Source: Raja brachyura
Lineage: Eukaryota
Assembly: GCA_963514005.1 (NCBI GenBank)
Contig: OY740787.1
Coordinates: forward strand, 22,258,001 to 22,322,000
Direction of reading: 5' to 3'
Length of the DNA stretch: 64,000 bases
Shown: positions 1 to 64,000 of the stretch, one piece after another
Numbering within the stretch: position 1 is the stretch's first letter
Layout: each line of letters starts with the position of its first letter
Translations under genes and position numbers: made by a program
The notes under the pieces: generated by a model
What the model saw: the letters and a program-made list of their open reading frames with translations, nothing else
Databases searched by the model: none
Told to the model about the DNA's origin: nothing

Positions 1-611
1 TTGGAAGAAGACCTCAAAATCAATCCAAATTAGCTAGCACATCACACCATGCTCCATGGAGTACTCTTTGGATCTGAAGATGAACTTGTAGGGTAAAGTC
101 TTAACCGTTTTGATGTCCACCTCAACATCCACCCAAGGAGCAGATTAAATAATTGAATATGTCCAATATCATGCACACGATGTGACCAGTAGGGATGCTG
201 CACTCCACCACACCATACGCATTAACCGCACTAGGGGTACATATATTGATGCTGGCCTTGGTATTGATTTATTATTGTTGTGTGTACCCAGATACCGTGG
301 AAAATTGTACTTTGTAGCAAATTGTACAAAACAAGAGTACACCAGGTTGTGCAAAAGGGAAAATAACCAGAGTGCAGAATATGGTGCTGCAGCTGCAAGA
401 AAATGCAGATTAAAAATGTATGGGCCACAACGAGGTAGGTTGGAGGATCAGGAGTTCATCCGTAGCATATAAGAGGGACGTGGGGTCAAGGAAAGAGCAT
501 TCACGTTGTGGCCCTGTTTCCACCAATCTTTCCACCACCACGTGCAAGAAGCACAAGAAGCGAAAGACAGACACCATTGTATGCAGATGCCAAGAAGTGT
601 GTTCAGCCCTG

Positions 612-775
612 NNNNNNNNNNNNNNNNNNNNNNNNNNNNNNNNNNNNNNNNNNNNNNNNNNNNNNNNNNNNNNNNNNNNNNNNNNNNNNNNNNNNNNNNN
701 NNNNNNNNNNNNNNNNNNNNNNNNNNNNNNNNNNNNNNNNNNNNNNNNNNNNNNNNNNNNNNNNNNNNNNNNNNN
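612..775. other. Assembly gap (N run)
   Basis: 164 N bases. Confidence 0.99.
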
Positions 776-779
776 GGGT

Positions 780-1140
780 AGAATCTTTACTGGAATCTGG
801 TGTGACGTGCTTTCAAACTTTTGTATCTTCTGCCCAACAAGAGTGGATAGAAGAGAGAAGGACATGAGGTGCAAGTAGCCCTTGATTATGTTGACTGCTC
901 TCTCGAGGCAGCGTGAAGTATAGATTAAGTCAATGGGGGGGAGGCTGATTTGCGAGATGGACAGAGCTGTGTTCACAACTTTCTGCAATTTTTTGTGGTC
1001 TTGGGCAGAGCAGTTGCAATAACCAAGCTGTGATGCAACCAAATAGGATGCTCTCTATGGTGTCTCTGTAAAAATTGGTAAAAGTTATTGGAGACCTGCT
1101 AAACATCCTCAACCTTTTGAGGAAACAGAGGCATTGGTGT
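780..1140 (-). mobile_element. Rex1/Babar-type LINE, degenerate 3' RT fragment
   Basis: Minus-strand frames give TNFYRDTIESILFGCITAW and, after a frameshift, CSAQDHKKLQKVVNTALSI...LPPIDLIYTSRCLERAVNIIK. This resembles the typical Rex1/Babar C-terminal signature (FYRCTIESIL..CITAW.GNCS..D.K.LQRVV). Confidence 0.75.
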
Positions 1141-2098
1141 TCCTTTGTGCATGTGAATTTTTCAGCCCATCAAGTCCATACTGGTTCAATGTGGAGCATT
1201 CCAGTCAGTCCCGTTACTCTACTCTTTCCTTATCGCCTCGCAATGTGATATCATTAAATGTGTTGATGCAAGAGTGTGCCGAGAGAGCTTTGGAAAAACC
1301 TGCCATCTTTAAATTCCTGTGCATGCTATTAAGTAAGTGTGTAGATAACTAATGTACACCAAGGGGCTATTCACTTGCTGATTTTTGGGCTACGTAGCAA
1401 GAAGCAGAGGGCAGTGGCTTACTGCAAATGCTGCTTAATTATTCAGCATTCACATTCTGTACCTCGAGCTTGTAACCAATGTTTTATATGAAATAGTAAT
1501 GATGGGACATGCAACTATTCTATACAGTGGTTGCTGTTTCATTGAGACAGGCAGCTTGCATTATAAAGAGTTAATGCGGTTATACTTCCCAGCACAAGAC
1601 AGGTCCTGAGAGTATCTTCTTCATTAGGTTTTTTTTTTAAAGTACACAAACAGTACACATCAAGAAGCAGATATGCAGATTTATGTAAAGACTACAGCTG
1701 CAACAATTATTCAAATGTTTGATTAATAATTTATTACAGCAGTAGTTAATTATTAATTCTGTAGCATGATAATCCATTTTCCAGAATTGACTTAACAACC
1801 TCCGTCCCAGAAGTTTACATGACAAGTGGAGTGTGCATGGAGCTGATTTAATTTTGCAAGGGTCTCAAACTAAACTAGACCAGACCGGACTTGACATCCT
1901 CGGGTCAGCAGGCCACATTACTGCAGTGGCAAATACTGTGGAGTGAATGGAAACAATTGAGAAAACATGTGTGAAATTCGTACTGCTTTGCACGGGGCAT
2001 CTTCTTCCATTTCATTTTTACAATAAACCGTCTTGCAGTAACTACTTTTAATGGAAACTTAGGCTCGGCCTCTATAGACTGAGCACCACAACTAACAA

Positions 2099-2253
2099 TA
2101 GACACAAAAAGCTGGAGTAGCTCAGCGGAACAAGCAGCATCTCTGGAGAGAAGGTGCTTCTCTCCAGAGATGCTGCCTGTCCCGCTGGGTTACTCCAGCT
2201 ATTTGTGTCTATCATCGGTTTAAACCAGCCTCTGCAGTTCCTTCCTATGTACA
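2099..2253. mobile_element. Short Penelope-type element, fold-back (inverted) copy
   Basis: Arms ~2098-2153 and ~2157-2212 are reverse complements. Flanked by the 11-bp direct repeat acaactaacaa (2088-2098, 2254-2264). Same family as 16636, 23480, 24068, 38115, 40447 and 57770. Confidence 0.75.
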
Positions 2254-2302
2254 ACAACTAACAAGTAATCGTCTTATTTCATTTCGGAGTCACGTGAGTG
2301 AC

Positions 2303-2338
2303 TTCGTGAAGAACCCGCCAGCACGCATGCGCGACATA
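2303..2338 (+). repeat. DIRS left inverted terminal repeat core
   Basis: ttcgtgaagaacccgccagcacgcatgcgcgacata is the exact reverse complement of 7527-7562. Confidence 0.95.
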
Positions 2339-2475
2339 TCGTCGCTCGCATTGCAGTCGACGGCTGGAGAGGAGCGCGGCTCGTCACCAGCCCTTCATAA
2401 GGGCCACTCAGGTAAGTACTAACAACCTTGAGTTGGTTGTTCTGTGTAAGTAATTGTGTTTTCTTCCACAGAAAC

Positions 2476-4242
2476 ATGGACAGCGGGAAAAATAAAGGCC
2501 GTAAAACTTCTACAAGGAGTTGTCGGCAACCCAACCCGGAGCCCCCCTCCACGGCAGGAGGACGGGCCGGGAAAAAGGCGCGCAAGCCGGGGAGCCCTGT
2601 ATTCACAGGATCCGGTTTACCGACGCAGCTATGCCCTAGCGGGGTACCTGCAGTACAAACAGTCGGTACAGCGCCGGAGCAGGTGCATCCTGACTCCATC
2701 TCGCTCTCACCCACTGGGTCATTTGCAGAGACGAGCAAGAGGGATTCGCGTGCTGCTGCACGGCCCTTCTCCCTGAGCCCTCTTGAAGGAGGCAGGGATG
2801 CAATTCCACTACCTAGCCCTTCGCGGGTTGAGGTCTCACCAGGAGCCACTAGGAAGTGGTCTGGTGAATCAGGCAGGCCCGAGTCCACTGGCAGACCAAG
2901 GAAGGCCAGTGTCGACTCACCACCCAGGGGGACCAGGAGGAGTCACAAGGGTGGAGCCTCGCCTAGGTCACCGCTTCCCCCGCTGGGGGCAGGTCGGGAC
3001 CGTACGCCGTCTGGGTCCAGATCAAGGACAGTCGGCAAGCCCGCGCGGACGTCGGGTCACCACGCTGCGGCGTCAGGTGCCGACCTCTCCCCACCCATGC
3101 CCTTCGAGGCAGCCGGGTCCAGCTCAGCGAAAAGGAGGCTCTTGAGCAGGTCCGCGCGGGAATCGCTCAGCTTCGCCGAGGCGGCTGGTAGCGACACATC
3201 ATCACAGTACCGATATTACCTCGACGAGGTACGGACTGCTGATCGGAGCCTCCGGAGTTCCTTCGGGCGCGAGGCCTCTTACCTCCCACACCCGCCCGAT
3301 GAAGGGCGCTTGGATCGTATGGAGAGGATATTGGAGCAAGTTCTTCTCAAACAGAAACAGGACACACACAGCTCCAGGGGACTCATGGATATATCCCCGT
3401 CCCCATCTATGGACAGCATAAGACCAGATGAGGAGGACATCCTGGTACATGCCCCAGCAGCACCTGAGGTCCCTCAGGAAGATCTGCTGGATGTGGCAGC
3501 CAAATTCGGGTTACCCATATCATCAGGACAACCCCTCAACATCAAACTGGCCGCAACCATAGATTACCTTACCAACCATCAATTGCAGGAGAAGGTCCTT
3601 GTGAAGGCCATGGAGAGACACAAGGCTCCAGGGAACTGCAATTCACTCCACGTGCCGATTGTGAACATGCCAATCTGGGGTAATATCAGCCCGGGCATCA
3701 GAGCGCAGGAAGTGAAACTGCAGAGGATTTTAAAATTACTTACGTCTGGGATCACCGCTTTTGCAAAGTCGGTAGATGGGGTTGATCTAAGCACCGAACA
3801 GGAGGATGCTCTAGCTCTGCTCTGCAATACGCAGTACGAGATCAACGCTTTCCGGAAGAGCATTATTAAACCTTCCTTGAATCCCAAATTTGCGGGACTA
3901 TGCAGAGCACCTCCTACCCCCCCACCTAGACAGCTGTTCGGGGAAGACCTCCCAAAGCAGGTCAAAGAGCTGGATGACCATGCGAAAACCATAGGTCTGA
4001 TGAGACCACATTTTGTGGCCAGACCTTCGGCCAAGAAGACACCTTACTTCAGGCCACGAGGTCAGACCGACAGGCCAACAAGGACCTACGTTCCGGCACC
4101 TCCTCAATATCAACAGCCTCCTCAGCCCAGGCCTTTTTTAGGGCTAGGCCCTCAGCGGCCAGCATGGAAGATGCGGATTCCGCACCAACCACGAAACCCA
4201 GCACCTCCACGTCCCACCAAAAATCCCAGGGACCGCCGATAA
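2476..4242 (+). CDS. DIRS ORF1 (Gag-like), intact, 588 aa from ATG 2476
   Basis: Open frame 2428-4242 with first ATG at 2476 (MDSGKNK). Low-complexity S/P/R-rich N-terminus. C-terminal region VPIVNMPIW...DALALL...RKSIIKPSLNPKF...LFGEDL is typical of DIRS ORF1. Confidence 0.85.
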   Translation: MDSGKNKGRKTSTRSCRQPNPEPPSTAGGRAGKKARKPGSPVFTGSGLPTQLCPSGVPAVQTVGTAPEQVHPDSISLSPTGSFAETSKRDSRAAARPFSLSPLEGGRDAIPLPSPSRVEVSPGATRKWSGESGRPESTGRPRKASVDSPPRGTRRSHKGGASPRSPLPPLGAGRDRTPSGSRSRTVGKPARTSGHHAAASGADLSPPMPFEAAGSSSAKRRLLSRSARESLSFAEAAGSDTSSQYRYYLDEVRTADRSLRSSFGREASYLPHPPDEGRLDRMERILEQVLLKQKQDTHSSRGLMDISPSPSMDSIRPDEEDILVHAPAAPEVPQEDLLDVAAKFGLPISSGQPLNIKLAATIDYLTNHQLQEKVLVKAMERHKAPGNCNSLHVPIVNMPIWGNISPGIRAQEVKLQRILKLLTSGITAFAKSVDGVDLSTEQEDALALLCNTQYEINAFRKSIIKPSLNPKFAGLCRAPPTPPPRQLFGEDLPKQVKELDDHAKTIGLMRPHFVARPSAKKTPYFRPRGQTDRPTRTYVPAPPQYQQPPQPRPFLGLGPQRPAWKMRIPHQPRNPAPPRPTKNPRDRR

Positions 4243-6173
4243 CCATGAAGGTAAGGGGGTCTGGATTCCATGCACTTGCATGTCTAACCTCACGAGTTGG
4301 GGGCAGATTACGGGGATTTAAGGAGGCTTGGGAAACCATCACTTCAGATGAGTTTATCTTGCAAAGTATTCAGGGTTATGAAATTGAGTTTATTCATGGC
4401 CAATTGCCTCCACCCCAGCATATGACGAATCACAAATTTGTACTTTCCAAAAAAGAATTGGCAGAAGGCTATGCTGAAATCTTGAGTTTACAAGACAAAG
4501 GTGTGATAGAACGAACCACACATGAACCAATTGAATTTGTGTCTAATATATTTACTAAAACTAAAAAAGACGGTGGATGCCGGGTCATTATAGATTTAAC
4601 TCACTTGAATACCTTTGTAAAATACACCCATTTCAAAATGGACACATTTGAAACAGCCAAATCTTTGATTTCGGAGGGCTGCTTCATGGCATGCATTGAT
4701 TTAAAAGATGCATACTATTCAGTATCCATTCGGAGACATCATAGGAAGTTCTTGAAGTTTACCTGGATGGATCAGCTTTGGCAATACAAAGCATTGCCCA
4801 ATGGGCTTACTACAGCCCCCAGACTGTTCACCAAACTACTCAAGCCAGTGTTATCTACACTGCGGAGACAAAATCATACGGTCATGGCCTATTTGGATGA
4901 CATTCTGATAATTGGGCACACTCTGGAATCAGCAGAGTTGGCGGTTTCAGCCACAGTGTAAATTTTTCAAAAAATGGGGTTTATAATCCATCCAGACAAA
5001 TCAAAGTTCCTCCCCGCACAGATCATGGACTACTTGGGGTTCACGATAGACTCCAATCGCATGATCACCACCATCCCAACTAACAAAGTTCGTGATGTGT
5101 TTCAAGCATGCAAGAACCTGGTCTGCGCCAGTATACCGTCTATCAGATTAACTGCCAGGGTAATTGGCAAAATTGTAGCAGTATTTCCAGCTGCTCAATA
5201 TGGACCTTTACACTATCAGAATTTACAAAGGTAAAAAATAACAGCATTAAAACTAAATGCTGGACATTATGATAGACCTATGCAGTTGCCGGTTAAGGCA
5301 AAACTTGAGTTACTATGGTGGATTGGCAATATCCATAACTCATTTAAACCCATCATTGTGCCTCGTCCAATGGTATACTTGCAAACAGATGCAAGCTCCC
5401 ATGGCTGGGGAGCTACGGACAACAACAACAGTTGTGGAGGTAGATGGGATTCACTTGAAGCTACTTTGTTGTTAGCACAAGGGATAAACTATTTGGAGAT
5501 GCTAGGAGCATTCCACGGACTAAGAGCCTATTGTTCAAACATGACTAACACTCATGTCCGTCTCCAAATAGACAATACCACTGCGGTGGCTTATCTGAAT
5601 CGTATGGGTGGTACCAGGTCAATTTCATGCAATGAATTGGCAAACACAATTTGGCTCTGGTGTATTCAACGGAATATTTGGATCTCAGCTACCTACTTGC
5701 CAGGTGAGCTCAATACAGTGGCGGACACCAGGTCACGGAAGTTCAATGACAACATCGAGTGGATGTTGAACCCCCAAATATTCACCAAAATTACAGCCAA
5801 ATTTGGTAAACCGGATATTAACCTTTTTGCGTCACGGTTGAACCATCAGGTACCAACATACGTATCATGGGAGCCAGATCCTGGGGCAATGGCGATGGAC
5901 GCATTCTCGCTAGACTGGGGGAAATGGTTCTTCTATGCCTTTCCTCCATTCTGCCTCATCAGTCGGGTATTGCGGAAAATCCAGCTCGATGCTGCCAAGG
6001 GCATCCTCATTATACCCGACTGGCCTACGCAATCATGGTATCCGGTGGTCCTTGGAATGATAAGTCAACCATGGGTCCTCTTAGAGGGTTGCCCACAATT
6101 GGTGACGAACCCTGCCACAGGGGAACCACACCCCTGCCATAGTCATTTGAATCTATTGGCTTGCAGGATCTGA
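4164..6173 (+). pseudogene. DIRS pol (reverse transcriptase - RNase H - adenine methyltransferase-like) with two in-frame TAA stops
   Basis: ORFs 4164-4961, 4974-5234 and 5280-6173 share one frame, broken by TAA at 4959-4961 and 5232-5234. RT motifs: IDLKDAY, LPNGL, YLDD (4890-4901), YLGF. RNase H: TDAS, INYLEM, DNTT, ADTRSR. MT-like: NLFAS, DAFSLDW, YAFPPF. Confidence 0.93.
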
Positions 6174-7150
6174 ACAGGCCACTACTTCAGTATGGTCTAT
6201 CTTCAATGACAATGGATACCATGGGAGCATCATGCAGGGAGTCCTCAAGACGGCAGTACTTATCGTACATCAGGAAATGGGAATCCTATTGTGGCCGCAT
6301 GGACGTTGCATATGACTCCGTCTCCATCACAGATGTGCTGGAATTTCTTGCGGGGCTACACCATGATCAACATCTCAGCTATAGTGCCATCAATAGCGCC
6401 AGGAGTGCGCTATCGTCCTACCTCAATATTGAGGTAGGATCCAATAAATTGGTCTCCAAACTTATGCGGGGGATATTTAATTCCAACCCGCCGAGGCCCC
6501 GTTACAACGTCACATGGGATATTGGCAAAGTGCTGACCCTGCTGAGAACATGGTCACCCATGACGGGGCTCGAATTGGACAAACTCACCCTAAAGGTGGT
6601 GATGTTGATGGCACTTACTTCAGCACAAAGGGTGCAAACGCTTCACAAGGCCAAGATCGACAGAATGATCTCTACCCCTGAACGGGTCACTTTCTTCATT
6701 GATGAATTGCTCAAGCAGCATAGACCTGGATTTACAGGGCTGCAGCTGGAGTTTCCAGCATACCCCGCTGATGCTAGGCTATGCATAGCCACCCATATCC
6801 GCCACTATATCAAAGTGACGAGGAAAATAAGGGGAATGGAGCAATACCTGTTCATCAGTCACAAAAAACCTCACCATAGAGTGACGGTGCAGACGATATC
6901 CCGATGGCTCAGGATCGTCTTGAACAAGGCAGGTATTGACACTGATGTTTTTAAATCCCATTCCACCAGGGCAGCATCAACATCGGCGGCAAAGGTCATG
7001 GAGGTGCCCATGGACCAGATACTTGCCACAGCGGGATGGGCCAGTGAAGCCACTTTTCAACGGTTTTACAACAAACCCGTCACCGTACCTGGAATGTTCG
7101 CAGGAGCCATGCTGGATGCAGGCCGAGAGCATACAGTTACCCCTCAGTGA
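6161..7150 (+). CDS. DIRS tyrosine recombinase (YR), intact
   Basis: 329-aa ORF. N-terminal SAM-like region (YSAINSARSALS), catalytic R (SAQRV), HSTR, AGW, and catalytic Y (FQRFYNK). Overlaps the pol stop. True start is uncertain (see findings). Confidence 0.92.
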   Translation: MQDLNRPLLQYGLSSMTMDTMGASCRESSRRQYLSYIRKWESYCGRMDVAYDSVSITDVLEFLAGLHHDQHLSYSAINSARSALSSYLNIEVGSNKLVSKLMRGIFNSNPPRPRYNVTWDIGKVLTLLRTWSPMTGLELDKLTLKVVMLMALTSAQRVQTLHKAKIDRMISTPERVTFFIDELLKQHRPGFTGLQLEFPAYPADARLCIATHIRHYIKVTRKIRGMEQYLFISHKKPHHRVTVQTISRWLRIVLNKAGIDTDVFKSHSTRAASTSAAKVMEVPMDQILATAGWASEATFQRFYNKPVTVPGMFAGAMLDAGREHTVTPQ

Positions 7151-7294
7151 GGGGCCTTTCTTGTTGTTATTAATAAATATTATTACTTTTTCAGAGAAAC
7201 AGGGACGGAAATTGATTACTGCTGTCCACCTTTTCAGTAGCGTGTGTGATAGCATGGACGTTGTCCAGGGCGTGAAATCACAGAAGCTTTGAAG

Positions 7295-7407
7295 TCTTCA
7301 CGAAATCACTCACGTGACTCCGAAATGAAATAGTAAGATTAAACGAGAACTTACCAGTTTGAAGTTTGATCTTTATTTTATGAGGAGTTGCGATGAGGGA
7401 TTTCGTG
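7295..7407 (+). repeat. DIRS internal complementary region (ICR)
   Basis: 7295-7332 is the reverse complement of 2275-2312 (1 mismatch). 7331-7407 is the exact reverse complement of 7557-7633. Confidence 0.95.
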
Positions 7408-7526
7408 CCCTCCGCTCCCAACCCTCGATCATAAAGTCAACTGGTAACTAGAGTCTCTTCAATCTTACTATAACAAGTCATTTCTTGGCTTGTTTTTTTC
7501 TGTGATTCCACACCGCGGCTTTGAAG

Positions 7527-7635
7527 TATGTCGCGCATGCGTGCTGGCGGGTTCTTCACGAAATCCCTCATCGCAACTCCTCATAAAATAAAGATCAAAC
7601 TTCAAACTGGTAAGTTCTCGTTTAATCTTACTATT
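7527..7635 (-). repeat. DIRS right ITR plus right-end extension
   Basis: ITR core 7527-7562, followed by an extension complementary to the ICR. Confidence 0.93.
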
Positions 7636-7639
7636 AATT

Positions 7640-8670
7640 GCCAAAGATGTGAAAGTAGGTGGAAACGCAGTTTGTAATGAGGACATTGTGAATTGCAATG
7701 GAATAGAGATTAATTGAGTAGCTGGATAAAAACCTGACAAATGGGGTTTATTGTAGTTAAGTGTGAGGTTGCACGCTTTTGAAAGGAAGACTCAAAAAGC
7801 GGATTATTATCTAAATGGAAAGTGATTACAAATGAGTGAAGTCCAATTCTCGTGCATGAATCTCAAATAAATATCTAGCATGAAGGTCCAACAAATACTT
7901 AAGAAGGCAATCAGCATGATGGCTTTTATTGCAAAGGGGGGGGGGAGTTTAAGGATAGTCCATTTTTGTTACAGATGAACAGGGCGTTGGTGAGGCCACA
8001 CGTGGAATAATGTGCACTGTGTAGTCTCATTACCCAAAAAAGAATGCCCTAACTTAGGAGGCAGTCCAAAGAAGGATTGTCTGGCTAATTCCTGAAGTGA
8101 GAGGATTGTACTATCAAGAGAGGCAAGACAGTTTGGATCTGTATTCCTTAAAATACAGAAAATTGAGGGGAACCTTATTCAAACTATAAGATCCGAAGGG
8201 TAGATGTTGAAATCTATTTACTAATGGGACAGTCATGAATGTGGTGGCAGGACTGCAAAAGTATGGGTCATTCATTTAAAGCTGCGGAGTATAAACATTT
8301 ATCTCAGAGATTACTGAATGTCTGGAATTCTCTGCCACTGAGGGTGGTGGTGCCAGATCATTGGATATATTTAACGTGAAGATAGACATAGTTCACAGGT
8401 TATAGGTGCCGAATTAGGCCATTCGGTTGATCAAGTCTAGTATGCCATTCAATCATGGCTGATCTATCTTTCCTTCTAAACCCCATTCTCCTGCCTTCTC
8501 CCTATAACCCCTGACAATTTTTTCAAAGATCAAGGAAATGAGGGCTATGGCGAAATGGCACGGAAGAGGAGTTGAGGCCAGCATAGATCAGCCATGATCA
8601 TATTGGATGGTGGGGCAGGGTTGAGCAGACTGGGACCTACTAATGCTCCTATTTTCTTGTGTTCTTGTAA
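7640..8670 (+). mobile_element. CR1/HER1-type LINE, old 5'-truncated copy, with an inverted CR1 3' UTR piece at ~8385-8515
   Basis: Decayed RT C-terminus (aagtgtgaggttgcac = KCEV.H; gtgaggccacac = VRPH) and 3' UTR tagatcagccatgatcatattg. Confidence 0.75.
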
Positions 8671-9279
8671 TGCTAACTCTTGTTGGAAAAAGGTGTACTT
8701 GCTTGTTTGTGTATTGATATTTCAACCACACATTACTTCTCTCATCTCTCAATGAATGCAGTACTCGAAGGCCCAAGCTTGTCTCTTTCTCAACCCATTA
8801 GGCTTTACTTACCACTGACTTCCTGAAACATTGTTCGACAACATGTTGTTCAACAACATTATCTAATTGTTGCAGGGACCTATCTTATATAATTTTAAAA
8901 TATCTCCCTCTATCCTGATATGCCAATTCAGTAGTTTCACTTGCAGTGCTGATTGCTGTTTGTTCAGTTTCCAATAAGTTGTTCCTTCAACAGACAGTCA
9001 TTATGTCACAATTTCTCTGATATGAAAAATAGCTGGGAAGGGTTGGGTAACGTGGATTAAAGTTATTCCCGATTGGTATTGAAGAATAAAAGGGAAAATA
9101 AATTTTGAAACTAGTTTTTTCTTTTGTCCTTTATAATCACTTAGGAATAACTTTGTATAACTTCGTAATAACTTTGTAGTTCGTACCATACTTTCCCTCT
9201 CTCTCCATCCTTCCCCCTTCTTAGTTCTCTGACCAATTTGACTGTCCCCAGCATCTGCAGTTCCTTCCTACACAAAAGA

Positions 9280-9610
9280 ACATATGAAATAGATGTAGGA
9301 GTAGTCCTTACAAGCCCCAAGCCTGCTTTGCCATTTAATAAGATCATGGTTCATTTGACAATTAGCCTCAGTTTCACTTCCCTGTCTGATCTGTGATTCC
9401 CCTATAATCAAAAATCCATCTCATCCTTGAAGCTATGTAAATGTATGCACTTCCACTGCTCGCTAGGGCAGAGTTCTAAAAGTTCATAACTCTAAGAGAA
9501 GAAATTCCTCCTCATTGCGGGATTAATTGGAGACCTTTGTGCTCAAATTGTATTTCCTTCCTCCCCTCCATTCATCTTCCCAACCAGCAAAGCATCTTCG
9601 CAGCAAATAC
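9280..9610 (-). mobile_element. CR1-type LINE 3' end, highly decayed
   Basis: ccatttaataagatcatgg and gaagaaattcctcctca motifs match CR1 3' ends elsewhere in the window. Confidence 0.5.
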
Positions 9611-9959
9611 TTTGTCATCTCCCCATGGAATCTAACACACCACAATCAGGTTCTTTGAAACTCCAGAGAGCAAAGGTTTCCTCCCTTCCTCATTCGGTGC
9701 AACAAACAGATAACAGAAAAAGGCAGACCAGCTATTTTCCTTTCCAAAATGTTGTCTTTATTCAATTGAATACATTCATCTTGTTTACTTTTTCAAAAGA
9801 AGACACTTCCCAATTATTGATTTCCTTCCCTTGGGCCACGGGATTCCCTCCAAGTAGATTTAGTTATTTTCTTCTCTCAGCTCCTCTCATGTCAGCAGGA
9901 AACAATGCAAGCACTGGTGTAAGCAGGAAAAAAATGACCACAACGAAGACACAATGGTG

Positions 9960-10270
9960 AACTATGGAAGCTGGGATCGAGCAATCCATGAAGCTCTGGA
10001 GGAACTCAGCAGGTCAGCCAGAATCTGTGGAGCAATGCACAGACAACATTTTTGGGTTGAGGGGGGAGACCCCTCTTTGGAAGATGGGTGGAGTAAGTGA
10101 CAAGGGCTATAACTTAGACAAAAGGGTGTCAGATAAGCAGAGAAGAAAATGAGTGAAATGTAAAGCTGGAGAGAGGGATATGGGGGAAAAGGGACAGGGG
10201 AGAAATTACTACGTTGGATAACAAAAAAAAACACGAAGAAGCCATTCAACTCACCCATCTCATCCATCTG
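9960..10270 (-). mobile_element. Penelope-type pseudo-LTR fragment, decayed
   Basis: ctggaggaactcagcaggtcag...gaccctct followed by a purine-rich tract; reverse of the 23690-24062 type. Confidence 0.5.
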
Positions 10271-10854
10271 TTGAGGTGCCCATGACTATATCTCTATTGC
10301 TTCTGCAAGCATCTCTCTTGAACCAAGAACTAGTCCACATCTTTACTCAGATCTTCACTGTAATACAGATATACTGTAAGTTGCTAAATAGCACCCATTC
10401 AATGGGTGACCAACTCTCACACGAGGATGGAAGGGAGAGAAGCTCTTTGAATAACATTGCTTCCGTAAGACTAATGAGAGTAACCTTGCTATACAAGGTG
10501 GCACCCCATTTCTCAAATCCATTCCATCTTTACAGGAGCAGAGGCAAAGGCACACACCATCGTGTATATGTGGTAAGTTTGTAAACTACAAAAATGTGCT
10601 TACAGATAATTAAAATCTATTTATTTAAAAGCCCTAAAATACTGGCTGGAGGGGTTTGGTCTCCTACTGGTAAAATGCATATTTGTTCTTCTGTGCAACA
10701 TGATTCGAGTGATCTAAATTGTTATGACCTTCAGTGTTCATTGCACAGTCATTCATTGTAAGAATCAATTTAAAAAGAAAACAGGTAAGATGTAGTTCAT
10801 TTAGTACAAATTTCCAAAATTGACTGTAGATGCTCCATTTCGAGATGTGGTGGG

Positions 10855-10993
10855 GGGGCAGAGTGGCACAGCAGTTGAGATACTGCCTTATAGCACCAGA
10901 GATCAGGTTCGATCCTGACAATGAGTGCTGTCTGTGCGGAGTTTGTACGTTCTCCTGTTTCCACACTGTATCTCTAAACTGAACTAAGCTAAA
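10855..10993 (+). mobile_element. HE1-type tRNA-derived V-SINE, internally deleted
   Basis: A-box-like gtggcacagcag, B-box-like ggttcgatcc, start of the V-domain (tgtgcggagtttgtacgttctcc) joined directly to the tail tgtttccacactgtatctctaaactgaactaa. Confidence 0.8.
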
Positions 10994-11367
10994 TGTGCTC
11001 TAAAGAAGGTAGATAGACAATGCTGTTTGGAAAAAATGGGGTTCCAGAATAGAGAGCTGGTTACAATGAAAGAATTATGAAAATCTTCTCACATGTCATT
11101 CTAATTTTGAATTTTATTCGCAGTCTTCCATTCCTTGAGAAGTTGGTGGTGAACCTTTTAGGAGAGAAGATAGTTTCACAATTATATTAGTAGACATTTG
11201 GTTACAGGATTTTGACCAAATGTCCTTTGCAGGGTACAAAATTTCCCAATTAGGATGATGAGTGATTTGGGCATGGTGACATTTCCATGCTCTAACCACT
11301 TTTGTTGGAAATGGTGAAATTTTCAGATTTGAAAGATTTTGTTGATAAACCTCAAGTGAGTTGATGA

Positions 11368-13020
11368 GTCATAGTCATACAACACAAAAATACGCCCTTC
11401 CACCTAACATGTCTTTGCCAACTAAGATGGCCCGTTAAAGTCAATCCCATTTGCCTGCCTCTGGCTATAACCCTGTAAACCTTACCTATCCATGTATCTG
11501 TACAAGTATCTTTTCCATGTTGTTATTGTAGATGCCCCAACTTTTAACCACCATGTGAAAATGTTGCCTCTGACATGTTCTTCTTAGATCTTTCCCCATC
11601 CACATTAACCTCGTGTACTTGATTCTCCTTACCTCAGAAAAAACTATGCATTCACCCTATCTATTTTTCTCATGATGCTATATCTCTCTATATAAGATCA
11701 CCTCTTGGCCTCCTTATTCTTCCAAGGAATAAAGTCCTAGCCTCCAGACCCTACATTTCAAGTCTGCAAGTCCTGGAAACATTCTTGTAAACCATCTTTG
11801 TATTATTTCCAGCTAAAGGGCATCTTTCTTATTGCAGGATGACCAAAACTGAACACAATACTCCAAGTGTGGCTTCACCAGTGTCCTGTATAACTTCCCA
11901 GCTGCTAAATTCAGTCCTCTGATGGATGAAGGCCAGGAGGCCAAAAGTCTTCTTATTTACCTGTGACACTGCATTCAAGGAGCTATGTACTCGTAGATCT
12001 CCACTCTGCAGCACTCCCCAGGGCCCTACCATTCACTGTGAAGATCTTGCCCTGGTTGACTTCCCAAAATATGACACCTCACACTTTCCTAAATTAAATT
12101 TAATTAGCCGTTCTTTGGCCCACTTGCCCAGCTGACCCGGCTGAAATTCTTGACAAGCATCTTAAATGTTTTGCAACATGATTTATTTTACAGTTATCTG
12201 CAAACTTATTAATCAAACCTTCTACATTCTCATCCAAATCATTGATATATATGACAAACAGCACAATCCTCAAATAAAACCTTCTACCACCACCCTCTGC
12301 TTCCCACAATGAATCACATTTTGCAACCACTTAGCTAGCTCTTCCTGGATCCCATGTGATCTAACCTTTCAGACCAGCATTGCATGCAGAACCTAATCAA
12401 AGGCTTTGCTGAAGTTGACATAAACTATACCTACGGCCCTGCCTTCAGCAACCGTCTTCGTTACTTCTGTAAAAAAACAATCAATTTCATGAGTCACTAT
12501 CTCCCACTCACAAAACCATACTAACTTATCTATAATCAACTCATCTCTTTCAAATGCATGTATATCTTATCCCCCAGAATTCTCTCCAGAAACTTTCCTA
12601 CTACAGATGTCAAACTTACTAAGTTCTTAAATAAAGGCACAACATTAGCATCTCTCCTGTCTTCCTGAACCTCGTCCATGTCTAACGTTGATTCATATAT
12701 CTTAGCCAGGACTCCTGCAATTTATTTGCCAGCTTTCCACAGTGTAGCTATGGAAGCTGTATCTACCCTCTTGGATCTCAGGACATCCAGCATCTCCTCG
12801 ACTACAATACGAACTATCCTCAAGACATCTCCATTAACTTTCCCAAGTGTCCTAGTCTTCTGGTCCTTCTCTGTGGTAAAAACCATGGAGAAATATTCAT
12901 TGAGGTCTCTGCCCATCTCCAGCAGCTCCACACATACATTACCATCTTGGTTTCTCTGGGGCCCTATTTACTCATCTAATATTTTTCCTTTAATATCCTT
13001 GCAAAATGTCTTTGGATTCT
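11368..13020 (-). mobile_element. CR1/HER1-type LINE, decayed RT region
   Basis: Minus frames: EMGRDLNEYFSMVFTTEKD, LFVIYINDLDENVEGLINKFADNCKI, DLRVHSSL, KKTFGLLAFI. Confidence 0.85.
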
Positions 13021-13295
13021 CCTTAATCGTATCAGCCTGTGGTACTTCATGCCCCCTAATGAAATCCCGATTTCATGTTAAAGAGGAAAGTGGAACAGAA
13101 GAGTGGAAGGGAAAAGTAGAAAATGTATTTGGAGATCTTGGACATCCATTTACCTATTCCCCAGCTTTGTATCTGCAAAGCACCTCAATATCCCCAGGAA
13201 ATCTTGCCAGGTTTTCCATGAATATCTTTATATCTGGTTACCTCCCTTGTGAGTATATGAAACCAAGATATGACGGGTTTTTTAAAGTGCAGTAG

Positions 13296-13490
13296 TAACT
13301 CAGAGTATCAGGTAACATCTCTGGAGAATATGGATAGGTGACGTTTTGGGTCAGAGCCTTTCTTCAAATTGAGCACATCCCAAATTGTCACCTATCCAGC
13401 CTCTCTCCAGAGTTGCTGCTTGACCCGCTGTTACTCCAGCACTTCATGCCATTTTTTGTAAACCTGCATCAGCAGTTTATTGTTTCTATA
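13296..13490. mobile_element. Short Penelope-type element, inverted pair, decayed
   Basis: catctctggagaatatggataggtgacgttttgggtc followed by gtcacctatcc...tctccagagttgctgcttgacccgctg. Confidence 0.7.
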
Positions 13491-15439
13491 AGATATGAAG
13501 TTTGGGCTTAGCTGAGCTGTTTGCAACAGTTGAATGGGTTTCTGACAATTATTATCAAGGTTCTTGCATTAATCAATTGAACACTTGACACAAGGTATTG
13601 CCAAGCACGTTGTGTCCTGCAAAGAACCAATATTCTCAAGGAAAAATAAAACTGGAGCAAAGTGCAAGAAAACCTGAAAAGAATGATAGTGTTCATTTTA
13701 TAGGTGTAGAAAGGCAGCCAGTGTCTCATCATTAAGTCCACACGCAGAGTTCCTGCAACATTAAAGAGTAATCAGAGAGCAAAAATGTTTCCTCACGAGC
13801 ACCCGGAGGGGAAGTTCCAAAACCTCACAGATAGCTAGACAACAGAATTGACAGGATGACTTCCCTCACCACTCATATCTAATGTATTTTGTTTGATGCA
13901 CGAAGACCCGGAATAAAAAAGCCATTAAATGAATCAAAGAAATATCGACTGAAGCATTTAATTTGTTCTTAAAATTAGAAGGGATTTGTTTATGTATATA
14001 TAATTGTTTCACCATCTATCACCTTCATTGTCTTTACTTCCCATTTCATATACATGTAAGCAAAATTTGGCATGGGCTATATATAATTATTAGTATCGTG
14101 TGACCTCGATGCAGGAGGAGTAATCTCTCAGAACAGGAATTCGCCTGACCGAACTGTTCCTGCTGAAACTATAGCAAAAGCTCCTGATAACGTGGTCAAA
14201 ATTGTGACCCAACAAGTATGTACTTGCTGCACCTTTATCTAAAAGACTGTTATAAAGTGTAACAATTTCTGTAAAACCATGAAGTCATAAACTAAATAGG
14301 ACATGGTTGTAAACGGAATAATTAATTTATAAGAGGATTCTGGTAACCTGTTTACACCACACAGTATGTAACCCAACGATAAGAAACCAAGAGGTAAACG
14401 GATAAATTTATCTTTCAGTAAAAGGAAATAGAAATTTGAAGTCAGTAATTGCCATTTCTTATTTAAGCCTCTGTCAAGCAGTCTAAAGGAAATACAAACA
14501 GAAGGTTTAAATAGAATGTAGGTACCGTCTGATTAAATTGTCCTTATTGAATAAAAGTTCTTCACTGTTGATTATGACATGGCAGGCTGTGAGAGGAATT
14601 TCAGATGTGCTATATTTGCATTTGCAACAATTCATTTTACTTAAAGAACTATTTATCCAGCAGTCACCTCATACCCATCATATACGTGCATGTTGAATGG
14701 CCTATACTGGACTAAGCAAAGTCATAGCAAGTAAACATTTTTCTGACAGTGCTGTTTGAAGTGTAGCCTGTGGCCATTTGTTCACCAGTATCCTGGCCAT
14801 GCTGACATCATCAATTTGACCCAGCTACTAAGACCGGTACGGCTGCAACATTTTTTTGTCAGGAGCAAATCAATCGTGCAACTGAATTAATGCTCATCTA
14901 GTGTATAAAAGCATTTGTTGGCTCAATGCTGTCTGCTGAATAGTACTGACTTGCAGAATAAAGTCCATGGAGGTCAGATTAGACTCAACCAGGTAAATGT
15001 GCGCGTGGAGTTGCTTAAAGTTTAAGGAAGTGCCAGCTACTGTTGAAAGATATTTATTGTTTATTCAGGTCACTATTAGTGGAAAAAGCCAGCTGCAGAA
15101 TTTTTCACTGACATGCTTCTAACTCCTGTTACTTTATACCGCCGTGCAAAATGCATTGTTTAAAATATTTTGAGCTTGGAGACATGGAACACTAATTTGC
15201 CTACACAGTACATGGCAATATAATTCACTTGTTCAGAAGTTTTAATTTCACTCTGCGTTTAATGAGCATTGGGTAGATATGGGAAAATTGACTTCCATGA
15301 ATTATCCTAGCACACCTTTTAGATGCCAGTTTATCAGAAATTAATCATCAAAATAAATAAATATCTAATTTGCTTGAGAAGGTGAAAGTGTATGAGACGA
15401 GCAGGAGAATGTATGACTGAAAATATAAACTAACATATT

Positions 15440-15750
15440 ATTTAGTTTAGTTTAGAGATGTACCATGGAAACTTGGCCTTCGGCCCACCAAGTCTACACT
15501 GACCATCGATCACCCTTTCGCACTAGTTCTATGTTACCCCATTATTCATCCACTCCCTACATACCAGGGGCAATTTGCAAAGGCCAATTAGCCTATAAAC
15601 CCCCCCACGTCTTTGGGATGTGGTCTAAAACCAGAGCACCCAGAGGAAACCCACGTGGTCACAGGGAGAACATGCAAATTCGACGTAGACATCATCGGAG
15701 GTCAGGATGAAACCTGGCACTGTGAGGTAGTAGTTCTACCACTGCGCCAA
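15440..15750 (-). mobile_element. HE1-type V-SINE
   Basis: (tttag)n tail, V-domain cgtctttgggatgtgg...aaacccacgtggtcacagggagaac, tRNA head ctaccactgcgcc. Confidence 0.85.
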
Positions 15751-16635
15751 TGTTGCAAGAGTGTGTTCCACCTTTACTTTAAAACTCTATAGATCTGAAC
15801 TCTTTACTGTAGCATGGTAAATAGGACAAGTTCTAGGTTTTGTTCTTCAGCCAGATTTTCCTGTGAGGCATTTGCTTTAATGGTTTTGATCGTTTTGTTG
15901 AGGCATTTTCAAACGTAGGAAAACCTGTGACATAAGCTAAAAGCTTAAAACCAAGATGAAAGTCAGGCACCTCAACCTACAACAGCCCCATGAGAACCTT
16001 TCTGGTGTGTTTTCTCGCTCTCAAAAGTTTATGCGGTTGAGTAATTCCAGGCCAACTAAAGTCTCAATCATCGTGTAGGAATTCTCTAGGCTGCATGCTA
16101 AAAATTAAATAAACAGCACTCGCTATTGATTCAAACAAATTCCCCCAAATGTTTATTTTCCTCTTTCACCGTCTAAAAATGACTATGTTTAAGTACAGAT
16201 GCTGTCTGGAACCTAGGTGGCTTCCTCACATGGCAGATGGCATCTCGGGGCATTGTCCTTGTTTGCAAATAGGCAAAGGGAAGACCATTGTTAGATGACA
16301 ATACCACTGCAGCTAGGATGGTGACATTTTCTTAAAATACACTTCATTAAGAAAGCTGAGAGTTAGACCGGCTTTCTCAAGATCATGGAGGGAATAATCC
16401 AAGTGCCTCCATTTCTGGAAATGTTTATTAAAGACCTGGCATGTCATCACCCTTAAGATTCTTGTTTTTACAAGTTCACAGTGTGTGATGACATTGCCAC
16501 TGAGTTGGTTAATCAGCAGATTAATGAAATAAATGGCACCAGCAATCAGGTTGGGCCTGCTCTTTTGTCCCTTCAATACTAAACATCATTTGAATGGTCG
16601 GTCAGGGCAGAATCTTCATGCACCAATTTAAAAGA

Positions 16636-16731
16636 GTCTGAAGAAGGGTCTCGACCCGAAATATCATCTATTCCTTCTCTCCAGAGATGCTGCCTGTCCC
16701 GCTGAGTTACTCCAGCTTCTTGTGTCTATCT
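16636..16731 (+). mobile_element. Short Penelope-type element starting with a minimal hammerhead motif
   Basis: gtCTGAAGAagggtctcgacccGAAAtatca followed by the family body ctccagagatgctgcctgtcccgctgagttactccagc. Confidence 0.8.
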
Positions 16732-17249
16732 AAAGGAAGACACAAGCAAGTTAGTCTTCATACCACAAAGCCTTGCATTGTTTTGTCATTGTTCACCCAG
16801 ATTGTAACCTCCTCACACTAATATTTTGAATACTTTTGAAATATTTTATTTACTAAAACATTTATTTTATATACTCATTTCAAATACAATTATTTTGGCT
16901 CGGTTTATTGAAAATCCACTACAACAAGCAAATTTAATTTACGTAGCCTTAATGAGAAGTTGCAACCCTTTCTCGGTGGCCTACGCATGCCGGGTCCTCT
17001 TTGTTCTTCACCACATGACAACTCAAATGCAGGGAATAGGAATGACAAATTCTGCATGGTCTTTTTCACCCATTAACACCGGTTATGTCTTCATTAATTA
17101 ATGGGCTAGAACTGACTGAATAGGAGTGAGGACCAGTGCCAAACAAGACTGAAGCCTAGCCCCAATATTTTTCTGTATCTTTTTCTCCACAATGTTGCAC
17201 CTCGCCTCCCAAAAATAAACCAGGGAAGTGGAACTAATCTACAGAACAA

Positions 17250-18310
17250 CAGGGAAACTGTTCTAACGGTGGAGATAACACTCCAGAACAGAGGTTACCC
17301 TAAACTCGATAGTTGAGCTGAGGATTGCAGGTGATATTTGAATATGTGTACACTTAGTGGCTAAGCTCCATGCCATCATTGACTCATTCCCCGATACCTC
17401 TGAGAGGATGGAACTCTTGCTCAACATCTCCAAGATAAAGGACTCCCACCAATCTTCCCCTGCGGTACTACACTGCCCTCCGATAGCAAAGATTTGTGGC
17501 AAGTCCCTGGAAAACATGGATCATTTCCCAAAAATCAGAATCTACCTCTCAGTCCAGGCAGTTATTAATGAAGAAAGTCCTCACCACCATCTCTGTAGGA
17601 TAATAACATTTGGTCGAATGAGAATAAGATTATTTGAATATCAAATGATCAAATGAATGATCAAACCGTCAGGCACTGTACTAATCTTATGGAATATTGG
17701 GCACTACTGGTTCCTATATGTTTCTGAGATGGAAATTACTAAAGCAGGACACTAAGCACTGAAAAGATTCCAGCAATATTATCTCCATAAAAATCCTTCA
17801 TATTCATATGAACAAAGAGTGGACCAATATCAGTACGCACTACCAGGCAAACATTCCCAACATTGAGGCTTTAATTAGACACAGATGGCTCCATTGCACA
17901 CGCCAATTTGTTTGTATACTTGACACCAATTCCTAAAACAAACAATCTAATCCAAGCTCTGTCATGAGAAGAGATTATCAGGTGGAGAGAAACAGATTCA
18001 AAGACATGCTCCTTGAAAAATTGCAGCTCTCCCACAGGCTCGTAAGAATCCCTGTCATTCAAAGTGGAGAAGAGACTTACGGAAAGATATTAAAAACACT
18101 GAGGTCATGCATTGGCAACAGGCAGAATAGATGGTGGAAGGAATGTACCACAAACTGCTCACCTACTCACCCCGTCAGACACATCCTATCCCATGCGGAA
18201 TGGTCTATGTTTGCCACTTTGTATCCACTTTGGTCCCCATAACACCAAAGTGGATATCCAAGATCCTAGTAGACTTCTTAAGACCAAAGTATCTACCGCT
18301 TCTATACATT
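17250..18310 (+). mobile_element. RTE-clade LINE 3' portion, decayed
   Basis: Frameshifted peptides DHFP...LSVQAVINEE...FGRMRIRLFE, QANIPNIEALI and NRFKDML, plus a C-terminal Cys/His remnant. These resemble RTE ORF C-termini. Confidence 0.7.
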
Positions 18311-18511
18311 ACTTGAGAAGACTTTGTTTGCAGATTGGATGCAAAATCAAAAAAATCTTTTTGTTATTCCATGTAAAATAATTTGATTTTTTAAATGATT
18401 ATCCACTGGTTCATTTACAACAATAAAATTTGAATTATGCAGCACTATTGAATGAGTAAAATGTCCCTAAGTGCTTCACAGGAGCATCATAAAATATAAT
18501 TTGACATGCAT

Positions 18512-18549
18512 ATATATTGGAAATGGCAATATATATTGGAAATGGCAAT
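18512..18549 (+). repeat. 19-bp tandem duplication
   Basis: atatattggaaatggcaat x2. Confidence 0.9.
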
Positions 18550-18574
18550 ACAAACCAGGGTAAATGTAGTAGGA

Positions 18575-18935
18575 GACACAAGCAACTGCAGATGCTAGAT
18601 TACAGAAAAAAGATACATATTGCTGGTCATTGAACAGATCAGGCAGCACTTTGAGAGAACATGGATAGGCAGCATTTTGAGTTGGGGCATTTGCTAGGAG
18701 CATTTAAAAAAAGGTGAGGAATGACATCATTGCCAATGATGGGACAATAGAGATTTAAGGTAGAGGAGAGCCCCAGACAACAGAATATTTTGGAAATAAA
18801 AATCAAACCAAATATTCTCTATGAGGTAAAAACAGAATAGTTGAAAGTTCTGATGATAGATCATCAACCAAAAATGTAAATGTGATTTCTCTCACCACAG
18901 ATGCTGCCTGACCTGCTGAGCATTTTCCATTCCTA
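18575..18935. mobile_element. Two old Penelope-type short-element remnants (minus ~18575-18700, plus ~18845-18935)
   Basis: aactgcagatgct...caggcagca; ttCTGATGA...cacagatgctgcctgacctgctgag. Confidence 0.55.
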
Positions 18936-18941
18936 TTTTAC

Positions 18942-19824
18942 AGAGGAATGGAAAGTCTACAGAGAGATTTGGGCCATTTAAAAAAGTGGGCTGAAAGATG
19001 GCACATGGAGTTTAATGCTGATAAGTGTGAAGTGCTACATCTTGGCAGGACAAATCAAAATAGGACGTACATGGTAAATGGTAGGGAATTGAGGAATGCT
19101 GTGGAACAGAGGGATCTAGGAATAACTGTGCATAGTTCCCTGAAGGTGGAATCGCATGTAGATAGGGTGGTAAAGAAAGCTTTTGGTGTGCTGGCCTTTA
19201 TAAATCAGAGCATTGAATACAGGAGTAGGGAAGTAATGTTAAAATTGTACAAAGCATTGGTAAGACCAATTCTGGAGTATGGTGTACAATTTTGGTCGTC
19301 TAATTATAGGAAGGATGTCTACAAAATAGAGAGAGTACAGAGGAGATTTACTAGAATGTTGCCTGGGTTCCAGCAACTAAGTTACAGAGAAAGGTTGAAC
19401 AAGTTAGGTCTTTATTCTTTGGAGCGCAGAAGGTTGAGGGGGGACTTGATTGAGATCTTTAAAATGATGAAAGGGAAAGACAGAGTTGACGTGGATACGC
19501 TTTTCCCATTGAGGGTAGGAAAGATTCACACAAGAGGGCATGACATGAGAATTAAGGGACAGAAGTTTAGGGGTAACATGAGGGGGAACTTCTTTGCTCA
19601 GAGAATGGTGGCTGTGTGGAATGAGCTTCCAGCAGAAGTGGTGGAGGCAGGATCAATTTTAACATTTAAAAGTAAAGTGGATAGGTATATGGACGGGAAG
19701 GGAATGGAGGGGTATGGTCTGAGTGCAGGTAGATGGGACTAGGGGAAAATAAATGGTCGGCACGGACTGGAAGGGCCGAGAGGGCCTGTTTCCGTGCTGT
19801 AATTGTTATATGGTTATATGGTTT
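18942..19824 (+). mobile_element. Young 5'-truncated CR1/HER1 LINE with uninterrupted RT C-terminal frame (18948-19742)
   Basis: 264-aa ORF LQRDL...WHMEFNADKCEVLHLG...LVRPILEYGVQFW...LYSLERRRLRGDLIE...WNELP. The 3' UTR agggcctgtttccgtgctgta is shared with HE1 SINE tails. (ttatatgg)n tail. Confidence 0.93.
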
Positions 19825-20469
19825 TAGAATACAGGCCATAACTTTGAACAAAAGACCTTCTGTATTGTAAATTAATCAAGAAATGATAAATAAATACTAA
19901 AGTTGAATGCAAAGTAATTGAGAATAAAGCAGTTTAATTTTACATCAGATATTAGGGATGCCAAGGACTAACTCATGTAATCACTCTGTATAATAATGGC
20001 TTAATTATTGTTATTCATAAAAATGGAAATTATATCACTATGACAATAGCCCAGATGCAAAACACCTGCCTGTCATCTTTTGACATAGGGAAACATATGG
20101 TTGGGGTGTTCAAACAACATTGCACGCATGGAAAGAAACGTGTTATTCCTCAGCCCATGTTCCTCCCATTTTGTTAACAAGATAAACATATTCCAATGTA
20201 ACATGTTCTAAACTAATCCAATCTCATTTTTACTTGAATGTTTCCAGTATCATTGAATTTCTCTACAATTTTTTTCAACCTATGAGGTTCTGATCCAGAT
20301 TCATTCTGAAGCTTCAATTTTTTTCAATTTACACCATAATCAACATCTTCCAGCACCAGTATGTCTCGGGTCACTTTAGTACCATTTTTGCTTATAATAT
20401 ATTGTTATACCTGTATTTAATTACCAGTGACTAAATGGATCAGGAGGTGTATATACATACACACATTTA

Positions 20470-21287
20470 TGGGCCTGTCCCACTTACGTGATTTTTCAGG
20501 CGATTGCCGGCAACTGTCAAGTCGTAGCAGGTCGCTGAAAAACCGGCGACTGGAACGGTGACTGTAAGAGTGGAACACATACACACATCACTAGTTGCTT
20601 CCTTCACCAGCCAGTTATGCAGGCGGGGGACAGTGCAAGCAGGGGGAGCACTGTCTGAGTGAAATTCACACGAGTGCAAAGCCAATGTGATACAGACACC
20701 ACCACGATGAACAGGAAGGTTGGCGCTGTAATTAAGACGGTGAAAGCACAGTGTATGGGAAGGGTCACTCAAGTCCTTTAAAAGAGGGGGGAGAGAGGAG
20801 GGAGAGGGGGGAGAATGAGTGAAGACAACTTTTAAGAAGCCAGAGATACATGGCTGTGAAGCTTGGCACACATTAACATTACTGGTCGGTTATCCTTGGT
20901 TCTGAAAACTACTGTTTATGATTTTTTTCCCAATGAGCCAATGAAATTCACCGGTCAGCACCTATGACAACCTTTGACAACCTATGACAACCTATGACAA
21001 CCTACAACCTCCTGCCAACCCACTACCATTGCACCTACGTCACGAGAATTCTCGTTACTCTCCATGGCGTCAAAATTCTAATCGCCGTTCATTTTTCAAC
21101 ATGTTGAAAAATTAGCTGAAAAATTCGAGGCGACCAGAATAAAGCGCGACTAGTTACGAGAATGCGAGAACTACTAACCACCATACAGGCGACACTCCGG
21201 CAACCTCTGGTGAACAGGTGGTGACCTTGTGGCGACCTCATAGTCTCCTGTATTCGCCTTGAAAGTCGCATAAGTGGGACAGGCCCA
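20470..21287. mobile_element. PIF/Harbinger-type non-autonomous DNA transposon (MITE)
   Basis: Imperfect ~34-bp TIRs tgggcctgtcccacttacgtgatttttcaggcga / tcgccttgaaagtcgcataagtgggacaggccca. 3-bp TSD TTA (20467-20469, 21288-21290). No transposase ORF. Confidence 0.85.
20961..21008 (+). repeat. 10-bp tandem repeat (cctatgacaa)n inside the MITE
   Basis: Four near-perfect units plus a partial unit. Confidence 0.9.
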
Positions 21288-21296
21288 TTACGCATA

Positions 21297-21810
21297 CTGG
21301 GGCTGGAGAGGGTTCAGAGGAGATTTAGGAGGATGTTCCCAGATATTAGTGGGTTAACATAAGATGAGCACTTGGCAGTACTGGGCCTCTACTCACTGGA
21401 GTTTAGAAGGTTGAGGTGGGACCTCATTGAAACTTACCAAATAGTGAAAGGCCTGGATAGTGTGGATGTGGAGAGGATGTTTCCTCTAGCGGGAGAGTCC
21501 AGGACAAAAGGTCATAGCCTCAGATTTAAAGGATGTTCCTTTAGGAAGGAGATGAGGAGGCATTTATTTAGTCAGAGGGTGGTGAATCTGTGGAATTTAT
21601 TGCCACAGAAGGCTGTGGAGGCCAAGACAATGGATAATTTTAAGGCAGAGATAGATAGATTTTGATTAGTATCGTTGTCAGTGGTTATGGGTAAAAGGCA
21701 GGAGAATAGGATTAGGAGGGAGAGATAGATCAGCCATGATTGAATGGTGCAGTAGACTTGATGGGCTGAATGGCCTAATTCTGGTCCTATCACTTATGAA
21801 ATTATGAACA
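21297..21810 (+). mobile_element. CR1-type LINE 3' fragment
   Basis: LGLYSLEFRRLRWDLIETY...FSQRVVNLWNLLP; 3' UTR tagatcagccatgattgaatgg. Confidence 0.9.
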
Positions 21811-23027
21811 TAGAAATAGCTGTGAGTTTCAATTACTAAGCCCAGCTATTCACATTAAAAAAAAAACTGCACAACAGGCTAAAATTTGGTCAGATGCAAG
21901 TAGCCATAAATTAATTTGAAGCTGCGTGTGCTGTCTGTATTTAGCTGTAGGCTTTCTTTTAACAAAGTACTGTAGCATCTTCACTGCTTTTCCTAGTTAG
22001 GCTAATGCGTATCTGACACAATAGCAAGTTTAATGCCACTGGTCAATCGTTACAAAGATATTTGTGTGACAGATAGACTATTTCCCATTTGAGTCATTGC
22101 AAAACAGGGAACCAAGGCAGAATCAGAGATAAGAAAATTATTGTACGTTATATAGATCAGATACAGAACAACGTCTTTTTTTCAGTTTGCCAACAGAATG
22201 ATACACTAACCATCGACTATTTTTCTAAATTAACATTCCTTTTGAGGATTAATTTGCCGTGAAACTGTATTAATTAATTTCAGGATGAGGGTTTTCCTTT
22301 GATAATGAATCAAGAATTGAGGGACAATGCCATGCCTTTAATTATTGAGCATCTGAATAAAAAACGGTTATTGAAATACCACAGTTGTACTGAAATCTTG
22401 ATTTTTTTTTACTCCAAGTTATGTAGTTGTTAGAATATTCACAATGAAGTGTGAGCAGCAATAGTAAATTGGTTGTTTTTGAGTGGGGGCAGTGCAGAAA
22501 TAACTATATATTTTTGTCTCATTTCTTTTAACATCCACTTATTGCTGGGAAGTAGTGAAGCATGGTTAGCCCACTGGAGCTGACCTCTAGCATAGCCACA
22601 GCAACTAACTGTTGATAGCTGAAGATTTATCTAGTCTGGTTTCTCCCCAACTGTTGCAAAAGCAAGTGACTTCTGCTTAGTATTCAGAGAACTTTTATCC
22701 AAAGCATCAATGAAAATATTAACTTTCTTGTTGATTGTACAACCGTCAATATAATAAAATGTCCAAAAGCACTTCATACAACATTTGACAGCAGCCATGT
22801 TCTGACAGATGACCAAAACCTTGGACAAAGGTATTGGCTTTGGAGGTTCTTGAGTAGAAAGGAAAGTTGTGGAGGTAGAATGGTTTAGTACCTTGACAGA
22901 TGGCAACACTTCCAACGAAGATAGTGCCTCCAATCAGGAATACTCAAGGATTCAGAATTAAAACACAATTACTTATGTCAGTTGTAGGCTAGAAGAAGTT
23001 AAAAGATTGGAAATGTGGATCTCTCGC

Positions 23028-23212
23028 ACCTGGGTTCGATACTGATCTTGGTACAGTCTGTCTGTGTGTAGTTTGCACATTCTCCCTGTGATCGCGTGGA
23101 TTTCTTCCAGTAGCTGCGGTTTCCTCCCACATCCCAAATTTGTACACTTTGGCGGTTAATTGCCTTCAACGTGTAAGGGGTGGATGAGAAAGTGGAATAA
23201 CAAAGATTTGAA
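23028..23212 (+). mobile_element. HE1-type V-SINE, partial
   Basis: cctgggttcgat...gtttgcacattctccctgtgatcgcgtgga...ggtttcctcccacatccc. Confidence 0.75.
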
Positions 23213-23471
23213 CACAAGGATAAGAATTTTAAAACTCTAGTTTTACTTTATTAGGAACTAAGGTAAGCCAGTGAACACAGGAGTATGGGGGAATAAGATG
23301 GCATGAGTATGGGTATGGACATGGCAGCACAGTTTTGAATAAGTTTAAATTTATACAGGGTAGAAGACAGGCCAAGGAATCTTGGTTAATGTTAACAGTG
23401 CTACAAATATCTTACTTCTAATGTGAATTCAAAAGCTATGTACTCTCTGAAAACAACTTCTCTTCATTCCA

Positions 23472-23572
23472 TGTGTTAAGAAGAAGGGTCTCGACCCGAA
23501 ACGTCGCCTATCCCCTTCGCTCCTTAGATGCTGCTGCACCCGCTGAGTTTCTCCAGCTTTTTGTGTAACCCC
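23472..23572 (+). mobile_element. Short Penelope-type element with 15-bp TSD
   Basis: gaagaagggtctcgacccgaaacgtc...ctccagc, flanked by cttctcttcattcca at 23457-23471 and 23573-23587. Confidence 0.85.
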
Positions 23573-23689
23573 CTTCTCTTCATTCCACTTGGGTCACTTA
23601 AAACCTAATGGTACGAATGCTAAAATCTTCTTATTTTAGATAAGTGACCTATAAACAATGCACCCCACCCCCATTTTTTAAAACGCTTT

Positions 23690-24062
23690 TCCCTGTGACC
23701 CTCTTGTACTTGCACACATTTCTCCACCACCCCCTCCCCTCTCACTGTATTCCTTCCTCTGGTGACACAATTCTCAATCCTTATCTCACACCATTTGTCT
23801 TTTCATCTCTGGCCTGTTCCCAACCATCTGTCAATTAAGCCCCCACCCTCACCTGTATCCAAACTGTCACTTGCCAGGCTTTGTCCTGCCCCTCATCTCT
23901 TCCAGCATTCTTTCCCCTCCCCCTTCCCCACCACAATCATTCTGAAGAAGGGTCCTAACCCAAAACATCACCTATCCATATTCTCCAAAGATGCTGACTA
24001 ACCTGCTGAGTTACACCAGCATTTTATGTGTTTTTTTGGAAACAGGCATCTGCAATTCCTTG
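23690..24062 (+). mobile_element. Longer Penelope-type pseudo-LTR fragment
   Basis: Pyrimidine-rich tract, then ctgaagaagggtcctaacccaaaacatca (decayed hammerhead motif) and the family body. Confidence 0.65.
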
Positions 24063-24064
24063 TT

Positions 24065-24190
24065 AAAGAAGGAACTGCAGGTGCTGGAGAATCGAGGATA
24101 CACAAAAGGCTGGAGAAACTCAGCGGGTGCAGCAGCATCTAAGGAGTGAAGGAGATAGGCGAAGTTTCGGGTCGAGACCCTTCTTCAGAC
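24065..24190 (-). mobile_element. Short Penelope-type element nested at the end of the previous copy
   Basis: Minus strand reads gtctgaagaagggtctcgacccgaaacttc. Flanked by tccttgtt (24057-24064, 24191-24198). Confidence 0.8.
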
Positions 24191-24496
24191 TCCTTGTTTT
24201 CCTGCTTGCTGGCATCTTAATTTCCTTATTGCCAAAGGAAATCTCAAATCCTCAAATCCCTCTCTACCTCCCACTGCTCCTTACAACCTACCTACCAATT
24301 ATCAATAATATTAAATGCACTGGTGCCAAATTCTATGTGGTATCAACCTAGTGAAAAGCCATGTACAATAAGTACTAAAGATCAGGGGGCATAGATTAAA
24401 AGTATTTACTAGAAATATCACTTTAAATCAAAAAGTGGTAGGTGCCTAGGACTCACTGCCTGAAATAGGTGAAGGAGACAATGATTTTTACTTTTT

Positions 24497-24791
24497 TTAG
24501 AATTTTAGAGATGCGGCGTGGGAACAGACCTATCTGCCCATCAAGTCCGTGCCGACCAGCGATCACCCCGTACACTAGCACTTTCCTACACACGAGGGAC
24601 AATTTGCAATTTACAGAAGCCAATTAACTTACAAACCTGAACGTCTTTGGAGTGTGGGAGGAAACCGAAGATCTTGGAGAAAACCCACGCAAGTCACGGG
24701 GAGAACGTACAAATTCGGTACAGACATGACAGGATCGAACCTGTGTCTCCGGCATTGTAAGGCAGTAGCTCTACCGCTACGCCACTGTGCT
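24497..24791 (-). mobile_element. HE1-type V-SINE
   Basis: Tail, V-domain and tRNA head all visible in reverse. Confidence 0.88.
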
Positions 24792-25584
24792 GGACCAAAT
24801 TACATTAATTGTACTTTAGAAGTACTTGGTTGTCACTTGAAAAGCTGTAACCTAGGGTGGAGTTTAATGCAACTACAGCCAGAATTTCGACTGGTTGGCT
24901 TTCGTGACTATGTTTCGTGTCTTCGTGTCTATGTTTCTATGTTTCCATGTTTTCAGTGATTTTATGAACACTTAATATCTTTTGAAAGTACTGGGTCAAA
25001 AGAATAGGCTTTAAATAAATCAAATGACTAATGAATACATCATATTTTAAGTGCTTAAATCTCATTGTGGCACTGGGCAATACCTGTCTGATCGGAATAC
25101 AAGCATACAAAGGGAACACAAAAATATACAGGGGAAACATCATCACATTTCTAAGCAGAGGTTGGCCACCCAAACTGACTTTAATCAGTTACTCAAATGT
25201 GCAATGCATTAACAGTGATTAAAAAAGAGTAAAGAATTTGTGAGTGATTACTATCCATTCATCAAAAGTATACTGTCAATGTTAAGCTGTTAACTACCAG
25301 GCTAATCGAGTACTGGCTGTGTCTGGAGACCATTTGACTTTACGACTAGTAATGTAAATTTAACCCTTCAAGACTCAGCACTAGAAAATATTTGGAATCC
25401 TAGTGGATGACTTCCGCTGCTTCAGCAGATGTAAAAATGTTCAAAATATTATCCTAAGATTCCTGGATATTCAGCTATTTTCTTTGAAATGGATTTAAAT
25501 AAACAGCAAAATAAAATGAGGATTGAAAAGTAGAACAATGGACATTGATTAATAGCAAGCTTGGCATGGAAATTAATTTTCACA

Positions 25585-27150
25585 AGTCATAGATTCATGG
25601 AATCATAGAGTCATACAGCACGGAAACAGGCCGCTCGGCCCAACTTGCCCATGCCGATAAAAATGCCCCAACTACTCTAGTCCCACCTGCCTGTGTTTGG
25701 CCCATAACCATCTAAATCATGTGTCGGAAGGAACTGCAGATGCTGATTTAAACTGTAGACACAAAATGCTGGAGTATCTCAGCGGGACAGGCAGCATCTC
25801 TGGATAGAAGGAATGAACAGAAGGATAGCAGGAAACATATTCCTGATGTTGGGGGAGTCCAGAACCAAGAGCCACAGTTTAAGAATAAGGAGTAAGCCAT
25901 TTAGAACGGAGACGAGGTAATGCTTTTTCTCACAGAGAATGGTGAATCTGTGGAATTCTCTGCCTCAGAGGGCGGTGGAGGCAGGTTCTCTGGATGCATT
26001 CAAGAGAGAGCTAGATAGGGTTCTTAAAAATAGCGGAGTCAAGGGATATGGGGAGAAGGCAGGAACGGGTTACTGATTGGGGATGATCAGCCATGATCAC
26101 ATTGAATGGCGGTGCTGACTCCGAATGGCCTACTCCTGCACCTATTGTCTATTGTCTATTGAATGAGTGGCATTTCCTGTTGAAAAGCCATTGAGTTAAT
26201 CCAGCATTTTGTATCTATTTCCATCTAAATCATCTTGTCTTTAAAATGTTATTATAGGACCTGCCTTAACTATCTCCTCGAACAGTTCATTCTATATTCC
26301 CACCAACCTCTGTGTGAAAATGTTGCCCCTCAAATTCCTGTGCTCCTGGTTCTTGATTCATTCACTCTGGGTAAAAGACTATGCATTTGCCCTAACTATT
26401 ACTCTCATCATCTTATACACCTCTATATGATCACCCCTCATTTTCCTCTGCTCAAAGGGATATGGTCCTAATCTGCATTAGTTATTGGTCCCAATAGCAC
26501 AAGTAATCAAGCCCTGGCAACATACCGGTAAATCTTCTTTGTGCTTAACAACATCCTTCCTACAGCAGGGTAACCAAAAATGAACATAATACTCCAAATG
26601 CAGTCTCATCAACGTTTTGTACTACTGTACCATAACATATCAACTTCTATACTCAGTACCCTGACTGTTGAAGGTCAATGTTCCGGATGTCTTCATGACA
26701 TCCCTGTCTACCTGTCTATTCTGTTGTGCTGCAGCAAGTAAGAATTGCATTGTCCCATCCGGGACATATGACAATAAAACACTCTTGACCCTTGACTGTG
26801 ACGTCACTTTCAAAGAATTATGTGCCTGCATTCCTAGATCCCGCTGGAACATATCAAATGCCTTGCTGAAGTCCATATGGACAACATCTACAGCATTATC
26901 CTCATTAACCTTTTTGGTTACTGCTTCAAAAAAGCCAAATAGATTTGTAGGTTGTGATATACCATGTGCAAAACCATGCTGACTATCCCTAGCCCCAGTG
27001 CCTGTCCATCAAAATGCATATATATGTTATCCCTCAGAATACTCTCCAGTACGTTGCCTACCACAGGCTCACTGACCTATAACTCCCAGGCTGTTCACTG
27101 CAACCTTGTTTACATAGAGGCACAACATTAACAATCCTTCCATCTTCTGG
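25585..27150 (-). mobile_element. CR1/HER1 LINE, decayed, interrupted by nested insertions at 25721-26220
   Basis: 3' tail catagagtcatacagcacggaaacaggcc. Minus frame MDFSKAFD...RDLGMQAHNSLKV. 13-bp duplication ccatctaaatcat at 25708-25720 and 26221-26233. Confidence 0.8.
25816..26161 (+). mobile_element. CR1 LINE 3' fragment inserted in a Penelope-type short element
   Basis: ggggagtccagaaccaag...gtgaatctgtggaattctctgcctcagagggc...gatcagccatgatcacattgaatggc with a (ctattgt)n tail. gaatga occurs at both ends. Confidence 0.85.
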
Positions 27151-28087
27151 CTCCATCCATCATTGTTCTATTAATCCATCATTGTTTTTTGCATTGATGC
27201 AAGCAAAAAGGACGACCACAAAAAATGTTTTAATTGACGAAAAAGTTGTCTTTAAGAGTGCTGGATTATTTAACACCCACAGAATGTATGGTTACTTTAA
27301 CGGAACCAAAGGCTGCAGAGACTCAAATGTACAGGTATTTCCTCATCAACATCACAACATACATGCCAAGAGTGAGGTCTTCAAAGTCAGGTAGTTCAGG
27401 AAATCTAGGAAGGCCAACATTAGAAGAAACTAGCAAGACACAACTACAGCTGTCGTCTCTAGGTGTGAGGATGCCCACTCAATTAAAAAACAGCACTAAA
27501 ATTGTCATGTCTCACAAAGAATATTAGAATGAGATCTCAACCACTGAAACCAGTGGGAGCCAAGCCATTTTAATAACTGGATCAAAGATTTGTGTGTCTG
27601 TCAGTAGAAATGGACCTTAGAAACAATGTGTAAGGTTTATTAACTATTATCTGGGCTCAATTTCTGATATATTGGTGGACCGTTGATAGTGACAATTGGA
27701 AAGTGGAGATGGTTAACTGGTTTGGTTTGGAGTTATGATTCTACCTATTTGAGGTCATACATATTGTTATTGTCCATTGCCTGCCTCCTCCACTCAACTG
27801 AGAAGTGATGGCATGGATGGCAAGCAGGGACATCCCCCTGGTAGCCTCCTTTTCCACCTGCTCCTTTCAATCCTGCTGCTCATCAGGTTACTCAGATCTC
27901 CTGCTTGCTCTTGCTGTGCACCCAATGTCCCTTTTGGCTTGAGAGATGGTGCAGCATGCATTGCACCAGAACAAAGTTTTCTCACCTTCTTGGTCGGTAA
28001 TGCTGGGGCTCGCAGACTGATGCAAGGTTCGGATGCTGTGTTTGGACTCCACAATGCTATAAGGAGCCAGATCAATAGACAATAACA

Positions 28088-28205
28088 GAAATAAGGAACT
28101 GCACATCCTGGTTTAGACAAAAGGACTAGTGCTGTAGTAACTCAACGGGTCAAGAGGCAACTCCGGAGGAGATGGATAGGTGACATTTCGAGTCGGGACC
28201 CTTTA
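28088..28205 (-). mobile_element. Short Penelope-type element, decayed
   Basis: aaggaactgcac...gtaactcaacgggtca...gataggtgacatttcgagtcgggaccct. Confidence 0.65.
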
Positions 28206-28689
28206 TTTAGAGGATAGCCCTTATCTCCTAGGAATTAATCTTCAGCGGGAGCTGACTGCAGAAATGTGGCACTGGTTGGTCTCTCTAAGGATGAAGACAT
28301 GACGTGCTCTCTCTGGAAACATAAGATTCACCATAAATAAGGAGTTATCTGTGTTTAATTGTCATGTGTAGCGGGAAGCTGAAGTGACAGTGACAGGAAG
28401 CTCAAATAACAGACATGAGGAAACCTTTCTGATGATCCATATCTACACACTGCAAGGACGGGAATTTTTTTTTGTTGAAGAAGTATTGATTATCTGTGGA
28501 AATCCTTATGGGCACGACCACGATCAGTGCTTGTCCTTCAATGTCTCTGAAGCCACCTATGCTTCACTAAAATGAAAGTAGATTAAATTATTTCTCCATG
28601 AATACATTGCCTGGCTGATCTCTCTAATGTAGGTGGTGAGCAACAAATGAAGAGACTTTGAGATTTCAGTCAGCCCATCAAGGTCGGTT

Positions 28690-28976
28690 CTGCCCATCAA
28701 GTCTACGATGGCTCTCAGAAGATTCACATTCTCCCAGTAAATTTCCCTGTAATCTACTCCGTTTCACGCATCTACTCGCCAGGGCAATTAACAGTGACCA
28801 ATTCACCTAACCTCCTGCAGATGGGGGGGGGGGGGGGGGAGCACACCTGTGAGAAAACTGTGTGGTCACAGGGAGAACATGGAAGCTCCATACAGACAGC
28901 ACTGGAGGTCAGAATTGAGCCTAAGTTGGCTGGGACTGTGAGGTAGCAGCGCATTATCTGTTTCCACTGTTCCACC
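28690..28976 (-). mobile_element. Old V-SINE with expanded poly-G
   Basis: ggtcacagggagaacatggaagctccatacagacagcac...gggactgtgaggtagcagc. Confidence 0.6.
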
Positions 28977-29289
28977 ACTGAATCTGTTGAGATGACTTGT
29001 AAATATACCGTGGTGAGAAAGTTCTTCATGAAGAGCCATTCCCAGATATGAAAGCATGACTCAAGATCTATCTACACCATTTAAGGACACAAATGAGCTG
29101 GCAGCTTTTTGGCAACCTTTAAACACATGCTTCGACAGCTAACTGCTGTATAAAGCATTCCCTATTAGCTTTGGCAGACACGGTGTGTGTTTGCTAAATG
29201 CTGGTATTGCCAACAACATCTGGATCCTACAAATGAGTGAATATCCTGTATGGCCAATTGATTTCTGCGAGGGACCTTGGTCTGCAAGT

Positions 29290-29915
29290 CCAAAGATTCA
29301 TGAAGGGGAAAGCATGGATAAATAGCACAAGTGGGAAGACATGTGGGATACTGACCTTCATTAGTTGGAACAGTAACTATGAGAGTGAGTAGTTTATCTT
29401 TCAACTTTATAAAACATTGGATAGGTCTCATCTGGAATACCATGTGCATATATGGTCACCACTCCATAGGAAAGATGTGATAGCAGTAAGGAGGTGCAGA
29501 GCAGATTGTTGCCTGGGATGAAGCATTTCACCAATGAGGAGAGTGAAGACACAAGGCCTTTTTGCCTGGAATGGAGGAGGTTGAGAGACATACGCACATA
29601 CAATTCTGAGCGGATGGATAAAGTAGACTGCAGCAAACTTTAGAGGTGAATAAAACAGAGGGCGTAAAATTAGGGTGAAGATTAGGAGATTTAGAGAAGT
29701 TCTGAGTAGGACCATTTCACTCGTGAGAGTACCTGGAATACACTTCCAAAGAGAGCAGAGTCACTGGTTGCAGTTAAGAAGGTCCTGGTGAGCACTTAAA
29801 TCAATAAGGCATGGAAGGCTACTGGCCTTATGTTGAAAGATGGGGTTTATAAAATTGTGCGCCCTTTGGTTGGTCAGGATGTTGTGGGCCGAATAGCCTG
29901 CTTCCATGCCATGTG
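29290..29915 (+). mobile_element. CR1-type LINE 3' fragment, old
   Basis: tataaaacattgg...catctggaatac...ggaggaggttgagag...gggccgaatagcctg. Confidence 0.65.
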
Positions 29916-29949
29916 ACCAATGACTGTGGACCTATGTTTAAGTAGCCTG

Positions 29950-30150
29950 CCATGTGTTCTGAAGCAGCCCATTGCTTCCTAATGTCCTTCAGGGCAGGAG
30001 ATCTGCCATCCTTACCCATATGGCCTACCTGTGACAAGAATTACAGTGATGTTGCTGACACATATCTGCCTCCTCAGTTCAGAGCAGTTGGGGATGGATG
30101 AATAATGTTGGTATTGCCTACAACATCTGCATCCTGTGAATGGATGAATC
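29950..30150 (+). repeat. Ancient SINE-like fragment (possibly Deu-domain type)
   Basis: ctaatgtccttcagggcaggagatctgccatccttacc, and a tail similar to 29195-29240. Family assignment is from memory only. Confidence 0.4.
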
Positions 30151-30169
30151 ATGACCAAAAATAGCTTCG

Positions 30170-30469
30170 TTTAGTTTAGTTTAGATACAGTGCGGTAACA
30201 GGCCCTTCCGCACACCAAGTCCGCGCCGAACAGTGATCCCAGCACACTAACACTAGTCCTACACACACTAGGGACAATGTTACAATTATACCAAGCCATT
30301 TAACCTACAAACCTGTAGGTCTTTGGAGTGTGGGAGGAAACCGGAGAAAACCCACGCAGGTCACAGGAGGACGTACAAACTCTGTACAGACAGCACACGT
30401 AGTCAGGATCAAACCCAGGTCTCTGGCACTGCAAGATAGCAACTCTACCACTGCGCCACTGTGCCACCC
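30170..30469 (-). mobile_element. HE1-type V-SINE, near full length
   Basis: (tttag)n tail, V-domain, tRNA head caactctaccactgcgccactgtgccacc. Confidence 0.9.
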
Positions 30470-30994
30470 GAGTTCTCCAGTAATGGAGTGCTGGCAGGAG
30501 TTCAACAGTCATGGAGTAAATATCTCACAAGCCAGATGCTGGGCTAAGCACTCACTGTTAAAATTGAGCACATTCAGTATTTAAATAGCCTACAGTGAGT
30601 GCTGAGTAACCCAGTCAGGGCCTTAGCAGACTGTCCACCTAAATTGTGAAAAAAAAGCACCCAAGCTGCATAATGTGCTCCTTATTGTAGTGAGGCTGAA
30701 CCACCTTAAACATAGGTTGGGTCCTTCACCTCCAATTGATGTTGGTATGAGTAAAAGTGTCCAATGCACAAATAATAATGCCATTGGTTACATTTATAAT
30801 GCTGGCAACTGGCAAGTGTACTAATATGCACAGTTTCTTAATCTGACGTCATTTGGAAAAGACAGGAGCACGATCTACTTTGTGATTGCACTGAGTTATT
30901 CAAAATGTGTGTTTAAAAAAAATAGGCATTATAAGATAGTAAAACATGTATGGTGCTTTGTGAGGGATAAATCAAATAACGTTTGGCACATTAA

Positions 30995-31290
30995 GGGCAG
31001 CTACTAGAGCTGCTGCCTCACAGTGCCAGGGACCTCCGGTGTTATCTGTGTGGAGTTTGCACATTTTCGCTGTGACCTCATAGGATTCCTCTGGGTGCTC
31101 CCTGTTTCTTTCCTCCCTCATCCCAAAGACATGCTGCTTTGTAGGTTAATTGGCCTCTACAAATTGCCCCTTGGGTATAGGGTGTGGTGTGAAAGTGGGA
31201 TAACATAGAACTGGTTTGAATGGGCGATCAAATGATGACATGGACCCAATGGGCCAAAGTCCATATACCCTGCTGTATCTCCATATTGAA
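30995..31290 (+). mobile_element. HE1-type V-SINE, older
   Basis: agagctgctgcctcacagtgccaggga...tgtgtggagtttgcaca...catcccaaagac...tgctgtatctc. Confidence 0.75.
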
Positions 31291-31999
31291 ACTATAATTT
31301 TAAACACATACAAATTGACATAACTGGCCAGACAACCAGGTTTTATGGACGCATACTTTACAAAAAGAGAGTTAGTGGGATAGAAAGGTTTAGTGTACAA
31401 ATTCTTGGGATTAGAGTTTCAGCATCAGAAGACATAGCTGGATATGGTTATCAACTTTAAGGATCCACAATCGATCAAAGTTAGAGTAACGCAACTACAC
31501 TGCAAGGTTATAGAGTTGAAGACGCAAAGCAATGATAATTTGTTTAACCAGGTGGCAATGTGAGCGCAGGGTGATGTATGAATGGGACATTGTCCATGTT
31601 AAAGTATAGATTGCAGTGTTTTACATGATCCTGTATTTGTGGAAGGTGAAAGACCAGGCAGAAGAGCATTGGAATAGTAAAGCCAAGGTGTATCAGGTAT
31701 GGAGCTTTCCCTGGCGAGTGGGCTGAGGTGGGTGAGAGTTTGGCAATGCTACAGAGGTGGAAAGAGGGACTTTGAGTGATGGGTTGGATACATGGAGGGA
31801 GTTATTCATCCTGAGGTCCAACACAAAACCAAATACTCTGGTGCGTCTTTGCTGATTTGACTTATCACATTCACCAGTGATGCTCAAAGTTATTCCTGGA
31901 ATATGAGGTGTTTTAGACAGCTTGAAGACAGATTCTTTTGTCAAATTACACAATTTCTATTTGATATTCTCATAGGTGACTTAACGTGCACTTTGAATG

Positions 32000-32360
32000 A
32001 GCTTCAATGGAACGTTGGTGATAAAAGTAAAAAGCACATGGCATTCTAAAGTTCACCACTTTCTCCGAATAGAGATTAGTTATTTGCAGACCATTCAACT
32101 ATGATAGAGATCACAGATAAATCTAATCCTCTTCTCACCTGGCATCCAAACACACACATTCCAGCTGGGGTCACATGGCGATGATCAGGAGCAAGAACCC
32201 CGCTGTTTATCCTTTCTGTAATCCAGCAACAAGATCCACACATTGCTGCCTGCCCTACAGCTAGTGAGGTCTGTCAACTCAGCAAAGAACAGACATCAAA
32301 CCTGGAGCCTTCCTGATATGCATGCCTCATCCAATCTATTTAACATTGGGTCAGCAGGGA
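32000..32360 (-). repeat. Ancient tRNA-SINE-like remnant
   Basis: Minus strand has ccaggtttgat (B-box-like) followed by tgctgagttgacagacctc and cctgatcatcgccatgtgacccc. Confidence 0.35.
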
Positions 32361-35300
32361 ACCTAAACTGAAATGTTTCAAAGCAATTGACTGATAAAAC
32401 TCTCCAAACAAGACACATTATTGGATAAATGTGACCTTTGACATAAATATGCTGATCACACTTTCAGCAGATCAGTAACTTCAAATGAATAATGTTCCTG
32501 AGATTGAGCAAGCCCAAATTCAAATTTTGAATATATATGATTAAATAAGAAACTCTTTCTTCAATTGTTACGAATCTTCATTATCCACTAGCTGATGTAA
32601 ACGTCTTTTATCTAGTGGCAGCATTATGATGCACCTGGTACAGTTACTGTTAAACTATTGTTGGGCTGTGTCCCATCACCAGCGACCAATACTCCATTTC
32701 ATAGAAAACTCAACTCTGAGCAAACTAGGGGACTTTCTGATAGTAAAATGATTGCGGCCATATGAAATCTTCACAGTTCCATAATAGCCAGTCTGTGGTG
32801 GTACATATTTGAGTCTATGATGCCATAAAAGTCAGCTGTTTCGGTACCTATGCATTCAAAGTTTGAATTCACATTTTGAATCTATTAAAAACCATTGAAA
32901 TGTTAATGCAGATGTATTTTGATGTAATGGAGCACACTTTTTGCATTGTACAACAGAAATATGGGACTGCACAGGGTCTTTAAAAAGCAGGCTGAATGTA
33001 AGTTACTGTCATGAAATGAATGCTGACATTTTTCTTTTCAGCACAGATTTCATACTTAAAGGAATTCCAGCAAGCAGTGCTTTTATTTTCCCTACACAAA
33101 TGCAGTAAATTTACGAGCTCTCCAAATATCTAGCAATACAGTAATCTTTTTATTAGAGCAATATTTAAATTTCACAAAGTGGAGATTCATTAGTTAGTTT
33201 TCCATCTAATATAAATCTCTCATGTTATAATATTATAATTAGATTTGTAACTTTCAGTGCAATCTCATCATTTAAATAATCATTTGGCAAGTTCTAGAAA
33301 AAATGTAGCTATAGGAATTTAACTCATAATAACCCTGTGCAAGTTCCTCACTGACCTATATTTCATGTTTACCACTTCCAATGGAAGTACATAATTTCAA
33401 ATAAAATGTATTTTGACATTTTACCGCAGAATGGTGAAAGAACTAAATTAGTGGGAGACTCCGTTACAAGCGTGGCATTAATGATGTAACCAGGGATTAA
33501 TTTGGGGCGGGGAAGGATCAAAAATGGCAGTTGCGGTGGAAGTAATTTTATATTAATCTTGGTTTTGAAGATGTGCTTTAATGCACACACTAACATCACA
33601 AAGGGCTCCTCTAGATTTTTTTTTGTGTTCAGATCAATTTAAGTAGCTGCTGGGCGATAGTGACTCCCTCTAGAATAATTTACAAAGCTGCCAGTTTTGT
33701 ACACAATGATCACCAAACCAGCTGTTACTTATTTCTTTGCTTTAAGCATGTGAATGAACAGAACGATCAGAATGACAAAGTTATGCGATTAGATCAAAAA
33801 GCTCGATTTTTTTCCCCCTTATATTTTGTAGTGGGAAGAGGTACAAATCATCATGCTTTTTAGAACTAATGTTTACATAGCATGCCTACAGAATCAATGA
33901 AATGGATACATTCTGATAGACATGACACTGTTGCAATGTTTAAATTTAATTGTCCCCTCTCTGATGTTAATTCCAGGATACTGTTGCCCCTTCTTTGAAT
34001 GGATCATAAAAGACATAAATCATAAATGAATCATAATGATGAGATGGAGAGATCAAATTCATTTAAAAAGTAGAATTGTTTTCTTCTTTTGTTAAAAGAA
34101 CATGTCATAACACCTCTTGCATTTACAGAGTAAGGTTCCTCAGCCTCTTACATTCTAATTATCTGACTAATGCCGTGTGCCTCTTTAATGCTTGACAGAA
34201 TCACAGGACTGCACTCTGAAATCCCTCAACACAACTGTTATAAAATGATAATGTAGTACACGGTAGGACTTGTAAGATAACATCATAGAAACGGCAGGGG
34301 GTGAACAGAAGTCTTACTGGTGCCAGGCGAGGACCACCTTTGGCTTCAAAGAGAACTACAGCTATTTTGGAGCCATTCAGGTTTCCTCCTGACTCCAAAA
34401 GTATTTCTCCTATAGATGTTCCAGTCTTTCACCACAGGGACTGGAGCTGAGAGTTTGTCTGATGTTGTTGCACTCCAAGAGATTGGCTATCTGCATTATC
34501 AGATAAAATACTTGAGTTGCTTTTTGGTTTCAGGGGAAGATGTTGAGCTGAGCTTCAGGAATTATATTCAAATTACCATTCCTGACAATCTGAGATCATC
34601 CTGGGTCACCTTTCACCAAATTCAGGTATACTTCTCAGGCAGAGCAAAGCATTTTGATCTAGGTTCACATATTTAATCAAACAAGACTAATCTTTCAGCC
34701 AACATTTATATTAATAACCAAGATATGAACTTACTGACCTTACGATATAATAATGTTCTGATGATTTAACATAAACACATCCCTTTACAAATAAAATCCA
34801 TAATCCCAGAACAAAGTCATTAAAAGTCAATTTCTGTTCCTTTCCCTCCTCCACAGTGCAGTTAGCAAAGACATTACACGGACCTTAACATTATGCAGTG
34901 TGAGTATTAGTATCTGAACTCTTAATGTTTGTCAGAATTTTAAGGTATTTTACAAAAATGTTATTTCAAATAAACTGTTTAATGCCTTGCTGAAGTTGTG
35001 GTTACAACTTGTATTTACGGAACATAATTCAAGTTGAATGCTCCAAACTGTTTTGGAGATATGTCACCAAAAATGGAAATGTTAGAAGAGGGGACCAAAA
35101 TGCAAAAGGAGGCAAAATGATAAAGGAGACGGGTTTTGCAGAGAGTTTCTAAAGAGGATATGAAGGTAGGAGGATGAAGAGGTATGTGGGGAGCCTGGAG
35201 TAGACTGAGGGGACAAACTCGCACACAAATGGCCCGAACCAGTGGAATAGATGATTATAGGACCTCCACAGCTTATAGTTCTGTAAATATTGAGGCAAAG

Positions 35301-35461
35301 TTCCAAAAGACTTCCAAACCGTAATTTAGTTTGAAGATAGGTAAAAGAGGAACTGATATAAGTCTTCAGAGGTAGAAATAACGAGAAGGCAAGGTTTGGT
35401 GCAGTATGGCATTTGGACAGTAGGATTTTAGATGACCTAAAATGTGTAAAAGGGCTGATAT

Positions 35462-49216: not shown

Positions 49217-49814
49217 ACAGACAATTTATTGTCAGGACTAATGTGTTTCATTTACATGTTTATAACGTCAATAGTGCTAGGGTGTCCACTGTCCTACTCA
49301 GTGCTCAATCACACAAGGGTGTAATTGTCTCTGCGTCCAAGACAGACACCTTTCCTGATGGGCTTTTAGTTGGCTTTTTGAGCCTGTTTAAAAAAAATAG
49401 CGGAGAGGGGGGTTGGGAGAGGGAACGAGTCAGGCTGGCTGCGATGGCATTACTGTTGAAAGAAAGATTCTTTGCTTAAAGCGTGTAACATAATTAATAA
49501 AGATCTTCCGACACTTAATTGCTGATGGGCTGAGCAGATGTATGCACGATCATTTGGAGAGGAGGGGGAAAAACTAAGCTGGGCTTTCAAAGCAAAATAA
49601 TATGTTGTAGCTGAGGCTGGAACGTTTCCTTTCTTTAAAAAGAAAACTTTGTCATTTAAAAGTGTGCATATGCATGTTATTGTGAGAAGAGTTATTTATT
49701 TTGTTGTCTCTGAGAGTTCTGCCTAACGGGAAAATATGCACAGCAGAGGTACCGTTAGCTGAACTCTGACACTGCGGTCTTTTAAATGCCTTAGGTATGA
49801 TTTCACTTTCACTC

Positions 49815-49951
49815 NNNNNNNNNNNNNNNNNNNNNNNNNNNNNNNNNNNNNNNNNNNNNNNNNNNNNNNNNNNNNNNNNNNNNNNNNNNNNNNNNNNNNN
49901 NNNNNNNNNNNNNNNNNNNNNNNNNNNNNNNNNNNNNNNNNNNNNNNNNNN
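49815..49951. other. Assembly gap
   Basis: N run. Confidence 0.99.
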
Positions 49952-52139
49952 TTGCATTCGGCATCAAGAACAAGATGAAAAGAAAAGTGAGAGGGAAGGA
50001 GAGAGGGAAAGAGAAAGGAGGGGAGGGTTTGGTGTCGAGGAAAATAGCTTAGGTGTTTGTAAAAGCTAACTGGGCTTCCCCTGGTTACATCCTTACATGG
50101 CTAGCAGTCTCCCCTGTCTATGTAGCCTTGGCCTGCATGACGGATAGATAATGTTTCAGGATGGCATGCCTGTACTATTCGTGGCCACTCGCTTTAACAC
50201 TTGAGCAGAACAGTCTAAAGAGGATCAAATTCTATTCCCGTATCTGAGGTCAGGTGTATGTTCTGAAAATGCCTGCTGCACAACATTTTGTTTTGTGTTG
50301 TTGGGCAGCACAGTACCACACAGTTCAAAAGGAAAACCAGCGAGAGAAGCTGTTTTACGTTTCCCACCCCAAAAGGAAATACATTTATATTCAGACGATT
50401 TCGATTTTAGTTTCAATTTAATTTCACCAGATCAGGGAACACAAATTACAAATAAATAAAAGTTGTAATTCAGCGTGTGTGGACCAGCAAATCGTGCTGA
50501 GGCGACATTCCGCTATATCCAGCCAAGCCATGGTCACGAAGTTCAAGGTATTTTACAGCCATTTAGTCAGTGAAGCTGACAGCTACAGTTCAGTCGTCAC
50601 CTTTATCACTAAATCTTAAAAAGGGCAGGGTTTTATTTTTCGCCAAAAATGCACAAGCAGCCAACCATACATTTTTCACGGACCAATTGGGGCAATTAGC
50701 AGCGATTAATTGGCTGGGTTGGACTTGGTGAAATTAACACGAATGTCATTTTTGAAAACCAGATGAAATTACTCTTGTTGAAATATATATGACTTTCTGA
50801 GAACCGTGTCCAATTCACGACTCTCGTTTTTTTAAAACATCTATCTACCTGCGTGGTGTGAGAGACACTGCCAATCAATGCTGGTTTGAAATAGTTTTGG
50901 AACGGCAGTCTTCGAGTTACTGGAGGTTTCGCGTCGATTTTGGGTAGCGTTTGAGTGTCAACTCTTTTATCTCTGCTTTTCTGGTCTCTCTCCGCCGCAT
51001 GTAGTGGCTAGGGGCGTAGGCGTGTTTACTTCAACGAACACCTTAGGAAACTTGTTAGAGTATTGAACGTCGCGAACTGGTCGCGAAAGAGAGGGAGGGT
51101 TTTTTGTGCGAGGTGAGGTGCGAGGCTAATTCTTTAGCCAGGTCGAAGAGATGTCGAACCTCTGCAGAGACACTTGCAAGCGAATTAACCCTTTGAGGTT
51201 TTGTTTTACCTCGACACCAACCACCAGATGAACAAAGGCAGTAATGTTTCAGGGGGGAAGGGGGTGGGGGTATCGAAAAAGAAAATCCGTGTCTTAAAAT
51301 AAAGTGTCATTTGTGAACTTTATATGTGGTACTTAGTGAGTTAAAAGTCTATTTGTCCGTGCCGGGCAGCTTGGCAGTGTTAGAAAGTTGTTGAGGAAGA
51401 TGTGTTTGCTGTGGTGGATATGAACTTCAGTGTCCCTGCTGAATCCGGTTGACTGATGCAGATAAACTTCCCATTAAGGTAGACACAAAATGCTGGGGTA
51501 ACTCAGCGGGAACGGCAAAGGTGTTCTGCCCCTGAGCTGGGAATGTCCACTTTAAAATCACGTTACCAAAGAGATGAAAGGAGTTGAAATTGGACGTGGT
51601 ACAAGGAAGCAACGCACGGTTCCTGCGGGATTCCCAGAGTTCGGTGACAGAGGGAAGGGAGGAAAAGGGATTTAATAAATGTCTTCGAAATTGATAGAGC
51701 TAATGTCGTGGGCGCGGTTTTCCAGGTCATGGAGAGGAAGCTTGTTGCATTCACGATTCCTGGTGAATTGTCCCAGGAACATGAAACAGGGAATCAGTGG
51801 TCTTGGCGAAGTCGGAAGGTTCAGCAGGGTTTCGCACGCCTACAGGTGGCCCGTTGACAAAGCCACTTACTTGCAAGGCTCCTCAATCCGGCCCTTCGCC
51901 CATTCTTTAAAGGGCCGGGAAAACAGTGCGGGGGGGGGGGGGGGGGGTTGCGAAAGCTCACAACAAAACAGTGCATCACACACCATAGATGAATACAAAT
52001 CGGAAAGGGGACCTATTTAGTAGCAAAGGTTACGATCTTTGAGCATTACCCCTAGAAATAAACTTGTCGGATACCCCCCCCCCCCCCCCCCCCGGACAGT
52101 AAATTGGCACCGAATCAACTAGAGGTGTGGTTGTTTGAA

Positions 52140-52282
52140 AAATAGGTACAGGAGCAGGCCATTCGTCCTTTCGAGCCAGCGCCACTATTCAATACGATAA
52201 TGGCTGATCATCTAAAATCAGAATCCCGTTCCTGCTTCGCCCCCCCCCCCCCCCCCTCCCCGTATACCTTGGTCCCTTTAGC
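52140..52282 (-). mobile_element. CR1 3' UTR fragment
   Basis: aataggtacaggagcaggccattcg...attcaatacgataatggctgatcatc is the reverse of 26080-26150. Confidence 0.75.
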
Positions 52283-54700
52283 CCTAAGAGCTAAATCTAT
52301 CTCCCTTGTTGGAGTTTATGGGGATGTGCAATATCCACCGGCACACACGGGCGATTATTGCTGTCGACAGTTTGCACAATGCGGTTTACAACGCATTCTT
52401 GGAACCGGACAGTACTGATAGTCTGGAATAGTCACTGAAAGAAGGAAAAAAAACTCATAAAAGAGCAACTGGTAATCGAAATAAAAACGATGGCGTTTTT
52501 GAATTCATACCCGCTCACGGGAAAGAGACGTTTTACATATCCGAGTGCGTGTGTTGTATGGATAGGTGCATAAAGCGAGAGAGAGAGAGAGTTGGTAAAA
52601 CTATTTTGAATGAGAAATGGGAAGTGACAGTGCAAGTGCTGTGAGTGAAGCGAGCTGCTGCAGCTATCTCCTGCCCTGGGCTCTGTGGCGAAACACTAGT
52701 TTTAAGCTATAATGTAGACATACGGCATTGTATATTTGATTGTTAGGTGGAAGAGCACTTCTGGCAAGGTCATTGGGAAAGAGAACAATCAATAGCAGAT
52801 CGACAGATTAAGATATCATGACATCTAGAATACAAGCCATTTATTTATTTATTAACATGAATTTCAATACTACATATACTCTTACATGTAAACTTCATTT
52901 TTAAGCTGTCCTCTTTTTCATTTCCCCCCCTGGAAGTAGGAACCTTTCACTCCCATCCTATCTGCTCCCTTCTTTTTTTTATTGAACAAGGGCTCTGAGC
53001 AGGGTGGTAGATAGTCTGTCCTCAAGCACCTCGCGTTGTCGATGCATGAATCAGTGACACAGGATGGCTCCAGAGCTGACCTTTTATTCAATGGGGAAGT
53101 ATTTTGATGCAGTCTGATCTGTCCGTGAAACAACATGGATAAGTTAAGAAAAGGTTGCTCCTAAGACTGTGATGAATTTTTATTTCATAATTGACTTGTA
53201 ATTAAAGCATGAATAGAATGTATCCAAGAGCTAGATATGTCTACACCTGCAATTGTTTTAAAGGTTGGAAAGATCTTTTATTTGTTTTAACAATTAAATG
53301 AATCGTGCAAAATATCACAGGAACCAATGAAGCTTAAAGATAGCTGTTTATAACAATTATTTTTAAGTTTATCTTGTCACACGGTTCTGTGCTGTTAAAT
53401 TGTGGTGTTGACCAGCACTTCCTCAGCCAGCAAGTGGTAACTGCAATGAAAGATGTATCTTCTGCTGTTTGAACCCCTCTGTACCTGCAATAGAAAGTTC
53501 ACATGTAAATGGCTCAGTGATTTCAGAGGTCTCAGGGTAGTCTCCATTTGTTCTAAGATAGCAGTGTCTACTTATACAATAAAAAGCTGGGGCACATGTG
53601 CCTCTTTAATCTGGTGATGCACCCACATGCAGCTGTGCTCACACTAGCAAAGTTCAATCGAGTATCCCATCTTCAAAGTGTTTGTGTTTTTTTGATAATT
53701 TAAGTAAAGGTTGCTGCACTTTCCTTCTTCCCATAACAAAGCGGGATTTGTGTAGCAATTCTGGACATCGTTGTTTTTAATTTTTCATACGTTGTGTTAT
53801 TTTTATAACTGCTTTCAATATGCAGAGCAATATTCTTACCACTGTAAAGTGATAAGTGCTCAATAATGGGTACCTTTGTAGCAAGGCGTTCTACATCAAG
53901 GGAGTCGATGTCCTGAGAGGGTGAAGTTCCCAAGACATTACATGCCGTTTTCTTACAGGGAATGATTGGATACTTTGAAAAATTTACAGGTCACAAGGAT
54001 ACCCACTTTGTGAGGCGTACATTGTCTTTCATATTTCCTTTAAATTGGCTCTGGAGAGATAACCTAAAATTAAATGATTTAATTAAGTGAGATGCTTTAC
54101 CGGTTAGAATACACACGGTGAGGCAAATGGTCACAAATAGGTAACACAATTGGAATCCAAGTTTCTGCAACATTGGAACTCCTCAAACTCTACAGTAGTT
54201 TGGGGAGGAAAACCACACTATACCTGATTGACGAATCTAATTTGTTTTAGGGACAAACACCGAAGAAAAGGCAGTGCAGAGAAGGCTAGTTCAGATGGCC
54301 CTTGTCAACTTAATGACTCTTGAAGATGCAACTGAACTGAATTCAACCTTTGTACCATTTTCTATGCCCTGATTCTAGTATCCAGCAGCCATGCTAATCC
54401 AGCAGAATTTGCTTTCAGCAGATTAGTCAGAGTGTGAAGTCTTCCTTGCATTTGGTTTAGAAAAAAAGCACTTCATGATGTTCATTCAGTGGGCACATTT
54501 AGATCTGTCCAAATAATATGCAGGAGCCGCTTACCCTTCCTGCCCTCCAACACCTTTGAAACTAGAGGACATGTGCAAGTGTGTGTATGTGTGAGTCTGT
54601 GTGCGTCTTGCATGTGTCCACATCTTTACATGTGTGGAGTTGCTGCACGTTGTTGTGCTGAACAGTAGCTGTTGCTAGCTACAGTATAGAGAAACATGCG

Positions 54701-54703
<3 letters not shown>

Positions 54704-54762
<59 letters not shown>
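54704..54762 (+). repeat. (CA)n microsatellite
   Basis: About 29 units. Confidence 0.97.
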
Positions 54763-54763
<1 letters not shown>

Positions 54764-57700
54764 CTGTGGCTGGCAGGAAGGAGTTGTCTTCAGTAATTAA
54801 TGTAATGAAATATTCATCTGCACTACCTTTTCAGTAGTCTCACAAATTAGGCTGTAACACTTAATGTCTGCACTGCCTCCGTTTTTATTATAATGGCAGG
54901 TTTTGCATCCGCAATTAGGACTTATACTGACAGTTACAATTTCCAAGGGATGGTAAACAGCATGGTGTATGAGAAGCGTAATCCACGTGCAAAGCCCCCA
55001 TCTCTTTAACCTTGTTGTTTTTTGTGCAGAGGTTACCTTTTCCCGACAGTGCAAAATCGACTTGACATAACTGTTCATCAGTTTCAAGGTTCTCCCTCGA
55101 GGTATTTACATCAAATCAGCCCAGTCAAGCTTCAAGTTGAAATTGGCAGCCCAGAAACTGACAGGGTTGGGACTGGGAAAGAGACAGCACATAGGCAGCG
55201 AATTGACAGCAGCAGGGTGAAAGAGACAAAGCTTCTCGGCTTCTGTGGAAAAAAAGATCAGCCCTAACAGTGCAGGTCAGCAGCGACACAAGGCACTTCA
55301 TCAGTGCTAGTGTGTGGTTGTATGCTTTTTATTTTGGGGATATGGGGTTGCATAGGGGTGTGAGATTGAAGGCAATGAAGCTAAAAACAGCAATCCAGAG
55401 GTTTGAAAACAGAAAGGCATTTGTAGATTATAAACCCAGTTCTAAAGTTAAAGTGAAGGCTTGTGAATATCGTTTTCTTCTGGTTTCGTATGAGAGGCTA
55501 TTAAAAACGTTTTTAAATTATCATTCATTATAAATAAATGTGTTTCTTCCTTTGATAGCTTACTGATGTACTGATTGCTAGGGATATCTAAAGAGTAGCA
55601 AAGCGCCCTGGTTAACCTCAAATAGTGCCACCATAAAAGTTATTTGAACAGAAAAATAAATGGCACAAGTAGATCTCATTTAGTTAAGTGATGTCTGTAG
55701 GGCGGAAATAGTCTACCACAGTTTTATCAGACTTCCAGAAAATCAGCATCATACCTTTCTAAAATAAAAAAACGGTAAATTGGAAAGGAAATAAAAGCAC
55801 AGCCAAAGGTGTCCGCTGTGATTTAAAGGAAATAAACAGCAGCCTTTAATTCTCCGCCGAGACACAATGGAAAGTTTTGGGTGTGTTGTGAAGAAAAAGT
55901 GCCCAGACCCCCTCAGTTTCTGAATAGTTCTTTTATAGTGCCTGGGCAGTCGAATAGCTGAAAAAATGTCTGTCCTGTGTCCATTCAAGTAATAAAGGTT
56001 CACCTTATAAGTTAAACGTTCTTTGAAATACTATTCTTCAGCTCCACATTTGACAGACGCTGGGCACGTATTGATGCCTTTTCGACAGGCAGTGTTGAGT
56101 TAAAGTGGTGTGACCAGAGAGTTTTGTTAAGCTGTGAACAAAAGATTGGAGATGCCTCACTGGCATTGTCCACGCATATATGGGCCTTGTCACAGTTTTA
56201 CTTGATTTAATGCTCTGGATATTCTTATCTGTGGTTTGGACCTTTTTTTCCAAGGTGCAGGCAAGGAACTCTGTAACCAGACTGTACGGACTGAAGGATT
56301 GTTTTCTATGTGTCTGTGAGAGACGGAATTATAGTCCCCCTCAGGTTGTTGTTTTAAAATGAAGTGTTTGCCATGAGATTTAAATGTGGGGGGGCGCTTC
56401 ACAGAGGTAGTCAAGGGAAGCGTCTCTTGTCTGAAAAGCATGCACGGCAGGTCAGGGTGCGAATTTGCAGGGAGCCACAGCCAGTGCAAAGTCCCCAGAA
56501 GCAGGTACTTTGTTCCCTGTCAAAAATCAAAAGCCATACCAGTTATGAAAAGGTTGGTGGCATTATGTTAAGTCATGACAGCTACAGTTGTCATAGTTTC
56601 CACAGCTTTACATTATTGTGAATATCCCCAGAGAGGTCATGACACCTTCATCTCCCCTTCAAATTCAAATGCTTACCCCACCCCCACCTCCTTGAAAGTT
56701 TTCCAGAATTTGAAATAGTTTGCCATCCATGTAAAGTATTAGATCAACAGAAGTTATTATCTCTTGAGGAAGAATAGCCTGTGCTATATTTGACTCTCCA
56801 GCCATAGCTGATCCAATATTCAAGAGGTTCTCTGTCCAATTATATTATTTGCATGCTTTTATGGCTTCTGAGGGTTCTGGGTGTAGTTAATTATAGAGGG
56901 AGTAAGAGAAAACACTGGACTGTAAAATATAGAAATGTGAAGAAGCACATGGAAACCAGAATAAAAGTGATACATGTAAACATATCCACTCATGGATAGG
57001 GTAGAGACACTTATAGATACACACTGTGGCAGAGATACCATGTACAGTATATAAAAACACAGATACATATGCACAGGTTCTGACATCCACATCTAAAAAT
57101 ACATCTCCATACTTGTTACTGACATTGTGTACATCATCATCAGAGATTACTCTTCACGAATACATATATTTGTTTAATACTCGCAACAACCATGATTTAT
57201 TCTTGGAGGAAGGGATTTAACTTTGGGCCCCTAAAAGCAGAACAGCTTAATGGTTTGAAATGTCTGAGCTCCAGAGTGCAAAATATCATCTGTTAGAGGA
57301 AGCCATTTCTTTGCCACCATTCATCCCTTCCGATAGCAATGTCCTGTTTGAACAAATTCTTGATCATAAATAACAAACAATGAAAAATCAATACTGATAA
57401 AAATGCCATGACTCTTAATCCACAGTGTAAAAGTTGCCAAAGTGTCCAATATAATGTTAAGAAAAATTCCTTCCTTCCATCATTGGTATATAAGCATCCC
57501 CAAGGTATTTAGATAAGGTTGTCACAAGTCTGATTTGAATCCTCAGCTCTTCCCAGTCCCATCTCCTTTGTTGAATATTTTGGATGGATACAATCATACT
57601 CCATTCCTCAATTCGAGCGGTGGTAGAAATCAAATTTGATTTAAATCAGATGATTCAAGTTGAATTTGTGCTCCCATTACAAGCCAGGCATGAACAACAT

Positions 57701-57769
57701 GACACCGTTTGTGGCCTTATGGTCCAGTTATCAGAACCCTGCAGTGTGCAAATAGGTTCCTGTTCTGAG

Positions 57770-57892
57770 CCAAGAGTCTCGACCTGAAACGTCACCCATT
57801 CCTTCTCACCAGAGATGCTGCCTGTCCTGCTGAGTTATTCCAGCATTTTGTGTCTACTTTCGATTTAAACCAGCATTTGCAGTTCTTTCCTG
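57770..57892 (+). mobile_element. Short Penelope-type element
   Basis: gtctcgacctgaaacgtcacccattccttctcaccagagatgctgcctgtcctgctgagttattccagc...aaaccagcatttgcagttc. Confidence 0.8.
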
Positions 57893-60800
57893 CACAACGT
57901 TTAACGATTCGTTCTTTTAAAAATAAATGTTCAGACGCACTGTCAGAGTCTAGTTTATCCCTCTCTGTGTAGCTCACTCTTACGCTGAGGTGGTTGAAAC
58001 GAAAATGTTGACATCAAAAACATTTGGCCGTTTGTACTGTCAGTTATATTTTCTCAAGTGGATTGACTGACACGTGGAGCAGGGAATAGCATCAAGAGTA
58101 GTACCAACTCTGATCTGTGGTTTGTCTGCATTGATTTTACTTTACTGGCCTAAGAATGGGGGACAGGTTTGTTCATTGTGTCTTGTGGTTAACCAGGCAC
58201 TTCAGTTGGGCCGTAGGTTATCTTGACACTAACTTGCCCACTTCAGTGTACCCTCAATGTCCATGAAGTGGTAAGCTCATCTGCTTGCATAAAGGTTCTA
58301 CTTAACATATATCATATACAAAGATACCAGATGTCTGGCAGTGAAGTTATAAGCCTCAGTCCAATGGTTCCAATGGCATGATTTCGAGAGTTAAATTCAA
58401 GTGCTAAAATGAAAGCCAATACAAATCCTTCTTCATATTGCTCAGATTCATTGCCAGCTGTTCATTTGTGTTCACTAGGTTTAATAGTCTACTTTTGCTT
58501 ACACCTTTCAATCACAATTTCTCGATGCAGTCTGCGACTTAATGTCAACGCACCTTAATTCTAAATACATAATATCTCCTCGATGGCAATCATCTTTCCG
58601 GTCTGTCGCATGGTTTTTCCATGTCGCATTAGTTTTAGTATAGCATCAACATCTCCCCTCACTAATACTTGTTTGATTGACTGCCCTTACGCATTGCACA
58701 CACCATGTTGATCCACAATAATAAAATGCCACGCAAAGAATATAGTTTTAATGACTTTAACATTCATGTGCAGCAAAGCTGATGGTGAAAATAGACATCG
58801 ATCTTATTTAATTATAAATGGAGCCGTGATACACGCACAAATCATTCAATTTGGAACAAGCTACATAAAAAGCAATTCTGCAATATTTCTAAACTTTTAT
58901 CACAGACAACAATTGGGATCTACCTCGTTTTTTTCGAAAGGGTTTTATATTTTCTCCCACATGGCGGAAAGACACTATTATATTAAGATTTTTTTTAAAT
59001 ACAGAGAAGTAATGGATTCTGTTTGAAATGGTGCAGTGTTTGTTGAAATTGTCTGGCATTACTTTGGTGATAATGTTCAAATTATCTCTAAAATGTGTGA
59101 TGGTGAATATTTCCTAAAGTGCCTGATAAGTGGACAAAGTGGAATATGACACTTTATTTCTTAAACTAGCATAAGACAAAGGATGTGTTTCAGTATTGAA
59201 ATGTTGATTTTGAAATTATAGTTTCTTCTGTTAGGATAGTCTCTCTGCTGTAAAGTAATTTCTACGTGCCATTAGTTATGGCCTCCCTGATGTATTTTTC
59301 CAAGCTGATCGACTCTACCTTCCCATGTGAAATGTCTGCATTCCTGTTATTCTCTCCAGCTAAGTTTGTTTAAACTGACTTAGCTCTTTGAATCTTGGTC
59401 ACCCCTGATGCTAATACTTTTGTCATTTAACAGCTTTGAGGATTATTAGTTGAAAAGTTTTGGAGTTAAGAATGGAGTTGGAAATGAAGTGCCTTAATTA
59501 TAGTTTTTGTTTAATTTTATTTTAATGCTGTTTGAGGAAAATGTGCCTGATTTGCAGGTACATCTCAAGGAGAGGTTAAAAAATAGTCCTCAGAACAAGA
59601 AAGAACTGTATAATCTTCATAGAATTCAAATTAAATATACAGTTTAGTTATGTGGAAATGAATACAGAAGTCAAATTAAATTGTGACCGCCAAAACCCTC
59701 ATTGTGTGAATTAATGTGTATTTTGATGTTTTAATTATTTTTTACATTATTACTTCCTTTATTTAGTAATGAGGCAAGGTTAATTAATAATAATTATAAA
59801 AAGAGTAATTCATTCCCGGGAAGGTTATAATAAAGTAATTATAAATTAAAAATGGAATGTTGTAGTTTTACTTTGTGATATAGGTAATGTGAAATAAAAT
59901 AATGTGAGCAAAACAAAAACTCTTTCATTTGCAATATAATTGCTTCTGTTAACCCATCTTCAATACAGTTGATCATATTTAGCATCTCTATCTTTGCATC
60001 AATAATATCTTGACCAAATAAGAAAACAGGTGCAAGTATATTTTAAAGTAAAATTGCAATTAGCATTGAAAATTGAGAAATTGTCTGCAGAGATTGCTCT
60101 TAATTTCAGTCAGTGACAACATAATTTATCCCCCTCAACACAAGATACTGCTTAAATGAACAATTACCTCCTTCCCCACGTGCAGTCTGCAGGTGAAAGT
60201 GTTTGCTAAATATTTAAGCAATGTGAGGATGTTTTCTCACATTGAATTTCATCTAAGACTTGGAATAGACTCCTGCTGCATTAAATACAAGCTGGGAGCT
60301 GGCTTACAGGTGTATTAATAGATAAAGTTTTCCTTCTCTGAAATAAATTAAGAACCTTGTGTTATGATTATTGCACTGGAATTTAACTTATTGTGGCAAT
60401 CTGCACCTGAATAAGTGATTAAGTTTGTTCCGCAGGCTTGCAGGATTTGAACCTGCACATTTCCAGCATTGGCGCTCCATTTGTAAATGGCATTAGAAAT
60501 AAGTAACGCGTGATTTATGCACGCTTTGGTCTTTTGCTATTCTGCTGCTGTAAATCTGATTGCAAACAGAACCTCAGTGTTGAATGGCTTTAATGAAATA
60601 ATGTGAAATGTAAGGTAGATTTGCCCTTACAATAGATGGGTGTGATTACAATTATATTTTGGATTGAAGAGAGGGCGAGAAGAAAACTTATTTCAGCCCG
60701 TTGCAACTGTAGGCAATGTCATTTGCACATTGACGTACATTTAGGTATGTCCAACTGACCAAGTCCATTCCAGTACATATGGATGGTTAGAATTTAATAC

Positions 60801-61214
60801 CATGCTTAATAAAACACATTAGAGCAGTTTTTGGTTGGTTCCACTTGAGACATTACTACAGTGCCTGTGATTTGTTTCAAATAGCACAGTTAACCGTACA
60901 TTCTACATAAATGATACATTTATGAAGTATACATTCTGCTTAAATAGCATGATTATGCAATATATGAATGTACGATTTTGTACATGTGGTTGTGATGTGG
61001 TTTAAGTCAGAAATTCTAAATTGTGATCTGTAATTCAATATTCGTACTTATACAGTGTTTACTATTTTCCTCTTCCTCCAATTTTCTCCCCAGACTATTC
61101 CTCTCCTGAATGTAAAGACTCATGCTAGGGGACAGTTCTATTAAGTTCAGATGACCCTCTGGTACTTCCCCCAAGTGGTCTTACAGGTGGTCTGTACAAG
61201 TGTGTATGATTATC

Positions 61215-61920
61215 TAGTAACTATTTAAAAGGACGTGTTTGTACTGAATGCATCAATTTAAAAGGATGTTTATGTAGTAACTGTGCTCTACCTAAATGGA
61301 TGTCTTCCTGCAATATGCAATCTATTTAAATATTTATACATAGTGTGCTCTACCTGAATATGTTAGCTTATGTGATAGCCGTGCTTTATATTAATCAACG
61401 CAGTTATACTTTACACGTTGTATTTTATTGCACCCATTTACGCAGGATATGCTCAAAGTAAATATGTTAATATAATATGAGCACTATTTGTTCTGTTTAA
61501 AGGGAAATTTTTGTGCAGATGTGTTTGACATGGAGATGATTATATAGTATATGCACTTAGCTTAAACGGGAACATTTATTTTGCATTGTCTATATAAAGA
61601 AATACATTTAGTTAGTGCATGCTCTATTTAAGTCAGCATGTTTATATAATACATGCTCTATTTAGGAGGACACATTTACTCAGCATGCGCTGTATTTTAA
61701 TATGATTTTTATTCTGCTTTATGTGCTCTATTGAATACAATGGTTTGTACTGTACCTGCATTAAATTTGAATGGATACATTTATACAGTATATATTCAAG
61801 TTAAGTAAATGTATTCTTGCAATGCCTGTGCTCAGATTAGATCAACACATGGATAGGTGTATGATTTGTTTCAATAAACTAACTACATAGCTATCGTTTT
61901 CTATTTCAGTGGATTAATTT
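61215..61920 (+). repeat. Highly decayed minisatellite, period ~32-36 bp
   Basis: Recurrent tgctctatttaa / tgctctaccta-like motif, e.g. 61283, 61346, 61620, 61654, 61724. Confidence 0.6.
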
Positions 61921-62069
61921 GTAGTATTTTTTGTTGATTAAATTATACAGTAAATTTGATGGGTATTTCTATGTGATTCCAACCCATATTTCCGTGTGCG
62001 GTTTGAAAAAATGCGGTAAACACGTCCTTACCAGAATACACCAATTCAGACCCAATGGAAATATATTAT

Positions 62070-63112
62070 GCACAAGAAAGTAGGAGAGGACTAGACGACT
62101 GGATCCGTCAAGCCTGCTTCACCATTTAACCTGATCTATGCTGGCGTCAACTCTTCTTCTGTGCCAGTTCCATGTAATTCCTTCATCTTTCAATACCAAA
62201 GGTTCACAATTCTCAGTAGAAATGTCTATACATCTCAGTGTTAAATGACTAGCCCCTTATTTTGCAGCATGATTCCCTTATTTGTGACTCACCCACACAT
62301 GAAAGCATTTCAATGTATTCCCTGCCAAGGCCCCCAAGGATCTTGTATGTTCGAATAAGGTATCTCCTCATCGTTTATATTCTAGGGAATACAGATCCAA
62401 CCCCGACTTGTCTCTCTTGATAGGACCTCTTCTTTTCCCAGGAATTAGCCAGGTGAATCTCCGTCATTGTTACTACATCCTGTTTTAAGGTTGGGAACCA
62501 AAACAATGCACAGTATTCCAGGTGCGGCCTCAACAACACCTTGTACATCTGTAGCAAAAACGTCTATTATTAAACTCCAAGCATTCCGTTTGCCATCTTA
62601 ACTATGTGTAGCACCTGCCCGCTAACGTTTTGTGATTCATACACTTGAATACCAAGGCCTCTCTGAAATTCACTCATTTGCAGACTCTCGCCATCTAGAT
62701 AATCGCCCTTTGAAGTGCATGACCTCACGCTTACAAAGATTAAACTCAATTTGTTAGCTTTTACCTAATCGCTCAATCTATCTACATCCCGTCACAGCAT
62801 TTCAATGTTCCCATCACAACATGCTTTTCCGCCTTTTTTCATCTCATCGACAAACTTGGAAACCTTACACTTTGTTCCCTCCTCCAGGTCATTTGCAGCA
62901 TTATTTGGTAATAGTAAATAATTGGGGGCTAAGAACTAATCCCTGGGCTACCACACAAGTTAGATCCCTCCACCCGAAAAAGGACCCATTTGCTCCAACT
63001 CATTTCCTACAAGACAGCCAATTTTCAGTCCATGATAACATACTTTCTCCAATACTCGGGCTCTTAATTAAATGACCAGCTTTATACTGTAATGGCACCT
63101 TGTCAAATGCCA
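62070..63112 (-). mobile_element. CR1-type LINE, decayed
   Basis: Minus frame LQMYKVLLRPHLEYCALFWFP; tcatctcatcgacaaactt = KFVDE remnant. Confidence 0.8.
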
Positions 63113-64000
63113 AGGGGCTTTTTCCAATTATGTCCAGGAAGATTTTTATAATATATTATAAACTACTAAAACATATTGGGTGCAAAATAAATGAAAGAGA
63201 CATTAATTCAGTCATAATACTGATGTCTTTGATAGCTCTTGTAAGTGCTTGAATGATCACAATCTGTCCATTTTCCTTGAGAAAGAAACAAAAGTTGGAA
63301 ATACAAAAATAGGTGAAATAATCTGCACTACATCTCGCATTAGATAATGATAATTGGCTACCAGGAATTAATTGTCTTGACAAAAGAGAGAGCTACAAAT
63401 GACACGATAATGACTTTTGATAAATTGTAAGATTTTGCTTGAGAATTGCTGAGCTTTTTATAATCTAACTTCTGGAATGCGCAGAGATAATGTTTGAATT
63501 ATGCTTTTTATAATGTAAGACTCAAAACCAAGACCTACGTAGGAAAAAAAACAATCTAACCCCCAAGGAGTTAGTTCAGCTGTGGACTTCAGCCTTGATA
63601 CCCGTCTTGTTCCAAAAAACATAATGCAAAAATGATTCTTTCAAAAGTTAAGGGGAAAAAAAATCCACATTTCTACTTGGGAAAACAAGGTCAATTTTGA
63701 TCTTTTTAGGTTTAATTAAATCATGTACTAGTGTCAAACGGATCTCTTATTGTACTCAAAAATACAGATGTGCATTGACAATATGGCATTCTATGACCTG
63801 CCACAAAGATAGCGACTTTTACAGCTAAGTGATGAATTGCCAGAGTTTTTATTTGGTCTAACAATGGATGTTTGTATTTTTCATTTGGCTGTGTCCTGGG
63901 ACTGAGGATGCCTTGCTCTATGGCATGCCGAACCTGGTTAATATGCCACTTTTTATCTTTATTGCTAACTGTAATATAGTGCACCTAATGCTTCTTCTTC

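Follow-up and report, generated by a model that had tools for sequence, protein, structure and literature searches.

Does a 60-nt stretch with the ends of a spliceosomal intron, lying in the leader of a retrotransposon, really act as an intron, and if so, how is it kept by an element that multiplies through reverse transcription? This is the question raised by an element in the 64-kb window (the whole stretch of DNA that was analysed) from Raja brachyura. The first-pass annotation had proposed a real intron, retained as it is the unspliced RNA that gets reverse-transcribed, with a donor that might serve all subgenomic mRNAs. We consider it rather probable that the stretch is a genuine, inefficiently spliced intron of the 5' UTR, that its donor is masked by an RNA hairpin, and that mostly unspliced RNA is reverse-transcribed.

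The element that hosts the stretch is a young DIRS1-type tyrosine-recombinase (YR) retrotransposon (2276-7635, plus strand); its 30 best matches are 99.5-100% identical to it, which indicates a very young subfamily. The left terminus (2276-2338) starts with ATT, is inverted over 2295-2338 with respect to 7527-7570, and is complementary at its start to the internal complementary region (ICR, 7295-7407), which itself is complementary to both termini, the right one lying at 7527-7635. Between the termini are a gag-like ORF1 of 588 aa (2476-4242), a pol with reverse transcriptase (RT), RNase H and Dam-like methyltransferase in the -1 frame (4245-6173, with two premature stops in this copy), and a tyrosine recombinase ORF (6143-7150) that overlaps the end of pol. 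Pfam detected the RT (RVT_1, 3e-14), the Dam-like domain (0.0022, below the Pfam cut-off) and the recombinase (Phage_integrase, 1e-7), and gave no match for RNase H or ORF1 in this element. An RT/RNase H pol with a Dam-like methyltransferase, a recombinase ORF overlapping pol, and inverted termini with a right extension and an ICR are the marks by which DIRS1-like elements are told; the identity of an LTR element was dropped on account of the RT, Dam-like and phage-integrase domains, the inverted termini and the ICR. The left-terminus motifs TCACGTGA and GCATGCGC (2290-2332) are fixed in all sampled families by construction of the search pattern; we take them to be E-box-like and NRF1-like, respectively, and likely promoter motifs. 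A short interspersed repeat occurs twice, head to head, at 2098-2212, 60 nt upstream of the element; the two copies make up an inverted repeat of 56 bp whose spacer is 3 nt. The same general plan, with gag, RT/RH/MT and YR genes, inverted termini, a right extension, an ICR and ATT ends, is given for DIRS1-like elements in the accessible part of PMC3266345; unlike the elements described there, the present one has a conserved leader intron with a predicted masked donor and an intron that would remove pol.

In this copy, the splice signals lie where the first-pass annotation had placed them, namely CAG at 2409-2411, GTAAGT at 2412-2417 and the acceptor GTGTTTTCTTCCACAG at 2456-2471. The length of 60 nt (2412-2471, plus strand) was likewise borne out, with the AG at 2471 standing just before AAACATGG (2472-2479), that is, AAAC ATG G. 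The ATG at 2476 is the first one past the terminal repeat region and opens ORF1. The stretch lies within the 5' UTR and contains no ATG, so that its retention leaves gag unbroken. Within the window, CAGGTAAGT is found only once. As for the features of a U2-type intron, a GT donor in consensus is conserved among relatives (76/84), and a polypyrimidine tract with YAG is present in this copy and lost in one clade. The best branch-point-like motif, TACTAAC at 2416-2422, is presumably too near the leader donor to serve it, given the geometry of the spliceosome; inspection by eye alone gave weaker candidates near 2450. Contigs were available from four sequencing runs of unstated kind, which look like genomic DNA, with depth peaks at the termini. 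Those of three genomic-DNA-like runs read through 2390-2910 unspliced, and no 2411-2472 joint was present among the joints listed, an outcome that speaks neither for nor against splicing.

Many animal genomes hold DIRS1 elements in large numbers. In this genome, a pattern built from the terminal-repeat motifs only, and hence independent of the splice sites, matched 11,181 left ends (control 0). The first 90 of these in genome order, minus six tandem duplicates (L101-L106), gave an unbiased sample of 84 copies. The duplicates belong to a tandem array (L099-L106) of units of about 10.6 kb with two DIRS elements per unit; at two other loci (L009 and L155), the flanks show left ends adjoining ICR-like or terminus-like sequence of other DIRS copies. 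A leader donor of the form NG/GTRRG stands 55-105 nt past the terminal-repeat motif in 76/84 copies. In 22 control windows, such a donor was found in a mean of 5.9 and a maximum of 13 copies out of 84, so that the leader donor occurs beyond chance. Among the eight copies without it, six have a lost or rearranged leader and two carry near-consensus variants, as judged by eye. The families bearing the donor are diverse, the C-terminal part of their gag being 34-99% identical to that of this copy, and their donors vary within the consensus (GTAAG, GTGAG, GTAGG). Two other comparisons were kept out of these counts: the presence of GT and AG in 30/30 nearest copies, dropped as evidence of conservation as these copies are 99.5-100% identical, and a set of 1,850 matches, excluded because its pattern contains the splice sites.

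The acceptor is less conserved than the donor. A pyrimidine-rich YAG follows the donor in 53 of the 76 copies, against a control mean of 27 (range 14-41), and in 31 of the 53 an ATG comes within 30 nt past it. In these 53 copies, the intron is 18-80 nt long (median 55); in 18 of them it does not exceed 43 nt, and in one it is only 18 nt. One RT-bearing clade (L149, L166, L175, L192 and L199; support 100/100) has kept its donors and lost the pyrimidine-rich acceptor. The conservation of GT and AG among family copies, which had been suggested as a check, is thus strong for the donor and partial for the acceptor. Six families in which no RT was detected (L109, L117, L152, L169, L184 and L201) keep donor, hairpin and acceptor, with donor and acceptor only 18-41 nt apart, a spacing too short for normal splicing.

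These patterns give some room to a different account, in which donor and hairpin form the functional unit, either as a docking site where U1 counters early polyadenylation or aids transcription, or as a packaging structure, or both; the acceptor would then be optional and splicing incidental. We hold this to be a minority possibility, albeit one of some weight. It is favoured by donors that persist where the acceptor is gone or too near for splicing, and by the many families with two tandem donors that have one ACTTAC arm in common. The pyrimidine tract and AG in front of the gag ATG in 53/76 copies, with the ATG within 30 nt in 31, are harder to accommodate if the acceptor is dispensable.

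Masking of the donor, on which our preferred reading of an inefficiently spliced intron depends, is suggested by a near-complement that lies 3' of the donor in most families. In this copy, the end of exon 1 together with the donor (CTCAG/GT) faces the intronic arm ACCTTGAG in a predicted RNA hairpin at 2402-2438 (plus strand). Other families show CTTAGGT with ACCTTAAG; GCGTAAGT with ACTTACGC as against GCGTGAGT with CTCACGC; and AGGTA with TACCT as against AGGTG with CACCT. In 38 representative leaders, the predicted pairing probability of the donor region was 0.63, against 0.43 in shuffles, and the minimum free energy was -13.3, against -9.2 kcal/mol, the control being each leader with its downstream 30 nt shuffled 60 times at the mononucleotide level. 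Individually, the hairpin reached p<0.05 in only 17 of these 38 representatives, which are related by descent; that of this copy alone is not significant (p 0.08 and 0.16). The fold of the whole leader has z = -2.5.

In an alignment of 36 leaders, column conservation was 0.93 for the donor and 0.91 for the 3' arm, against 0.50 for the intervening loop. The named helix is 79% paired, a value that 0/500 shuffles attained, with alignment rows that are related by descent. Its covariation score was reached in 2/500 shuffles, but a slide by one column equals this score; double changes in the helix showed no excess over shuffles, and RNAalifold recovered no consensus hairpin from the leaders. Covariation support is modest, and a hairpin that hides the donor is likely on these predictions. 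A masked donor would be a poor dock for U1 unless the structure opens, a difficulty for the account based on the donor and hairpin as a U1-binding unit. In many families, L108, L110, L111, L118, L174 and L192 among them, the leader has two donors in tandem, spaced by about 20 nt, and between them a single ACTTAC arm that is able to pair with either, which may be a structural switch.

If splicing of the leader takes place at all, its traces may be sought in genomic copies. With the exact flanks of this subfamily, 53 copies with the intron and none without it were found; a wider flank pattern returned 999 copies, out of which 997 have the full stretch and two are shortened. One of the two owes its length to an internal deletion; in the second (G000:C13:21876567, minus strand), a full-length element, exon 1 is joined exactly to CAGGAACATGG. 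Of the 24 relatives closest to this copy in gag sequence, 23 have an intron ending in YCAG/CAG, a tandem acceptor, and hence the loss in this copy runs from the GT to the first AG. This copy is likely to be a retrotransposed spliced RNA. There are 3 nt of microhomology at its joint, which is one out of 15 possible deletions of this kind, and one out of 1,023 breakpoint pairs, when these are counted in the window's sequence, so that the copy could have arisen by deletion at the DNA level; the exact loss is therefore moderate evidence, from a single event. It does count against the view that the acceptor is optional. This copy did not amplify. A search with the end of exon 1 gave 1,491 copies in which GT follows and 21 in which it does not, the latter being 20 point mutants and the one joint to gag; among the 21, none has exon 1 joined to a more distant acceptor. 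Two other apparent deletions (L249 and L250) turned out to be intact copies matched by chance, and the 77 matches besides these consisted mostly of unrelated sequence.

The proposal of a real intron whose unspliced RNA is copied is thus upheld in its main lines, by the conserved signals, the retention in 997/999 copies and the one exact GT-AG loss, and the leader intron is probably real. Intron-less genomic copies, which the first-pass annotation had proposed to look for, amount to this one loss, with 53 against 0 in the subfamily itself. The counts support copies being made almost only from intron-retaining RNA. One may also ask if the motifs are kept for a role at the DNA level, as an internal promoter or as a hairpin of the single-stranded cDNA, and merely resemble splice sites, with the exact losses being microhomology deletions. 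It is in keeping with this that the cDNA of DIRS is single-stranded (PMC7192593, accessible part), that the 5'-UTR intron of Penelope overlaps its promoter (PMC8557442, likewise in part), and that there are 3-4 nt of microhomology at both joints, the one above and that at pol described below. Nevertheless, such a role appears improbable, as the donor varies within the splice consensus (GTAAG, GTGAG, GTAGG) and is followed by a polypyrimidine tract and AG, and as the joint at pol was predicted before the search, out of about 7,300 deletions that microhomology of at least 3 nt would allow.

The latter joint comes from a second predicted intron. Directly past the gag stop, the sequence reads ATG AAG/GTAAGG, with the GT at 4251, and the predicted intron AAG/GTAAGG...TTGCAG (4251-6166, plus strand, phase 0 to 0) would remove pol and join the start of the pol frame to the recombinase exon (6167-7150). 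The second donor is present in 34 of the 39 RT-bearing unbiased copies, and an AG stands exactly before the recombinase core (6166) in 33/37; donor and acceptor are in frame, and 15/37 copies have no Met within the first 30 recombinase residues. The acceptor is at the same place in two of the five distant metagenome elements that cover the site; the metagenome scan gave nine short contigs, none with a leader. The joint of the 4251 donor to the recombinase was predicted first and then searched for in the genome, which gave 110 matches; 82 of the 100 listed have the exact joint, by hand count. Pol is precisely absent in 14/14 joint copies checked, and the leader intron is kept in 8/8. Twelve of the 14 pol-less copies stand at several places in the recombinase tree, yet all share one foreign 5' segment, so the pol-less copies may stem from a single event. 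The joint pattern adapted to other clades found no pol-less joint. The pol-less copies (L281-L288 and L234-L247) carry about 1 kb of additional repeated foreign sequence inside gag.

Just upstream, the heptamer T TTT TTA (4134-4140, plus strand) lies in the gag frame and is predicted to act as a -1 frameshift site into the pol frame; we take it to resemble the frameshift site of HIV-1. The form T6[AG] is found in 25 of the 34 copies with the second donor, also where the following G is lost. This region matters for the earlier suggestion of one leader donor for all subgenomic mRNAs. On that view the donor would supply the messages of gag, pol and recombinase alike, and TTTTTTAG at 4141 would be the acceptor for pol; in this clade, TTTTTTAG is indeed followed by an ATG in the pol frame at 4164. 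However, the heptamer persists in L135, L145 and L146, which have TTTTTTAT and hence no AG, the ATG is replaced by GTG or TTG in other families, and for the recombinase there is a separate in-frame donor at 4251 (34/39) as well as a genomic joint. No leader exon joined to a downstream acceptor, the recombinase included, was found among genomic copies, a weak negative in that even the joint to gag was seen just once. The retroviral arrangement of one leader donor joined to several acceptors was thus not found among genomic joints, with the same weakness of that negative, and we give a shared leader donor very little credence.

We return to the leader intron as a short, poorly used intron. Transcription would begin in the left terminus, and the donor would pair with an arm 10-25 nt downstream, limiting its use by U1 and the spliceosome, as would the very short intron (median 55 nt). 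A minority of the RNA would be spliced to a gag mRNA with a shorter leader and would rarely be copied, either as splicing is rare or as a leader structure that is required in cis loses its 3' arm by splicing. The unspliced RNA would be the genome. Gag could be read from spliced or unspliced RNA, the latter because the intron lies in the UTR; Pol would come from the -1 frameshift at T TTT TTA, and the recombinase, or a Gag-recombinase, from the second, independent intron that removes pol. The amplification of pol-less copies that keep the leader, against the single leader-less copy that was a dead end, hints at a possible cis signal for copying within the leader intron. On a broader and more tentative view, which we would not yet bet on, vertebrate DIRS1 elements might run a retrovirus-like RNA programme. 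In it, the hairpin would both hide the leader donor and form part of the packaging or reverse-transcription signal; leader-spliced RNA would serve as mRNA only and be excluded from copying; and the -1 frameshift and the pol-removing intron would switch between Gag-Pol and Gag-recombinase. If true, this would tell where the cis-acting signal for genome selection lies in DIRS elements.

Goodwin and Poulter, in 2004, reportedly mentioned that some YR retrotransposons contain spliceosomal introns, and Repbase annotations and the papers of these authors may already note introns such as the present ones. In the accessible portions of the DIRS texts, the words 'intron' and 'splic' are absent from PMC3266345, PMC3783388 and PMC9210276, and 'intron' from PMC6681497; neither a natural leader intron nor a masked donor of DIRS1 elements is described in the literature searched, including the available parts of PMC9341512, PMC12477816 and PMC5718144. 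When an intron was engineered into Dictyostelium DIRS-1, its splicing in cDNA was incomplete, and the authors consider whether splicing factors compete with those of retrotransposition at the 5' end (PMC7192593, in part). Penelope elements have a short (75 bp) 5'-UTR intron that is kept after retrotransposition and whose significance is called unknown; they are of an unrelated class (GIY-YIG, pseudo-LTR), and the accessible text mentions no hairpin masking the donor (PMC8557442). According to the portions available, RNA structure weakens the leader donor in HIV-1 (SD hairpin, PMC4974535) and in MLV (5' splice-site stem-loop, PMC2794156), which preserves a supply of unspliced genome RNA, as the predicted structure may do here; that donor, however, serves many distant acceptors, whereas here the acceptor is 60 nt away and the recombinase has a separate donor. 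In the Arabidopsis Copia element EVD, as far as the available text goes, a retained intron and U1 binding balance gag mRNA against genome RNA, with the intron at the gag-protease border and coupled to early termination, unlike the present 5'-UTR intron (PMC5580714). U1 at the EVD donor suppresses premature termination, and the same is reported for HIV-1 (PMC12789967, in part), which favours the account of donor and hairpin as a U1-docking unit. The intron-based reading would combine a known kind of element with known tricks, namely a Penelope-like retained 5'-UTR intron and a retrovirus-like masked donor, a combination that was not found described for DIRS1.

The finding bears on the expression of the three DIRS1 ORFs and on the choice of the RNA to be copied, and it provides exact predicted junctions, 2411-2472 and 4250-6167, and a predicted structure of 37 nt. 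Structure-attenuated splice donors would be a trait on which these elements have converged with retroviruses and Copia. By implication, thousands of insertions carry strong splice donors and acceptors, which could affect host transcripts.

A further donor-like motif is seen at the other end of the element. In the right terminus (7587-7615), a donor consensus, G/GTAAGT (CTG/GTAAGT at 7607-7615), comes about 20 nt after the AATAAA at 7587, and this pair of motifs is present in 35/60 unbiased loci; it could control polyadenylation there. The complement of this donor in the ICR (7347-7358) reads ACTTACCAG, which is presumably close to the 5' end of U1. In distant elements, ACTTACCTG or CAGGTAAGT is found as well (L311:1513, L312:1560 and L318:2509).

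Follow-up and report, generated by a model that had tools for sequence, protein, structure and literature searches.

A conserved, retrovirus-like slippery sequence as the likely −1 frameshift site of a DIRS1-like retrotransposon

How does a retrotransposon whose gag frame overlaps pol, and whose pol frame overlaps that of a recombinase, produce the second and third of these proteins? The question is raised by an element in a 64,000-nucleotide stretch of Raja brachyura DNA (GenBank assembly GCA_963514005.1, contig OY740787.1, positions 22,258,001 to 22,322,000), hereafter the window, in which all coordinates are given. A first-pass annotation of this DNA inferred that Pol is made by −1 frameshifting at the gag-pol overlap, by splicing of position 2411 to position 4142, or by both. 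Our analysis supports the frameshifting arm of that proposal, whereas the splicing arm fails when conservation of the acceptor AG is considered. We put at roughly 0.8 the probability that positions 4134-4140 are a programmed −1 frameshift site, by which unspliced RNA would give rise to a Gag-Pol fusion, and RNA spliced between 4250 and 6167 to a Gag-recombinase fusion; this estimate comes from comparative sequence analysis.

Structure and abundance of the element

Positions 2266-7635 of the window are a DIRS1-like retrotransposon (Table 1). The first-pass annotation had assigned the element to the DIRS class, and we found a recombinase, a reverse transcriptase, inverted termini, along with an internal complementary region (ICR). 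Within the inverted termini, positions 2295-2338 pair with 7527-7570 (95%); the ICR is complementary to the left end at 7295-7341 (91% over 47 nt) and to the right end at 7329-7407 (100% over 79 nt). Pfam searches identified a reverse transcriptase in pol (RVT_1, E 3e-14), and both Phage_integrase (E 1.2e-07; 32.1 bits, with a cut-off of 27.1) and Phage_int_SAM_4 (E 6.1e-06) in the recombinase. The Dam match at the end of pol is weak (E 0.0022, with 18.1 bits against a cut-off of 28.1), and the same family is also given for some pol homologues. There was no Pfam match for the gag-like ORF1, and none for RNase H in pol at E 0.01; the pol translation does contain a T-D-A-S motif, which we take to be a sign of a putative RNase H.

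The same set of features (gag-like ORF, reverse transcriptase, putative Dam-like domain, recombinase, overlapping ORFs, inverted termini and ICR) appears in the portions of published descriptions of DIRS1-like elements that we covered (PMC3266345, PMC7192593, bioRxiv 10.1101/2021.08.05.455354); those portions describe the overlap of the ORFs, and give no slippery site, Gag-Pol fusion or pol-removing splice.

Table 1. Features of the element, with positions counted from the first base of the window
Feature	Position	Strand	Basis or remark
Left terminal inverted repeat	2266..2338	+	Complementary to 7295-7341 and 7527-7570; exact first base not fixed
Predicted GT-AG leader intron, 60 nt	2412..2471	+	CAG/GTAAGT and ttttcttccacag/; natural partner of the 2411 donor
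Gag-like ORF1, 588 aa	2476..4242	+	P-F-L-G near its end, encoded by the slippery site
Pol frame: reverse transcriptase, putative RNase H, candidate Dam-like methyltransferase	3978..6173	+	ORF and Pfam
Slippery heptamer T TTT TTA, likely −1 ribosomal frameshift site	4134..4140	+	Phase and conservation
AG proposed as splice acceptor	4140..4141	+	Unsupported as a conserved acceptor
Dual-coding stretch	4141..4250	+	Frame 0 encodes the gag tail, the pol frame an S/T/P-rich transframe linker
Small hairpin, candidate weak frameshift stimulator	4143..4163	+	Folding in the studied copy; cross-family folding peak
Splice donor AAG/GTAAGG, cut 4250/4251	4248..4256	+	Between pol-frame codons; 8 nt past gag stop
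Splice acceptor TTGCAG/	6161..6166	+	Ahead of recombinase, between recombinase-frame codons
Tyrosine recombinase coding region	6167..7150	+	Phage_integrase and Phage_int_SAM_4
Internal complementary region (ICR)	7295..7407	+	Complementary to both ends
Right terminal inverted repeat and extension	7527..7635	+	Complementarity to left end

The family to which the element belongs is young and abundant. Forty scored genomic matches are 99-100% identical over 601 nt, and the 2.7-Gb genome contains 1,059 and 1,109 exact copies of two 20-mer motifs of the element, counts that include close subfamilies. Named homologues with 53-54% identity point to a cartilaginous fish as the probable host. Pol is broken in the studied copy by stops at 4959-4961 and 5232-5234, the first absent from all 29 other copies compared and the second from 28 of them.

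Slippery sequences at the gag-pol overlap

The gag frame reads CCT TTT TTA GGG near its end, so the heptamer T TTT TTA described in the first-pass annotation does lie in X XXY YYZ phase. Pol is the −1 frame, as had also been stated; it reads F-R-A-R-P-S-A-A-S-M-E-D and is open from 3978 into the reverse transcriptase domain. A single heptamer of this kind is not beyond chance, since the element contains 18 X XXY YYZ matches. Positions 4125-4144 are identical in the 29 closest copies, but those copies are about 99% alike and were chosen by identity, and are thus uninformative on conservation.

More distant relatives provide a better comparison. Eighty metagenome loci were fetched by pol alignment, of which 73 had a locatable pol start motif (the other seven were dropped); together with five loci from the same genome they formed 56 clusters at 80% identity, with pol 38-68% identical to that of the studied family (51 clusters compared). 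Counting TTTTTTA and AAAAAAC up to 360 nt upstream of the pol start motif, we found 41 in the −1 phase, and 5 and 1 in the other two phases. Looser clustering preserved this bias, with phase counts of 32/5/1 for 43 clusters (65% identity) and 9/3/1 for 18 clusters (55%). In the interval from −260 to −90, which was picked after inspecting the data, the counts over 9,520 nt were 39/4/0; the pol body gave 5/2/4 over 50,400 nt, and sequence lying further upstream 3/1/1 over 20,936 nt. Because the clusters share ancestry, binomial P values for the phase bias are too small. On this sequence comparison, the place and phase of the heptamer exceed chance; both are kept across families, which is the outcome of a check that the first-pass annotation had suggested.

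The base that completes the heptamer is also constrained. Among phase-0 sites, the seventh base after six Ts is A in 30 cases and G in five, and never C or T; after six As it is C in 11 cases, G in five and T in one, and never A. A after six Ts and C after six As make the best-known eukaryotic slip sites. AAAAAAC takes the place of TTTTTTA in 10 clusters, and GGGTTTT in two. A quick tree built from 45 of the 56 rows (11 were omitted for stops or short length) requires four changes to account for the AAAAAAC state, at least two of them forced by starred branches.

The pol frame is open at 37 of the 39 in-phase sites, with the gag stop 58-154 nt downstream of the site; 22 of these 37 sites read TTTTTTAG, six read TTTTTTAT and nine read AAAAAAC. 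The pol frame opens a median of 42 nt before the site, and only 0-15 nt before it in 10 of 37 cases. There is no pol-frame ATG between the site and the pol start motif in 22 of the 37. A clade of three elements has no heptamer, and has gag and pol in one ORF, so that a gag-pol fusion occurs as a natural form. These three elements are among the 17 of 56 clusters that lack an in-phase TTTTTTA or AAAAAAC between −260 and −90; the others comprise two with GGGTTTT, four with TTTTTTG, one with AAAAAAC just beyond the window, three with out-of-phase sites, which are possibly damaged copies, and four that are unexplained.

The slippery site is also retained by sister families in the same genome. Family B, whose gag and pol are 61% and 74% identical to those of the studied family (family A), has TTTTTTAGG in all 30 fetched copies with phase unchanged, and families C and D retain the site too. 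In family C a pol-frame stop lies two codons ahead of the site, so the site is where the pol frame begins. Of the 27 loci in this comparison, a point variant of the site was seen in one and an interruption at the site in two.

The first-pass annotation also described a hairpin downstream of the heptamer. This hairpin does form in silico, at about −10.9 kcal/mol, but in the studied copy it is not clearly beyond chance: over 23 nt its z score is −1.80, with 15 of 200 shuffles equally good, and three longer windows give z scores of −0.6 to −1.2. Stimulatory structures of −1 frameshift signals are expected 5-9 nt downstream of the heptamer. The spacer here is an atypical 2 nt, or 6 nt if measured to the 4-bp core. 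That core has one compensatory pair in family B and a mismatch in family C, and family D has another predicted fold. When 36-nt windows from 39 families were folded, predicted structure peaked 3-6 nt past the site (mean z −1.2), with z below −1.64 in 16 and 14 of the 39 families at the peak, whereas 11 offsets distant from the site gave 3-8 of 39. Twenty-three of the 39 families have no significant local structure at the site; given so modest a structural signal, the heptamer and its context may be what many families depend on.

Splice sites around gag and pol

A splice that skips pol appears to connect the end of gag to the recombinase. The best donor shortly before the pol start motif is in pol phase 0 in 51 of the 56 clusters, and a donor score of at least 4 was found in 43 clusters (0-3 in four control windows). 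Of 43 loci, 30 have their best acceptor within the open recombinase frame in phase 0. The serine that follows F-P-P-F in pol is encoded by AGY in 25 of 26 cases, against a background of 390 in 1,555, and an AG occurs at this serine in 23 of the 25 loci with a recombinase frame open there, versus 2 of the 16 in which it is closed; the predicted acceptor position thus moves with the boundary of the recombinase frame. Donor and acceptor scores throughout are home-made heuristics built from consensus frequencies, and even the junction-supported acceptor at 6166 scores low (1.5). We also considered, and rejected, another frameshift that would lead from pol into the recombinase: there is an in-phase heptamer in 10 of 43 overlaps, but none is TTTTTTA or AAAAAAC, and there is none in the studied copy.

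We reasoned that spliced RNA of a retroelement can return to DNA, and sought genomic copies of each donor that are followed by something other than GT. Four pol-less genomic copies carry the exact equivalent of a junction between 4250 and 6167. Two of them (L175 and L177) are among the five non-GT sequences in 1,064 matches to the 4250 motif; the other two (L179 and L180) are two of the four matches to a second probe, the remaining two (L181 and L182) not being junctions. Six of the eight non-GT matches to the two donors (2411 and 4250) are point or small variants. The four pol-less copies are perhaps two pairs of relatives, and so two events only, and AG/G is present on both sides of the junction, such that a deletion at 3-nt microhomology is possible. 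All four copies retain gag; L179 and L180 have an intact, in-phase heptamer, and the pol frame continues across the junction into the recombinase. Any recombinase RNA that was copied back to give these loci had thus not used the AG of the slip site.

This bears on the most serious alternative, which is that the slip works and the same bases also serve as a splice acceptor, so that an mRNA spliced from 2411 to 4142 starts Pol or the recombinase at ATG 4164. The sequence details that led to this proposal in the first-pass annotation are correct: TAG/G lies at 4139-4142, and agcATGG at 4164, 22 nt past the AG. The 109-nt exon 4142-4250 would be in the recombinase frame, ATG 4164 is the first ATG past the AG in families A and C, and the AG ranks 15th among the 303 AGs of the element by our heuristic score. 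Moreover, TTTTTTAG is kept in all four families of the genome and in the 11-row clade that contains them, and the G that follows TTTTTTA at 23 of 29 sites leaves room for some acceptor use. Nonetheless, the role of acceptor does not hold up in the comparison of families, since the AG is present at 22 of the 37 in-phase sites and absent from 15. Nor does the AG generally lead to a pol-frame ATG; just 9 of the 22 AG-bearing families have their first ATG in that frame, and a role for the AG in feeding ATG 4164 is unsupported. Families B and D1 keep the AG but have no pol-frame ATG, their first ATG being in another frame. AG-bearing families are not enriched for pyrimidines in the 14 nt upstream (0.41, n = 22, versus 0.48, n = 15, in families without the AG), and a competing AG lies no more than 22 nt upstream in 21 of the 22. 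In the studied copy the acceptor is mediocre, with eight pyrimidines and other AGs at 4125 and 4130; its heuristic score is 0.9, versus 8.2 for the acceptor at 2471.

The genomic search for returned copies points the same way. Among the 1,112 matches to the 2411 donor we found no joint to 4142, whereas the 4250 motif yielded two exact junctions; 1,109 of the 2411 matches are followed by GT, and the three that are not are all point variants. The lack of 2411-4142 junctions is only a weak negative, because no copy without the leader intron was found either, and gag-less RNA may escape packaging. Contigs from five of seven sequencing runs that contain the element, none of them recorded as RNA, look genomic; the joints listed for them include none at 2411-2472, 2411-4142 or 4250-6167, a result that favours neither side. 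Family B has a counterpart of the leader intron with a differing sequence. The leader ATG at 2327 was considered as a start for spliced Pol and rejected; joined to 4142 it reads the gag frame, and in family B a stop follows after six codons. Taken together, we consider it unlikely that the slippery bases also work as an acceptor, although the AG may see minor use in the studied family alone. The AG is likely to be a by-product of the slippery sequence and a following codon that starts with G, as in HIV-1, where a conserved GGG after U UUU UUA supports frameshifting in the portion covered of one study (PMC4373837). This function of GGG in HIV-1 is a possible reason for the G that creates the AG here.

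Alternatively, ribosomes could begin Pol at codon 4245, just past the gag stop (TAA CC ATG), through leaky initiation or re-initiation. The stretch between the slip site and the 4250 donor contains ATG 4164, the gag stop (4240-4242) and ATG 4245. Families A and C have two pol-frame ATGs before the donor, from which Pol or the recombinase could be started with no slip; at the positions of the two ATGs, family B has GTG and ACG, and D1 has TTG at both. Codon 4245 lies in a conserved ACC-nnG-RAG context; it is ATG, ACG or TTG across the genome's four families, and A, B, C, D1 and D2 all have a start or near-start codon there. However, 26 of the 37 families have no pol-frame ATG between the site and the donor (near-cognate codons were uncounted in the invertebrate set), and initiation at 4245 would leave unexplained the phased heptamer 110 nt upstream, the AAAAAAC swap and the open pol frame over the gag tail. 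We regard this route as a very improbable main source of Pol.

Still less probable is that there is no slip, and Pol comes solely from mRNA spliced into the AG. The studied copy does combine a strong donor at 2411 with the good context of ATG 4164, but the AG is missing at the 15 sites noted above, an acceptor ahead of an ATG needs no fixed phase, and gag contains no GTRAG donor that would give an in-frame start.

Equally remote is the idea that the homopolymer run reflects polymerase slippage, in transcription or reverse transcription, or is a mere coding trace of an F-L-G peptide: reverse transcriptase slippage has been described in vitro at the HIV U6A motif (PMC5737442, in the part covered), and an xFLx motif occurs within the last 60 aa of 86 of 109 gag homologues of at least 300 aa (1 of 109 in a control segment), but an extra base shifts the frame wherever the run is placed, so that no phase bias is expected, the GGGTTTT variants lack a long run, AAAAAAC encodes K-N instead, and T TTT TTA encodes none of the 150 F-L dipeptides present in the pol body.

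Proposed expression and related systems

We propose that programmed frameshifting at 4134-4140 would operate as follows. Most ribosomes would not slip, and would make Gag alone. A fraction would slip by −1 at the heptamer, perhaps aided by the small hairpin and by the G-starting next codon, and would enter a 36-codon linker in the pol frame. The linker would lead into Pol on unspliced RNA, and into the recombinase where 4250 had been spliced to 6167; the recombinase would then be made as a fusion behind Gag. The pol-less genomic copies would be retrotransposed spliced RNAs. ATG 4164 and ATG 4245 may offer an extra route in the studied family, one that its relatives manage without.

More broadly, we lean towards the view that a large animal branch of DIRS1-like elements runs on one recoding switch, in which a slip at U UUU UUA or A AAA AAC is followed by a choice at the post-gag donor between reverse transcriptase and recombinase, both made as Gag fusions in a set ratio and co-packaged. 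If so, frameshifting and splicing would act in series on one mRNA, which would explain how a recombinase that often lacks a start codon is made and delivered together with the capsid. A conserved and swappable slip site would extend −1 frameshifting to tyrosine-recombinase retrotransposons, and would offer dozens of natural slip-site variants with little or no stimulatory structure.

The slip site is conserved across the families compared here and likely works in the manner of a retroviral gag-pol −1 site. In the portion covered of the HIV-1 study (PMC4373837), the similarities extend to U UUU UUA GGG, to F-L-G in Gag, to pol in the −1 frame and to a stem-loop that starts from the next codon. 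The element is nonetheless not a retrovirus. We detected no protease or DDE integrase, the hairpin is far smaller than that of HIV-1, relatives swap the heptamer to A AAA AAC or G GGU UUU, and the slip would also feed a spliced recombinase exon. A search of viral contigs yielded no relatives. Animal LTR retrotransposons share the recoding logic of Gag versus Gag-Pol; in the part covered of one survey, pol is in the −1 frame in 28 of 51 elements, many of them with heptamers (PMC5009743). Their integrase lies within Pol, whereas here a separate recombinase would be reached by splicing out pol.

Among the best-ranked results of a literature search, none described frameshifting or pol-removing splicing in DIRS elements, although older DIRS reviews may propose it. 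The covered portions of eight reports (PMC7192593, PMC3266345, PMC3950715, PMC4495291, PMC6681497, PMC3783388, bioRxiv 10.1101/2021.08.05.455354 and 10.64898/2026.05.21.726589) give no route of DIRS ORF expression; a term search of PMC8547959 returned no matches, and 'DIRS' does not occur in the first 300,000 of the 449,034 characters of PMC5009743.

The splicing component of the frameshift-and-splice scheme has parallels of its own. Retroviral env, Drosophila copia gag and foamy virus pol are expressed from spliced subgenomic RNAs. As here, one genomic RNA is spliced to switch the ORF that is expressed, and foamy virus pol is the model for the acceptor proposed in the first-pass annotation. 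Unlike in those systems, the supported splice in this element starts past the gag stop and removes pol, and only ribosomes that had previously moved into the pol frame would translate the downstream exon.

Recognition of this scheme would also mend gene annotations that now force false introns across such loci. Three RefSeq models from two echinoderms, all automated predictions, read gag, the pol-frame linker through F-F-R, and the recombinase: XP_071502116.1 from Diadema antillarum, and XP_072032829.1 and XP_072043497.1 from Amphiura filiformis.

Pol-less copies, and where the recombinase acceptor lies

Four genomic copies lack pol (L175, G000:C29; L177, G000:C45; L179, G000:C5; L180, G000:C17). 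They fall into two subfamilies, and in each of them the post-gag donor is joined exactly to the acceptor that precedes the recombinase. The copies are likely to be spliced RNAs that were retrotransposed. In many families the recombinase acceptor is embedded in the pol codons for F-P-P-F-S; in other families it is shifted to positions 0, -72 or -81, the acceptor position following the point at which the recombinase frame opens.

Positions of splice-related features in the window and in compared loci
Feature	Position	Context or loci
Predicted leader intron, 60 nt, strong splice sites	window 2412-2471	before gag ATG
Paired donors	61-154 nt upstream of pol start motif	L100, L108, L114
F-P-P-F-S acceptor, pol methyltransferase region	~213-216 nt before recombinase start	~23 metagenome loci
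Equivalent of F-P-P-F-S acceptor region	window 5940-5962	

The codon after the gag stop and the leader intron

Behind the gag stop comes an ATG, ACG or TTG codon (window 4243-4250, with equivalents in the compared loci L061, L064, L070 and L073); its ACC context is conserved, and the donor lies immediately 3' of it. The leader intron has a counterpart in sister family B, and none of the 1,112 donor matches represented a genomic copy from which this intron was missing.

Departures from the common gag-pol arrangement

In one clade (L100, L108 and L114), a single ORF spans gag and pol, and the heptamer is absent. All three loci have paired donors, AG|GTGAG|GTAAGC, spaced 5 nt apart, one in frame and the other out of frame, such that the choice of donor could yield either Gag-recombinase or Gag alone. 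Rarer in-phase heptamers are GGGTTTT, in one clade (L117, L145), and TTTTTTG, in four clusters (L111, L121, L127, L167). An additional DIRS family in the same genome (L181, L182) carries TTTTTTAGG, which is not in phase with the ATG-donor motif downstream; this family is damaged or built differently.

Three automated RefSeq models (P0211, P0313 and P0393) switch from the gag to the pol frame upstream of the slip site, apparently by means of an artificial intron. It is possible that this intron is the annotation trace of unrecognised frameshifting.

A dispersed repeat beside the element

A short dispersed repeat is present as a head-to-head pair just upstream of the element (window 2098-2212); the 56 nt arms of the pair are 91% complementary and separated by 3 nt. 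The same repeat occurs at about eight places within the window.
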